Positions 1-64,000 of a stretch of 64,000 nucleotides of DNA are shown here, one piece after another. The number at the start of each line of letters is the position of its first letter. The stretch's first letter is position 1. Both the position numbers and the translations under genes were made by a program. The notes under the pieces are model-generated. The model had not been told where the DNA came from. It did not search any database and saw only the letters and a program-made list of their open reading frames with translations. This stretch comes from Tubiluchus corallicola (taxonomy: Eukaryota; Animalia; Priapulida), in NCBI GenBank assembly GCA_030141605.1, contig JAQGDQ010000052.1:744001-808000 (forward strand). Reading direction: 5' to 3'.

Positions 1-1974
1 ATCGTACTGCTCTGTATACAGTGTTTGTTACTATAAATGTGCTGTTATTTGCAGGTTTGTAAATTGAAGACTGGTTCTTATAAGATTATTTGCTATAAAT
101 AGATAAAGAATATTGAAAGAAACGTTTTTGTTAATAAATAAATCAGTGTTCTGTTTGCCGCCGGCTGTCTACTGTACTACCTCTCAGTAAGTTCTACCTG
201 ACGTGACGTCATAGCATTGAGTGTCATGGCGCGTGGTGATATTTGCTGTAGGACCAACGGCGCGCAAATTAAGTAGCGCATAAAAGTACGAATCAGAACT
301 GTTTTAAAAGTTAAGAAATACGTTATTCCGCCTACGCTATAAAAGAAAATAACATAAAAAATAGTGTCATAGGACATTTAAAACCCATAAAACGAACTGT
401 TTGGGCTTCGTAAAACAAGGTAATTGACCAATCACAATCAATTGCTTTCGCCTGTATTTCACGAGATTTGTCTTCAACAACATGCTCTCTGCAGTTAACT
501 AATATGCAGTGTATGCAAAATAAACAATACTTACTGATAATAATCATATAGACCCTATTCAGTTATTAACAACGGTTGTCAAGCAACAATGGCATAAGGA
601 TGTACCATTGGTGCATTTCAGATGCGTGTAGATTTAGCTCTTCCACGTTTTATTCACAAACGACGCAAGTTTGATTAAAAATCTTTTTGCCAGAATTGTG
701 CAATCTAGCAGTGCGCTGGTGGCAAATATTGCTGATGCTAAAGATTCTGATGTGCTGCACACTTCGATTTTGTTTTTGTGGACGTTATTCTTATTTGGTG
801 TGGGTAACTTTTAATATTTTTGTTATTGCTTGTAATTAGTAGAGCTAGTATTTTGTGCGCCTGTGTATGTGTAGTAGCTTGTTTTACTGTATTATAATTA
901 TGGTAATTTTAATGCTGAAATTAAAGGTAAATTGAACTGAATTGAATCATTACTAAAATATTATAGGCTTCGACAATATGCAACCTGCGTTAAGATAATA
1001 AACTGTGCCCATCAGCTCTCTTCAAAAATCATTGACCGAATCTGTTTACGGTGTTTGCAATCTCTCATTATATCAAATTTGTTAATTGTTAGCTAATTAA
1101 CGTTACGCGTACGTGTAAGCAGACCAATAAAATGACACGGATAAGTCAGTTCTTCATAACGTGAACTGTGACTGCTGCGTCAAAATGACACGAAAGTGAA
1201 TAGCATTGCGCCTAATGGCGTCATATCATATACCATCTTTGTTAAACTTCGCAGGATGCATCCATAATTGGCGACATAACTGTACAATGTTGTCGCAGTT
1301 GACATACCATTAGAGGGAAAAGAACAAAAGAGGCACCGTATCATTAAGTAGAGACTTGGCGCCATGGAGGTGTCATCAGCTTGCAGTCAGAATTTGTCTC
1401 CCGTGAATTGCGGTCTTGGTTAGTGATTAACTTGGTACTTGTTTCTCATACTACATATGTAAGATTTAGTACGTATTATACGGCCTAAAAATTTTGTACT
1501 ATATAAAGATAAAAGTTTTAGAGTTTTACGACTTCAGTGTACAACGAAACATATGAATTTACTGCACCAACATACGAGCAATAATACAGAAAAAAACATA
1601 CAACATGCGTGACATATCATTAGCAAACATTTTAAGTTTCTTTAGTTAAGAATCATGCCGTTTCTCTAATTAAGTATATATAGGTTAAACGTCATAATGT
1701 GTTGTTAAGCTTGTACTTATAATTATAAATTGATACAATAAGCACTTAAGCGGGTTGTTACAAAAATCGTATTTTTAATTCTATACTAAAATTGTGATTT
1801 TTTGGCAGTGTAAGCTTTTTAAGAAACAGTTCGCTTTCTCCTTGAATCTATAACCACCGTTACATATTGAGTGACATTAGTAGTACAATTTTCCCACTTT
1901 TGTGACGCATTTATAATACGCATGGAACGCGCATTAATTACTTTTAACGTTTTTGAATGACAACTTTTCGAAAT

Positions 1975-2657
<683 letters not shown>

Positions 2658-4159
2658 CTATAAATAAATATATAATCGTACAACAGAGCAGTAATGATTG
2701 TAACGCTTTGCAAATTAACACATTACAGTACCCGAATAATAGACACAGACATGCACTTACGTAAGTCAATAAAACAGTTATAGTTTGCAGTATTAAAGCA
2801 CATTGTAGTACTACGCAATAAGGTTAATGTTCATAGCCCAGAAATCAAAATAAAATGCACGCAGCGCAAAATTAGAAGTTTATATGGCTATTTTTAAAAA
2901 TAAAAACTAGAACTAAGAGCTGATAAAATGCCACGTGCACTTTTAATATCCTTTTGAGTAACCTTCCTAAGACATGCCGCGGCCGTTTATAAGCTCATAT
3001 CTGTTTATTGTAGGGTTTGTTTTATCAACCTGAAATCTGTGATAAAGCCAGTGATAGTCTCTTTACGACTTGGAGCCGCAGGGTCCACTGGACTAACCTC
3101 ACTATTGCGGACGTTGTTATGCAAATGATAATTGTGTTGTTTGTTTTGACGTGTTTTTGTGCCGCATCTTACGCCATCCGTTGCCATTATCTTCCCACGG
3201 CATTAGTCCCATCTCATCGCCCAATTATTTAATTATGTGGGTTTTAGGGCATTATTGCTTAGTCTCTTAGGGAATAAAGCTTAGAAGTACTGTAAATAGC
3301 TTACCAAGTCCAAGCAGTTGTCGACATGGTTGTTCACTGTCTAGAATAAAGTTAGCCTGCTCAAGGAATTCGTCAGTCATTCCGGAGAACTTTATACACT
3401 GAAACTAAATTCAGTTTAATGAAAGTTACGTTGATATGTCTTGAGGCTAAATTATAGATAAAACAAAACAGTTTCTTTGTAAGCGACTATGACGGTACAA
3501 TAGCCACAGCCACTGAAAATGTTTAAAGCACAAGAAAACTTTTCATAAGTATAAAGCTTAAGAAATTCGTCTTGAAATTTTATATCACTTACTTACTGCC
3601 TTTTTACATACAGGACTTCAATCAGCAGGCACGCTGTATAAACTCCCGCGAGACTCAGTTATTTTAAAGGTAGGTTGTCTGAAACAAGTTTAAATAACAA
3701 TGTGTAAACTTTGAAAATACAATCAGAGCAAGCGTAGCGCACACGTCACTGACTAAATAAAATTTTAAATTACTGTATCTTGTCAATAAGATTAAAAATG
3801 CGTTTTTTGGATAGTGAGTGGTGCACCCTGAAGGGTGAGTCAACGACATTTTTCCAATTGGTGAAAACATTTTAAGTAATTAAAAATTTTCTTTTCTAGT
3901 TACAAAAAGCTTCCAAGCAGGTAAGCGAAATGCTAAGTAATATAGATTTCCAAGGAAAGTTTTTTGGGACATAATTTAACGTTGCCTTTTCCCCCTGATT
4001 TACGTTTGCGTAGTGACGTCAAGTAATAGCGACTTCGGAACAGTATTGCGGGAAATTTAAAATGAAAACAAACAAAAATCCATTTCGACGCGAGTATAAC
4101 ATATGCATAAAATTGCTGTAAAGTAATATAATTTTTAAGGCGATTTTTCTGAAAACTGA

Positions 4160-4245
4160 AATCAAGTACTCATTAATAAACAACTTATGCTAGAATCAAC
4201 TATATGTACTGCTGTAATAAGTTGTTTATTAATGAGTACTTGATT
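4160..4245. repeat. Perfect 29-bp inverted repeat with 28-bp spacer
   Basis: aatcaagtactcattaataaacaacttat (4160-4188) pairs with ataagttgtttattaatgagtacttgatt (4217-4245). Confidence 0.85.
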
Positions 4246-4446
4246 CAAAAGACAGTTTACGTAACTTACAATGCAATTTACAATTAATACCATAATACCA
4301 TCTTAATATCATAATAGTAAACAATTTCGGTCAATTTCGTTTTATGAAAATGGCGGTTTATGAAGTCTTTTCATTACTGATGACGCAGTGATAGCGTCAC
4401 AATACCAAGAATTTCTCACTACTTTTGAAACAGGTTTCCTTTCTAA

Positions 4447-5253
4447 GGCACGTGCCCTTCTATAAAACGTCTGATCAAAAGAAGGGTGCCGCATGAAAGA
4501 GCGTGGGAGAGGAACCCAGAGCTAATTGCTCAGGTAAGATCTGAATGTAACAAAGGACACTACAAACAATAGTTCCTTATTGTGGCTTACCTCTGAGCGC
4601 CAGACTAGCAACTACCAAATCCTAAACTGAAAAACTTCAAATAAATTCAGAAGAAAAGGTTAAAAGTGGAAGTTGAAGCAGTCTTGCAGAATATACATTT
4701 TGTAAACACAGCATGATATTATACAAAATTAATAGAACTCTTAAACTTATCCGGTTTTAATGCTTCAATATTTGAGCATTTCGTAACGGTTGTCTTACTT
4801 ACCGCACAAGAAAGTGGGTGGGGCTTTGCAAGGCAAGGTAAATGTTCATTGGTTGCAAGACACTAAAATAGTCTCCTTCCATGCAGCAGTCCATATAAAA
4901 TCAGGTGTGCTAATATTACCTGTCTTATCTTGTGCCCGTACGTTAGTGCAAAGAGTTAATCTTAAAGAGCGAAATAACTTTGCTTACAGAAAAATGCCGG
5001 TCGAAACGGAACTGTTACAGCGGATGAGTTTCGAATCAAAGAAGGTCTGTTGTTGCTCATTTTCATTACTGTAATGCTTTTAGACGTGTAATTAATTTAT
5101 AGTATATTTGTTTACGCGCACGTATATTTAAACGGTTTCACTTAGCTTGTAATCTTGCATATATAGTTCGAATAAATTTATGCTTTTGTACTAGCACGTT
5201 TGTGTTAGTTTTGCCTACTAGATGTTAAGAAATTAAAGTATCGCACGTGGGAA
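4447..5253 (+). promoter_or_regulatory. Hes promoter and intron-1 motifs
   Basis: TATAAAA 4894-4900; reverse CCAAT 4848-4852; N-box CACAAG 4805-4810; palindromic GGCACGTGCC 4447-4456; CSL/Su(H) site CGTGGGAA 5246-5253 overlapping CACGTG. A further TTCCCACG lies at 3192-3199. Confidence 0.55.
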
Positions 5254-6992
5254 TTACATTGCGTGGCATGATAATTGATGACATAAAGTTTCAGGACTTA
5301 TAATTTGTGTTACGCAAATGTTTCAAAAAGAAATTAAAATACAAAAAAATCAATGAAACTCTTCCAAATTGCCTGTGGAACGTACTTAAATTAAACATGT
5401 TCTTAGATGCTATGTCGCGTCGTCTTCAAGTCAACTAATGTTTATGACATTCTGACAAGCAAACTGACTGTTACATTAAAACTCTCATGTAGATAAATTT
5501 TACGTCAAATAAAGTCACGAATGAAAAATTCGAAAAAATTCTTCCGGAAATGTTGTTTGTTTATTGTCACAAGTTAATTAATTTTATAAATTTTTGCTAG
5601 GCTTTTGAACATGAAACCTGATGGGACGCAGTTAGATGAGTGCCAACCTCTATATTTTACTTTTCAAATTTGCAAACTGATGCGCGAGTCTCAGGTGCAA
5701 ATATTTGATCATATCTAATGCTGTGAGTAAACTTGGTGCTGATCTTTATTCTTTAGGTTTCTAAACCATTGATGGAGAAGAGAAGACGAGCGAGAATAAA
5801 CAGCAGCTTACAGGAGTTGAAGTCAATGCTTTACCTAACCATGAAGGAAAGAGTCGGCAAAAATTACCATAAATTAGAGAAGGCTGATATACTTGAGATG
5901 ACTGTCACATTATTAAAAGAAAAACTTTCGGGTAAGCATAACTATAGCTTATAAAGCAAAATAAGTTAGATTTAAAAAGACGCTATAGCCTAACTGCTTC
6001 TTTATTTGTCAATAGTTGATGTCAAACATTTTCATGATATCTTATTTTGGTGTCGGCACTTGCAAAAGTATTATGATAATTTGAATTAGATCCACTTTCA
6101 CCAACTCGAGACTAATAGGAAACAGTCTTGCTTTAGGAAGCAATTGAATGGATGCCAAATAACTTTATTTATTTTTTGCTAATTTTTAAACTTCATTATA
6201 GAATTTAATAAAAAAATTAAGCTATTTGGCTAATAGAAAAAATTAAATTAAATCAAACAAATTAAACTAATTGGTTATTTTTCTTCATTGTTTGTATGGG
6301 ACAACTAATTTGTACACTTGATATTTTGTTGCTAATTTTTATATTTTTTTATTATGGACCTACTCTTCAGATAATTATATCTAACGATGAGCTACATTTG
6401 CTAATGATGAGTTGTTTCCCTTTGAATATTTTTGAATATCAATGAAACGTAGAATAGAGTTTTTACTGTTAGTTATAAGATCATCTTTCTTTATTTAGAA
6501 TCTCCTAAATATGCAGCTGGGTTTCAACAATGTTCAAATGACGTTGGGCAATATGTACAACCTTGTGTGAGTCCTGAAGTAAAAGAGAGATTGGTACAGC
6601 ATCTGAAAAAGACGTGCAACCGCGTGGCAGCAAAGTGCAGAGATGATGCGGAAACCATGGAAATGAAAAATCGGGCTCCAGTTATGGACCGACTGACCGA
6701 AAATAACGAAAAGCTTAAAATTGCTGATGCAATCGAAACTCTTCATTTTGCTAGCGGGTCAGACTCTACATGCCCAAGCTTTACAACAGAACACAAGCCT
6801 CAAAAGGTTGTACCTGTTGTTATGACAAGCGGAGAAACAGTCTTTCTTTTACCTGGACTTAATTCAGTTGCAAACGTCGTAAGCTCATTTAACACGCCGC
6901 CATCTTCTCCAATAAAAATTCGTGAACCAGCGACTGGTTTTATTGAAACTACTGGAGAGCACTCGTTCCAAGCAGTTTGGAGACCATGGTAA
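4994..6992 (+). CDS. hes: hairy/Hes-family bHLH-Orange-WRPW repressor; exons 4994-5044, 5757-5931, 6499-6992 (239 aa)
   Basis: GT-AG splicing gives MPVETELLQRMSFESKK|VSKPLMEKRRRARINSSLQELK...KLEKADILEMTV (bHLH with basic-region Pro), Orange domain YAAGFQQCSNDVGQY...RLVQHL, hairy-type PVVMTSGETVFLLP, and a C-terminal WRPW. Intron phases 0 and 1 are consistent. Confidence 0.96.
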
Positions 6993-7619
6993 ACTAACAG
7001 TAGCTGCTTAGCTACTGCCAGCTATATATATATATATATATATATATAGGAATGTTACTTGTCAGTTGTCAAAATAATAATAAATTTTAGTGTAAATTGC
7101 ATGTTCATTTTGGTCTGCGATCGGTCAGCTTATTAATGTATCAAAGCAATTGTATAACTCTTGTAATTTTTCTTTTCTAACTGATGGCCTGCTCTTAATT
7201 CATGTAATTATGAATTATTTAATTATTATAACAATTATTTTCCTTATTGGCATTTGTAAATAAATAAGAATATCACAACATTGTCTGTAAATACGTGTAA
7301 ATTGTTTACTTTTGAATAAAAAGTTTTGTTTATATTTACATTTAATGTAGTTAATTTTTGTTCAAAAATCTTGGTGTTTTGTGTTATAATAAATACCAAT
7401 ATAAAGTTTGAAAAGTTAAGAAACTACGCCAAAAACATAATCAAATCTTACGATTCATTTGCATGATTAGGCTTGTAGATAAAATGACATGCTGTCTGGA
7501 GATAGTGCGCACCTAAAGCCAAGATTTCACACTTGGCCGGGACTCAAGTTCAACACTCGCCAAAAAATTCTTGCGTTTGTGTTTTGTCGCAAATTATTCG
7601 TGCGAATATATGAAAAAAA

Positions 7620-8120
7620 GACTAGAAACATACTGAAACCTCACTTCTAAATAACTACAAACCAATCTCCATGTTGTCCAGTATCTCAAATGAGTATTTA
7701 AGTACTTTTAACATTTTTGATTCAAGTCATTCAAGGCTTCCGTAAGCAGCACTCCACTGAACTTGCTGCAGCAGAATTAGTTGACCGTTTTATTAACGGG
7801 TTTGACTGTGGTGAACAAATTGTTGCTATTTCTATGGATCTAGGCAAAGCATTTGATTTGCCAGACCATGCAATTTTGCTTCATAAACTCAGATATTATG
7901 GTTTAACTAATAATTCTAGGGCATTGCTCTTTAGTTACCCGAATAATTGAAAACAATACGTTGAGTATAATGACTCGCAACCAGAACTCTGCAATATCAT
8001 AACTGGTGTCCGTCAAGGTTTTATTCTCGGCCTCCTTTTGTTTTTAATTTGTATCAATGATTTGGGCTTTGTCTGTAACTTGTTTAACACCACAATGAAT
8101 GCAGATGATACATCACTTAT
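7620..8120 (+). mobile_element. Degenerate LINE reverse transcriptase fragment (CR1/L2/Crack-like)
   Basis: GFRKQHSTELA...MDLGKAFD...HAILLHKLRYYG, then GVRQGFILGLLLFLICINDL...ADD, with stops. Confidence 0.88.
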
Positions 8121-8426
8121 ATATATATATATAAGTGGAAATTTAAGTAAATAAATAAATAAAAAGGGGTTGCACTTTGCACTTGTTTTGCTGGAATAAT
8201 TTCTTTGAGGGAGACATGAAATTCTTTGAAAAGACTTACATAAGACGGCTTTAGATAGGTTGAATTATGTATCTATATCTACTGTTATCTATAAATTTCA
8301 TGTCAAATGCTCACGTTAAATGTAAAAGGTGTGTAAGAGCAGAGCAGCGCTTAACAAACCATTTTAAAGATGAAGAAACTAATTTAGAACATAAATGCAT
8401 ACTCTTATAATGGCAGAATACATACC

Positions 8427-8526
<100 letters not shown>

Positions 8527-11500
8527 TATATGGATAACACATGGATATACATACACATTTGAATAACATTTACATGTATACGAGTGTACAAACTCTATTG
8601 CATGTAATCCATATATCAAGCTGTTCGTGCGTGCGCGTGCTAATCTTAGATTACTACATTTTGTTCAGTTCTTGCTATGTCTGCTATGTTGCTTACAAAT
8701 GAGATTTGATCTATAGTTTTAGCACAGAAGTCACCACCATTGTATAAATGCAAGATGATTATTCGCCTGACTTCCTGTCTATTCTAGCTTTAGATTAAAG
8801 GTTAAACTATTTATGTAACCTTAATAACTGTTAATCTTAAGAACTGGTATTATCCGAGTGGTGAATGTAATTACTCATTGTGGCACTTGCAGAAATTTGT
8901 GTGTTTTCTTATTCAATAGCTTCTAAAATATTAAAGCAGATCTCAAATTCCAAATTGGAGTTCATAATTGACGTTAAGGATGTAAAGTCTACATTGCTGA
9001 ATCTTCTCCTAGTTTCAGCTCAGTCATTATTACATCTTCATATCTTCTCTTCACTGACACAGAATGAAAATTTGTTATTGTGATTTTTTTAGCCTTTGTA
9101 TAACGTTGCCGTTTTCTGAAAACAAGAAAATGTTCGACTATGAAATGTTTCAATTCTGCTATCCCTTTTAAAGATTGTAAACATTAATTTTATAGACAAT
9201 AAACCACCACCATCTCTTAAATCTAAGAATGATTAACTGCATAATATCAAAGAAACTTGGATTATTCCCATTTCGAAATACAGTAAATTTTTATGTGAAT
9301 AAAACAACTATCATGCCTGTACTGTTTGTATTTGTATTATACTATTTGTATAACGGTCATCGCTGGAGTTTAGATTTTCAAGTTTTGTACAGCGATGATG
9401 CTAATACAAGTTCAGCACGCAATAAGATAGAATGTACCTGTCTTAAGAATTTCTAAACGAATTTTTTTAGGTTTATGTAATGATTTTGCTTCCTTGTGCT
9501 TTAAGATTTAGAAAACAGTAAAATCTCTTTGCTTTTTATTGCTATTGGCTTATGTTCTCCCCGATTCAGAAGTTTCTTCACATACAAAATAAAATTTATA
9601 AAAGCTATTTAATATTTTGCAGATTTTTCTATTTATTTATAAAATACTCCCTATTTTGCCAACTTGTTCAGAAATGCCAGCAATGCTGGGCTCATTGCAA
9701 AAATCCACACATTTTAAAGTCAAAAATGTGGATATACGGCTATTTCGTCTAAAACTGGCTAGATGTCCTCTTTCCCAATCTATAGTTTGATTTCTACATT
9801 TCAGTCTCTGTCTGTGTTGTCCATTTTATCTATTTTAGCTTTGACAAAATTAATAAACGATTTAAAGCTTAACAAAAATCAATATATTCAATAACAAAGC
9901 CCAGCTTAGTGCGGATATGCAGTTCAATATACTTCTAACATTGTTTTATACTACTTGTTGTTTTTCTATATTTTTTATGCTTTCTCTTGGCTTCTCTCAT
10001 AACATCATGTTATGTTATTGCATCAAGTGAATGGTACCCAGGTAGGATCATGCAGATTTACACACCTTGAACCTGCATAAGCGTACGAAGCGGGGAAAGC
10101 AGGGGAAGGGGGGGGGGAGGTTGCCCACCCAGGACAAGTGAATTATACATTTTCAGGGCAAAAGATGGTTATTTTCAGGGCAAATAATTCTCTTTTAAAA
10201 TTTCAAAATTTAAGATTTCAATATTCAAAAATTACGTTACATCTTTTTACTAGCTGCAGTTTCTTATAGGAGGAATTGTTTTAAAGTTTTAAAAAGTTTA
10301 AATTTAATAATAATGCCTGTTATCAATTTCTGACAAGATTATGGGCTATGTTTGCAAAATGAGAACATAGACTGTCAACATTGTTTCTTTGAATTTCTGA
10401 AAAGTTATCTCTGAAATTATATCTGAGAGTATTGCATTTTTCCTCATTGAAAACGCAATGTTTGTGTCTTGTTTGACTTATAATTTTTTCACCTTTTGCG
10501 CTTTTGAAGTTACTATGGGTACAATTTAAATCACCTTTTGCACATTTGAAGTTACATTTTGCAAGCTGAAGCCATTTTTTGCAACCGTCAAGTAAAAATG
10601 TACAATTACAAGCTACTTACCTGCCTACATACATTCTACTTACCTACCTACTTATAATATCTCTTATCTATGCTTATCTAATTGCCTCCTAACGTAGGCA
10701 TAAACACAGGAAGCATTTTTGTTATATTGCGAATTACGTAGCTTTTAACATTATTATTTATTAAAAGATGAGCTTTCGCCACAAACTCTTCAGTGGTCTG
10801 AACTAAGTGGCGGCATTGCCCAAAGGTTCCCTCCGGCCTCTTACTTAACAATGGTGTAAGTGTGCTGTAACCTAATTAGTCGTATTTTTGACACATTGAA
10901 AGCTGAGATAAATAGAAGCGTGAATGAAAGACTTTGGCACAACACGAGACGAGGGCCGAGGGCAATCAGCCCAAGGCAAAAACAAAACAGTTTGAAGAGG
11001 TATCGGTTGGTCCAGCTGTGGTGATTTTGTTTGGCAAGGAAACCTGTTTCAGTTAAAATAGAATAATAAGTTAATGTGTTTGTTAGTATCTTAATAACGG
11101 TAAAATGGGATAAGGAGCACTCATGCTATAAAGATTAATAGTTTATAACTAATAGGGAAGCACGTACTTATAATTTTCGAGGGTTATTGGGTTTTTATTT
11201 CTTAGTAAAAAAAGAAAACAAAATTGGACTCTTACACAACCAGTTTTAAGATCATACCATAAGAATAAAATCTGTCTACATTTAGTCATATCGTATTATT
11301 ATTCTATTGAATATGATCTACGTTGTGCCCTCTATAGGCTCTGCTACACACAGTTAAATTACATAAAATTATTTTAGTGTACTAGTAGTACCGCGTAGAA
11401 AAACAGATTTTAGACTTGTCGAATCTTAAACAACGCATCCACACGTATAACTGTAGATTCTGCGTGTAAATGTCACAAAAATTTCAACAAATATTATTTT

Positions 11501-13526
11501 CTTTAACAGCTTTTATGTTCAACTGTGGTAAAGTGAGCGTTTATTTTTGTATATTCAATTTTATATACAGTATTCATTTTGTAAGCAAACGAGGCATTAA
11601 TCAAAAACTATACAATCAAAAGTAAATGAGAGAATGTTGCCAGAGAATGGAAGCTGTTAGTTCCAAGTTCTTCACTATACATTTACGTGATGTGTGCATG
11701 TATTAAATCTTTATTTGCCAATATAAAAACAAGCGAAAACAATCACATTATTGGCAAATACATCCTACAGTGACAAGAGTTATGCCTTCACTGCTTAATG
11801 GCAAATACGTCTGGTGCAAATATCTACACAAGTGCGAGTTAAAACAATAAAATTATATGTAATATTAAAAAAATACCCAGAAAGACTCAGCACCAGAAAG
11901 TTTATACTATTACTACTACTATTACTACTATGAATTTAGTTTCACACATCAAAATACAATATCAAGCATATTAATAAACTTTAAATAAAATAATTTGAGT
12001 AGTGCGAGGTGAGTGTACGATCATACGGTCATTAACACTCCTTACTTAAATGAAAAAATGATTATAGTTATGCATGCTTCTGTAGATAACTTAATGTAAA
12101 TAAGGATGAAGTAAATGATGTAATAATAGCAATGGTATAAGAGCAATAAACCTGAAAGTTGAGAAAGGAAAACATAATATGTAATTACGACTTTGAGTGA
12201 GCCTTAAAGAGTGAAAAGTAGTTACGAATATGAATTATGTGATTATCTGTCAATGTACTTATACAATATTAGTTCGTATAAAACAATGTTCATAATAACA
12301 GTTTAAATCAATTTTATGGAGATTACAGTCGAAATAAAGAATATAATTGACTATGATACAAAAGTAAAGAAACTTCAGATTGCGTTGCACATAGATTGCA
12401 TTATATACATGAGAAGTTCTTTACTACATCTACATTTATTATACTACATTTACATTACAGGAATTCTGTCTTGGCTGTGTGCCATCAAATCTTGTTAAGA
12501 TTTCCCACCTTGTTTACCATTGCTTTCACATCATCCATTATCCAAGTAGTCATTAACTCAGAGCCAACTGAATGGATTCTCTTTGCAGTACGAAAAGAGA
12601 GGCATGCATTGTACCTCCAGGCACGCCACTCGCTGCATGCTTGACCCCAGGCCAGTAAACTTTCCCTCCTTGTTTTGGCATTATTTGTTAACCATGAGTA
12701 ACCTTACAGAAGAAAGCTAATATCTCCCACTGTTTCTATTATAATTCAACTTGCAAAAACTGCCTACAGGCATATTAGTCTTCGTCTCCGCCCTTTTCTT
12801 CATTTGTTCTTGTTTCTGCCTTCCTCTCCCTGTTTTCTCTTTCTTTCTCCCTAATCGCCCCAAAAATGAGACACGACTTATTTGACACGTTTTTCATCTT
12901 GTTTCCAAACATAATTATTTCAGACGGTCTCATGGACGGTATTTAAATATTAACGAAGTAAATCAATGTTTTGTGTACGTAATGGCTATATGCCCGACTT
13001 TTCTGGCCAATGTGATAAGTGTGAAAATATAATATTCATCGCGTATTATGTATCAGTATGTTGTGATAACATTTTTGGAGATTATAGGTCATATTTATGA
13101 TTCCTGCATGACTGAAATCATAACAAGGTAAGAACAGAAATCCAAAGTTACCCATAAACAGCGTTAGATGACTTTGACAACAGCCCATTTCCCACACTTA
13201 TTCCTCCTAATTAGTGTGTCTGCTTAATGTTAATTAGTGCCCAAGGGTCCCTTTAGATTTTGCCGAAGGCAGTGAAGTGATCGTGCCCTAGAAGGCCCCA
13301 GGTGTTGAAAATATTTATAGTTGTGGAACTCATTATGTCATGTATTGTTCTGTGTTTGAATGCAAATGTTTAGAACACCTTCTGTTACTTCTGCAACACG
13401 AACAGACTTTCAGGCGAGTAAGCTAATCACACACTTGTACTCAGCAGGCTGATCCTGTAGCAGCGTATGATAGGATGTTTCATATTACATGTACAAGAAA
13501 TTTCGTATTATTGGCGTTAAAACAGT

Positions 13527-13722
13527 AAATAAATAAATACATAAATAAATAAATAAACAATTAAATCAATAATAAAAACAAATAAATAAATAAATAAACA
13601 AACAAATAAATAATAAATAAATAAATAAAAAATAATAAATAAATAAATAAGCAAATAAATAAATAAATGAACAAATAAATAACTAAATAAATAAAAATAA
13701 ATAAATAAACAAATAAGTAAAC
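13527..13722. repeat. Degenerate (AAAT)n microsatellite
   Basis: Direct reading. Confidence 0.9.
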
Positions 13723-13902
13723 ACTAAACTGACATTGAAGTATTGCCGAAACATTGGAGAATCTGCTGCAGCACAACACAGAAACATACTTGCAGAAATA
13801 TTTTTCCCGTGACGTTACTTGTGTCAGATTCTAAGGCAACGGCTAGCGAGTTGCACTGCTTTGGCGCAAAATTTGCTAAAACGAAATGACTATAATATAT
13901 AA

Positions 13903-14693
13903 CTAGCAAGGGCCCCGCAAAAGATTTTGCGTATAAATACATGTGTAATCAATAATCCTACATAGTCCTCAAAAATACGCGAACATCCTGCCTACTGTTT
14001 GTCTGTTTATCTAACGCAAAGCCAGCAGGCAGCTTTTTACTGAATTAAAGCTATAAGGTTATAGACAAAGTACAATGGACGACGTCACAACAATGGCATT
14101 GCGTCAGCAGTTTTCTAAGCGAAAATTGCCGAAAATAGAACATCTAATTAACTCGCTAGTACCCCTCTCGGTGGACCTGTCCTAACATATAGCCCACATC
14201 ATCGTATAGCACCGTTCTTCCTCTTTCCGATGAGCCGTATATCTCCTTCCAAGAGTCCCACCAGGCGCCGCTAGAACGTTTTTCCCGCATGCTGTTTAGT
14301 CAAAATTTCGAAAAAATTGCGAGTTGGGTCCGGGAAAACGCCCGTTGCGGGGCGCCCTTGCCCTGTCGCGAATTCTAAATATGCCTACTACACCCACCGT
14401 TGAACGGGCTATCTATCCATGCCCAGCACCCCCCTCGGCCCGTTCCCGTTCTCTACATCTCAGCCGTGTAACTTTTGCAAAAAACGGCCGAAAATGGCCA
14501 TTTTTAGAGGTTTTTTGCCCTCCTTTCCTCCCGGTGGGCCCGATTCGAAAAATAAACCATCAATGAGAAGACACTAGATCGAGACCTTTCGTTTGATATA
14601 TAGATCGCCGCAAATGGTGCCCTCGTCCGGGCTGTAGCCTCGAATCTTATATATATATAATGCCCATACCAAGAATATTAATCGAATGGAAGA
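13903..14693 (-). mobile_element. Non-autonomous Helitron, copy 1
   Basis: The minus-strand 3' end is hairpin CGCAAAA-TC-TTTTGCG, then about 9 nt, then CTAG|T; the 5' end is A|TC. Highly similar to the copies at 14731, 27515 and 27888. Confidence 0.85.
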
Positions 14694-14730
14694 TAATAAA
14701 TAGTCATAATACAATAGTTACATCATGTAA

Positions 14731-15531
14731 CTAGCAAAGGCCCGGCAAAAGATTTTGCGTATAAATACACGTGTAATCAATAATACGCAAACGTCCTACC
14801 AAGTCCTCATTTATAACACAAAGCCCGTAACATCCTGCCTACTTACCTAACGCAAAGCCAGCAGCGTTTACTCCTGCCTACTGTATGTTGCAAAGCAGCT
14901 TTTTGCTGAATTAAAGTTATAGACACAATGGATGACGTCAGCACAATGGAATGCGTCGCAGTTTTCTAAGCGAGAATTTTCGCAGTTTTCTAAGCGAAAA
15001 TCGCCGAAAATAAAACACCTAATTAACTCGTCGATACTCCTCTCGGTGGACCTACCCTAAAATATAGCCCACATCATCGTGTAGCCCTGTCCTTCCTCTT
15101 TGTAAAGAGCCCCATATCTCCTTCCTAGAGTCCCACCGGACGACGCTAGAACGTTTTTCCCGCATGCTGTTTGGTAAAAATTTCGAAAAAATCGCGAGTT
15201 GTGTCCGGGAAAACGCCCGTTGCGGGACGCCCTGGCCCTCTCGGGAATTCTAAATATGCCTACTACACCCACCGCTGAACGGGCTATCTATCCATACCCA
15301 GTACCCCCCTCGGCCCGTTCCCGTTCTCTACATCTCAGCCGTATAACTTTTGCAATTTTTTGCAAAAAACGGCCGAAAAAGGGCCATTTTTGGGGTTTTT
15401 TCGCCCCCCGTTCCTCCCGGTGGGCCCGATTCGAAAAATAAACCATCAATGAGAAGACACTAGATCGAGACCTTTCGTTTGATATATAGATCGCCGCAAA
15501 TGGTGCCGTCGTCGAAGCTGTAGCCTCGAAT

Positions 15532-15567
<36 letters not shown>

Positions 15568-15610
15568 TATTAAGATACCAAGAATATTAATATAAGAGTA
15601 TAGATATAGA
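14731..15610 (-). mobile_element. Non-autonomous Helitron, copy 2
   Basis: Same termini and internal sequence as copy 1, 37 bp away. The 5' boundary is approximate. Confidence 0.85.
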
Positions 15611-15734
15611 TCTTTATTTAAATTCGGCTTTTGAATTAACAATTAACATAAGCTCAAAGACCTTTTGCCACCTGTAAATACCAAATCTACACCTACATAA
15701 CGGAGACTATTACCCAAATTTTACCCTAAATACC

Positions 15735-15860
15735 ACGCGCAAGGCAGGGCAACGGCATGCACCATTTCTAAAGTCTTTGGTACGACCCGCCGCTGTATCG
15801 AACTCGCGGTCTCCCAGATGGAAAATCACTGGACTAAACCAACGTTACCACTAGACTAAA
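15735..15860 (-). mobile_element. tRNA-derived SINE fragment
   Basis: Minus strand has A-box-like TAGTCTAGTGG (15858-15848) and B-box-like GTTCGATAC (15803-15795), followed by taccaaagactttagaaatggt, which resembles a conserved SINE core. Confidence 0.55.
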
Positions 15861-16082
15861 CCGTCTAGCCATTAAATTATGCAGAACACTAAATAATTTA
15901 ATCATTTCTTGTGTGTGTGTATGCTTAGCAACTGACGTTGAGAAACGCAAACCTCGCGAATAAATGGAGGGGTGACCACTATGAAAACGGCCCTCAACTA
16001 TTTCTCTGCTTTCATGTTAGACTAGCGTCCTAGCGTCCTAGCAATGGTCACGCGATGGAGGCAATGGCTTTTTCACGAAGAT

Positions 16083-19000
16083 TTAACATTCGCGTTCACT
16101 ATTCCTGTACTTGTCTTGCAATTCGCATTTCAAGTGATTGAAAAGGATCTTATTTCTTGCATTGTCTTCGTCTCTTCTCTTATGAAATGAAGCCCGTGTT
16201 TTCAGTCCTAGGTGTATGACAAAAGCATTGCTCAGCACGAAGAACTTGTAGCCAGCCATGTGCAACTCGCATGCCTGAAACAAAAGCAATTTAGCCGATC
16301 ATTGAAAGTTCTGGTTACACACAGACAGGGCTGGATTACCCTATCATCATCTCATCATCATCATCATCATCACCGTCATCGCCGTCATCTTTATCGTCAC
16401 TGTCATCATTGTCATTAACGTCATCATCATTGTAGTCATCGTCCTCAAATCATCGTTATTATCATCGTCGTCAAATTGATTTGTTTGCAAAATTTACTAG
16501 TATGCCAAAGAATGTTACGTTGAAAGTAATTTCATTGAATAGAAACACGATTTTTCGAGTAAGCACGCCCGTTCTTCAAATGTTTGCAATCATCGTATAT
16601 TTATAGAGAATGAAACTTTAGTTAATACGTCATTTAACCAAATTCAAGTTACGGATGCTAAAATTTCTAAAATTAAAACACAACGAAATTAATTTTGCAT
16701 GTTAAAACTTGTTACTCGATCGTATCACAATATACGTTACTTGCAAGAGGAATATAAGCCAAGCAAAATTTGATAAAAAAGATGTACATTTCGTGTTGTG
16801 TTTTGTTTCTCTCGGAAGGCTCGTAGAGAAAACCAGAAAACACTCCATCAAATTAAACTAGTTTATTAAGCGAGAATTCTGTAAGACAAAAGTATGCAGG
16901 AACGCGAAATGTTTACAGTAAGCCTGAAAATCTGGAAAACGTTTAAGTGTATCTGAAAATGCAAGTATACAAGAGAATGTGTAACTGGCGTCCGCGTGAA
17001 TCTGTGTGTCTCCCTCAGTGGCCTGCTTCGCCTTATATAGGGTGCCAGGGAACATTCCAGACGTTTCTCTCTAGAACATTCTACAAGGTAAGACGATTAT
17101 TCTAATGAAACATTCTACAATGTTCTATTTAATTCTAATAGATGCCAGCGATCTCCACAACAATAGGCTGCAGCCTAGGGCGATTAAAGCATGTGAGGTC
17201 CATACTGTGCATTGCTGAATAATTCATAAAACTTAAAATAAAATTTTAACTTTAAAAAAGGAGGCTAAGAAATCTGGAAATCTGCAAAAGTGGCTTCTCA
17301 TTTGAGATAAAAGGTCCCTGTTTGACGCCTTTTACTTGAAACAATGGGCCCTTGTTTATGGCCCTTTAATAAGCTAAGGGCCTTGAGATAAGGGCCCCTC
17401 TTTGAACCCTTATGTAGCCCCAGCTATGCAAATGTTGGTGAAATATATCACAAAGTGTTCGAGACGTGTGTGAGCAAACTAGAGGGTGGTTCCATCTCAG
17501 GGGGCCCCATAATTTCATTAGCGTAGGTGCCTCAAAAGATCATAATCTGGCCCTGTGTACAGGGTTTAACATCTAACCTTTTGCTAGGAAGACGTGATAG
17601 AAAAACAAGTATATACTGATACAGAACAACTTATTGCATCGATGCAAAGCGGAATTAATTGAGAATCTGTCACACAGATTGCAATTTTGAAGCGTACGAT
17701 CGGGGCAGATTGAACTAAATGGCCTCGAAATTCAGCAGGCCCCATTCCGAGGAATCCATTAAAGGTCCAGTGACACCCTGGCAGACTGTCTGACATAAGG
17801 CAGTAATGACAGATGATTTTGTTTCCTGGGATTTCTAGGCGTACGCAGACTGTCTGACATAAGGCAGTAATGACAGATGATTTTGTTCCCTGGGATTTTT
17901 AGGCGTACACAGACTGTCTGACATAAGGCAGTAATGACAGATGATTTTGTTCCCTGGGATTTTTAGGCGTGCGCAGACTGTCTGACATAAGGCAGTAATG
18001 ACAGATGATTTTGTTTCCTGGGATTTTTAGGCGTGCGCAGACTGTCTGACATAAGGCAGTAATGACAGATGATTTTGTTTCCTGGGATTTTTAGGCGTGC
18101 GCAGACTGTCTGACATAAGGCAGTAATGACAGATGATTTTGTTTCCTGGGATTTTTAGGCATGCGCAGACTGTCTGACATAAGGCAGTAATGACAGATGA
18201 TTTTGTTCCCTGGGATTTTTAGGCGTGTGCAGACTGTCTGACATAAGGCAGTAATGACAGATGATTTTGTTCCCCAGGGATTTTTAGGCGTGCGCAGACT
18301 GTCTGACATAAGGCAGTAATGACAGATGATTTTGTTCCCTGGGATTTTTAGGCGTGTGCAGACTGTCTGACATAAGGCAGTAATGACAGATGATTTTGTT
18401 CCCTGGGATTTTTAGGCGTGCGCAGACTGTCTGACATAAGGCAGTAATGACAGATGATTTTGTTTCCTGGGATTTTTAGGCATGCGCAGACTGTCTGACA
18501 TAAGGCAGTAATGACAGATGATTTTGTTCCCTGGGATTTTTAGGCGTGTGCAGACTGTCTGACATAAGGCAGTAATGACAGATGATTTTGTTCTGTGGAC
18601 TTTTTAGGCGTGTGCAGACTGTCAGACATAAGGCAGTAATGACAGATGATTTTGTTTCCTGGGATTTTTAGGCGTGCGCAGACTGTCTGACATAAGGCAG
18701 TAATGACAGATGATTTTGTTTCCTGGGATTTTTAGGCGTGCGCAGACTGTCTGGCATAAGGCAGTAATGACAGATGATTTTGTTCTGTGGACTTTTTAGG
18801 CGTGTGCAGACTGTCTGACATAAGGCAGTAATGACAGGTAATTTTGTTCCCTGAGATTTTTAGGCGTGCACAGACTGTCTGACATAAGGCAGTAATGACA
18901 GATGATTTTGTTCTGTGGACTTTTTAGGCGTGTGCAGACTGTCTGACATAAGGCAGTAATGACAGATTGTTAAATTTTATATCGGCATTCGACAATCCAG

Positions 19001-22000
19001 AGTGGACATTTTTATACAGTCAACATATGACCCAGATTGTGACCTACTGTTTCGCGTACATAGATTGACTTTTGTAGACAGGAGAAGTTATTTGGTCATG
19101 TGTAAAGTTCAAAACACCTAAATGATGTCGGACCAAACAACAAGGGAGAAATTAAAAAATACGACCCGTGATCAGTTGCGAGAAATGCTGCGGGCCAAAC
19201 AACTGTCAGTTTCTGGTAGTAAAGAAGAGTTAATTCATAGACTCTTAGCAAGTCAGCAGAAACCAGATCATTCATATAATGTGACGTCATGTGAAGCGTC
19301 TGGTACGTCGTCGTATGCTGACGCAGCTACAGCGACAGCGCAGCATCAAGTTGGCGAGCGCAGCCCTTCCAAAGCATCTTCAGGTGCTAGTTATTCGAAA
19401 TCTACGAGACGGTCGAAGAAAAGTGCCAGGGAATTAAAGTTGCATGAGATTAAGATTCAGGAATAGGAGCTGAAATTAAAAGCAATGAAATTAAAACAGT
19501 TAAGACTTGAGAGTGAAGTTACTTCACATAGCAGTGCAACCAGTCAGAAGTTGCGTACAACCATCACATCGCCTGAAATCAAGGACGAGACTTTAGCTAG
19601 GAAACCCATGTCAACCAAGGACAAGGTTACCGATTGGCTTCAAGGAGTGCGTGACGTCACCAAAGCCCAGTCATCAGACACCAAGCCTGCAGTTCATCAT
19701 ATGTCTATGGAGGCCTATCTCACCATGGCAACGAACGACAGTTATGCTAAGGGAGCTCTTGTCTTGGCGCACAGTTTGCGTCGAACTGGTACAGCTCGAC
19801 ATCTAGCAATTTTGGTCACCCATACTGTTTCTAGCAGAGTTATGGCAGAGCTTAGTAATGTTTTTGATTATGTATAATTAGTGATTTTGATAACTTGCAT
19901 TTGCTAGGTAGGCCAGAGCTAAATGTAACGTTCTCGAAATTGCACTGCTGGGCTATGACACAGTTTACTAAATGCGTTTACTTAGATGCTGATACTTTAG
20001 TATTAGATAATATTGATGAGTTATTCAATTATAATGAGCTTGCGGCTGCCCCAGATGTGGGGTGGCCTGATTGTTTTAATTCTGGAATGTTTGTATTTCA
20101 GCCTAGTTTGGAAACTTACAGTAGATTGTTGTCACTGTCACAAACTGAGGCCTGTTCATTCGATGGCGGTGATCAGGGTTTATTAAATTTAGCCTTTCCG
20201 AACTGGAGTTCACAGTTTGACAAGCGCCTACCTTTTGTGTATAGTGCTGCCGTCCAAGGTCGTTACGGTTACCTTCCTGCAATGAAGCAGTTCAGTAGCA
20301 AGGTTAAAGTTGCGCACTTTTTAGGCCGAAAGAAGCCCTGGCATTATACTGAATATGTAAACGGGGAGATCTCCGTCAATTTTTCGGATGACTATGAATC
20401 AGGTTTTCTTCGTAGATGGTGGGATATCTATTTGTCTGATGTACAGCCCTTCTTCCAAAATTCTCCCAGTGAAGGTTTAGAACCTAGCGTTAAACAAACT
20501 ACGCCGTTCTTCCATGCCGCATTTAAATCACCCCAGGTAGAACAAGCTTTAAATATTTCTGCACGTGACTTCGTCCCAGGGAATACGCAACTTCCGCTTC
20601 CGGCTACATGAATATGGTGCAAACAATAAACAGTTATACTGAGCAAATGATGACTTTGTTTGTTTGTCTCCGTAAAGCCCAAACACAGATGATTTTGTTC
20701 CCTGGGCTTTTTAGGTGTGTGCAGACTGTCTGACATAAGGCAGTAATGACAGATGATTTTGTTTCCTGGGATTTTTAGGCGTGCGCAGACTGTCTGACAT
20801 AAGGCAGTAATGACAGATGATTTTGTTTCCTGGGATTTTTAGGCGTGCGCAGACTGCCTGACAAGGCAGTAATGACAGATGATTTTGTCCCCTGGAATTT
20901 TTAGGCATGCGCAGACTGCCTGACAAGGCAGTAATGACAGATGATTTTGTTCCCTGGGATTTTTAGGCATGCGCAGATTGTCTGACAAAAGGCAGTAATG
21001 ACAGGTGATTTTGTTCCTGGGATTTTTAGGCGTGCGCAGACAGTCTCACATAAGGCAGTAATGACAGATGATTTTGTTTCCTGGGATTTTTAGGCGTGCG
21101 CAGACTGTCTGACATAAGGCAGTAATGACAGATGATTTTGTTCTCTGGGATTTTTATGCGTGCGCAGACTGTCTGACATAAGGCAGTAATGACAGATGAT
21201 TTTGTTTCCTGGGATTTTTCGGCGTGCACAGACTGTCTGACATAAGGCAGTAATGACAGATGATTTTGTTCCCTGGGATTTTTAGGCGTGCGCAGATTGT
21301 CTGACATAAGGCAGTAATGACAGATGATTTTGTTTCCTGGGATTTTTAGGCATGCGCAGACTGTCTGACATAAGACAGTAAAGATAGATAATTTTGTTTC
21401 CTGGGCTTTACTGACGTTTTGAGCGTGTGCAGACCGGGTATACTGTCTGACTTAATGTGAGGTTCAAAAGTAAAAGAAAACGAAAAACTAAGAAGAAGTG
21501 TCTTTCAGACAACGTATTTTAACTCATTAAAATAGCGCTCTCTACATTTTTAGACATTACAATACATTTTCGGCCGTTTTTTGCAAAAGTTGTACGTCTG
21601 AGATCTGGAGAACGGGAACGGGCCACGGGTGGTGTTAGCTATGATTAAAATGTATTGTAATAGATAGCCCGTGCAGCGGTTGGTGTAGTAGGCGTATTTA
21701 GAATTCGTGAGAGGGCCACGGCGTCCCGTAACGGACGTTTTCCTGGACCTAACTCACGATGCAGAAAAAACGTTCTAGCCGTACCTGGTGGGACTCTCGA
21801 AATGAGATATACGGCCCTTTAGAAAGAGGAAGAAGAGGTGCCTTTCAGACAACATTTTTCAACTCATTAAAATAGTGGTCCCTACATTTTTAGACACATG
21901 GGAAAACCTTCGTGGCCTTTTTTTCGAATGTGCAAATGAGATTTCAGAGAAAAAAAACATCAAATATTTAGGTAAAAAATATTCTTCTAGTTTAAAGTTT

Positions 22001-25000
22001 GACTGCTGAGCAACGTGCGTATAAGTTTGATGTAATCGACCACCTATATTCTACGTGTAGCTGCCCAAACTTTATTATTCGCCATGCCTAGCAGGATAGA
22101 TGGGCGATTAAGTTTGTGACAAAGGGAAATGATGTCCTATCCTCACTGCGGCCGCATTCTGTGTCATTTTACGTTGAATTAACGTGTAAAAAATCAGAAG
22201 AAATATTTCAAAATGCGAAGAAAGGGAGGTTGTTGTCATTAAGATCATGACGGTACCAACGGCGCTCATTTTAAGTTACCGTATCACATAGAAGCATGCA
22301 TCAAAACTGTTTTAAAAATTATGAAACATGTAAATCCGCCTATGCTATAAAAGAAAATTACATGAAAAATAGTGTTGTGAAAGTCATTTTTGAAGTTGTT
22401 GATCAATCACTTTGTTATGATTGAGTTTCGGCACAGAAGTATGAACAAGAATAAAACATCTACATGTATAATACATATTTGGCACTGCACACAACAGAAA
22501 AGTGTTTATTAAAACAGAAACATGAGTAGCATGACTGCTGCACTGAGAGTGAGAGTGAGAGTGACTAGAAAGCAAAACCAGTCAGTATATATAGGTATAG
22601 GTGACCTATGCAGACTTGCACAGGCTTCACAACAACCATTACTTTAAAATAGGGAGAGAACCAGTGAATATGCATTCACTGGACCATACAATTATACTGG
22701 GGGTAAGTCCGCTGGTAGAATGTAACAGGAGTAGCCAATAGATGGCAGCACCTAATTATAATGTACGATTCCAAGTGTCATAGGATCTTTTACTATGTTC
22801 TAAACAGACCTTTGTCTAAATCTACGTAGACAAAAGCATGGTAACGCGTCAGTAGTGTCTGAGTGATTGGCGTAATTTATTAGGAAGCCACAAAGTAAAG
22901 TTGGAAAGTGTTTTGCTGTAGGAATACACATGCTAGTGTCGAAGAATCCATTGCAAATAACGCAAGTAGCTCGTTTGATTTAATTGAACTATTGCGTACT
23001 TAAGCAATTAGTTCTTTTACAATATCTATATACATTTTAATTACATTAGTGTCTCTCTTTCTGTAAATGTTTCGAATGTCATTATTTTCTAAGTTGCGTT
23101 CGAGATTTACTCTTGTATCTTGTCTAACCAATGGTAACAGACAATGAAAAATTAAATGTTCTGGGGTTTGACTGCCCAAACCGCAAGCACACAGATCTTA
23201 AGTTATTAGTTGTGCTAAACTTAAAAATTAAAGAATTACTTCCAAAATTTGGCGCCTTAGGCAACTGCCTAGTTTGCCTAGTGGTAGAGCCTTCCCCGAG
23301 TGGAGCTCTTAAACGTAGTAGATTAACAGTAGGAGAAATGGCAATAAATGCTGGCTGGTGCAACGAATCACCACTAGGTGGCTTTGAGAAGATGGAGACT
23401 TGTACTGTGTTTTTATTAGTTGGCTAATAAAATAATTCCTGTATTTACAACACCATTAGATTTACCAGTCAGTAAGTATGACAGATATATAGAAACAAGT
23501 GCGTCAGCTCTTCTACTTGGAAGAGGTCGCAAATCATTGAAATACAGGATAGGCTGAGACTGAAGGAGAGCAGACTAGACCAGGGGACTTGGCATTACTA
23601 TCTGTTATATTTATTGTGTTTGATGTTCAATAAACGTGTAGTTTTATAATCAGACTCTTCATAGTTTTGCCATCCCTAAAACCCCAATAATCAGCTATAC
23701 ACCGCCAATACAACGATTTATTTAACTATAGAGTCAGTCGAAATGACAATTTATTATTGAATATTACACTTTAAATGAGGAACGACCAGCTTACCTACAG
23801 GAACAGAGTTTGCGAGAAATGCCTGAGAAATGTGAACTGAGCTGCACATGCTACGAAAGACACGGCCACTGACAAGGGTCTACAGCAGACCTCCTCTTTT
23901 TATAAGCTCAGGTGTGCACGTGACTAGTGGCTTTTACTAACACAAGGTCAGAATGTGAGTCTGTGCTAGATAAAGCCACGTTCACATGCACACCTGAGAA
24001 GTCTACTGTATTCCTCTGCCAGCATTACATTTCATTTCATCACAGACCAGTTCCTTTATTGGACAAAGATTTTCGAAACCTGGCTTTATTGCTGGCTGTT
24101 TATTGCTGTTTAAACTGATCTTCAACACAGAAGTACCGACTGTAAATTTTACTTTTACTTGATGAACCTCTTCCTGTTTGTGTCAGAGAGTGTTAGAAAA
24201 CGGTTGCTTGTATTTTAAATCATGATTATTCAATGGTCAAATGCTCAGGAAATGGTCACTTCAATGGTCAAATGATCAGGAAAACAACTAAAAAACACTT
24301 TCGTCTTACCTGTGAGATCCGGTTGTAACCATATCCGCGAAATCTTTCGTCATATTTTGAGAATCCCTTTTTGGCTATGTAGTACGGTTCCCACAGAGGG
24401 TGCCACACTACTTGATAAAGGACTCGCATCTCTTCACCAAAATCTGCCAGCCATTGCCCATAGTTCGTCATATTTTGGCAATGAGGACAAATGTCTGCGT
24501 AGAATGGCCTGATGATGGTCACATTTGCTGCTACCAATTGAATCAGTTCTTGTTTATTCTCTGGCAACAGTGCGTCCTTCTCCATTTCAAATGCCGGGAC
24601 GACGTAGGCATGGTTGTCACTATCATCGTCGAACTGCAAGTCCCTCCGCGATTGTTTCCTTTGAAGAAATTGCAGAAAGTCTTCGTACAGATTGACATTA
24701 ACCACCATGTCAATATCGAGAACAAAAACGTATTCAGTAGTGGCGCCATCTGTGGCAACATTACGTAAAAAGTTTATGGGATAAACGGAATTTTTATTTT
24801 GATAATTAAAGGTTAACTTCTTTACAGAATTATTCTTATCACAATTTGGAAATCCGCAGAATGACTCAACTCTGCAGTTGTGGTTATGAATGTCACTCCC
24901 ACATTGATGAAAATCTACGAGTGTGGTAAAGTTGACGTTCCTATGGTTACGTAGTCTGACAAGATGGAAGCTCACATGCTGACGTATTGCAGAGAAACAA

Positions 25001-25389
25001 TGACGTAATCTACAAATACTCTCACTGGCTGCCATAACATCGTCATCAGTTGGGGCAAAAACGGCAACCGAAATTTCATTTTGCCAACGCCTTCTCAACG
25101 AAATCAGATACGGCAGATTGTCTACCGATGTCTGAGTGACGACAGTAACACCAAATACGTCAGAATCTTGATGACGAGTCGCTGCCTCACTGCGTACTAA
25201 ATTGTAGATGACGTCATACTGTACCTCGCTGTCATGAAGAAATTTTGCGGTTTCAGTTCTGTAATGTTCACAAATCCGCGACTTCTTGAACAGCAAAAAG
25301 TCTCTTTTAATTGTCCCCAATCCGATGAGAACCAACACAACTATAATATTGCTATAAGTTAAATAAACTTTCACGTGTTCTGATTTCAT
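16083..25389 (-). CDS. B4GAT1: Beta-1,4-glucuronyltransferase 1-like (GT49, B4GAT1/B3GNT1); exons 25389-24310 and 16274-16083 (about 423 aa)
   Basis: N-terminal hydrophobic anchor, VTVVTQTS, YPINFLRNVA, DxD motif (LDID), VVPAFE, WEPYY. Splicing CAG|GTAAGA to TTTCAG|GCA gives YDERFRGYGYNRISQ|ACELHMAGYKFFVLSNAFVIHLG, matching the B4GAT1 C-terminal motif. The start Met is inferred; the ORF is open further upstream. Confidence 0.93.
16810..17162 (-). mobile_element. Solo-LTR-like dispersed repeat, related to 30332-30628
   Basis: Shares cggaaggctcgtagagaaaac...ccacaaca with the 30.3-kb copy; TATA and polyA motifs on the minus strand. No TSD seen. Confidence 0.5.
17781..18967. repeat. 64-bp tandem satellite array, left part (about 18.5 units)
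   Basis: Unit gcagactgtctgacataaggcagtaatgacagatgattttgtt(t/c)cctgggatttttaggcgtgc; period 64 (for example 17941 to 18005). Confidence 0.97.
18968..20685 (+). mobile_element. 1718-bp BEL/Pao-like retroelement derivative carrying glycogenin
   Basis: TGTT...AACA termini; TSD CAGAT at 18963-18967 and 20686-20690, which restores an intact satellite unit when the insert is removed; AATAAA at 20625-20630 followed by a U5-like end; gag-like N-terminus. Confidence 0.8.
19122..20611 (+). pseudogene. GYG: Disrupted SAP/gag-glycogenin fusion; glycogenin GT8 domain about 19707-20449
   Basis: EAYLTMATNDSYAKGALVLAHSLR, RPELNVTFSKLHCW, YLDADTLV, APDVGWPDCFNSGMFVFQPS, SFDGGDQGLLN, YGYLPAMKQF, HFLGRKKPW. 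It has no introns, stops at 19464 and 19875, and a frameshift near 19880. Confidence 0.92.
20686..21455. repeat. 64-bp tandem satellite array, right part (about 11.5 units)
   Basis: Same unit, resuming in register after the TSD and degenerating at about 21375-21455. Confidence 0.95.
21565..21840 (+). mobile_element. Diverged internal fragment of the same Helitron family, opposite orientation
   Basis: cattttcggccgttttttgcaaaagtt...gagaacgggaacgggcc...tgtagtaggcgtatttagaatt is the reverse complement of about 14230-14500. Confidence 0.8.
22373..22634 (-). mobile_element. Solo-LTR-like insertion
   Basis: TGTTGTGAA...TTCACAACA 9-bp terminal inverted repeats; TATATA and AATAAA on the minus strand; it interrupts a repeat also seen intact at about 290-400. 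Confidence 0.5.
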
Positions 25390-26255
25390 GTTGCTTGACT
25401 GTATGCGCCTGGTGTTTTTTCGCAAAAAATAAACAAGATGAACCGGATACGTGATTTCAGGACAGAAAATTGTGATTTGCAACTCGGCTAATTGCATGTG
25501 AACTAACATACTGACAACCAAGCTCAGTTAACGCTGACCTAATGGCCCCACATAACAGCCTAATGACTTAGAGACTTCATTGAGACTTACCAGGGGCTAT
25601 AAATTGCACCGTTAACCACGTCTAAATGTCACTACTGCACTGTGTCACTAAACTTTTAGGAAACTCAAACAGTGATTCCCTGCAGCAAAATTACTTGATA
25701 TTGATGACTTAAAAATTGACTTAACGGTTGTTGTTATGGGCAAATTACCCAATTACCCATCTAATTTGTTTTTTATTTTTCCAGCATGAGGGAGCCAAAA
25801 ACTAAAGGGGACAAATGGGCAATTGCTGGCAGAGACTAACTTGTAATGTGGATAATGCAATTTTTATATGAGAAATTTAATGTCATGCTTCATAAACATA
25901 AACAGTGTGCTCTCTCTAGCCGAACGAAGTAAATGATTTTTGTAAATCTAAGTTTATTAATTAGATAGCAATTTTCTGTGTAATCTTTTTGTTCAAATTT
26001 CTGTAGTTTTTTTTCAAATTGCATTACTGCAAATTTTATGCATTTTTTTTTGTTTTTTCTCCTTTAGAAAATAAAGACTGCAGTACACACCTTATGAAAG
26101 GAACTGTCGTGTTTTGCTGTGTTAACAGTTGTTTTGATTGAACTAATCGTCATTTCGTCATTTTGGACAAGAAGAATAGTTGGGTGATGACTTAGGAACC
26201 GAAATTAAGCAAAGAACCTCACGGTTGTCATAAATATGAAATTTTACATCAACGT

Positions 26256-26690
26256 TAGGGGTGAGCATCGAACGTTCGAGTTCGAACATTCGAATCGAAT
26301 TCCAACGCTCGAATTCGATTCGAATGAGTTTGTTTAGTTCGAACTCCATTCGAATCCAAAACTATAGATTCGAATAATTCAGCACTTCAATCACATATGT
26401 TCATTATCACTAAAACGATTGAAACAACATGCAATTAGCGTGATTTAGCTGTGATCTCTGCGATTTAAACAAATTACTAGTCGTTTTATTGCAGAACAAA
26501 ATCTAGTGATATGCATAATGTTTGTAAGACTAATTTTTACTGGTGGTTCGAAAACCTGTTCGAAAATCATTCAATCTCAATTCGAATTCGGTTCGAATTC
26601 GAAACACTGAAGTTCGGTTCGATTCGAATTCGAAAGTCACAAATTCGGTTCGATTCGAATTCGCTTTCTGGTAGAGAATGCTCACCCTTA
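26256..26690. mobile_element. hAT-type MITE
   Basis: TIRs TAGGGGTGAGCAT / ATGCTCACCCTTA; degenerate 8-bp TSD ATCAACGT / ATCAGCAT; many subterminal TTCGAA motifs. Confidence 0.85.
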
Positions 26691-27514
26691 ATCAGCATAC
26701 ACTCACATCCAAATCCGCGGAGTTTTCATGGATATATCTGTGGCGAAGTTCGGAGGAACTGGCGTTGATATTTGAACTGAATTTCAACTTTAAGTTTTTT
26801 GAAAGAGATCGTAGCAGAAGAAAGCTGCGGCACGTGCCAATAAATGTTAAAAATGCCACGTTTTAATTAATGCAACGAATAAAGAGTTATTTTATATTAG
26901 AATGTGTGTGTTTTAATATCGAATCGAAAATATTCTTTCACAGTACCCATGTTCATATAAGGTTATGGCGTTATACCCACAAAGCACGCGTTGTGGATGC
27001 GTCCAGTCCAGGCAAAGAGACGGCAAAAATCAGTGTTGAACTGCGCGATAGACCTGCAATTTATTAAAATAACAGATCACAAAAAGTGCTTAAGAACGTG
27101 CTAAAGGTTATTACTATTTAGACAAAATGAAAATTTGATTTAAGAAGACTGAAACACAAATTATTACTTTATGATTCTAGAGATTTCAAGCAATTCTAAC
27201 CAATTTAAACTATTAACTAATTATGTAGATGGTGACTTACATTTACTGGTGACAACTTTGACTTGAAAATACAACTAGTGACTGTTAAATTGTAACAAAA
27301 TAGACAAAGCAATGTAACAAAATAGACAAAGTATCACCAAACGGCATTATCAGCATAGCGGCAACAGAAAATGTAACTACGTGTAAGAACAAGTGTGATT
27401 GATAGGTGGCGTATACTAAAGCTTAGGTCACATGACTAAGGCTGGCTTCGTTTTAAACAGTTTCAGGAAATGCATGTTTGTAAAAATGCAAAAAGGAAAC
27501 AAATAATTATAGAA

Positions 27515-27807
27515 CTAGCAAAGGCCCCGCAAAAGATTTTGCGTATAAATACACGTGTAATCAATAAATGCTATCTATCCATACCCAGCACCACCCTCGG
27601 CCCGTTCCCGTTCTCTATATCTCAGCCGTAGAACCTTTGCAAAAAACGGCCGAAAAATGGCCATTTTTGGAGGTTTTTCGCCCCCTTTCCTCCCGGTGGG
27701 CTCGATTCGAAAAATAAACCATCAATGAGACGACACTAGATCGAGACCTTTTGTTTGATATATAGATCGCCGCAAATGGTGCCGTCGTCCGGGCTGTAGC
27801 CTCGAAT

Positions 27808-27847
<40 letters not shown>

Positions 27848-27887
27848 TATTAAGATACCAAGAATATTAATATAATAGATAGATAGA
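27515..27887 (-). mobile_element. Non-autonomous Helitron, copy 3 (internally deleted)
   Basis: Both termini are present; roughly 400 bp of the interior is missing at about 27570. Confidence 0.85.
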
Positions 27888-28677
27888 CTAGCAAAGGCCC
27901 CGCAAAAGATTTTGCGTATAAATACACGTGTAATCAATAATACGCTAACATCCTACATAGTCCTCATGTATAACACAAAGCCCGTAACATCATGCCTACT
28001 GTTTGTTTAGCTAACGCAAAGCCTGTAGCTTTTACTGAATTAAAGCTATAAGATTATAGACAGAGTACAATGGATGACGTCACTACAATGGCATGCGTCA
28101 ACAGTTTTCTAAGCGAAAATTGCCGAAAATAGAACATGTAGTTAACTCGTCCCTACTCCTCTCGGTGGACCTACCCTAAAATATAGCCCACATCACCGTG
28201 TAGCACTGTTCTTCCTCTTTCTGACGAGCCGTATATCTCCTCCGAGAGTCCCACCGGGCGCCGCTAGAACGTTTTTCCCGCAGGCTGTTTGGTCAAAATT
28301 CCGAAAAAATCGCGAGTTGGGTCCGGGAAAACGCCCTTTGCGGGACGCCGTGGCCCTCTCGGGAATTCTAAATATGCCTACTAGACCCACCGCTGAACGG
28401 GCTATCTATCCATACCCAGCACCTCCCTCGGCCCGTTCCCGTTCTCTACATCTCAGCCGTATAACTTTTGCAAAAAACGGCCGAAAAATGGCCATTTTTG
28501 GAGGTTTTTGCCCCCCTTCCTTCCGTTGGGCCCAATTCGAAAAATAAGCCCCCAATGGCACGACACTAGATCGAGACCTTTCGTTTGATGTGTAGGTCGC
28601 CGCAAATGGTGCCATCGTCCGAGCTGTAGCCTCGAATCTTATATATATATATACCAAGAATTTTAATATATAGAAGA
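27888..28677 (-). mobile_element. Non-autonomous Helitron, copy 4
   Basis: Full-length copy abutting copy 3, with minus-strand junction CTAG|TC. Confidence 0.87.
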
Positions 28678-30331
28678 TAGCATAACGCTGAGTTTTAACA
28701 TTATTGTTTTGAAATTCTTAATATTGCAAGAAAGACATCGATTTATTATAATATACTCCTCAACAATCAACGTTTTTTACTACTTTTTATTAGAAAATAG
28801 CAACGTTTCTAGGGCATACTATCAGTCATTATCACATACGAAAAAACATTTAAATAATGTACTAACAACTGGTATTATCACATGTTACTGATAGTAGTTC
28901 TTAGCGTATGATTTAATACTTGTTCGGTATTCCGGCCCCTACTGGTCAATGAAAAAAACCGATTTCCACAAGGCATTTGCCAGCACGATATGGTTACAGG
29001 ACGACAGGATTATCTTTCATATACAACCCAATTTTCAAATTCGATCAAAAGTATACATTTTCGCACATTTAATACTGCAACAGCGTTTCTGATAATTAAA
29101 TTATAGATGAAAGATTATTTAACGGCGGGCGAGCCCAACTATTGATGACATCACGAACTAACATAATTTTCAACAGCAAAAATATTCCCTGAGCGTGTTG
29201 CGAAAACGAAAATTGAAGTACAGTACTGCAAGATATTCATTGTGTTGTACTAAAACTAGGCAAGTTTTAAGATAAAATTTCAAATTTCAAATTTACCACT
29301 GTACTCATGCATGAGCTGTCGAACGTGTGTAATTTGTCAGAAACTAATACATCTGAAATAAGAGGTACAGTACCTGTTTTTTGTGCAGTGCGTTTTCGAA
29401 ATGCAGGCGTTACTGCCTGTCTAACTAGCGAATGGCAAAATGCATGTATAACAGCGAAGAACTAGAGGCGAGAACGTGCACTCGTGTTTGTGTGGTAATA
29501 ATTCTTTCACGTAAGTCAGTTTTGAAAAAAATAGTATGTTTACTTCCAATATTTTGCTTTAATTGGTCTACTTTGGGAGCGCCATCAACCTGTCTTAAAT
29601 GGTCTAAACTTGTTTGCTAAACTAGCCAACCACGAGATCCGTCGTCTCTGTGATATCATAATTTTACGTAACCGATTTATTTGCGAGAATTGAATATGAG
29701 ACTAACAACAAACGGGCAAGCAATACTAGTATTTATTTAGCACAGTGCAAAAACATTATACTGGAGCCTAAATCTCCACACCTTTATTCTTTCTTCAAAT
29801 CAAACGAAAAAATTTTATTAAAAAATAGTGTTTTATGATATTTCTGTTTTATAACAGACATTGTTCACAAAGTGTTACCAGAAAGTAGTGTCAGGGAAAT
29901 TTTTTTATTCAAAAACTGAAACCTATATAGTACTTTACGCCTAATCATCTATACATTTTACGTTGTTTTGTCAATTATCTTCACACTAACAGACAAACCT
30001 GAGCATAAAGTAATTCAAAAAATATCGTTGTTGTGAGTGTACTGTAACTGTGCCTGCCAGAATGGCATGCGTTTCAATGTCACCTTGGATTGAGAAACAA
30101 TTTCACAACTTCAAATAACAAGAAACTCTTCGTGTCACTATTGTCGTATTTTCAGATCAGCCGAATAATTTCCTCGCAATTGGCTCTGTCAGTACCTCCA
30201 GCAGCTTGCACCGCTTCTTTTTTAGTTCATATAAAATTATATATCGTCTTGTGTGTTTTAAGTTTCTTGCTCTTCCTTATTTTACCATGTTTTATACCAG
30301 TGATTTAATATCTCGTTTTTGTGTTTCTTTC

Positions 30332-30628
30332 TGTCGGAAGGCTCGTAGAGAAAACAAGAAAACACGTTGTCAAATTGAACAGGTTTATTGTGTGAGAATT
30401 CCACAACACAAATTATGAAGGAACGGGAAATACGTACAGACAAGTGATAGGAAAACAGCGTACTATAATCAGAGAATCTGAGATTAATCTGAGAATATGA
30501 GAACAAACTTGAGCGGCCACTCCGCCTTAGGAACTACTACGCGCATTTCGTATAGAAAGTTCTCGAATCTTCAACAAGGTAAGAAGATTGTTCCACCATA
30601 CTGTAGAATATTCCAGACGTCCACAACA
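30332..30628 (-). mobile_element. Solo-LTR-like dispersed repeat, related to 16810-17162
   Basis: TGTCGG...CCACAACA ends and shared terminal sequence. Confidence 0.5.
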
Positions 30629-30689
30629 CTCGTCTAAATGGCTCTAATAGTCTGACAGTCTGTTCAAATCTGAGTATAAACTCGAAATT

Positions 30690-31272
30690 CATGTTTTGAT
30701 TACTGATGTTCCTAGAGCACATAAGGAGACCTACGCAAAATTTCGTCTTAGCGCGCATAGATTACAAATTGTAGCTGGTCGATATACCAGACCTAAAACA
30801 CTTGCTGATATGAAAAAATGTATTTTATGTAAGAATGAATTAGGGAAGAAGAATTTCACTTTAGTTTGCAATTTAATGTTTATTGTCAAGAAAAGACTGC
30901 GTTCTTAAATCAAATATCACATATTTTTCTAGAATTGCCATCCATGTGCTATATTGATAAGTGTATTTTTAAACAAAAGTGGAGATGTGGAAGTTAAGAA
31001 ATTTCTGATTAACTATGTACAAAAAATTTCAACAATACGTGATTTTAAATTAAGAAGTATGAATTAATTTTGTTAAGAATTAATGTATTCAATCAGCACT
31101 GTGATATATATGTAGATGTGTTTGTTATAAATTATGGCATTTTTTTAATCAACTACGCTTAAAAAGAGCCCTGTATTTGTAGGGAGTGTTCCTGTATGGT
31201 TGTTTATTTAAGTGTATGATTTGTTAATTGCACTTGTGTTTACGTTTGTAAAATAAAGCGTTTATTATTATT
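30690..31272 (+). mobile_element. LINE 3' end (RTE-X-like) with UTR and (TTA)n tail
   Basis: KFRLSAHRLQIVAGRY...CILC motif; the 3' UTR and tail at 31185-31272 recur at 57545-57663. Confidence 0.7.
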
Positions 31273-34200
31273 TAATAAAATCTCTGTAGATGCCTTCTGC
31301 AATCGTAGCGGATCTGGTTTGTAGATCTTGCTTGTCATTCATCACATCGTTTTCACATCCTGCAAGAGTCACTTTTTAATTAATGTTTTCTAGTCACAAA
31401 TAGTTGTTTTAATAGGCTGAGTGTCGTCGGTAAATTTAACATTCACTCATTCGCAAAAATGCAGTACTACAGTGTTTCCATAGATTGTCGTGAAAGTTAA
31501 CATCGTCTTGTGTCAGTAGATCATGCGGGTTATAGCTTACCAACGCAAAGTGTTGCTTTTCAACTTCTATGTGTTGTCCGGGCTGTGGGACATCTTTAAA
31601 ACAATGAGCTACTATTAAAATAAGTGCGTCGTTAACGAGGAAAATCCTGAACCAAGAATAACATCTCCAGTCATAAATACATAATGCCTCAAGACCCATT
31701 TCAGTAACCATGCATTCTTTCCGTTACTGATTTTGGGTTGAGCAGGCTGCCCTTCGTCTAGTACCCAAAACTGTAGGTCAGGACGACAACAGAGTCTTTT
31801 TCTGGGAGTTATGGAGGGTCCAACTGTATGTACATCCTTCTCATTAAAATACAAAATTAAGCTAATCATTGTTAATAAACATTAATAAATAATAATTAAC
31901 ATTTTTGTTATTGCTCCCTTCTCTGCTGTAATTAATCTTCCAAACTTTAAAATAATGTATTTGCGACATTAAAAATCCATACGTTTTTATAAGGCTTATA
32001 AAGGTGGGGGTTACGGTAGGTTTGGTACTACCTGAAACGGATCACGTACTGGAAAAGTTTGAGAAACACTGGCTTAGTAGCTGTAGCAAATAGGTCTTCT
32101 GTAGATAGTCGTGCGTCAAAGCAGGACAAGGTTGTACTAGACTCAGTTTGGCGCACACCAGGAAGTACACTAGGTATATTTGAAAATTGGTATATACAAA
32201 CTGCAGATAAATATTGACGCAAAGATCATACTAATCCATTATCTAAAATACTTAGTTTATGTTACACAATATCTCTTCTATACGTATGATCTTACGTATG
32301 ATTAATTTCTGTGATTAATATTAAAGTTGAACTGATTTCTTATGTTAAATCCAAAAAATTTGGATGTTTCCATTTTTGTTTTGAAATTTGGTCAACTCCC
32401 ACGTAGAGCTATTATTACTGCTTGGTCACTGCCTGGGATTTTTCATAAATGGCCCGTTAAGTACTATTTCGCTCGACTAGGAACTTAATTGGTGACTAAG
32501 AATTTAACTTCATTTATCTTATAATAATGTATCTTTTATATTGAGCGCGATCGCGCAAAATGAAAAAATTACATTATATAATATTAAAGCTTTGTAAACC
32601 ACGATTGTACAAAAAGACTGGAAAAGCTGCAAACCTACAACTTAATTTTGAGCTGTTTCTATGCCACCTTCTCTATATACTATCTAAAGGCTGCAAAGGC
32701 TGCAGATGCCTGTATAGGATCTCCAGATTTGTGGGAAAGGCGGATTTACGTTTAATCTGGAGCATGCATGCAGGACAGATTAAGCTCAAGTACTGCGATT
32801 GAAAGGCTGGACGTGCACGGATTGTTTTCCCTGTGCTGAAGAGGGTCTCGATGGCCAAACATGAGGGCCATCATCGTCTATTGTTATGGCTTTATGACGG
32901 CTCTTGTACTTCATTGTGCCAGTCTTCTCGTCATTATGTGCGAAAAGGTGGAGTAATCTTCATTTAATGGTGGCAAAGTTGGTGTATTATGTTTGAAGAG
33001 GCTTGAGAGCCCGGAAAGATTTAAACTTCATTTGAAGAGCAGATGCACAGCACTTCGCCGGATTTATTAGCATCTAAAGTAGTGTAGAACTTGGAAAAAA
33101 GAATGATAATGTTTCTTTTCGGATAACGTGCCTCCTGCACTTACATCATGTTGTACGGGAGTTCATAAACTCAAACTACTCCTTGAGAGGAGACCTGATC
33201 CTAAAAATTCCACTCGTAACAACTATCAAATACGCTTTGCATTCGTTTCAGTACAAATAAACGATCAAAAGCGTGGAACGAGTTAAAAATGATGCAACAA
33301 TTTTCTCCATGCTTAATAAATGTCTTTGTAAATAAAACAAGAAATGGGTGATTTATTTTTGCCTTTCATGTGCTGGTTTGAGATGAATTACTTGTTGCAA
33401 TAAGTATTCTGTAATTTTTACGTTTTATCGTCAATAGACTCAACTCAGTACTATTTCACACTTAACGGAACGTAGCTATTTTATTCAAATTGTAAATAGG
33501 CTTAGATACATGTCATTGTGCTCGCACCTGTAAGATTTTTTTCGTTATAATAGTTGTCATTTCAGTCAGTGATAATAGTTCCTGTGTGAACTAATGTTTT
33601 ATGCAACTAAAAATGGCTACATTTTTAAATAAACTACTTACATATTCGTTGGTGGCTCGAAACACGGATTATGTTTCGGCCACTGATGTGACTTTTCTGG
33701 TTTGTTAGTGCTCTTAAAATCGGTTCTCCCTGTTACCTTCAACTATCATTCCGCCGATCGATATTGGTGCTCGGCAAAAATGGCACAAGAAAAAAGGGCA
33801 CAAATGGGAAAAATATTGTGTGCAAATGGAAAAAATATTGTCTGTGTTTGTTTAATCAGTTATAATTCTCGCCTGAAAGTCCTACAGTGGCGTTTCCAAA
33901 TTTTTCTTTGCTCCTACCTGGTCCTACCTACCCACCTACAGAACCAAAATAAATCCAGTACGTCTCTGTCACCTATTAGTATTGGTTAACGATCCACTGC
34001 TCGCCAATATAATTTTTCATAAGGTAATGCAACTGAAGAATATTTTGGTTTTATATCAATGAAAAAAAATCTGTTTTAATTTATATTTACCTGCTACAAT
34101 TTAATTAAAGAACAATACCGGCTCCGATTCGTTTATTTACAAATGAAAACGGTTTATTTACAAGACGCATTCACGATAAGTGTTGCATAATTTACAATGA

Positions 34201-36294
34201 AACATAAAAAAACAACATCGAGAATTAAAAACATGAAATGCAAACCCGTATCAGTTAAACCGATGATTGCAAATAGATGCAATTTAGTGGAATATAAAAC
34301 AACTATGAAATATCGAAACAACTGAAATTAACAAAACTAACAAATCAAAAACTTTCGGGAACCAAGTGTAGACTGTAAAATTCTGTAGACTACAAAAATA
34401 CAAAAAAAAAATCAACGAAACAAACAAACCAAAAACATCGTAAAGAGTGTCATTAAATGATGGAATATCAAAAATGTTAAAATTTAATGAAATATCTACA
34501 GAGTACAATGGAAAAATAAGCAGGAGCGGTGCAACGTTAAACGTTGCGGTAGATATTTGTCCACAGATCTAATTGCTATTTAAAAGTCTGTGATTGCAGA
34601 TGAAGAAAATATTATTATTATTATTATTTTGAATAAACGAACAATATTTCTGGGCATAAAAGTTAGGTATGATTTATACTTTAATGATGTGAATTGTGAA
34701 GAAATATTACTTATAAACCTTTTAAGGATGAGAGAGGAAACCAAATTCGACAGCTACAAGATGCATACCGCTAACAAAATTATGGAGATCAAGATTTAGC
34801 TTATCTTAGCTATTATCAAAAATGATTCCACGAAAAGAGACATGAAGACGAGAAAACTAGCCTCTTTGCAACATCCAGGTACATGTATATACATGTAAAT
34901 AATAGTGATGTAATTATTGCAAATATGATATCAATGCAAAAGTTAATTCTAGAATACTCCTGTGGAGTTTCATCACGATCCATTGAGAATTCACAGATCC
35001 TTGGGTTTTTTCTAAACGATCTTCCCCTAGCAACAAGCAAAACAACAACTACATGCAGGTGAGTAGCAATTGACATGACCCCTCCATCAAAAACACGATG
35101 CCGGCTCATACGCGTGCGTGCCTTGTTTATGTGGAATTTATGCGGATGCGGATGCGTTTTCCACTGCGGAACAGCCAAAAAATCTAAAGAAGCAGCTGAA
35201 AAAAAGAATAACGCATACGCAGGCTGCATTGAAAACAATATAAACCATAATTATCTATTCCACACACCCCAAACCGCATCCGCCTTCGCATGCTAAATTA
35301 ACGCGACTTTAGACTCCAAACTGGCGCGAATATTTAAAAAATTTCACGGCCACTAAATTTGCGACACTAACATCCAGCTAACGGGTCTCGCCAACCGTGG
35401 GACAGATATGTAAACCCTCCACGACCAACGCACACACCGACGTGGATCCAACGTCTACGAATAACACGTAACTATTGTCTACAACCTGGGAAGAAGATGA
35501 GAAGCCCAGAATTCTGCATCGACTGAGGAATCTTTCTTCGCAAAATCTTATTTCAAATTATTATTTGCGTTATACCTGTACAAGATAAATAAAAGATTGT
35601 GTTATTATGTTGTGTTAAGTCACTTTACCTGACGTATTGTTCATATACTTTTCTTTTTCAATTTGCTTAATATTGTAAATGAAGGACTCTCCTAAGACAT
35701 GTGATCCTGTCCACACTTTTATGTTTGCTTTTAGGTAAAATTCCTAAATTGTGTGTTTTTTACATTTTATTTGACGGCACTAGACTCGGTCTCTTGTATT
35801 AAAGCTTCATTGTTTATAGGCAATGCTGCTTTATATACCATAAAAGTAAATGTGTCTCAACTCAAAAATAAATGGTATCGTGTAGACAGTTAGTTCCTTC
35901 TGATATTTGAAAACTGGATGATATTCTTGTTATCAAAAGTAGTGGCTAGAGACACAACTAATAGGTCGATGATTAACCTACATTCCTTGATAACAATCTT
36001 ACTAAAGACTAAGTGCGTTTGTATGTCAGATATCGTTTTTTTAAGAAATTTTCTAACTCTACGTGTTTCACTATTTGCATAATGTAATAATTTATCAGCA
36101 CTTTTGTAGGTTTTCTCTGTATCTTGCTGAACTTTTACACTGCCTATAGCATAATTAGGCATTATTAATTATTAATAATTAATAATTTGCGGGTCTTAGG
36201 TACGGCTGCTTTTGCCGAACTTCGTGTTCTATGTACGCGTTAGCCGTTTTTCTAAAATTGGAAAGTGCAGTGATCTAATACTACGTGTGATAAA

Positions 36295-41922
<5,628 letters not shown>

Positions 41923-42418
41923 TGTTTGACAGGCGATAGCATTTATGGGTGATATTATCCCCTGCTTGTTGAAATCTGTAACTTCTTACTTTCCATGGTT
42001 TGGCTTAACGTTCCTTATTTTGGCCTAATAGTTTGTGTCGCAGCGAGAAGTTACAATAGTGTCATGAGTGAAACATTATTTTACACAGTGTTCCGGGTTT
42101 GGCTGACTCTTAAAGAATGCGTCTGCGGGTAAGCTAACAACAAGTTCAAAGACATAATGTTACAACGTAGATTGGTTTTCAGTACTGCTAACATGCAGCT
42201 GTTTCGTAAATTACGAAGTGTCACACACCAAATGATCCTTCGTGATCTTTCGCACAAATGAAACCAAAGAAAATATCGACAAAACCACGAGAAAGAGCCA
42301 TTAATCTTAGTAAAAAAGTCTTACTATCTCTCACTCACTCACTCACTCACTCAATCTCTCTCTCTCTCTCTTCGTTTTAATATGTAATTCAATAAAAGCT
42401 GCTGAAGGCTTTGCGTCA

Positions 42419-42441
42419 AGAGAGAGAGAGAGCGAGAAAGC

Positions 42442-42507
<66 letters not shown>
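42419..42507. repeat. (GA)n microsatellite
   Basis: Direct reading. Confidence 0.95.
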
Positions 42508-42511
<4 letters not shown>

Positions 42512-42594
42512 ATAGCTGTACCAAAATCGCAAGACAGACCTACACCCATAATGACGCTACTGTGTTTGGCGCTAACGCATTACGAAACGCTTAT

Positions 42595-42900
42595 TGAAAC
42601 AACTTCATTAGGCTTATTTTTAAATAGAGTCACTAAATCGTTTAGGTATAAAATTGGTGAGCAAAATACACATTGCTGTCAATGTAATAATGCAATTCTT
42701 AAAACACCAGAACACATTGTATTTTACTGCGATTTAGCACACTCCCTATTTCAAATTAAGTTAAGGCAGATTGTGCCTTCAGCCAACGTAAGCGAGATTT
42801 ATCTAAAAAGAGATGAAGATATGTGCCGGCCGTATGCAAATTGATTTTAGTTATATTTACAGAAAACACGTACTGCGTTAAAATGAAGCCATTATATAAA
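42595..42900 (+). mobile_element. LINE ORF2 C-terminal zinc-finger relic (L1/Tx1-like)
   Basis: FRYKIG...CCQC...TPEHIVFYC resembles the CxxC...HxxxxC end of LINE ORF2. Confidence 0.5.
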
Positions 42901-43062
42901 TTATAGTATATTATAATATGTATATATTTTAAATTTATTGTTAATATGCGTTGTGAATGTTATATTAGTGCTTTTGGTGTACAAAAGATTATATAAAAGT
43001 AAAATAGCCAAGCCAAGGCTTAACTACTGCTAAAGTATGCATGTATGTCTCTGCAACGTTTG

Positions 43063-43065
<3 letters not shown>

Positions 43066-43146
<81 letters not shown>

Positions 43147-43215
43147 TAACAACAACAACAATAACAACAACAACAACAACAACAATAATAATAATAATAA
43201 TAATAATAACAATAA
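43066..43215. repeat. (AAT)/(AAC) microsatellite
   Basis: Direct reading. Confidence 0.95.
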
Positions 43216-43234
43216 TCTCCGTCTTTCTCTTTCT

Positions 43235-44405
43235 CTAATCAGTTTGGTTATGTAGAAAAACTTGGCAGTGAAATTTGCATAAACACATTAAATGAAATCA
43301 TTGACTACTACATTAGTCGTGATAGCTCTGTTCACATTGTTTTTATCGATGCGTCAAAGGCATTTCATAGGGTTAATTTCTTGAAGCTTTTTCTCAAACT
43401 CACAGAGACTTCAATCCCGAATATTGTAATCCGCTTGCTCACATTTTATTACACGCAACAAGGCATGTCTGTCAGGTGGGAACATAGCCAGTCTACAACT
43501 TCTAATATTGGAAGTTTCTTACAATTTTTCTTACACCTTTTCTTACAATTTTTATTTTGAAGATCTAAGTGTTAAGCTTTCATCCACCCAACTTGGTTGC
43601 AATCTCTCGAACATGGTTATGAACCACCTAATGTACGGTGATGATGTTTGTTTGTTAGCAACAACGATTACGGCCCTACAGCAACTACTAGACGTGTATA
43701 AATTGTATGCTGAACAGTATGACATAAAAATCAATGTAGCTAAAACTAAACTTATGTCTGTTAATTCAAACATCATGAGAAATTTACGTTTGGTAACATC
43801 AAACTAGATAATAATGTTTTACGTACCTGTGATAATGAAAAATATTTGGGACATATTATTTCAAATGATAACTGAGATGACCTTGACATTGTTAATCAAA
43901 GATGCTTATACTACTGTCGTACAAACCAACTTATTAGAAAATTCAGCTATTGTTCTGTTGATGTTAAAAGATATCTATTTAATGCTTACTGTAATACATT
44001 CTATTGCTTGTCTACTTGGAGACATTTTAATAATAATTCCAATATCTTAAAACTTAAAATTACGCACAATGTGTCAAAAAGATTATTTTTTGGATAAGCA
44101 TATGATTACAGTGCTCGTGAGATGAGTGTTGAAATTCGCGTGATGTATTTTGATGTATTACGTAGAAAATCTGTCTTAAGTTTTAATGAAAAGATTTGAT
44201 ACTACGTGTAGTGATAATTTAATGCGCCTGAAAATTTTTACATCGCCCATAAGACAGCTATGGTGGAGACTATTGTTGTCATTTTCATGTTTATTTAAGT
44301 TTGCGTGTGATTTGTTTGTATTGGTTTTTTGTTTTTATGATGTTGTACGTTATATATATGTAAATTATAATATGAAATTATGTTTAAAATAAAGAATTAA
44401 ATTAA
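43235..44405 (+). mobile_element. Degenerate 5'-truncated LINE (RT to 3' tail)
   Basis: FIDASKAFHRVNFLKLF, NHLMYGDDVCLLA...LQQLL, KYLGHII; AATAAA and a short-repeat tail at about 44390-44405. Confidence 0.85.
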
Positions 44406-44414
44406 ATCAAAATT

Positions 44415-44586
<172 letters not shown>

Positions 44587-44836
44587 CAATGTGTGTGTTT
44601 GTAGGATAGATAGACAAACGCTAACACATTTAATTTCCCATTGCCTCTTACTATCAACATGTCTACAATAACTAATGAAAATAGCTATGCAAAGTTGATT
44701 TAAAAGATACAAACTGCTATGGAGACAAGAATGCTTGTTGTGCACTTATAAATGTTGCTAAAGATTTGATCACAAAAGTATTAAAATCTTTAGAAATTTG
44801 TTAAATAATTCTTTCTCTTTTTGTGTCTTGTAATAG

Positions 44837-45025
44837 GTGATTATATGTACGTAAGTGGAAATAGTTTCCAACCCGGAAACGCGTCACTGATATCACCATT
44901 CAATGATCAGGAATTATTCGATGCCCGAAATTTTCGTACAAATTCATGTCGGAGGAAAGTTTTCGGCTAGAAGTTCTACTAGAAGCTGATACAGTTGAAG
45001 AAACCCTCCTCTGGAACTCTTCTGA
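44837..45025 (+). pseudogene. Orphan, frameshifted central MAM-domain exon
   Basis: Acceptor ...ttgtaatag|; (G)DYMYVSGNSFQPGNASLISP, then in a shifted frame CPKFSYKFMSEESFRLEVLL...LLWNSS; donor-like GTTAGT at 45026. Confidence 0.72.
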
Positions 45026-45826
45026 GTTAGTTGTGCTATGCCTTCAACCGTTTAACAGGGATGAGAATTTTCCTTGAATACGCTGTATTCCGAGTTTTTG
45101 GAAGACCAGTAGTGCCATTTTTGTAAATCTTTACGGATCCAGTGCATTATTTCACAAGCTGATCGCTAGTTGGCAGGCCGTCACTTTGTTTACATCACGT
45201 ACATCAGTGTAACCACGTGTATGTCTCTATGTATAAAGATATAGAATCAATTGTGTGAAGTTATTTGAGTCCATTGCAGACAGTTTTTATAAACCTTTGC
45301 ATAGGAGCGACCAGTACTTAGGCGTCTTTGAGACAATTAGGTATCATGTATCCTTGATAGTTGGATATTTTAAATTATGCATGAAACAAGGTAATTGATA
45401 TTTTAAGTCCAGTTGGAGGCTCTCCATGGTCACAAAATTACAATTTGTTGCTTTGCCTCCCTGGAACCCCCATATGGGCCTACGCGGCTCCCACATCCCC
45501 GGCCTATTTCAGAGTTTTTTTGCAATTTGACAATCTGATCTGTGCTTTAACACCTCTTTACAAACTGATAAGACAGAACTGTCTCTCGCAAAATTAACTA
45601 GAGCTTAAATTCTTGCTGCTTCTTTATACCTACAAATATAGTTCGATATTTTCTAAAAGCACTTTTCTAAAAACTTTATAGTTTTTTTTTCGGTAGCAGA
45701 TCCAAATAAAGACGCATGTTTCGATTTTAATTATTATTAAGCGGTTGCCTGTCATTATAATTACTATTCTGTACTGTAATTTACCGTTTGTGTAGGTACA
45801 ATCATCGCCGATTTGTGGAATTCATT

Positions 45827-45834
45827 CTCTCTCT

Positions 45835-45896
<62 letters not shown>

Positions 45897-46132
45897 GCTG
45901 GTTTGAGCAAATAATTCCAACCAGGTCACCAATAGTTTGCGCAAGGCTGGCACTCACTTACGCACGCAAGCACACACATACACGCACGAACACATCCATA
46001 CGCACGCACGCACGCGCAGGCACGCACAGACACGCGCGCGCACACACGCACGCAAACACACACACACACACACACAAACACACACCCACACACACACACA
46101 CACACATACACTCCCTCTCTCACTCACTCACT
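45827..46132. repeat. (CT)n and (CA)/(CACG)n microsatellites
   Basis: Direct reading. Confidence 0.9.
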
Positions 46133-46539
46133 TACGCAGAGTTTAGACAGTTTTGTCACAGCCCTATACAATAGTGCTCTCATTTTTATCGTACTAATTA
46201 AATTTCTAGAATTAAGATTGCTAAGTTAAGCAGAGTAGCGCCAATGAGTTTCATTTTGTAGTGCTAAGTGAAAAGTTCATTTTGTTTATGTATGTAATTA
46301 TTATCTCTCAGGCTAGTATAGTAGTGCCATCTACTGTCAACTTTGTTTATCAAAGAAAGAAACCAGGGACATGAACTTGACAGGTGTGCTTCCTTATTTG
46401 GCAAGTTTGACCACCAATCCTGAGTGATGATAAATAGGACATTCACAGCTGCTACTCTTTATAACCCGTTTGATTGGTCAGATTTAGGTGACCTTTACAT
46501 GATATGCAGCCATTCAGCTGAGAGCAAACAGGTTTTACA

Positions 46540-47552
46540 TTTATAGTAAAAATCGATGAAGTTCCAATAAATCAAGTAAAATATACTAAGTTCTTAGGCA
46601 TCATCATTGATGAACACTTAACTTGGCAAGAACATCTTAGATTTATCGAAAGCAAAATCTCAAAAATCATAGGCATTATATATAGAGTTAGACACAAATT
46701 GCCTAGCTCAGTACTTGTATTATTATATAATTCTCTTTTTTTACCATATCTAAATAATTCGAACATTATTTGGGGAAGCACATACTCCAGTCGATTGAAA
46801 AAAATTCATCTGATTCAGAAGAAAATAGTGCGAGCTATAACATTTGCCGGTTATCAGGACCATACACAGCCAATATTTAAAAGACTAAAACTTTCTAAAC
46901 ATTTACGACATTAATAAGTTCCAAACTGCCATTTTCATGTACAAATTCTCTCATAAATTATTGCCTCCCTTATTTACTGATTATTTTTGTTTGAATGCTG
47001 AGATACATAATTACGGCACACGTTATAGGCTGCACTATCACTACATACAGTGTAACACTAATGTTAGAAAATTTTCTATTAAATACAATGGCCCTTACAT
47101 ATGGAATTCAATTGCTCCAGCTATTAAAAATGTCAACTCGCTTTCCATATTTAAAAAAATATATAAATTAAACTTACTCGAAACATATAACTGATGACTC
47201 AATCATGATTTGTTGTTTTCTTTTTCAAAAACTGTATAGTAAAATAAAATTTTTAATACTTCCCACCCGTATTTATATTTATATTTGTATATATTGTAAT
47301 GTTGTATCTATGTTGTATATGTAATGTTGTATATTGTAATGTTGTATATTGTAATGTTGTAATGTTGTATATATTGCAATTTTTTTCGTAATTCTAGTGG
47401 CCTACCATAAGCTAGCTTCCTAGGTCTCTAGCGCAGTATACATGAATTTTATCATATTTTTGTATTAACAAAACCTGATGCACATGTAATGTAATGTGAT
47501 GTATATGTATATGTTTAATGCGAAATAAATCTATTAAAATCTAAATCTAAAA
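46540..47552 (+). mobile_element. 5'-truncated LINE (Crack/L2-like) nested in the Gypsy LTR
   Basis: KFLGIIIDEHLTWQEH, LYNSLFLPYL...IIWGST...LIQKKIVRAI, HNYGTR, GPYIWNSI; AATAAA and (ATCTAA)n tail. Confidence 0.88.
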
Positions 47553-48988
47553 AACGAGGCCAGAGAGTAGGGTGTGAAAGGAGTGTGGCTTTACAATATG
47601 GTTGCTCTACTTGAGTTTTATCAGTTCTTAGTTTAAAGGACAATATTGCATTTATTAATGGCATTTCCTCAGCAGAAACAGAGTACTTTTACAATGGTTA
47701 TACTCAGTCTTTGTGATCCTGGGCTGTCCGTCATTTAGGAAGCCCCTAGAGACTTTGTCGTTTATGGTGGAGGAGACCAGGTCGTGAAATGGACTATTGG
47801 TAGTTCTCAGAGAGCCAGCCTGTGGTCGGTCTTCCTGTCAGTGTCTTCAGATACGCCGGACTTGATACAGCGCATTCCTCAGTCGATGAAGTTAATGCCA
47901 CGCCTGATGTTATCTAATTGCCTGTTTGAGAAAGTTACCGTTTGGGAAGCCTGCCGTCAGAGTGTTCCAGTACACGCCGCCGTCGACAGCGACAGTGACG
48001 AGGTTAAGCTAGCTAGCCAACGTGTGCACAGAGACTCACGATAAGCACTGTTTATGGTGTTTGTGATACATTTAAAATCCCGGGTAAAGTTTAAGACAGT
48101 AGCTAAACTATAATTTGTAGTATGTATTTGTTTATTATATCTCCAATGTGTTTTTCTTATGTTAAATAATATTGAGTTTATAGCTGATTGGTCGTTTGTC
48201 TATCTGTTCTGACAATGTTAGATTCTCGCGTTAAGGAAGCTCGCCAGGGACTCACAGCCTTAGATCAAATAAAGCTTGCTGTTTCTTTAAGTATTTATGG
48301 TGCGTTAGCACCAGTGTTATAGTGATAATCTTGCCATCCTGACATAAACACATTTACAGCATTTTAGACCAAACGGATTATCACAGTGGTGTCAGAATTT
48401 TTGCTGTGTCTGACCTCATTTACACTTCCTGTTCAGCGAGTATTTTAACGTTATCAGAACGTCTGTTTTGACTGGCGCTACTCGATATTTTAAGGTATAG
48501 AAGCCATACTAGGTAGGTTTGCAGTAGTAAGCTAAAGTTAAAGCAAATATAATATTTTACTTGCTTGAATTGCTGTAGTGAAAACTTTTCTTTCGGTCGA
48601 GAAAAACGTTTATTTTCGTTAAACAGGTCAAGAATAATTTATCACAAAACTTTTATTTGGAGGAGGCATGAGACGCTTGCTTCCTAAAGCTGCTATATGA
48701 ACAGCGCAGAATTATTTGGCTTCATTGCTGCGCTGTTAGTGTTAGTTTTGTTTAAATTATTCTTGCTGGTCAATTCTTAATAGCATAAACTGCGTAACTT
48801 GGTACTGCGTGAGTAGTTAGAAGTTGACCTTGAATGATTGTCAGAGCGATTGATCTTTGCCGCTCTTGTGTGGAGGCGTGACTGTAATATAGCAATCACA
48901 ACTCCTGCTGTGTAAATAAACAAATAAATACTTTTATTGCTCCATTCCAGTACAACTATTAAAACATAGAACAATAATAATAATATTA

Positions 48989-51367
48989 ATGGCGGAGCAT
49001 GCACGATATTCTCTAGCTCAGATGACACAAATGAAAAGAGATGACTTGTTTGAAGTTGCCAGAAAATTAGGCCTAGATTTTGAGTCCTCACTTACTCGTG
49101 CTCAGCTGATGGAACGAATTTATGAAGTCGCAGGTCTCCGTACTACTGTTGAGGAAGTTGATAAAGCGGGAGACAACTTCAGACCCTGAAAGTGACCCCG
49201 AGGCGGATCCAGGTTCTGGTGGACCAACTGGGATGCCTGTTCAGCAGAAATATGCACAGATGGGAGAGAGTAGAGATTTAAGCGTAAAGCCCAAGTCTTT
49301 GGGCACTACAAAACCTACAATGGGGACGCCTGTTGCAGGCTATAGTGCTCATAGTTCTGTTTTGGATGCCACTGCTCATACTCCGCCCCCTTTGCTGTTT
49401 CGCGATGCAACGATGGCTGAACAGTCTCTCCATGCACCTCCCCCTGGATATAGCATGCCAGACGTCTCTTTGGAAGCTTTGTCCGCTGTAACAGATAACC
49501 CAGCTCAAGTTTTACTCCAGCTTCAGCAACTCCGAGCTGAACAAGTGCGAGATGAGCGTAGATTAGCGGAAATGCAACTTGAGATGAAAAAGTTGGAATT
49601 TTCTGCAGTACACGCTGCGTGGTCAAACCCTGCTCATGGTTCTGCCATTAACTCAAGCTTGGATGCGCCCAATATCTCGACTGCTAATGTAATAAAACGT
49701 CTCACGTTTCGCATGTATGACGAAACAACGGAGGATATTGAGATTTTCTTGGACTGTTTTGCACAGTCAGCTACTGCTAATGCTATTCCTCAGGAATGCT
49801 GGGCTGCGTCCTTAGGCCCTGTTCTAACTGGAAAAGCTGCCATAGCTTACCAGCAGGTCCCACCTGAGCAACTACGAAATTATCCTGTTGTGAGACAAGC
49901 TGTGCTGTCTGCATATTTTCTGAGCCCGCACATTTACCTGAATCGGTTTAGAGCCATTGCAAAGCAGAATAATGAGAATTATAAGCAGTTGTTTCAGCGT
50001 TTAGAAAGAGGATGGAACACATATCTCAATGCAATTGAAGTCGAGTCTTTCGAAGGCGTAAATGAAGCCATTGTAATCGAACAAGGATTGCATTGCATGC
50101 CTAAAGAGCTTGCAACTTGGTTAAAGATGCAGCCTGACACGCTGAAGTCTATTAACAAAATGGCAGAAAGAGCTGATCAGTATATTGCGGCCACTGGTGG
50201 TTTATCAACCGTGAAAACAGGACAGCAGTCTCAACGTACGTTTAATAAGCCAACAAGTAGACAGTTAAGCAATGCTTCTCCTGGTAAAAGTGGAGTTGGT
50301 AACCAGAGTAGTTTCGGTGGTATTAGAGGATCAAGTACTGCTAGAATTCACTGTTTTAAATGTGGAAAACCCGGCCATCGTCGTAGTGAATGCAAAATGT
50401 CTTCGTCTATGCCTAACAGCTGGAGAATTCCACAAAAATCTGGTAACCAATTTTATGGTAAGGCGGCTGAACGCACCAAATCATATGAGAGCATGGAAAG
50501 TGTACCGGATCACACGTTACCCTATCGCTTCTCGGCTCGCATTAACGGCATCAAAGTGACAAGATGCCAGCGTGATACTGGTGCCAGCATCAGCGTCGTT
50601 CTACCCCAATGTGTTAGACCTGATCAGTATTTGGATAGAGCACCCCAATGTATCTTGTGCTTTTGTGGCCAATCAAATAACTGCAAGATGGCAGAAGTCG
50701 AAATAGAGGGACCTGACTTCTCTGGTCTTTTGACTGTTGGTGTAAACCCAACCTTACCCATGGATTTCTTGTTGGGCAATGATTTTGAGTCTGCACTACG
50801 GCCCTTTCCAAACTCGAGCGAAGTTTGTTCAGGAGCTCAAAGCTCTAAAAAGGGAAAGCTCAGGGTAGTGTCTGCCCCCAAGAAGGAAAATGGAAGCACC
50901 ACAGACAGTTCAAACACTGTTAGTGATACTGATGGGAACAATTTTTCTGGCGAGACTAAAACAGCTTTTGCAATTACTCGCTCTAAAGCTGCACAACGTA
51001 AAACGGAGGCTGAAAGAGATGTCCATTTGCAACAACAAGCATTTGCTCCAGTTGATGTCATTGGTCAAGTCAAATCGCACTCCAGCAAGCCAGCTAGCAC
51101 CGGCTTATTGAATTTAGAACTAGATCAGTTGCGAAAAGAGCAAGCAGAAGATGTCAGTATCAGGAATCTAATTGACAATGCAGTCACAGGAAAGAAGGCA
51201 TTGTCTGCCGGCAAAGGCTACTTTTTGCGGGATGGCATCCTTTACTATCTCTCTCATGACAGGAAAGCTGCAAACCCGCGTTCACTTTTAGTTCTGCCCA
51301 AGGGACGGAGAAAGGAAGTGCTCAGTCTTGCCCATGATAACAAACTCTCAGGACATTTTGGAATTAA
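48989..51367 (+). CDS. Gag-protease-integrase (N-terminus) polyprotein; one frameshift near 49122-49189; truncated
   Basis: SCAN-like capsid (W...LGPVLTGKA...Y...RFR...IEQ), CCHC knuckle CFKCGKPGHRRSEC, protease RDTGAS...LLGND, then integrase N-terminus LVLPKGRRKEVLSLAHDNKLSGHFG with no RT in between. Confidence 0.9.
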
Positions 51368-51393
51368 CAAACGGATTATCACAAGTTTCAGAC

Positions 51394-51967
51394 GGGCGGA
51401 TTAAGAATTATGCTAATAAGATTGGGCCCTAAATTTTGATAGGTCTTCAGTGTCCTGAAACCGACGACCAATAAAACTATTTTCGACAGGATAACAAAAT
51501 TATAAAATTGAATTTACTAACGCCTTGGGCCCTAAATTTTGATAGGTCTTCAGTGTCCTGAAACCGACGACCAATAAAACTATTTTCGACAGGATAACAA
51601 AATTATAAAATTGAATTTACTAACGGAGCAATAAATTTTCTTTGAAGACCCGCAGGACGCCACTAAGACGTTTTTCTACGTTGTTTTTCGTGGACGAGCA
51701 AAAATGACAATTTTTTAGAGGTTTTTCGTCCGCCATTCCTTAAAACAGCGTACACGAAAAACGTTTTAGTGGCACTTGATTGAGTTTTTTGGAGGGAAAA
51801 TTATAACTGAAAGAGGAAACCTGGGCTATGCAATGATGTGGGTCTCTTTTACTAATGCCTTTATCAGAATGAAGGGCTGTGAGTTAGTCTTGAGTGCTTA
51901 TATGTTGAGGGTTTTGAGGTCCTTCTTTTAGTGATAGCCTTAGGCCCATGAGACCCTTAATCCACCC
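51394..51967. mobile_element. MITE-like element containing an internal tandem duplication of about 100 bp
   Basis: gggcggattaag (51394) pairs with cttaatccaccc (51956-51967); 51422-51522 is repeated at 51525-51624. Confidence 0.6.
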
Positions 51968-53265
51968 CTTCAATTTAATAAAGAAAAGTTTTAATGTGAA
52001 GTATGTAATGTAGAGCTGGTGCTTCTCAAGCCTCCTCGACTAGTCAGTGATGAAGCTCTTTTTATTGTCAGGAGGCGGGGAAAAGATGGGTGAGTAGCTA
52101 ACGTAATCAGCTGAGATAAAAATATGTTTAGTTTAGTTTACGGTACGACTTCTTCCTGTACACAATAAAGAAAATGATAATTCGTAAATTTTCTATATCA
52201 AAAGATAATTCTCACTCTACGTTTCAGAATCTAAATTTTACAACACGTATTGCCAATTTGTTATGGATGAAGATAACAATCTTTACGCACGCAAAATCGC
52301 AAAGACGAACGGGTCACGAAAAAGAGGCTAATTAATTAGTCCTCTTCATAATCTTGTAAAGCACGCGACATTTGAATTAAAGAGTGAAAAGTCCTTTTGG
52401 CGACGGGTAAGACGGAAAGCTCGATTTGAGTGCACACTAACATATTGAACAACACCAAGGGTTGGAGAATATAACTTAACTCACTTTGGCATAACGTAAT
52501 CAGATCTCAATTACCCCATTTCAGGTGCGTCGTGCTACTTCTTAAAATCGAAACTGACTGATTCATGTTTGCCCCACAGGAGACAGGAACGAATCTTCGA
52601 AATGTGTAATCAAACCTAGATAGAAAACGAGATACATACATTTTCTCCTCATCAGCCTACACAAACAAGGAATTTATTAAAAAAAATAAAAGCTGAATTA
52701 ATTTTTACGTAATTTGTGAAAACTTTTCTTTTATTGTGCATACTAACGTTGTAACTAGAGTCCTTGCTCACGTCATACAAAATTCATACTTGAAAAGACA
52801 AAAAGAAATCTATAAACAATAACTGGTGTTTTGTGTAAATTTTGCTACAACTGATTGGTATTCTTGTACTATACGTGCCATGGCGTATTTCATTCAAATT
52901 TTGTAATCAGTACGCATTAAAGAACTATTTTTGCCTTTGTATGAGTCGTATAGGGGCTGTTCTGGTTTAAAGGGTTTTGTTAGAAAATCAGCCTAGCCAG
53001 CCAGCCTAGACTGTAAGGTACGAAATACGCCGTTAGCCGAAGTAAGACACACTCAATTCGTGACCTGCCTTTATATATAGTGGCCTACTTGGGCTGCCCA
53101 TGTATGATGCGTCCTACTTGGGTTAGCCCATATACGGCAATTGTTCTACTTCGGCTAGTATCCTACTTCGCTCCCTACGTAGACAACAAACGTAACTTTG
53201 AAACACTGGTGTGTGTTTTTGGATAATTCATTTCGATTATTTTTTTTCGATACGAAACCCCATAA

Positions 53266-53480
53266 ATTGCCTATGAGCTCTGACGCATAATGTAATCCGG
53301 TCACTACTGTGTAGTCAAAGCTGCTTTCCATCCAGTAAGTTCATAAGAGAATTATGCAGTTGTTTTTTTTCAATATGAAACTCCACATTTGCCTATGGGC
53401 ACTGACGCATAATGTAATCCGATCACCACTGTGTAGTCAAAGCGAAAGTTCCATCCAATAAGTGTGTACGAGAATTATTC
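53266..53480. repeat. Two-copy tandem repeat, period about 121 bp
   Basis: ttgcctatg.gc.ctgacgcataatgtaatccg.tcac.actgtgtagtcaaagc occurs twice. Confidence 0.8.
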
Positions 53481-54074
53481 ATAGGTCTTCCCAGTCAAAT
53501 GTAAACGTTCGCTAACATCAGATCTGACATAGTTCATTCAAAAATGACAATACAAACCTCCTTGTGACATAGGCCAGCTAAATGTGACAATTGGTCATCC
53601 GAATGTAGATAATAGTCACTTCAAGTTCGTCTTGGCACTTCAAATGTGATATAGGTATCAAAATGTGACAAAAGATTTGAAAACAAAGAAAATATTGCTT
53701 TTAGGATCTTTTAATTTGATAGCTCTTACGAGAAATGGCACCTATGTTATTGTAATGCAATTGAGTTCTATAATAAAATTAGAATGCGCTAAGTAGGAAG
53801 CAGATCTCCGCAGAAGCCGAACAATAACAATCCTAAACTTATTCGTTTAGTTCTTGTGATTAAAAATTGCGCAGGTAAAAATTATGATAAAACAAAGACA
53901 AACAAGCAAACATACAAAAATATACCTGTATTGGTATTATATAGACTATCTTAAAGACTCAAAGATATTTTATTCCTTAAAATAGAATTAAAATTAATAA
54001 TGCACGAATGTTCACATAGTGTTTTTGTACCTTTCTTTAACCATTAATTTAGGCGATGATAATAGACAGACATA

Positions 54075-54310
54075 CACACGTATTTACATACCAAGTCAGC
54101 TTACAAGGCTATATGCATTAATAAGAAAAGGTTATAGACAGCGTTTTCAAGCATGGATTTCTCGAAATGGGACCTGAAACCAACTCGTAGTTCTTTGTCC
54201 TGGTTTAGATAATTAAAAAAGAAATACAAATACTAAAAGCTAAACGATGTGCTTCACGAATGTTTTTTGCATGTGGTGTTCGGTCAAGTTTTGTAAGAAA
54301 AAACGAATAT
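54075..54310 (-). repeat. Dispersed repeat, inverted relative to 60660-60900
   Basis: For example gcttcacgaatgttttttgcatgtggtgttcggtcaagttttg is the diverged reverse complement of caaaacttgaccgaacaccgcgtaaaaaacgttcgtgaagc. Confidence 0.75.
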
Positions 54311-55239
54311 ATTTTGGCACCCGGCACCCGGCTTCCCCACAAAGCAAATTTTGTGGAAATCTGCCCTGTAGTTTTTGAGTAATATTTTTACTTTACGTTT
54401 TTACTTTACAACGACTTCACTTGCTGCGCTCGCATTGTTGACCTTGAACTTCTCTAGTTCACCGTTGACCTTGAAGCATGTCTATCTGCTGCTTGGGGGT
54501 TCGATATGCTCATCAATTGTACATGATTAACTTGATTGTTTAAATTTTCGGTGATACGATTAATCTCATTGATTCTCTTCTTAAACTAATATACGCTAAT
54601 CTTATTAACTTAATCGCTCAGGACTTGACCTAATTCTGCGTTGAGTTAATTCAGCGCTCAGTGAAAAACATCACATAATGTTATAGTTAATGATTTACCC
54701 TAGTTTCTTGCTGGATTTGCTAAAGCACAAATTATAATCTTTTCTTTTTTCATACATGGGTGTTAGCAATTTAAGGTTTACTGGTGTTGATATCATTTCT
54801 CACTAAATTCAGTTTAAAGTTTGGAATGTAAGTTTTACATTAAACAGTTAGAAATCAGAATGAGTTTAATTATGTTCATCATTTCAGTTCAACGAAACTT
54901 TAATCTCAGTTGTCTCAGTTATCAAAGTTATCATACGCAAAGAAAACTGTGGTATATCGGGATTTTTTTTGCAGTAATGGGTCGTATCAAATGGGTTCCG
55001 AAAATTAAGTATCGACATCGTATCGAAACGGAAAAAACCAATACAGGTACGAACACTAGCAAATAGTAATTATAACCATAAGCTGATACAATTTACGTAT
55101 AATAGGATTAATTTGTTAATTATTAGTAACTATAACACATGCATAAACCTGATACGCAGGTACCATTATACTTTATTATACTATTATACAAGAAAAATTA
55201 AAAAAAGAGTGTAGTGGGGACCGTGGGGAAGGGGTTGGT

Positions 55240-56340
55240 CGTTGAGGGCGTCGAATTACCTAGAGCCGGCCCTGGAAAAAACCATTGTAGACCACAAAAA
55301 TTCCTTTGAAGATTGTCGTGTAGCTGTTGGGGAGTCTAATGGAAACTCCGATGAAATTGTCAAGACACCAGAGAATTTCGCAGGCGTTACGGGAGATGCT
55401 AGTGAAACAAGATGGAAGACAGAAGCGTGTAGTGCATTTTGTTGATGAAACGGCAAATGATCCAGTTTTTGTGAATTTAGGGTAATATATAGAACTAATG
55501 TGCAGAGTTAAAAAAGGGACCCAAATGGAAGAGCCTATGTGCAGCATATGCATGAATCAAACACTTCATAACTGAAATGTCAGGATTGCACTGCCAAGAA
55601 GCCAGATGAAAGACTGCAGCTGGCTAGAGAAGAAGGGCTGTGCTTCAGATGCTTAAAGCCCAGTCGTAGAAGCGATGAGTGCCCACCTGAACAAGAGATG
55701 CAATGTCCGACAAAGGAATCATTCCACTTTCTTACACCTGAGTAAGAATGAGCAAGAGAAGCAGGGTGATGAAAATAGCAACTTGATAGAAAGCAACACT
55801 GGAGGCAAATGTAGGACCTCTATTGATACATTGAGAGGAATACTGTACGCAAATGATTATCCTGCCCAATGTAAATGTTCTTGTGCACTGAGAACACCAC
55901 TCGTGATTCTTGCTTTGTTGGGCACTGGAAGCACAAATACATTCTGTACTGTACAGCTAACCACTAAGGGGACATAAATGGAAATGATATTGCTTTACTA
56001 TCATTGCAACTTTAGAAAGAGACGACAGTGAATTTACAGCCAAGGTGGAGAATTTGCAAGTAATGAGTATAGAAAGCGAAGAATGCATAACACTTTCTGT
56101 AGTATACATCAGACCTACGTTGAGACTAAAGCCAGAAGACCTGCTCGATTGTAAGGATCTAAAAATGGCCACACTTGGATGGTATGCCCTTGGCCTCTGG
56201 TGTTCGGAGAGCCTGAACAGGTCATTATAATGCGCACCAGGGCTAGGATTCTTTTTGAGGTGAGAACAAGGTCAAGGGATGCTCATTAGACGTCCAATGA
56301 GGTGCCTTAAAGTGATCACTTAATGGGCCATTAGTGTACA
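55240..56340 (+). mobile_element. Degenerate BEL/Pao gag-protease relic
   Basis: Across frames: FVDETANDPVF, CSIC, ERLQLAREEGLCFRCLKP...C, RCNVRQRNHSTFLH (triple zinc-knuckle layout) and ALLGTGSTNTF (decayed protease DTGS). Confidence 0.8.
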
Positions 56341-57386
56341 AGCGCCCTCGTTCTTGTTCACAGAAGTGTTTTCTCGTATTAGCAACAGCTTTCCTAGTAT
56401 TGCCAAAACTTGCTTTTGGTGACACTAGAGTATAATTAGGAAAAGAGCCTGAGACGTAATTTCTTTTATGTTTAGTTAGTTCAATTAAATTTGTGAAGTT
56501 ATTTAAATCCGACCAGATACTTCAGTTTGTGAATTCGATTTGTGAATTTTTTGAAAGCAAGTCCGACCAACGGGTGATCTTTTTCTTAGTTGTTAATATT
56601 TTCCTTGTTATTTCTCTTTAGAATAAACGAGTTTGGAACATGAATCAATTTGTGAAAGCATATAACAGACAGTGCTTGTCATATTTAAGCTCTACTAACT
56701 GTTACGCAAAATACTGCAGAGTTTTGAATTTCAATAATTATTTCGTATGAACAGAAATTCTAGTTTCTAACATATTAAAATGGTTGCTTGTGATTGAGAT
56801 CGGGTCTGCGAAATATGTTGCCCAACTACGAGGAGACTTGGTAATTAGAAGAAATAGTAATCGAATAGAATAGAAATAGAAACAGCTAATCAAAATTTCA
56901 ATTACAAGCACAACAGAGAATTGTAACCGATTATTCTAAAAACCTGAATAATACGTTTTATTCTGCATTCTAACAATAGGTGGCGAAACATTAGTACAGT
57001 CTCTGACACATTCATGCATTCCAGGATAGGAATATTACCCATGCCACTTAAATAAATACATAAATACAAATAAATATTCAACAAACATAAAAATGATGAA
57101 ACCAATTATTCTTGATTCACGAATTTCTAGTAGACGTTTTTTTTATTTTATAGAAACGATCAGTGGCTGTTGGCTGTAGGAACATTAAGAGAAAAATTAA
57201 TTCTATTTGACTTCTCATCGTCTTTGTCGTCATCAGCAACATCATTACCGTCGTCGTCATCATCAGCAGCATTCTCTCATTATCATCACCATTGCCAAGA
57301 TCATCATCACAATAAGAGTCATCGTTACCGCATCCACCATCATAACTATGATCAGCAGCAGCATCATGACCATCATCTTATTCGAT

Positions 57387-57417
<31 letters not shown>

Positions 57418-57618
57418 TGACCAAGGTGATGGTCATGATGATGCTGCTGATGATACTTATAATGGTGGATGCGGGAACGATGATTCTTATTTATATATAT
57501 CATAATATATCTGGGCATATATGTTAATTATGCGTTGTTGGACGTGTTCCTGTATGGGTTGTTTTGTTAATGTGTGATTTGTTAATTGTACTTGAGTTTA
57601 TGTTCGTAAAATGAAGCG

Positions 57619-57663
<45 letters not shown>

Positions 57664-57834
57664 TAATATTATGGCAATACTAATTAAATGCCTAGTTAAT
57701 GTAGCCATTTTAGATGCGCACGACTGAGTGGTCTTGCGTGAGAATGATTTTTCTGTGCGGCACGCTTCAAATGCATCGCCTTCTTAACTTATAAAGCAGG
57801 AGCAGGTGTTGTGACTTACTCAAACAACGGGGAA

Positions 57835-57916
57835 ATGGTATTGACGTTGATATTGATGCTGGCGCTAATGATAGCGCGACAAGAAGCTCTTGCGCAAAAA
57901 ATAAATAGTAATAAAG
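57835..57916 (+). CDS. Putative first coding exon (signal peptide) of an unidentified secreted or membrane protein
   Basis: TATAAA at 57790; ATG...MVLTLILMLALMIARQEALAQKINSNK ending at a consensus AAG|GTAAGT phase-1 donor. Downstream exons were not found. Confidence 0.55.
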
Positions 57917-58759
57917 GTAAGTGTGTCACTTTTATGTTTAGTTTGGTAAGAAAATCAGTCGTTTAAGTAATCATTCAACATGGATAATGTATTTTCCACT
58001 CAATGACCTATACTTCTAAGTCAGTATAGGCCTATATGTTACAGGCAAAGTGTAAAACGGGTATTCCACAGAATGCCCAGACATCTTATGGAGTGCCAAA
58101 ACAAACAAGGAAAAGTGTCTAAAATAATTTGCTCTACACTTTTCCTAAGCATTACACATCTAATGCAAAAGTTTTATTAGGCAAAAAGCGTAAGTCACTT
58201 TCGGATATACTGTTACTAAGCATTTTATAGAATGTTCAATTAATTTTAAGTAATGTGAAAGTAAAATAAGTGGTCAATTGTTTTGATGAAATTTTCCTAG
58301 GCATTTTATATAATGCCAATTTTATTCTAGAGAATGTGTGAAATGAATCATGTTTTATACACTTGCCAATTTTTGTGTAAAAAAGGTAAGTAGCATTTTA
58401 ATGAAACATTCAGGTTGCATGATTATTTCAATCACAGATGCTGCCTATTGTAAAGTTTTGTATTTTTGGATTCGGATAGATAGTTGAGTGAGTGATTTTA
58501 AGCTTGGTCATGTTGTGTTGTTGTTGTTGTTGTCACAGTTATCTTTAAAGGTTATCAGAGGGCACAGTGTAGGAAACAGAAATTTTGCATGAAGATTTTG
58601 CAATTGGACATGTTGCGTGGGCAATACAATGGACCTGTTGCGTAGATCGTAACGGAGCCTTATTTTTCACTTTCCCAATATGGCCCTCAAATATGCCTGT
58701 TAAGTGGATCGCATCCGTTTTTCATTCTAATGCATTAAAGGAAAAGCACAAACAAAAAT

Positions 58760-59110
58760 TCGATGCTGTACTTACGTGAAGCTAAATCCTGCGTTGGCTC
58801 AGACCCAAACCATTTTGCAAACTTGCCTGATTCGTTAACAATTAAATTCAGCCAATGGATGCTTTCATCTCATCACTTAAAAGTTGAGACAGGAAGGTGG
58901 GCTAGACCACCGATAACTAGAAACTTTAGATTGCGTACCTGCGACGGTGTAAGCGTGCAAGATGAGGATCGTGTAGTTTTGGCATGTAAGAAAATGGACT
59001 GTATAAGAAACAAATATGACATCACTTTAAATACTTGGAATGGTTTTTTTAAATCTGGAAAATTAAGTATTAGCTAAATTTGCAAATGATATTTTACACA
59101 TTTTCAGCTG
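58760..59110 (+). mobile_element. LINE 3' coding relic (RTE-X-like)
   Basis: LSSHHLKVETGRWARPP...C...VQDEDRVVLAC. Confidence 0.7.
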
Positions 59111-59246
59111 AGTTGTTTGGTATTAATACTAATTTTTATGTTGTTAATACTGTGTCTGTGTCTCCGTGCATAGTACGAATATCTGTTTTTTGATGACTAT
59201 ATTGTAGAAATGATTACTGTAATAATATGGTCATATGTGACAATAA

Positions 59247-59411
<165 letters not shown>

Positions 59412-60112
59412 AATGTATCTGCCCAATCATGCATATTCTATTTTTTGTGAAAAAACAGACCTTGACATCAGTAAAAGCGTTCCATGATTTTCTAACGGAA
59501 GCCATTAACTGACTACTATCGCGTGTCAGTTTGTCAGTTCTGATCAATTTGCAAGGCGTTTATTTGCCCAAGTTAGGCTTAGTTACAAATGTTGTAAAGA
59601 AAAGACCGCTAGATTAAAAAATTTCATACTTAAAAGGAGAGAAGTGCTGAATGATCCGAGGTTTCTAAAATACCTTTTCTTTTCTTTATTAACCAAAGCC
59701 GAAAAAGCGTTATTAAAAGTGATACATATATTTTTATGCAGAACACTACCTACTAATCAAATAATCTATAAGTAAACCGTCTAGAAGGGGGGTAATGCCT
59801 GTGCTCTCTATAACACAGTATCTACACACTACCAACGAGTTAAGGCGAGAACAGGCTACTATAACATTCGAAATTCATATATGCCTAAAATTAGGTAAAT
59901 TACAAGAGTAAGATCACATACGCCATATTCATTACATTTACAATGTCAGAACGGTCAAAACTGGATTCTATCTATGCATGCGGCTTCGGTAAGTGCTTGA
60001 AGTTCATCACGATTGTTTTACACCTGCAACAGTCATCTACAAATGTTTACCAAATAAGGGCAAGAGTTTAATTATAATGAAAACTTGACTGTAGTCGAAA
60101 GCAATTCTGTTT

Positions 60113-61078
60113 GGAGGTCAGGAAAAAATGGCACGGTAAAAATGGCACAGAAAAAAATGGTACAGGGAAAAATGGAACAAATAGAAAAGTAGGTAAAATG
60201 GCATAGGTAAAAATGGCACAGGAAAAATGGCACTGGAAAACATGGCACGGTAAAAATGACACAGGAAGAATGGCACAAATTAAAAAGTAGGAAAAAAATT
60301 GCATAGATAAATATGGCACAGGAAAAAGTGGCACTGAAAAAATGACACACATGGAAAAGTAGGTAAAAATGGCACAGGAAAATGTGACACAGGAAAAAAT
60401 GGCATGGTAAAAATGGCACAGGAAAAATGGCGCAATAAAAAAGATGGCACACATAGTAAAATATGAGTTTAGGGTTAAGATTACCACGAGGATAATTATT
60501 TCAGTTATTTTTACCTCTGCCAAGGAAGTCATGCTTCAACACAGTTTGTTTGTTTGTCTGTTAAGACAGTAAGCCTATTATGCCAAAGCCATCTATAAGA
60601 TTTCCAAGAAACTTTGCGAAGGAAGACGGGCATAGGGTGCCAAATTGGAAATCTTTACGATGGATTTTTTTCGCAAAACTTGACCGAACACCGCGTAAAA
60701 AACGTTCGTGAAGCATTTTGTGGAGGTCTCAGAGGGAGTGTTTAGTACTTATTTTTTGTTATCTCCACCTAGACAAATAACTACGAGTCAGTTCCATTTT
60801 CATTTCGTGAAATTCTCGCTTGTAAAACTGTGCAACGCTGTCTATAACATTTGCTTATTAATGTGTATAGCCTAGGTGACGTGGAATGTAAGCACGCGTA
60901 TATTTCTCAGTCTATATCCATCGACAAAATTAATGGTTAAAAAGGTAGATAAATACCATGCGGAACATTTGTGCATTTTTCCTGTGCCATTTTACGTACT
61001 TTTCAATTTGTGCCATTTATACTGTGCCATTTTTTCCTGTGCCAATTTTTTTTACCCGTGCCAGTTTTACCGAGCACT
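60113..61078. mobile_element. Foldback/TIR element with subterminal AAAATGGCAC arrays and a nested insertion
   Basis: Many aaaatggcac(a/g) motifs at 60120-60452, and the inverted gtgccatttt motifs at 60970-61072. Confidence 0.7.
60508..60900 (+). mobile_element. Possible Helentron-associated (HINE-like) element nested in the TIR element
   Basis: Begins ttttacctctgccaaggaag...gtttgtttgtttgtctgt (T-run, short stem, GTYT microsatellite); shares sequence with 54075-54310. Confidence 0.45.
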
Positions 61079-61872
61079 CAGAAATTCACATTTAGAAAAT
61101 ATTATTTAGGTTTTGCTTGTGCAAATGAATAAGTTTGCATGATGCCAAACATTAAAACACGTGAAATTCTTCACTTTGATTGAAAAGTTATTCTGGTTCT
61201 TTTTTTATTAAATTATGAAATAATTCATTACGACTGTTAACAGTGGAGACTGGGGAAGACTCAGGTATTTATCTTTAACGTGATTTGAAGTGGGAAAGCA
61301 AGTTAATCATATAACTGTTAACATTCCAATAGTCTTTGTACTCAAACTATTTTAACGACGCGATGCGGCGATGACATTCTACTGTTACCAAACAGTAGTT
61401 TGTTCGAAATTGAAAATGTACGTTTTACAGTTCTGACCACATAAAAAAATCACAGGTGCTATTTACATATACTAAACATTGGTTTGTTTTCAAACGCCGC
61501 GCAAAGCTAACGTTAAATTTCACAAACAATATAAAATACTAATAAAGGCTACTACCTTTTCACATGATTAATTAATAATTTAATTCGTATACTTCAACTG
61601 TTATGTTTACTTGTAAAACAGCAACTTGCTTAAATAATAAACTATCTATTGTAAAACATACATCTGTTAACTTATTTGAGTCCATATTGCATGAAAAACC
61701 TTTTTCATAAGCTATTTTCAGTTTCCATCAAACTTCGAAGGCTACAAATCTAGAAGAAATGAAAGTTTGGCGAACTTTGTTTTCAAACTTTTTAACGCAT
61801 GATAACCACAATAATGACAATAACGGTAATTGGTGAATTATGTTGGCGGTTCACGATGAAGATGGCGACAAT

Positions 61873-61891
61873 GAATGACGCCAACGACGAC

Positions 61892-61947
<56 letters not shown>

Positions 61948-62012
61948 TGATAATGATTATCATGTAGATGATGACTATGACGACGATGACGATGACAATT
62001 ATGATGGCGATG
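61873..62012. repeat. (GAC)n/(GAT)n microsatellite
   Basis: Direct reading. Confidence 0.93.
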
Positions 62013-62713
62013 AATAAAGCATGATTATGGCTTCTCCGACTTGGATCTTCTCCAATTATAACATGATTGACGTCATTTTACGTTACGCTGATATAATTCT
62101 TATAATACGATTGCAGTTTTGCCTTTTCTACGGATAACAAATTACCGGGTGTAACATAAAAACTGCGCGAATTTAGTGATTGGCATTTCTCTCTATACCA
62201 TTATTTCTCTATCCATTATACACTCCGGTGACTGTAAGCCTTACAGTGAATGAACTTTCACGAAAAGGCTGAATCTTCTCTAGCTGCAAGCTTCAGAAAA
62301 ACCGTTTTTTATTTTAAACGTACGCGCGTAGTGACGTGCTTTCGTTATAATGAGCTACTACATAAGGCTAGTTATTGCCATGACTTCTTCTCTAGTAGGA
62401 TAAGAGTTCTTGACATTCATCAAGTTGTTTTAACTAATTGACAAAATTTGTCTTCAATTTGTGAATAGAAATTGAGAAAATGTTATTATACGTTATTATT
62501 CTGTCAACAGTTAGTCGTTAGTTCTGCAAATTATTCCAATGACGTTCAAGATGGGAATGACACAGGCCTGTAATTATCCTATTCACATTTTGATATACAT
62601 GTAACGAGGCGCATCTGAATTTGACTCATATCTGGAGCGGAGCATGTACAAGTTAGCCCTTCCCGTACACAAAGACTTAGTCGTCATATAGGCTCTGTGA
62701 GATGACACCTGTG

Positions 62714-62850
62714 TACACACAAGCACGCACGCACACACGCGCACACGCACACACACACGCGCGCGCACACACACGCACACGCACACGAACACGCACACGA
62801 ACACGAACACGCACACGCACACGCACACGCGCACGCGCACGCGCACACGC

Positions 62851-62883
<33 letters not shown>
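62714..62883. repeat. (CA)/(CACACG)n microsatellite
   Basis: Direct reading. Confidence 0.93.
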
Positions 62884-62887
<4 letters not shown>

Positions 62888-63659
62888 TGCGGTAACCACG
62901 TTGCTAGACACTAAATAAAAAAGAAAAAGAATTCAAATATAAAACAGTTCATACGAAATGAAAATCGAATTAAAATTCGTTAAAGATACATATATGAAAA
63001 TACATTCACTACATTGGGATTGGGTCTGGGTCTGGGTCTGGGCCAGGCCTGGGCCGAAAAGTGGAAACGAGCAGAACAATCTATATGGAGAGTAGTCCGA
63101 AGTTTCTGAACTGTACGTTTTCCCGTATCCAGATTTATCAAGTTTGATGTACTTCAGCCCAGATGGCCTACAACAAAGAAAGAAATGGTCAGTCATTCTT
63201 AGAAATGCATAGACAAGGTACCTTTTCTATAGCTGTATATATAGAAACGCCTATAGCTGTAAATATTTGCTTAATAAACGCATTTGCACTACATATACGT
63301 TTATACGGTGCTTTGTTACATACATTCGCTTCCAATTTTTTGGAAATGTTGGATAGGTTCGCTAGCTAGTTAGCTAGTTTAATGATTACAAGTCTACATA
63401 ATTCGAGACCAATACACTATAACAATAGGTAAGCAGAAAACGGACGTTACCAAATGACCCATCGAGAACAGAAAAAGTTACAATACTTGCAATGTGCTAT
63501 ATAGTTAGTACACCAAATCCACGCCTATACATTACTGTCATAAAAAGTACAAAACTGTACACAACAAGCCTGAGAATAAACTCCATTAAATTGGTTAAAA
63601 CTTTATGAATGACTAATTTTTGCTTGACGAAAATCAATGGCTTAGTCTCAAAATAACCT

Positions 63660-63930
63660 TAATCAATCCGTAAATAAATTCAACATTTCGTAATAAATTT
63701 TAAATGTATGTTGATCTTCGAATACATCAATAATATTAGCAAAATTTACATTCGTAAACTCGTTTCTAACATTTTCGGTTTTTGGGCAAGTGGTTAAAAC
63801 GTGCTCTTCGGTCAGGACTGCACCGCATTCGCAGAGTTTTCCACTGGTTGACGACTCCATCTACTTGTCTCAATTTTTAATCTATGAGACTGGAGTCTTA
63901 TGCTAGTGAATGTAATACGAAATTTTTCTA
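63660..63930 (-). mobile_element. LINE 3' coding relic (RTE-X-like)
   Basis: RLQSHRLKIETSRW, then frameshifted CECGAVLTEEHVLTTCP. Confidence 0.7.
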
Positions 63931-64000
63931 CAGAAATTACGTGGAATCACACAGGTGGCTTTAGGGAGGGGTTTAATAATTACTGTTTATACGTTATCTT

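Follow-up and report, generated by a model that had tools for sequence, protein, structure and literature searches.

A glycogenin catalytic domain in the reading frame of a multi-copy LTR retrotransposon family

How does the catalytic domain of glycogenin, without introns, come to lie in frame within a mobile insertion, and is it the residue of a single retrocopying event or part of a mobile family? The question is posed by positions 18968-20685 of the 64-kb stretch of DNA analysed here (the window), an insertion that carries one interrupted frame, running from a SAP domain through a Ser/Lys-rich linker and the intronless glycogenin catalytic domain to a PAM2-like motif. The insertion is sited in a 64-bp satellite that forms both of its flanks, with 18.5 copies on the left (17781-18967; 94% matches, TRF) and 11.4 on the right. 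The left copy of its 5-bp target-site duplication, CAGAT, occupies 18963-18967 and the right copy 20686-20690, the latter together with the right satellite arm spanning 20686-21409; this left copy and all features of the element given below are on the forward strand. Because CAGAT stands singly at the equivalent place in 26 other satellite units, 17 of them left and 9 right, the duplication is taken as real, and the discrete insertion of the preliminary description is borne out together with its ends, TGTT from 18968 and AACA to 20685. No further copy or LTR of the element was found elsewhere within the 64-kb window.

Near the start of the frame (ATG at 19122), a SAP domain at 19164-19247 matches Pfam PF02037 over residues 15-42 with an E-value of 1.3e-5 and 25.1 bits against a cut-off of 23.9, in agreement with the SAP-like motif noticed earlier. 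The linker at 19362-19700 comprises a Ser/Lys-rich stretch, in which Ser accounts for 9 of 24 residues, a predicted coiled segment and the sequence KDKVTDWL; a Pfam search of it returned no match, and it contains a nonsense codon at 19464-19466. Beyond the glycogenin domain, LNISARDFVP at 20549-20578 fits a PAM2 pattern that none of 265 host-type glycogenins contains and that arises in 0.3% of shuffled element tails. The PAM2-like reading of the preliminary description stands as a pattern but not as a Pfam assignment, the PAM2 model giving no match to the region at E 10. The same description counted two stops and a frameshift in a dead copy. Death and frameshift are upheld, the latter as a gap near 19875 (19873-19879) at which sister contigs differ from the window; the stops reduce to the one nonsense codon, since the final TGA (20609-20611) is the product of an internal deletion and not the family's own stop.

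The glycogenin domain aligns without an intron to residues 4-58 and 71-262 of a mammalian glycogenin-1. Its N-terminal part, at 19701-19874, is identical at 28 of 55 positions to residues 4-58, and its first Met matches glycogenin's start; the remaining catalytic domain, at 19886-20458, is identical at 107 of 188 positions to residues 71-262. Pfam PF01501 is detected in the element (E 1.6e-14), and the best solved structure is animal glycogenin-1 of family GT8 (PDB 1LL2, 3T7O), with E-values of 7e-66 over the 3' part and 3e-11 over the 5' part. The DAD motif lies at 19985-19993, the Tyr195 equivalent at 20264-20266 and HxxGxxKPW at 20315-20341, and the element keeps Asp102, Asp104, Lys86, Asn133, Asp160, Asp163, Gln164, His212, Lys218, Tyr195 and Tyr197. 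The intronless GT8 domain described earlier, with its DAD, HFLGxxKPW and auto-glucosylation Tyr, is thus substantiated, equivalents of both Tyr195 and Tyr197 being present. The captured segment begins at the start Met, ends with the catalytic domain and is in frame with the flanking sequence at both junctions, as had been claimed; the claimed lack of a synthase-binding tail is likewise confirmed, the WExG..DY tail motif of 216 of the 265 host-type glycogenins being absent from the element. Identity to animal glycogenin-1 is 52-58%, and 58% is also the best identity to any glycogenin among the matches listed (120 of 851 and 120 of 1337). In the human protein, the catalytic domain on its own both becomes glucosylated and binds a CBM21 protein, with the C-terminus alone binding glycogen synthase (PMC9287172); chains of 7-12 residues on Tyr195 are described in PMC7046021. 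Judged by its sequence, the element's domain could work like the catalytic domain, yet not like complete glycogenin, as it has no synthase-binding region. A structure prediction of the truncated 3' piece gave a mean pLDDT of 40.9.

What surrounds this frame is the remnant of an LTR element. The 5' LTR is reduced to a stub at 18968-18973, whose TGTTAAA start fits the consensus TGTTRNR...YNYAACA given, with AATAAA and a GT-rich stretch, in PMC3601003; the remainder of that LTR is absent from the window copy. The final 79 bp of the 3' LTR (20607-20685) contain AATAAA at 20625, a GT-rich run downstream of it (14 of 17 letters G or T) and the AACA end, the full YNYAACA not being matched. In sister copies the terminal repeats are direct: 18 letters before 18973 in one contig of read set X3 equal window positions 20667-20684, and the same LTR end, with variants, precedes 18973 in two contigs of X1. 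Sister copies thus have the same repeat at both ends, and the window copy retains only the 5' stub of its 5' LTR. The leader at 18974-19121, preceded in sister contigs by the LTR end, is the expected region of the primer-binding site; no TGG was found within 29 bases of the LTR end, the first being at 19003, and no tRNA gene was found in the window. A purine run upstream of 20607 could mark a polypurine tract bordering an LTR of 84 bp, but the window's canonical start of the LTR favours a longer one. The junction of the internal deletion, and source of the final TGA, lies at 20605-20611, where X1, X2 and X3 contigs depart at 20609 and others enter at 20606-20607. Two stretches are missing from the window copy, most of the 5' LTR and all that lay between the PAM2-like motif and the last part of the 3' LTR. 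Because no capsid, protease, reverse transcriptase or integrase was found within 18968-20685, the insertion is not a whole element. With the terminal repeats of its sister copies, TG...CA ends, AATAAA, GT-rich stretch, target-site duplication and dispersed multi-copy family, the window copy is an internally deleted, dead member of a multi-copy LTR retrotransposon family.

The sister copies come from contigs of X1, X2 and X3, which are runs of two studies and whose counts and depths are uncalibrated to copy number. Family contigs number 140, 69 and 25, respectively, and cover 30 of 30 bins in each. Run X6 yielded no family contig and X5 contains almost none of the element's short words, neither of which bears on absence or expression. 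In X1 and X2 the depth over the last 79 bp is about tenfold that of the interior, and these 79 bp continue into different 3' flanks in 8 (X1), 10 (X2) and 5 (X3) contigs, with an agreement of 0.48-0.54. The N-terminal junction of the fusion is bridged by an X2 contig over 19564-19874 without a gap, and the C-terminal junction by contigs of X1 (20374-20609), X2 (20404-20544) and X3 (20395-20517). Contigs of X1, X2 and X3 alike depart from the window's letters both at the nonsense codon (19464) and at the gap near 19875. Apart from these, a single coding indel is listed for X1, one of 12 letters that keeps the frame and falls in a variable loop, and in all three runs the frame runs past the PAM2-like motif and the window's last stop. 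Past 20609, no capsid, Cys-His box, protease, reverse transcriptase or integrase was seen in the 30 of at least 255 letters displayed. Because the overlapping pieces are of similar depth and no single contig of X1, X2 or X3 spans the whole fusion, an unbroken copy is something we infer rather than read. Several sister contigs are frameshifted: the X3 contig over 19981-20325, whose depth of 127 is the highest in X3 at that place, carries both a gap of 2 letters at 20136 and a changed Asp163 codon, other X3 contigs have gaps of 1 letter (19631) and 13 letters (20557), and in X2 gaps of a single letter occur at 19144 and at 19154, in three contigs each. The retrotransposon family with a glycogenin fusion that the preliminary description envisaged is accordingly found as a multi-copy LTR element whose sister copies share the fusion.

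The captured domain appears to be old and constrained. In a tree of 65 rows the element's branch is 1.43 against a median of 0.14, about ten times as long. Because the branch is long, the tree does not place the donor; the glycogenins compared exclude the source organism's own gene, and part of the length could be that of an unsampled host lineage. At near-invariant columns (95% conserved in 265 glycogenins) the element keeps 70 of 82 residues, as against 40 of 104 at variable columns. Three of the 12 losses fall in the gap and one at a site (20244) where the window stands apart from all three runs, leaving eight substitutions, one of which is Leu9 to Met in the nucleotide-binding strand. The X3 contig over 19981-20325 differs from the window by 9 synonymous and 4 non-synonymous changes, giving a pN/pS of 0.12-0.20 (p 0.0002-0.006) that is based on these 13 changes in one contig; the contrast between 9 to 4 and the 7 to 10 of the window itself does not reach significance (Fisher p 0.16), and ten further X2 and X3 differences in the domain, from incomplete lists, comprise 4 synonymous and 6 non-synonymous. 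The long branch, the retained columns and the mostly synonymous sister divergence (9 of 13) together support the claim of an old, constrained domain. The near-identity to a parent gene expected of a young LTR-mediated retrocopy is not seen, the best listed match being 58% identical. No X1 DNA at least 80% identical and with exon-like loose ends is listed, and the only other glycogenin-like X1 contig listed matches just 19905-19951. That contig was considered as a host exon with adjoining intron and rejected, its loose letters staying in register with glycogenin.

To which group the element belongs is a separate matter. BEL/Pao elements make a 5-bp duplication and have a Gag with a Ser-rich, coiled, PAM2-like N-terminus, and N-terminal features of this kind, the sole ground of the assignment, make BEL/Pao a probable identity. 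No similarity to BEL/Pao Gag, capsid or pol was found in the remaining part of the window copy; because the defining features fall in the deleted part, membership of BEL/Pao and a position inside gag are not established, and the first reading frame is described here as likely Gag. In a search with the flanks, the 150 of 386 matches listed are glycogenin, SAP or low complexity, the region itself being of low complexity, and a further flank search gave 0 of 11 candidates. No Gag or pol Pfam domain was found in 24 proteins scanned, from protein sets in which LTR elements are under-represented. No protein with a SAP-glycogenin fusion is among the matches listed (120 of 851, 120 of 1337, 150 of 386 and 0 of 11), which are ordinary glycogenins and SAP proteins only. 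One candidate, P0212, with GT8 at residue 1023, was set aside as what looks like a long host isoform, having no other Pfam domain and a tail motif. Exact-pattern scans of metagenome contigs gave 0 loci; among viral contigs, the GT8 part gave 0 of 2 candidates and the SAP part 3 of 17 weak low-complexity matches (E 7e-4).

The explanation that we favour, with confidence somewhat above even, is a multi-copy LTR family whose first frame, likely Gag, holds an old and likely functional glycogenin domain captured from spliced host mRNA. The domain would have been taken long ago, probably from such an mRNA by template switching during reverse transcription, and kept, likely, because it is functional; the frame would continue into capsid and pol. 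Neighbouring Gag molecules may pair through the domain, which would polymerise glucose from UDP-glucose into a short alpha-1,4 chain on the Tyr195 equivalent and, having no tail, would not recruit glycogen synthase. The product would be a particle coated with short sugar that binds glycogen-associated carbohydrate-binding proteins, and the coat could steer the particle to glycogen-rich cytoplasm, such as that of oocytes, or shield it. From the sequence, working copies would likely make a self-sugaring coat protein. The fullest version, an autonomous animal LTR element, probably BEL/Pao, whose Gag is an active glycogenin priming its own alpha-glucan coat with cytosolic UDP-glucose, free of glycogen synthase control and riding the glycogen machinery to the germ line or hiding, is put forward tentatively, the odds being somewhat against it.

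The frameshifts of many sister contigs and a pol that is not seen fit a passenger reading. On this reading the family is a non-autonomous LTR-retrocopy chimera: glycogenin took the place of part of the element and was spread in trans while doing nothing for it, and its conserved residues go back to a host gene or paralogue that evolves fast. Chimeras of this kind are frequent in animals and often keep the reading frame (PMC5131818). We consider this unlikely in view of the clean, doubly in-frame capture from start Met to catalytic-domain end, the mostly synonymous divergence within the family, the frame that continues beyond the motif in all three runs and the lack in X1 of listed DNA at least 80% identical with exon-like loose ends. 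A little less likely again is a retained domain with another role, as a Gag dimerisation module, a binder of UDP-glucose or glycogen, a decoy pairing with host glycogenin or an enzyme glucosylating another protein. The tenfold branch and the eight near-invariant substitutions, Leu9 to Met included, would suit it, as would the variable loop after KPW, the same loop affecting self-glucosylation in human GYG2 (PMC12267440); however, the catalytic residues listed above are all kept along with Tyr195 and Tyr197, and pure binding needs no acceptor Tyr.

The element is not a one-off retrocopy. The preliminary description had named as its own refutation a single-copy, host-mRNA-like retrocopy in neutral decay, which is contradicted by the multi-copy family, identity of at most 58% and mostly synonymous change. 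A processed pseudogene from a single template switch, or an assembly artefact, is largely refuted by the multi-copy contigs and very improbable: the window copy is dead, and neither the contig lists nor the bin depths point to a contig across its 5' satellite junction, but the duplication is exact, the best listed glycogenin match is distant, and the fusion appears at high depth and in many variants in runs of two studies. Least probable of all is a domesticated or host-serving gene that was incidentally amplified. Constraint on the domain does not say whom it serves, but LTRs at both ends, together with numerous insertion flanks and numerous decayed copies, are what a mobile family leaves.

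No LTR element carrying glycogenin was found described in the literature searched; capture of host domains by LTR elements is already known, and the glycogenin cargo is new. If the self-sugaring reading is true, glycosylation of a capsid protein by its own element would be known here for the first time in a retroelement. The targets of captured domains in the described elements, as far as those accounts go, are nucleic acids or chromatin (MBD, AlkB, chromodomain) and, for env, membranes. A metabolic enzyme that is retained and modifies itself would tie retrotransposon particles to glycogen biology and reveal a new pressure on Gag, and a natural tail-less glycogenin would separate priming from synthase recruitment.

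Among known systems, the CopiaMBD elements of arthropods, Copia elements with a captured methyl-CpG-binding domain, are similar in carrying a fast-evolving host domain in the ORF of an animal LTR element, with key residues kept and a synonymous excess (PMC6673714). They differ in that their domain is a chromatin reader of tested activity in full-length elements, whereas the window element has a carbohydrate-metabolism enzyme at the N-terminal end of its first frame, known from sequence alone. Orchid Ty3/Gypsy elements with an AlkB m6A demethylase also carry an enzyme domain of host origin as a fixed part of an LTR lineage, but it occupies a separate ORF, acts on RNA and belongs to a plant; the same screen, of 121 plant genomes, has no glycosyltransferase among the domains that its text describes (PMC9289625). 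BEL/Pao elements (Semotivirus; Sinbad, Achilles) share an animal host and LTRs with TG...CA ends, and no glycogenin is described in the parts of their accounts that bear on this (PMC554778, PMC4580426, PMC3118150); their Gag has a triple Cys-His box (PMC554778), their pol domains follow the order PR-RT-RH-IN, and the Tyr-tRNA-type primer site of Achilles is not evident in the window element. Animal LTR-mediated retrocopies likewise place intronless host sequence between LTR-element pieces, on the sense strand and in frame, and are the likely origin of the arrangement, but those described in PMC5131818 are young and near-identical to their parents, whereas the glycogenin cargo is old, multi-copy and constrained. 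With animal glycogenin-1 the element's domain has in common the whole GT8 catalytic domain, DxD, HxxGxxKPW, Tyr195 and Tyr197; it differs in its divergent sequence, in its missing synthase-binding tail and in being fused into the frame of a mobile element.

The 64-bp satellite of the window is split at 18968-20685, with 18.5 copies on one side and 11.4 on the other, by a sequence that starts with TGTT, finishes with AACA and has CAGAT on either side. This pentamer, double around the insertion, is single at the equivalent place in 26 other satellite units, bearing out the preliminary description of a discrete insertion with a target-site duplication. One of three copies, recognized by eye, of a related dispersed repeat (15052-15441, about 21500-21900 and 28146-28547) also adjoins the satellite. 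On the plus strand, successive open stretches at 19122-19466, 19467-19877 and 19868-20611 constitute a single frame, broken first by a nonsense codon and then by a gap that shifts the reading; the copy is dead, as had been claimed from two stops and a frameshift, but a single nonsense codon interrupts the frame. Encoded in order are a SAP domain (Pfam E 1.3e-5, with a score above the cut-off), a Ser/Lys-rich linker predicted to be coiled, an intronless glycogenin part running from the Met equivalent to glycogenin's own start through residue 262, and a PAM2-like decamer. Glycogenin genes of animals contain introns, and the other genes of the window mark its host as an animal. The decamer fits a PAM2 pattern, occurs in none of 265 host glycogenins and is produced by 0.3% of shuffles; the motif proposed earlier stands to that extent, although Pfam made no PAM2 call on it.

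The glycogenin fusion belongs to a family, and not to the window copy alone. Contigs from four public sequencing runs (X1, X2, X3 and X6) were aligned to the insertion, and those of X1 and X3 again without its 3' end; the insertion sequence is present in 4 of 6 listed runs, from two studies, with X1 and X2 representing one sample that may be related to the source of the window. In each of X1, X2 and X3 (140, 69 and 25 contigs, respectively), 30 of 30 bins are covered. The 5' border between element and glycogenin is spanned gap-free by one X2 contig (19564-19874) and the 3' border by contigs from X1, X2 and X3, as expected from the earlier proposal that a family encodes the fusion. All three runs are unlike the window at both the nonsense codon and the gap, and the only other X1 coding indel listed is in frame, in a loop that is variable among glycogenins. 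Because each contig covers only part of the fusion, we infer an unbroken copy from overlapping pieces. Gaps of 1 and 13 letters occur in other X3 and X2 contigs, and dead copies are to be expected in any such mobile family. The window copy departs from the X1 majority by 25 listed differences over 1751 bases; since 9 of the 9 differences between an X3 contig (18973-19562) and the window are common to X1, nearly the same family is present in both studies.

In the alignment without the 3' end, the loose end of an X3 contig before 18973 equals window 20667-20684, and thus the same repeat lies at both ends of sister copies. It contains AATAAA and a GT-rich stretch, features described for LTRs in passages of PMC3601003. 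X1, X2 and X3 contigs all leave the window at 20609 and continue beyond it, in X1 and X2 over 255 letters or more; read by eye, the 30 letters displayed past this point are free of stops in the frame of the element. The repeat before 18973 and the continuation past 20609 therefore mark two deletions in the window copy: one removed almost the whole 5' LTR, the other all the sequence that begins just past the PAM2-like motif and reaches as far as the final 79 bp of the 3' LTR. Of the two LTRs only 18968-18973 and 20607-20685 remain, the opening bases of the first and the closing 79 of the second, yet the target duplication is exact; the two losses may date from reverse transcription or from a time after insertion. 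The terminal 79 bp reach about 10x the depth of the interior in X1 and X2, a depth that is uncalibrated and not a copy number, and they continue into many differing flanks (8, 10 and 5 contigs in X1, X2 and X3). Its several variant forms, and a depth far above that of the interior, suggest that the LTR end at 20607-20685 exists as many solo LTRs or is shared with related families whose interiors differ.

The captured domain is old and apparently under constraint, judging from sequence comparison. The preliminary description had weighed a one-off retrocopy near-identical to host mRNA; instead, the fusion is family-level and the closest glycogenin is 58% identical, among the best 120 of 851 and best 120 of 1337 matches listed. 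No near-identical parent is among the X1 contigs listed at an 80% threshold; a second glycogenin-like X1 contig, matching only 19905-19951 and then 18 of 30 letters by eye, may come from the host gene or from a distant sister family. The cargo has a branch of 1.43, with a median of 0.14, in a tree of 65 rows hand-picked from listed matches; the tree fixes no position for it. The cargo retains 70 of 82 near-invariant columns versus 40 of 104 variable ones, and of the 12 losses three fall in the window copy's gap, one lies at a site where X1, X2 and X3 are unlike the window, and the rest are mostly conservative substitutions. Asp102, Asp104, Lys86, Asn133, Asp160, Asp163, Gln164, His212, Lys218, Tyr195 and Tyr197 are retained. 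The selection estimate is small: it comes from one fully listed sister contig (X3, 19981-20325) with 15 differences; two are private to the window and set aside, and of the others 9 are synonymous and 4 are not (pN/pS 0.12-0.20, p 0.0002-0.006). A 2-letter gap and an altered Asp163 codon occur in this contig, which is the deepest X3 contig at that place. Ten further listed differences in the domain divide into 4 synonymous and 6 non-synonymous, and the 9:4 of the X3 contig does not differ significantly from the window's own 7 to 10 (p 0.16). In X3 the middle of the glycogenin part (19879-20325) is 4-5x deeper than the 5' part, as if another lineage had the GT8 segment alone in common. A family-level LTR element carrying an old, apparently constrained glycogenin cargo is real.

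Elsewhere in the window, a plus-strand 764-aa Gypsy-type frame (49110-51404) has a SCAN-like capsid (E 3.6e-8), a CCHC knuckle and weak Pfam matches to protease and integrase zinc finger; the Pfam scan gave no RT between the latter two, and the frame may be an internally deleted element. Minus-strand GT49 sequences comprise a long single-exon B4GAT1/LARGE-type glycosyltransferase frame (24268-25527, E 4.6e-70) and, by eye, a second, GT49-like fragment (16083-16298). The plus strand also holds a single-exon sulfotransferase frame (40966-41922) and the last exon of a hairy/HES gene (6453-6992), with Orange domain and WRPW end.

Spliced glycogenin mRNA would have been acquired by template switching, a capture route described in passages of PMC5131818, and would have landed in the first frame, within its unstructured N-terminal part; the frame is likely Gag because it is positioned after the LTR. 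Neither capsid nor pol was seen in the remaining part of the element, and the matches listed in protein and Pfam searches show no Gag similarity there; that a non-autonomous family carries the domain as functionless cargo is unlikely, set beside the apparent constraint. A binding or decoy role for the element's domain, with its catalytic residues retained, is slightly more doubtful still. According to excerpts of PMC9287172, the human catalytic domain undergoes glucosylation on its own and binds CBM21, a domain of PTG. The reading we lean towards, by analogy, is a Gag-glycogenin fusion that would bear short alpha-1,4 chains without direct synthase recruitment. Such a fusion would gather many glycogenin domains, so that short chains would likely form on it; passages of PMC7046021 and PMC12267440 describe glucose chains of 7-12 on Tyr195. 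Glycogen synthase is bound by the glycogenin C-terminal region alone (PMC9287172, in part), and because the element lacks the tail motif that 216 of 265 host proteins carry, direct recruitment would not be expected.

In its N-terminal features the element presumably resembles BEL/Pao; it probably belongs to that superfamily but is not classed there. Assignment depends on a triple Cys-His box and an RT tree, according to portions of PMC554778, PMC4580426 and PMC3118150, and both box and RT would fall in the part deleted from the window copy. A search for Bel-Pao with a SAP domain gave no literature match, the slash spelling not being matchable, and no report of glycogenin capture by a retrotransposon was found in literature whose searchable portion left most subscription journals, Repbase and Dfam outside. 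For the novelty of this cargo, the chart of domains in the supplement of PMC9289625 may be relevant. Host-domain capture by LTR elements is already known as a kind, and glycogenin would be a new cargo: as parts of the respective accounts describe, CopiaMBD (PMC6673714) likewise keeps a host domain under selection within an LTR element, and orchid Gypsy elements (PMC9289625) have made the same kind of capture with AlkB, also kept under selection.
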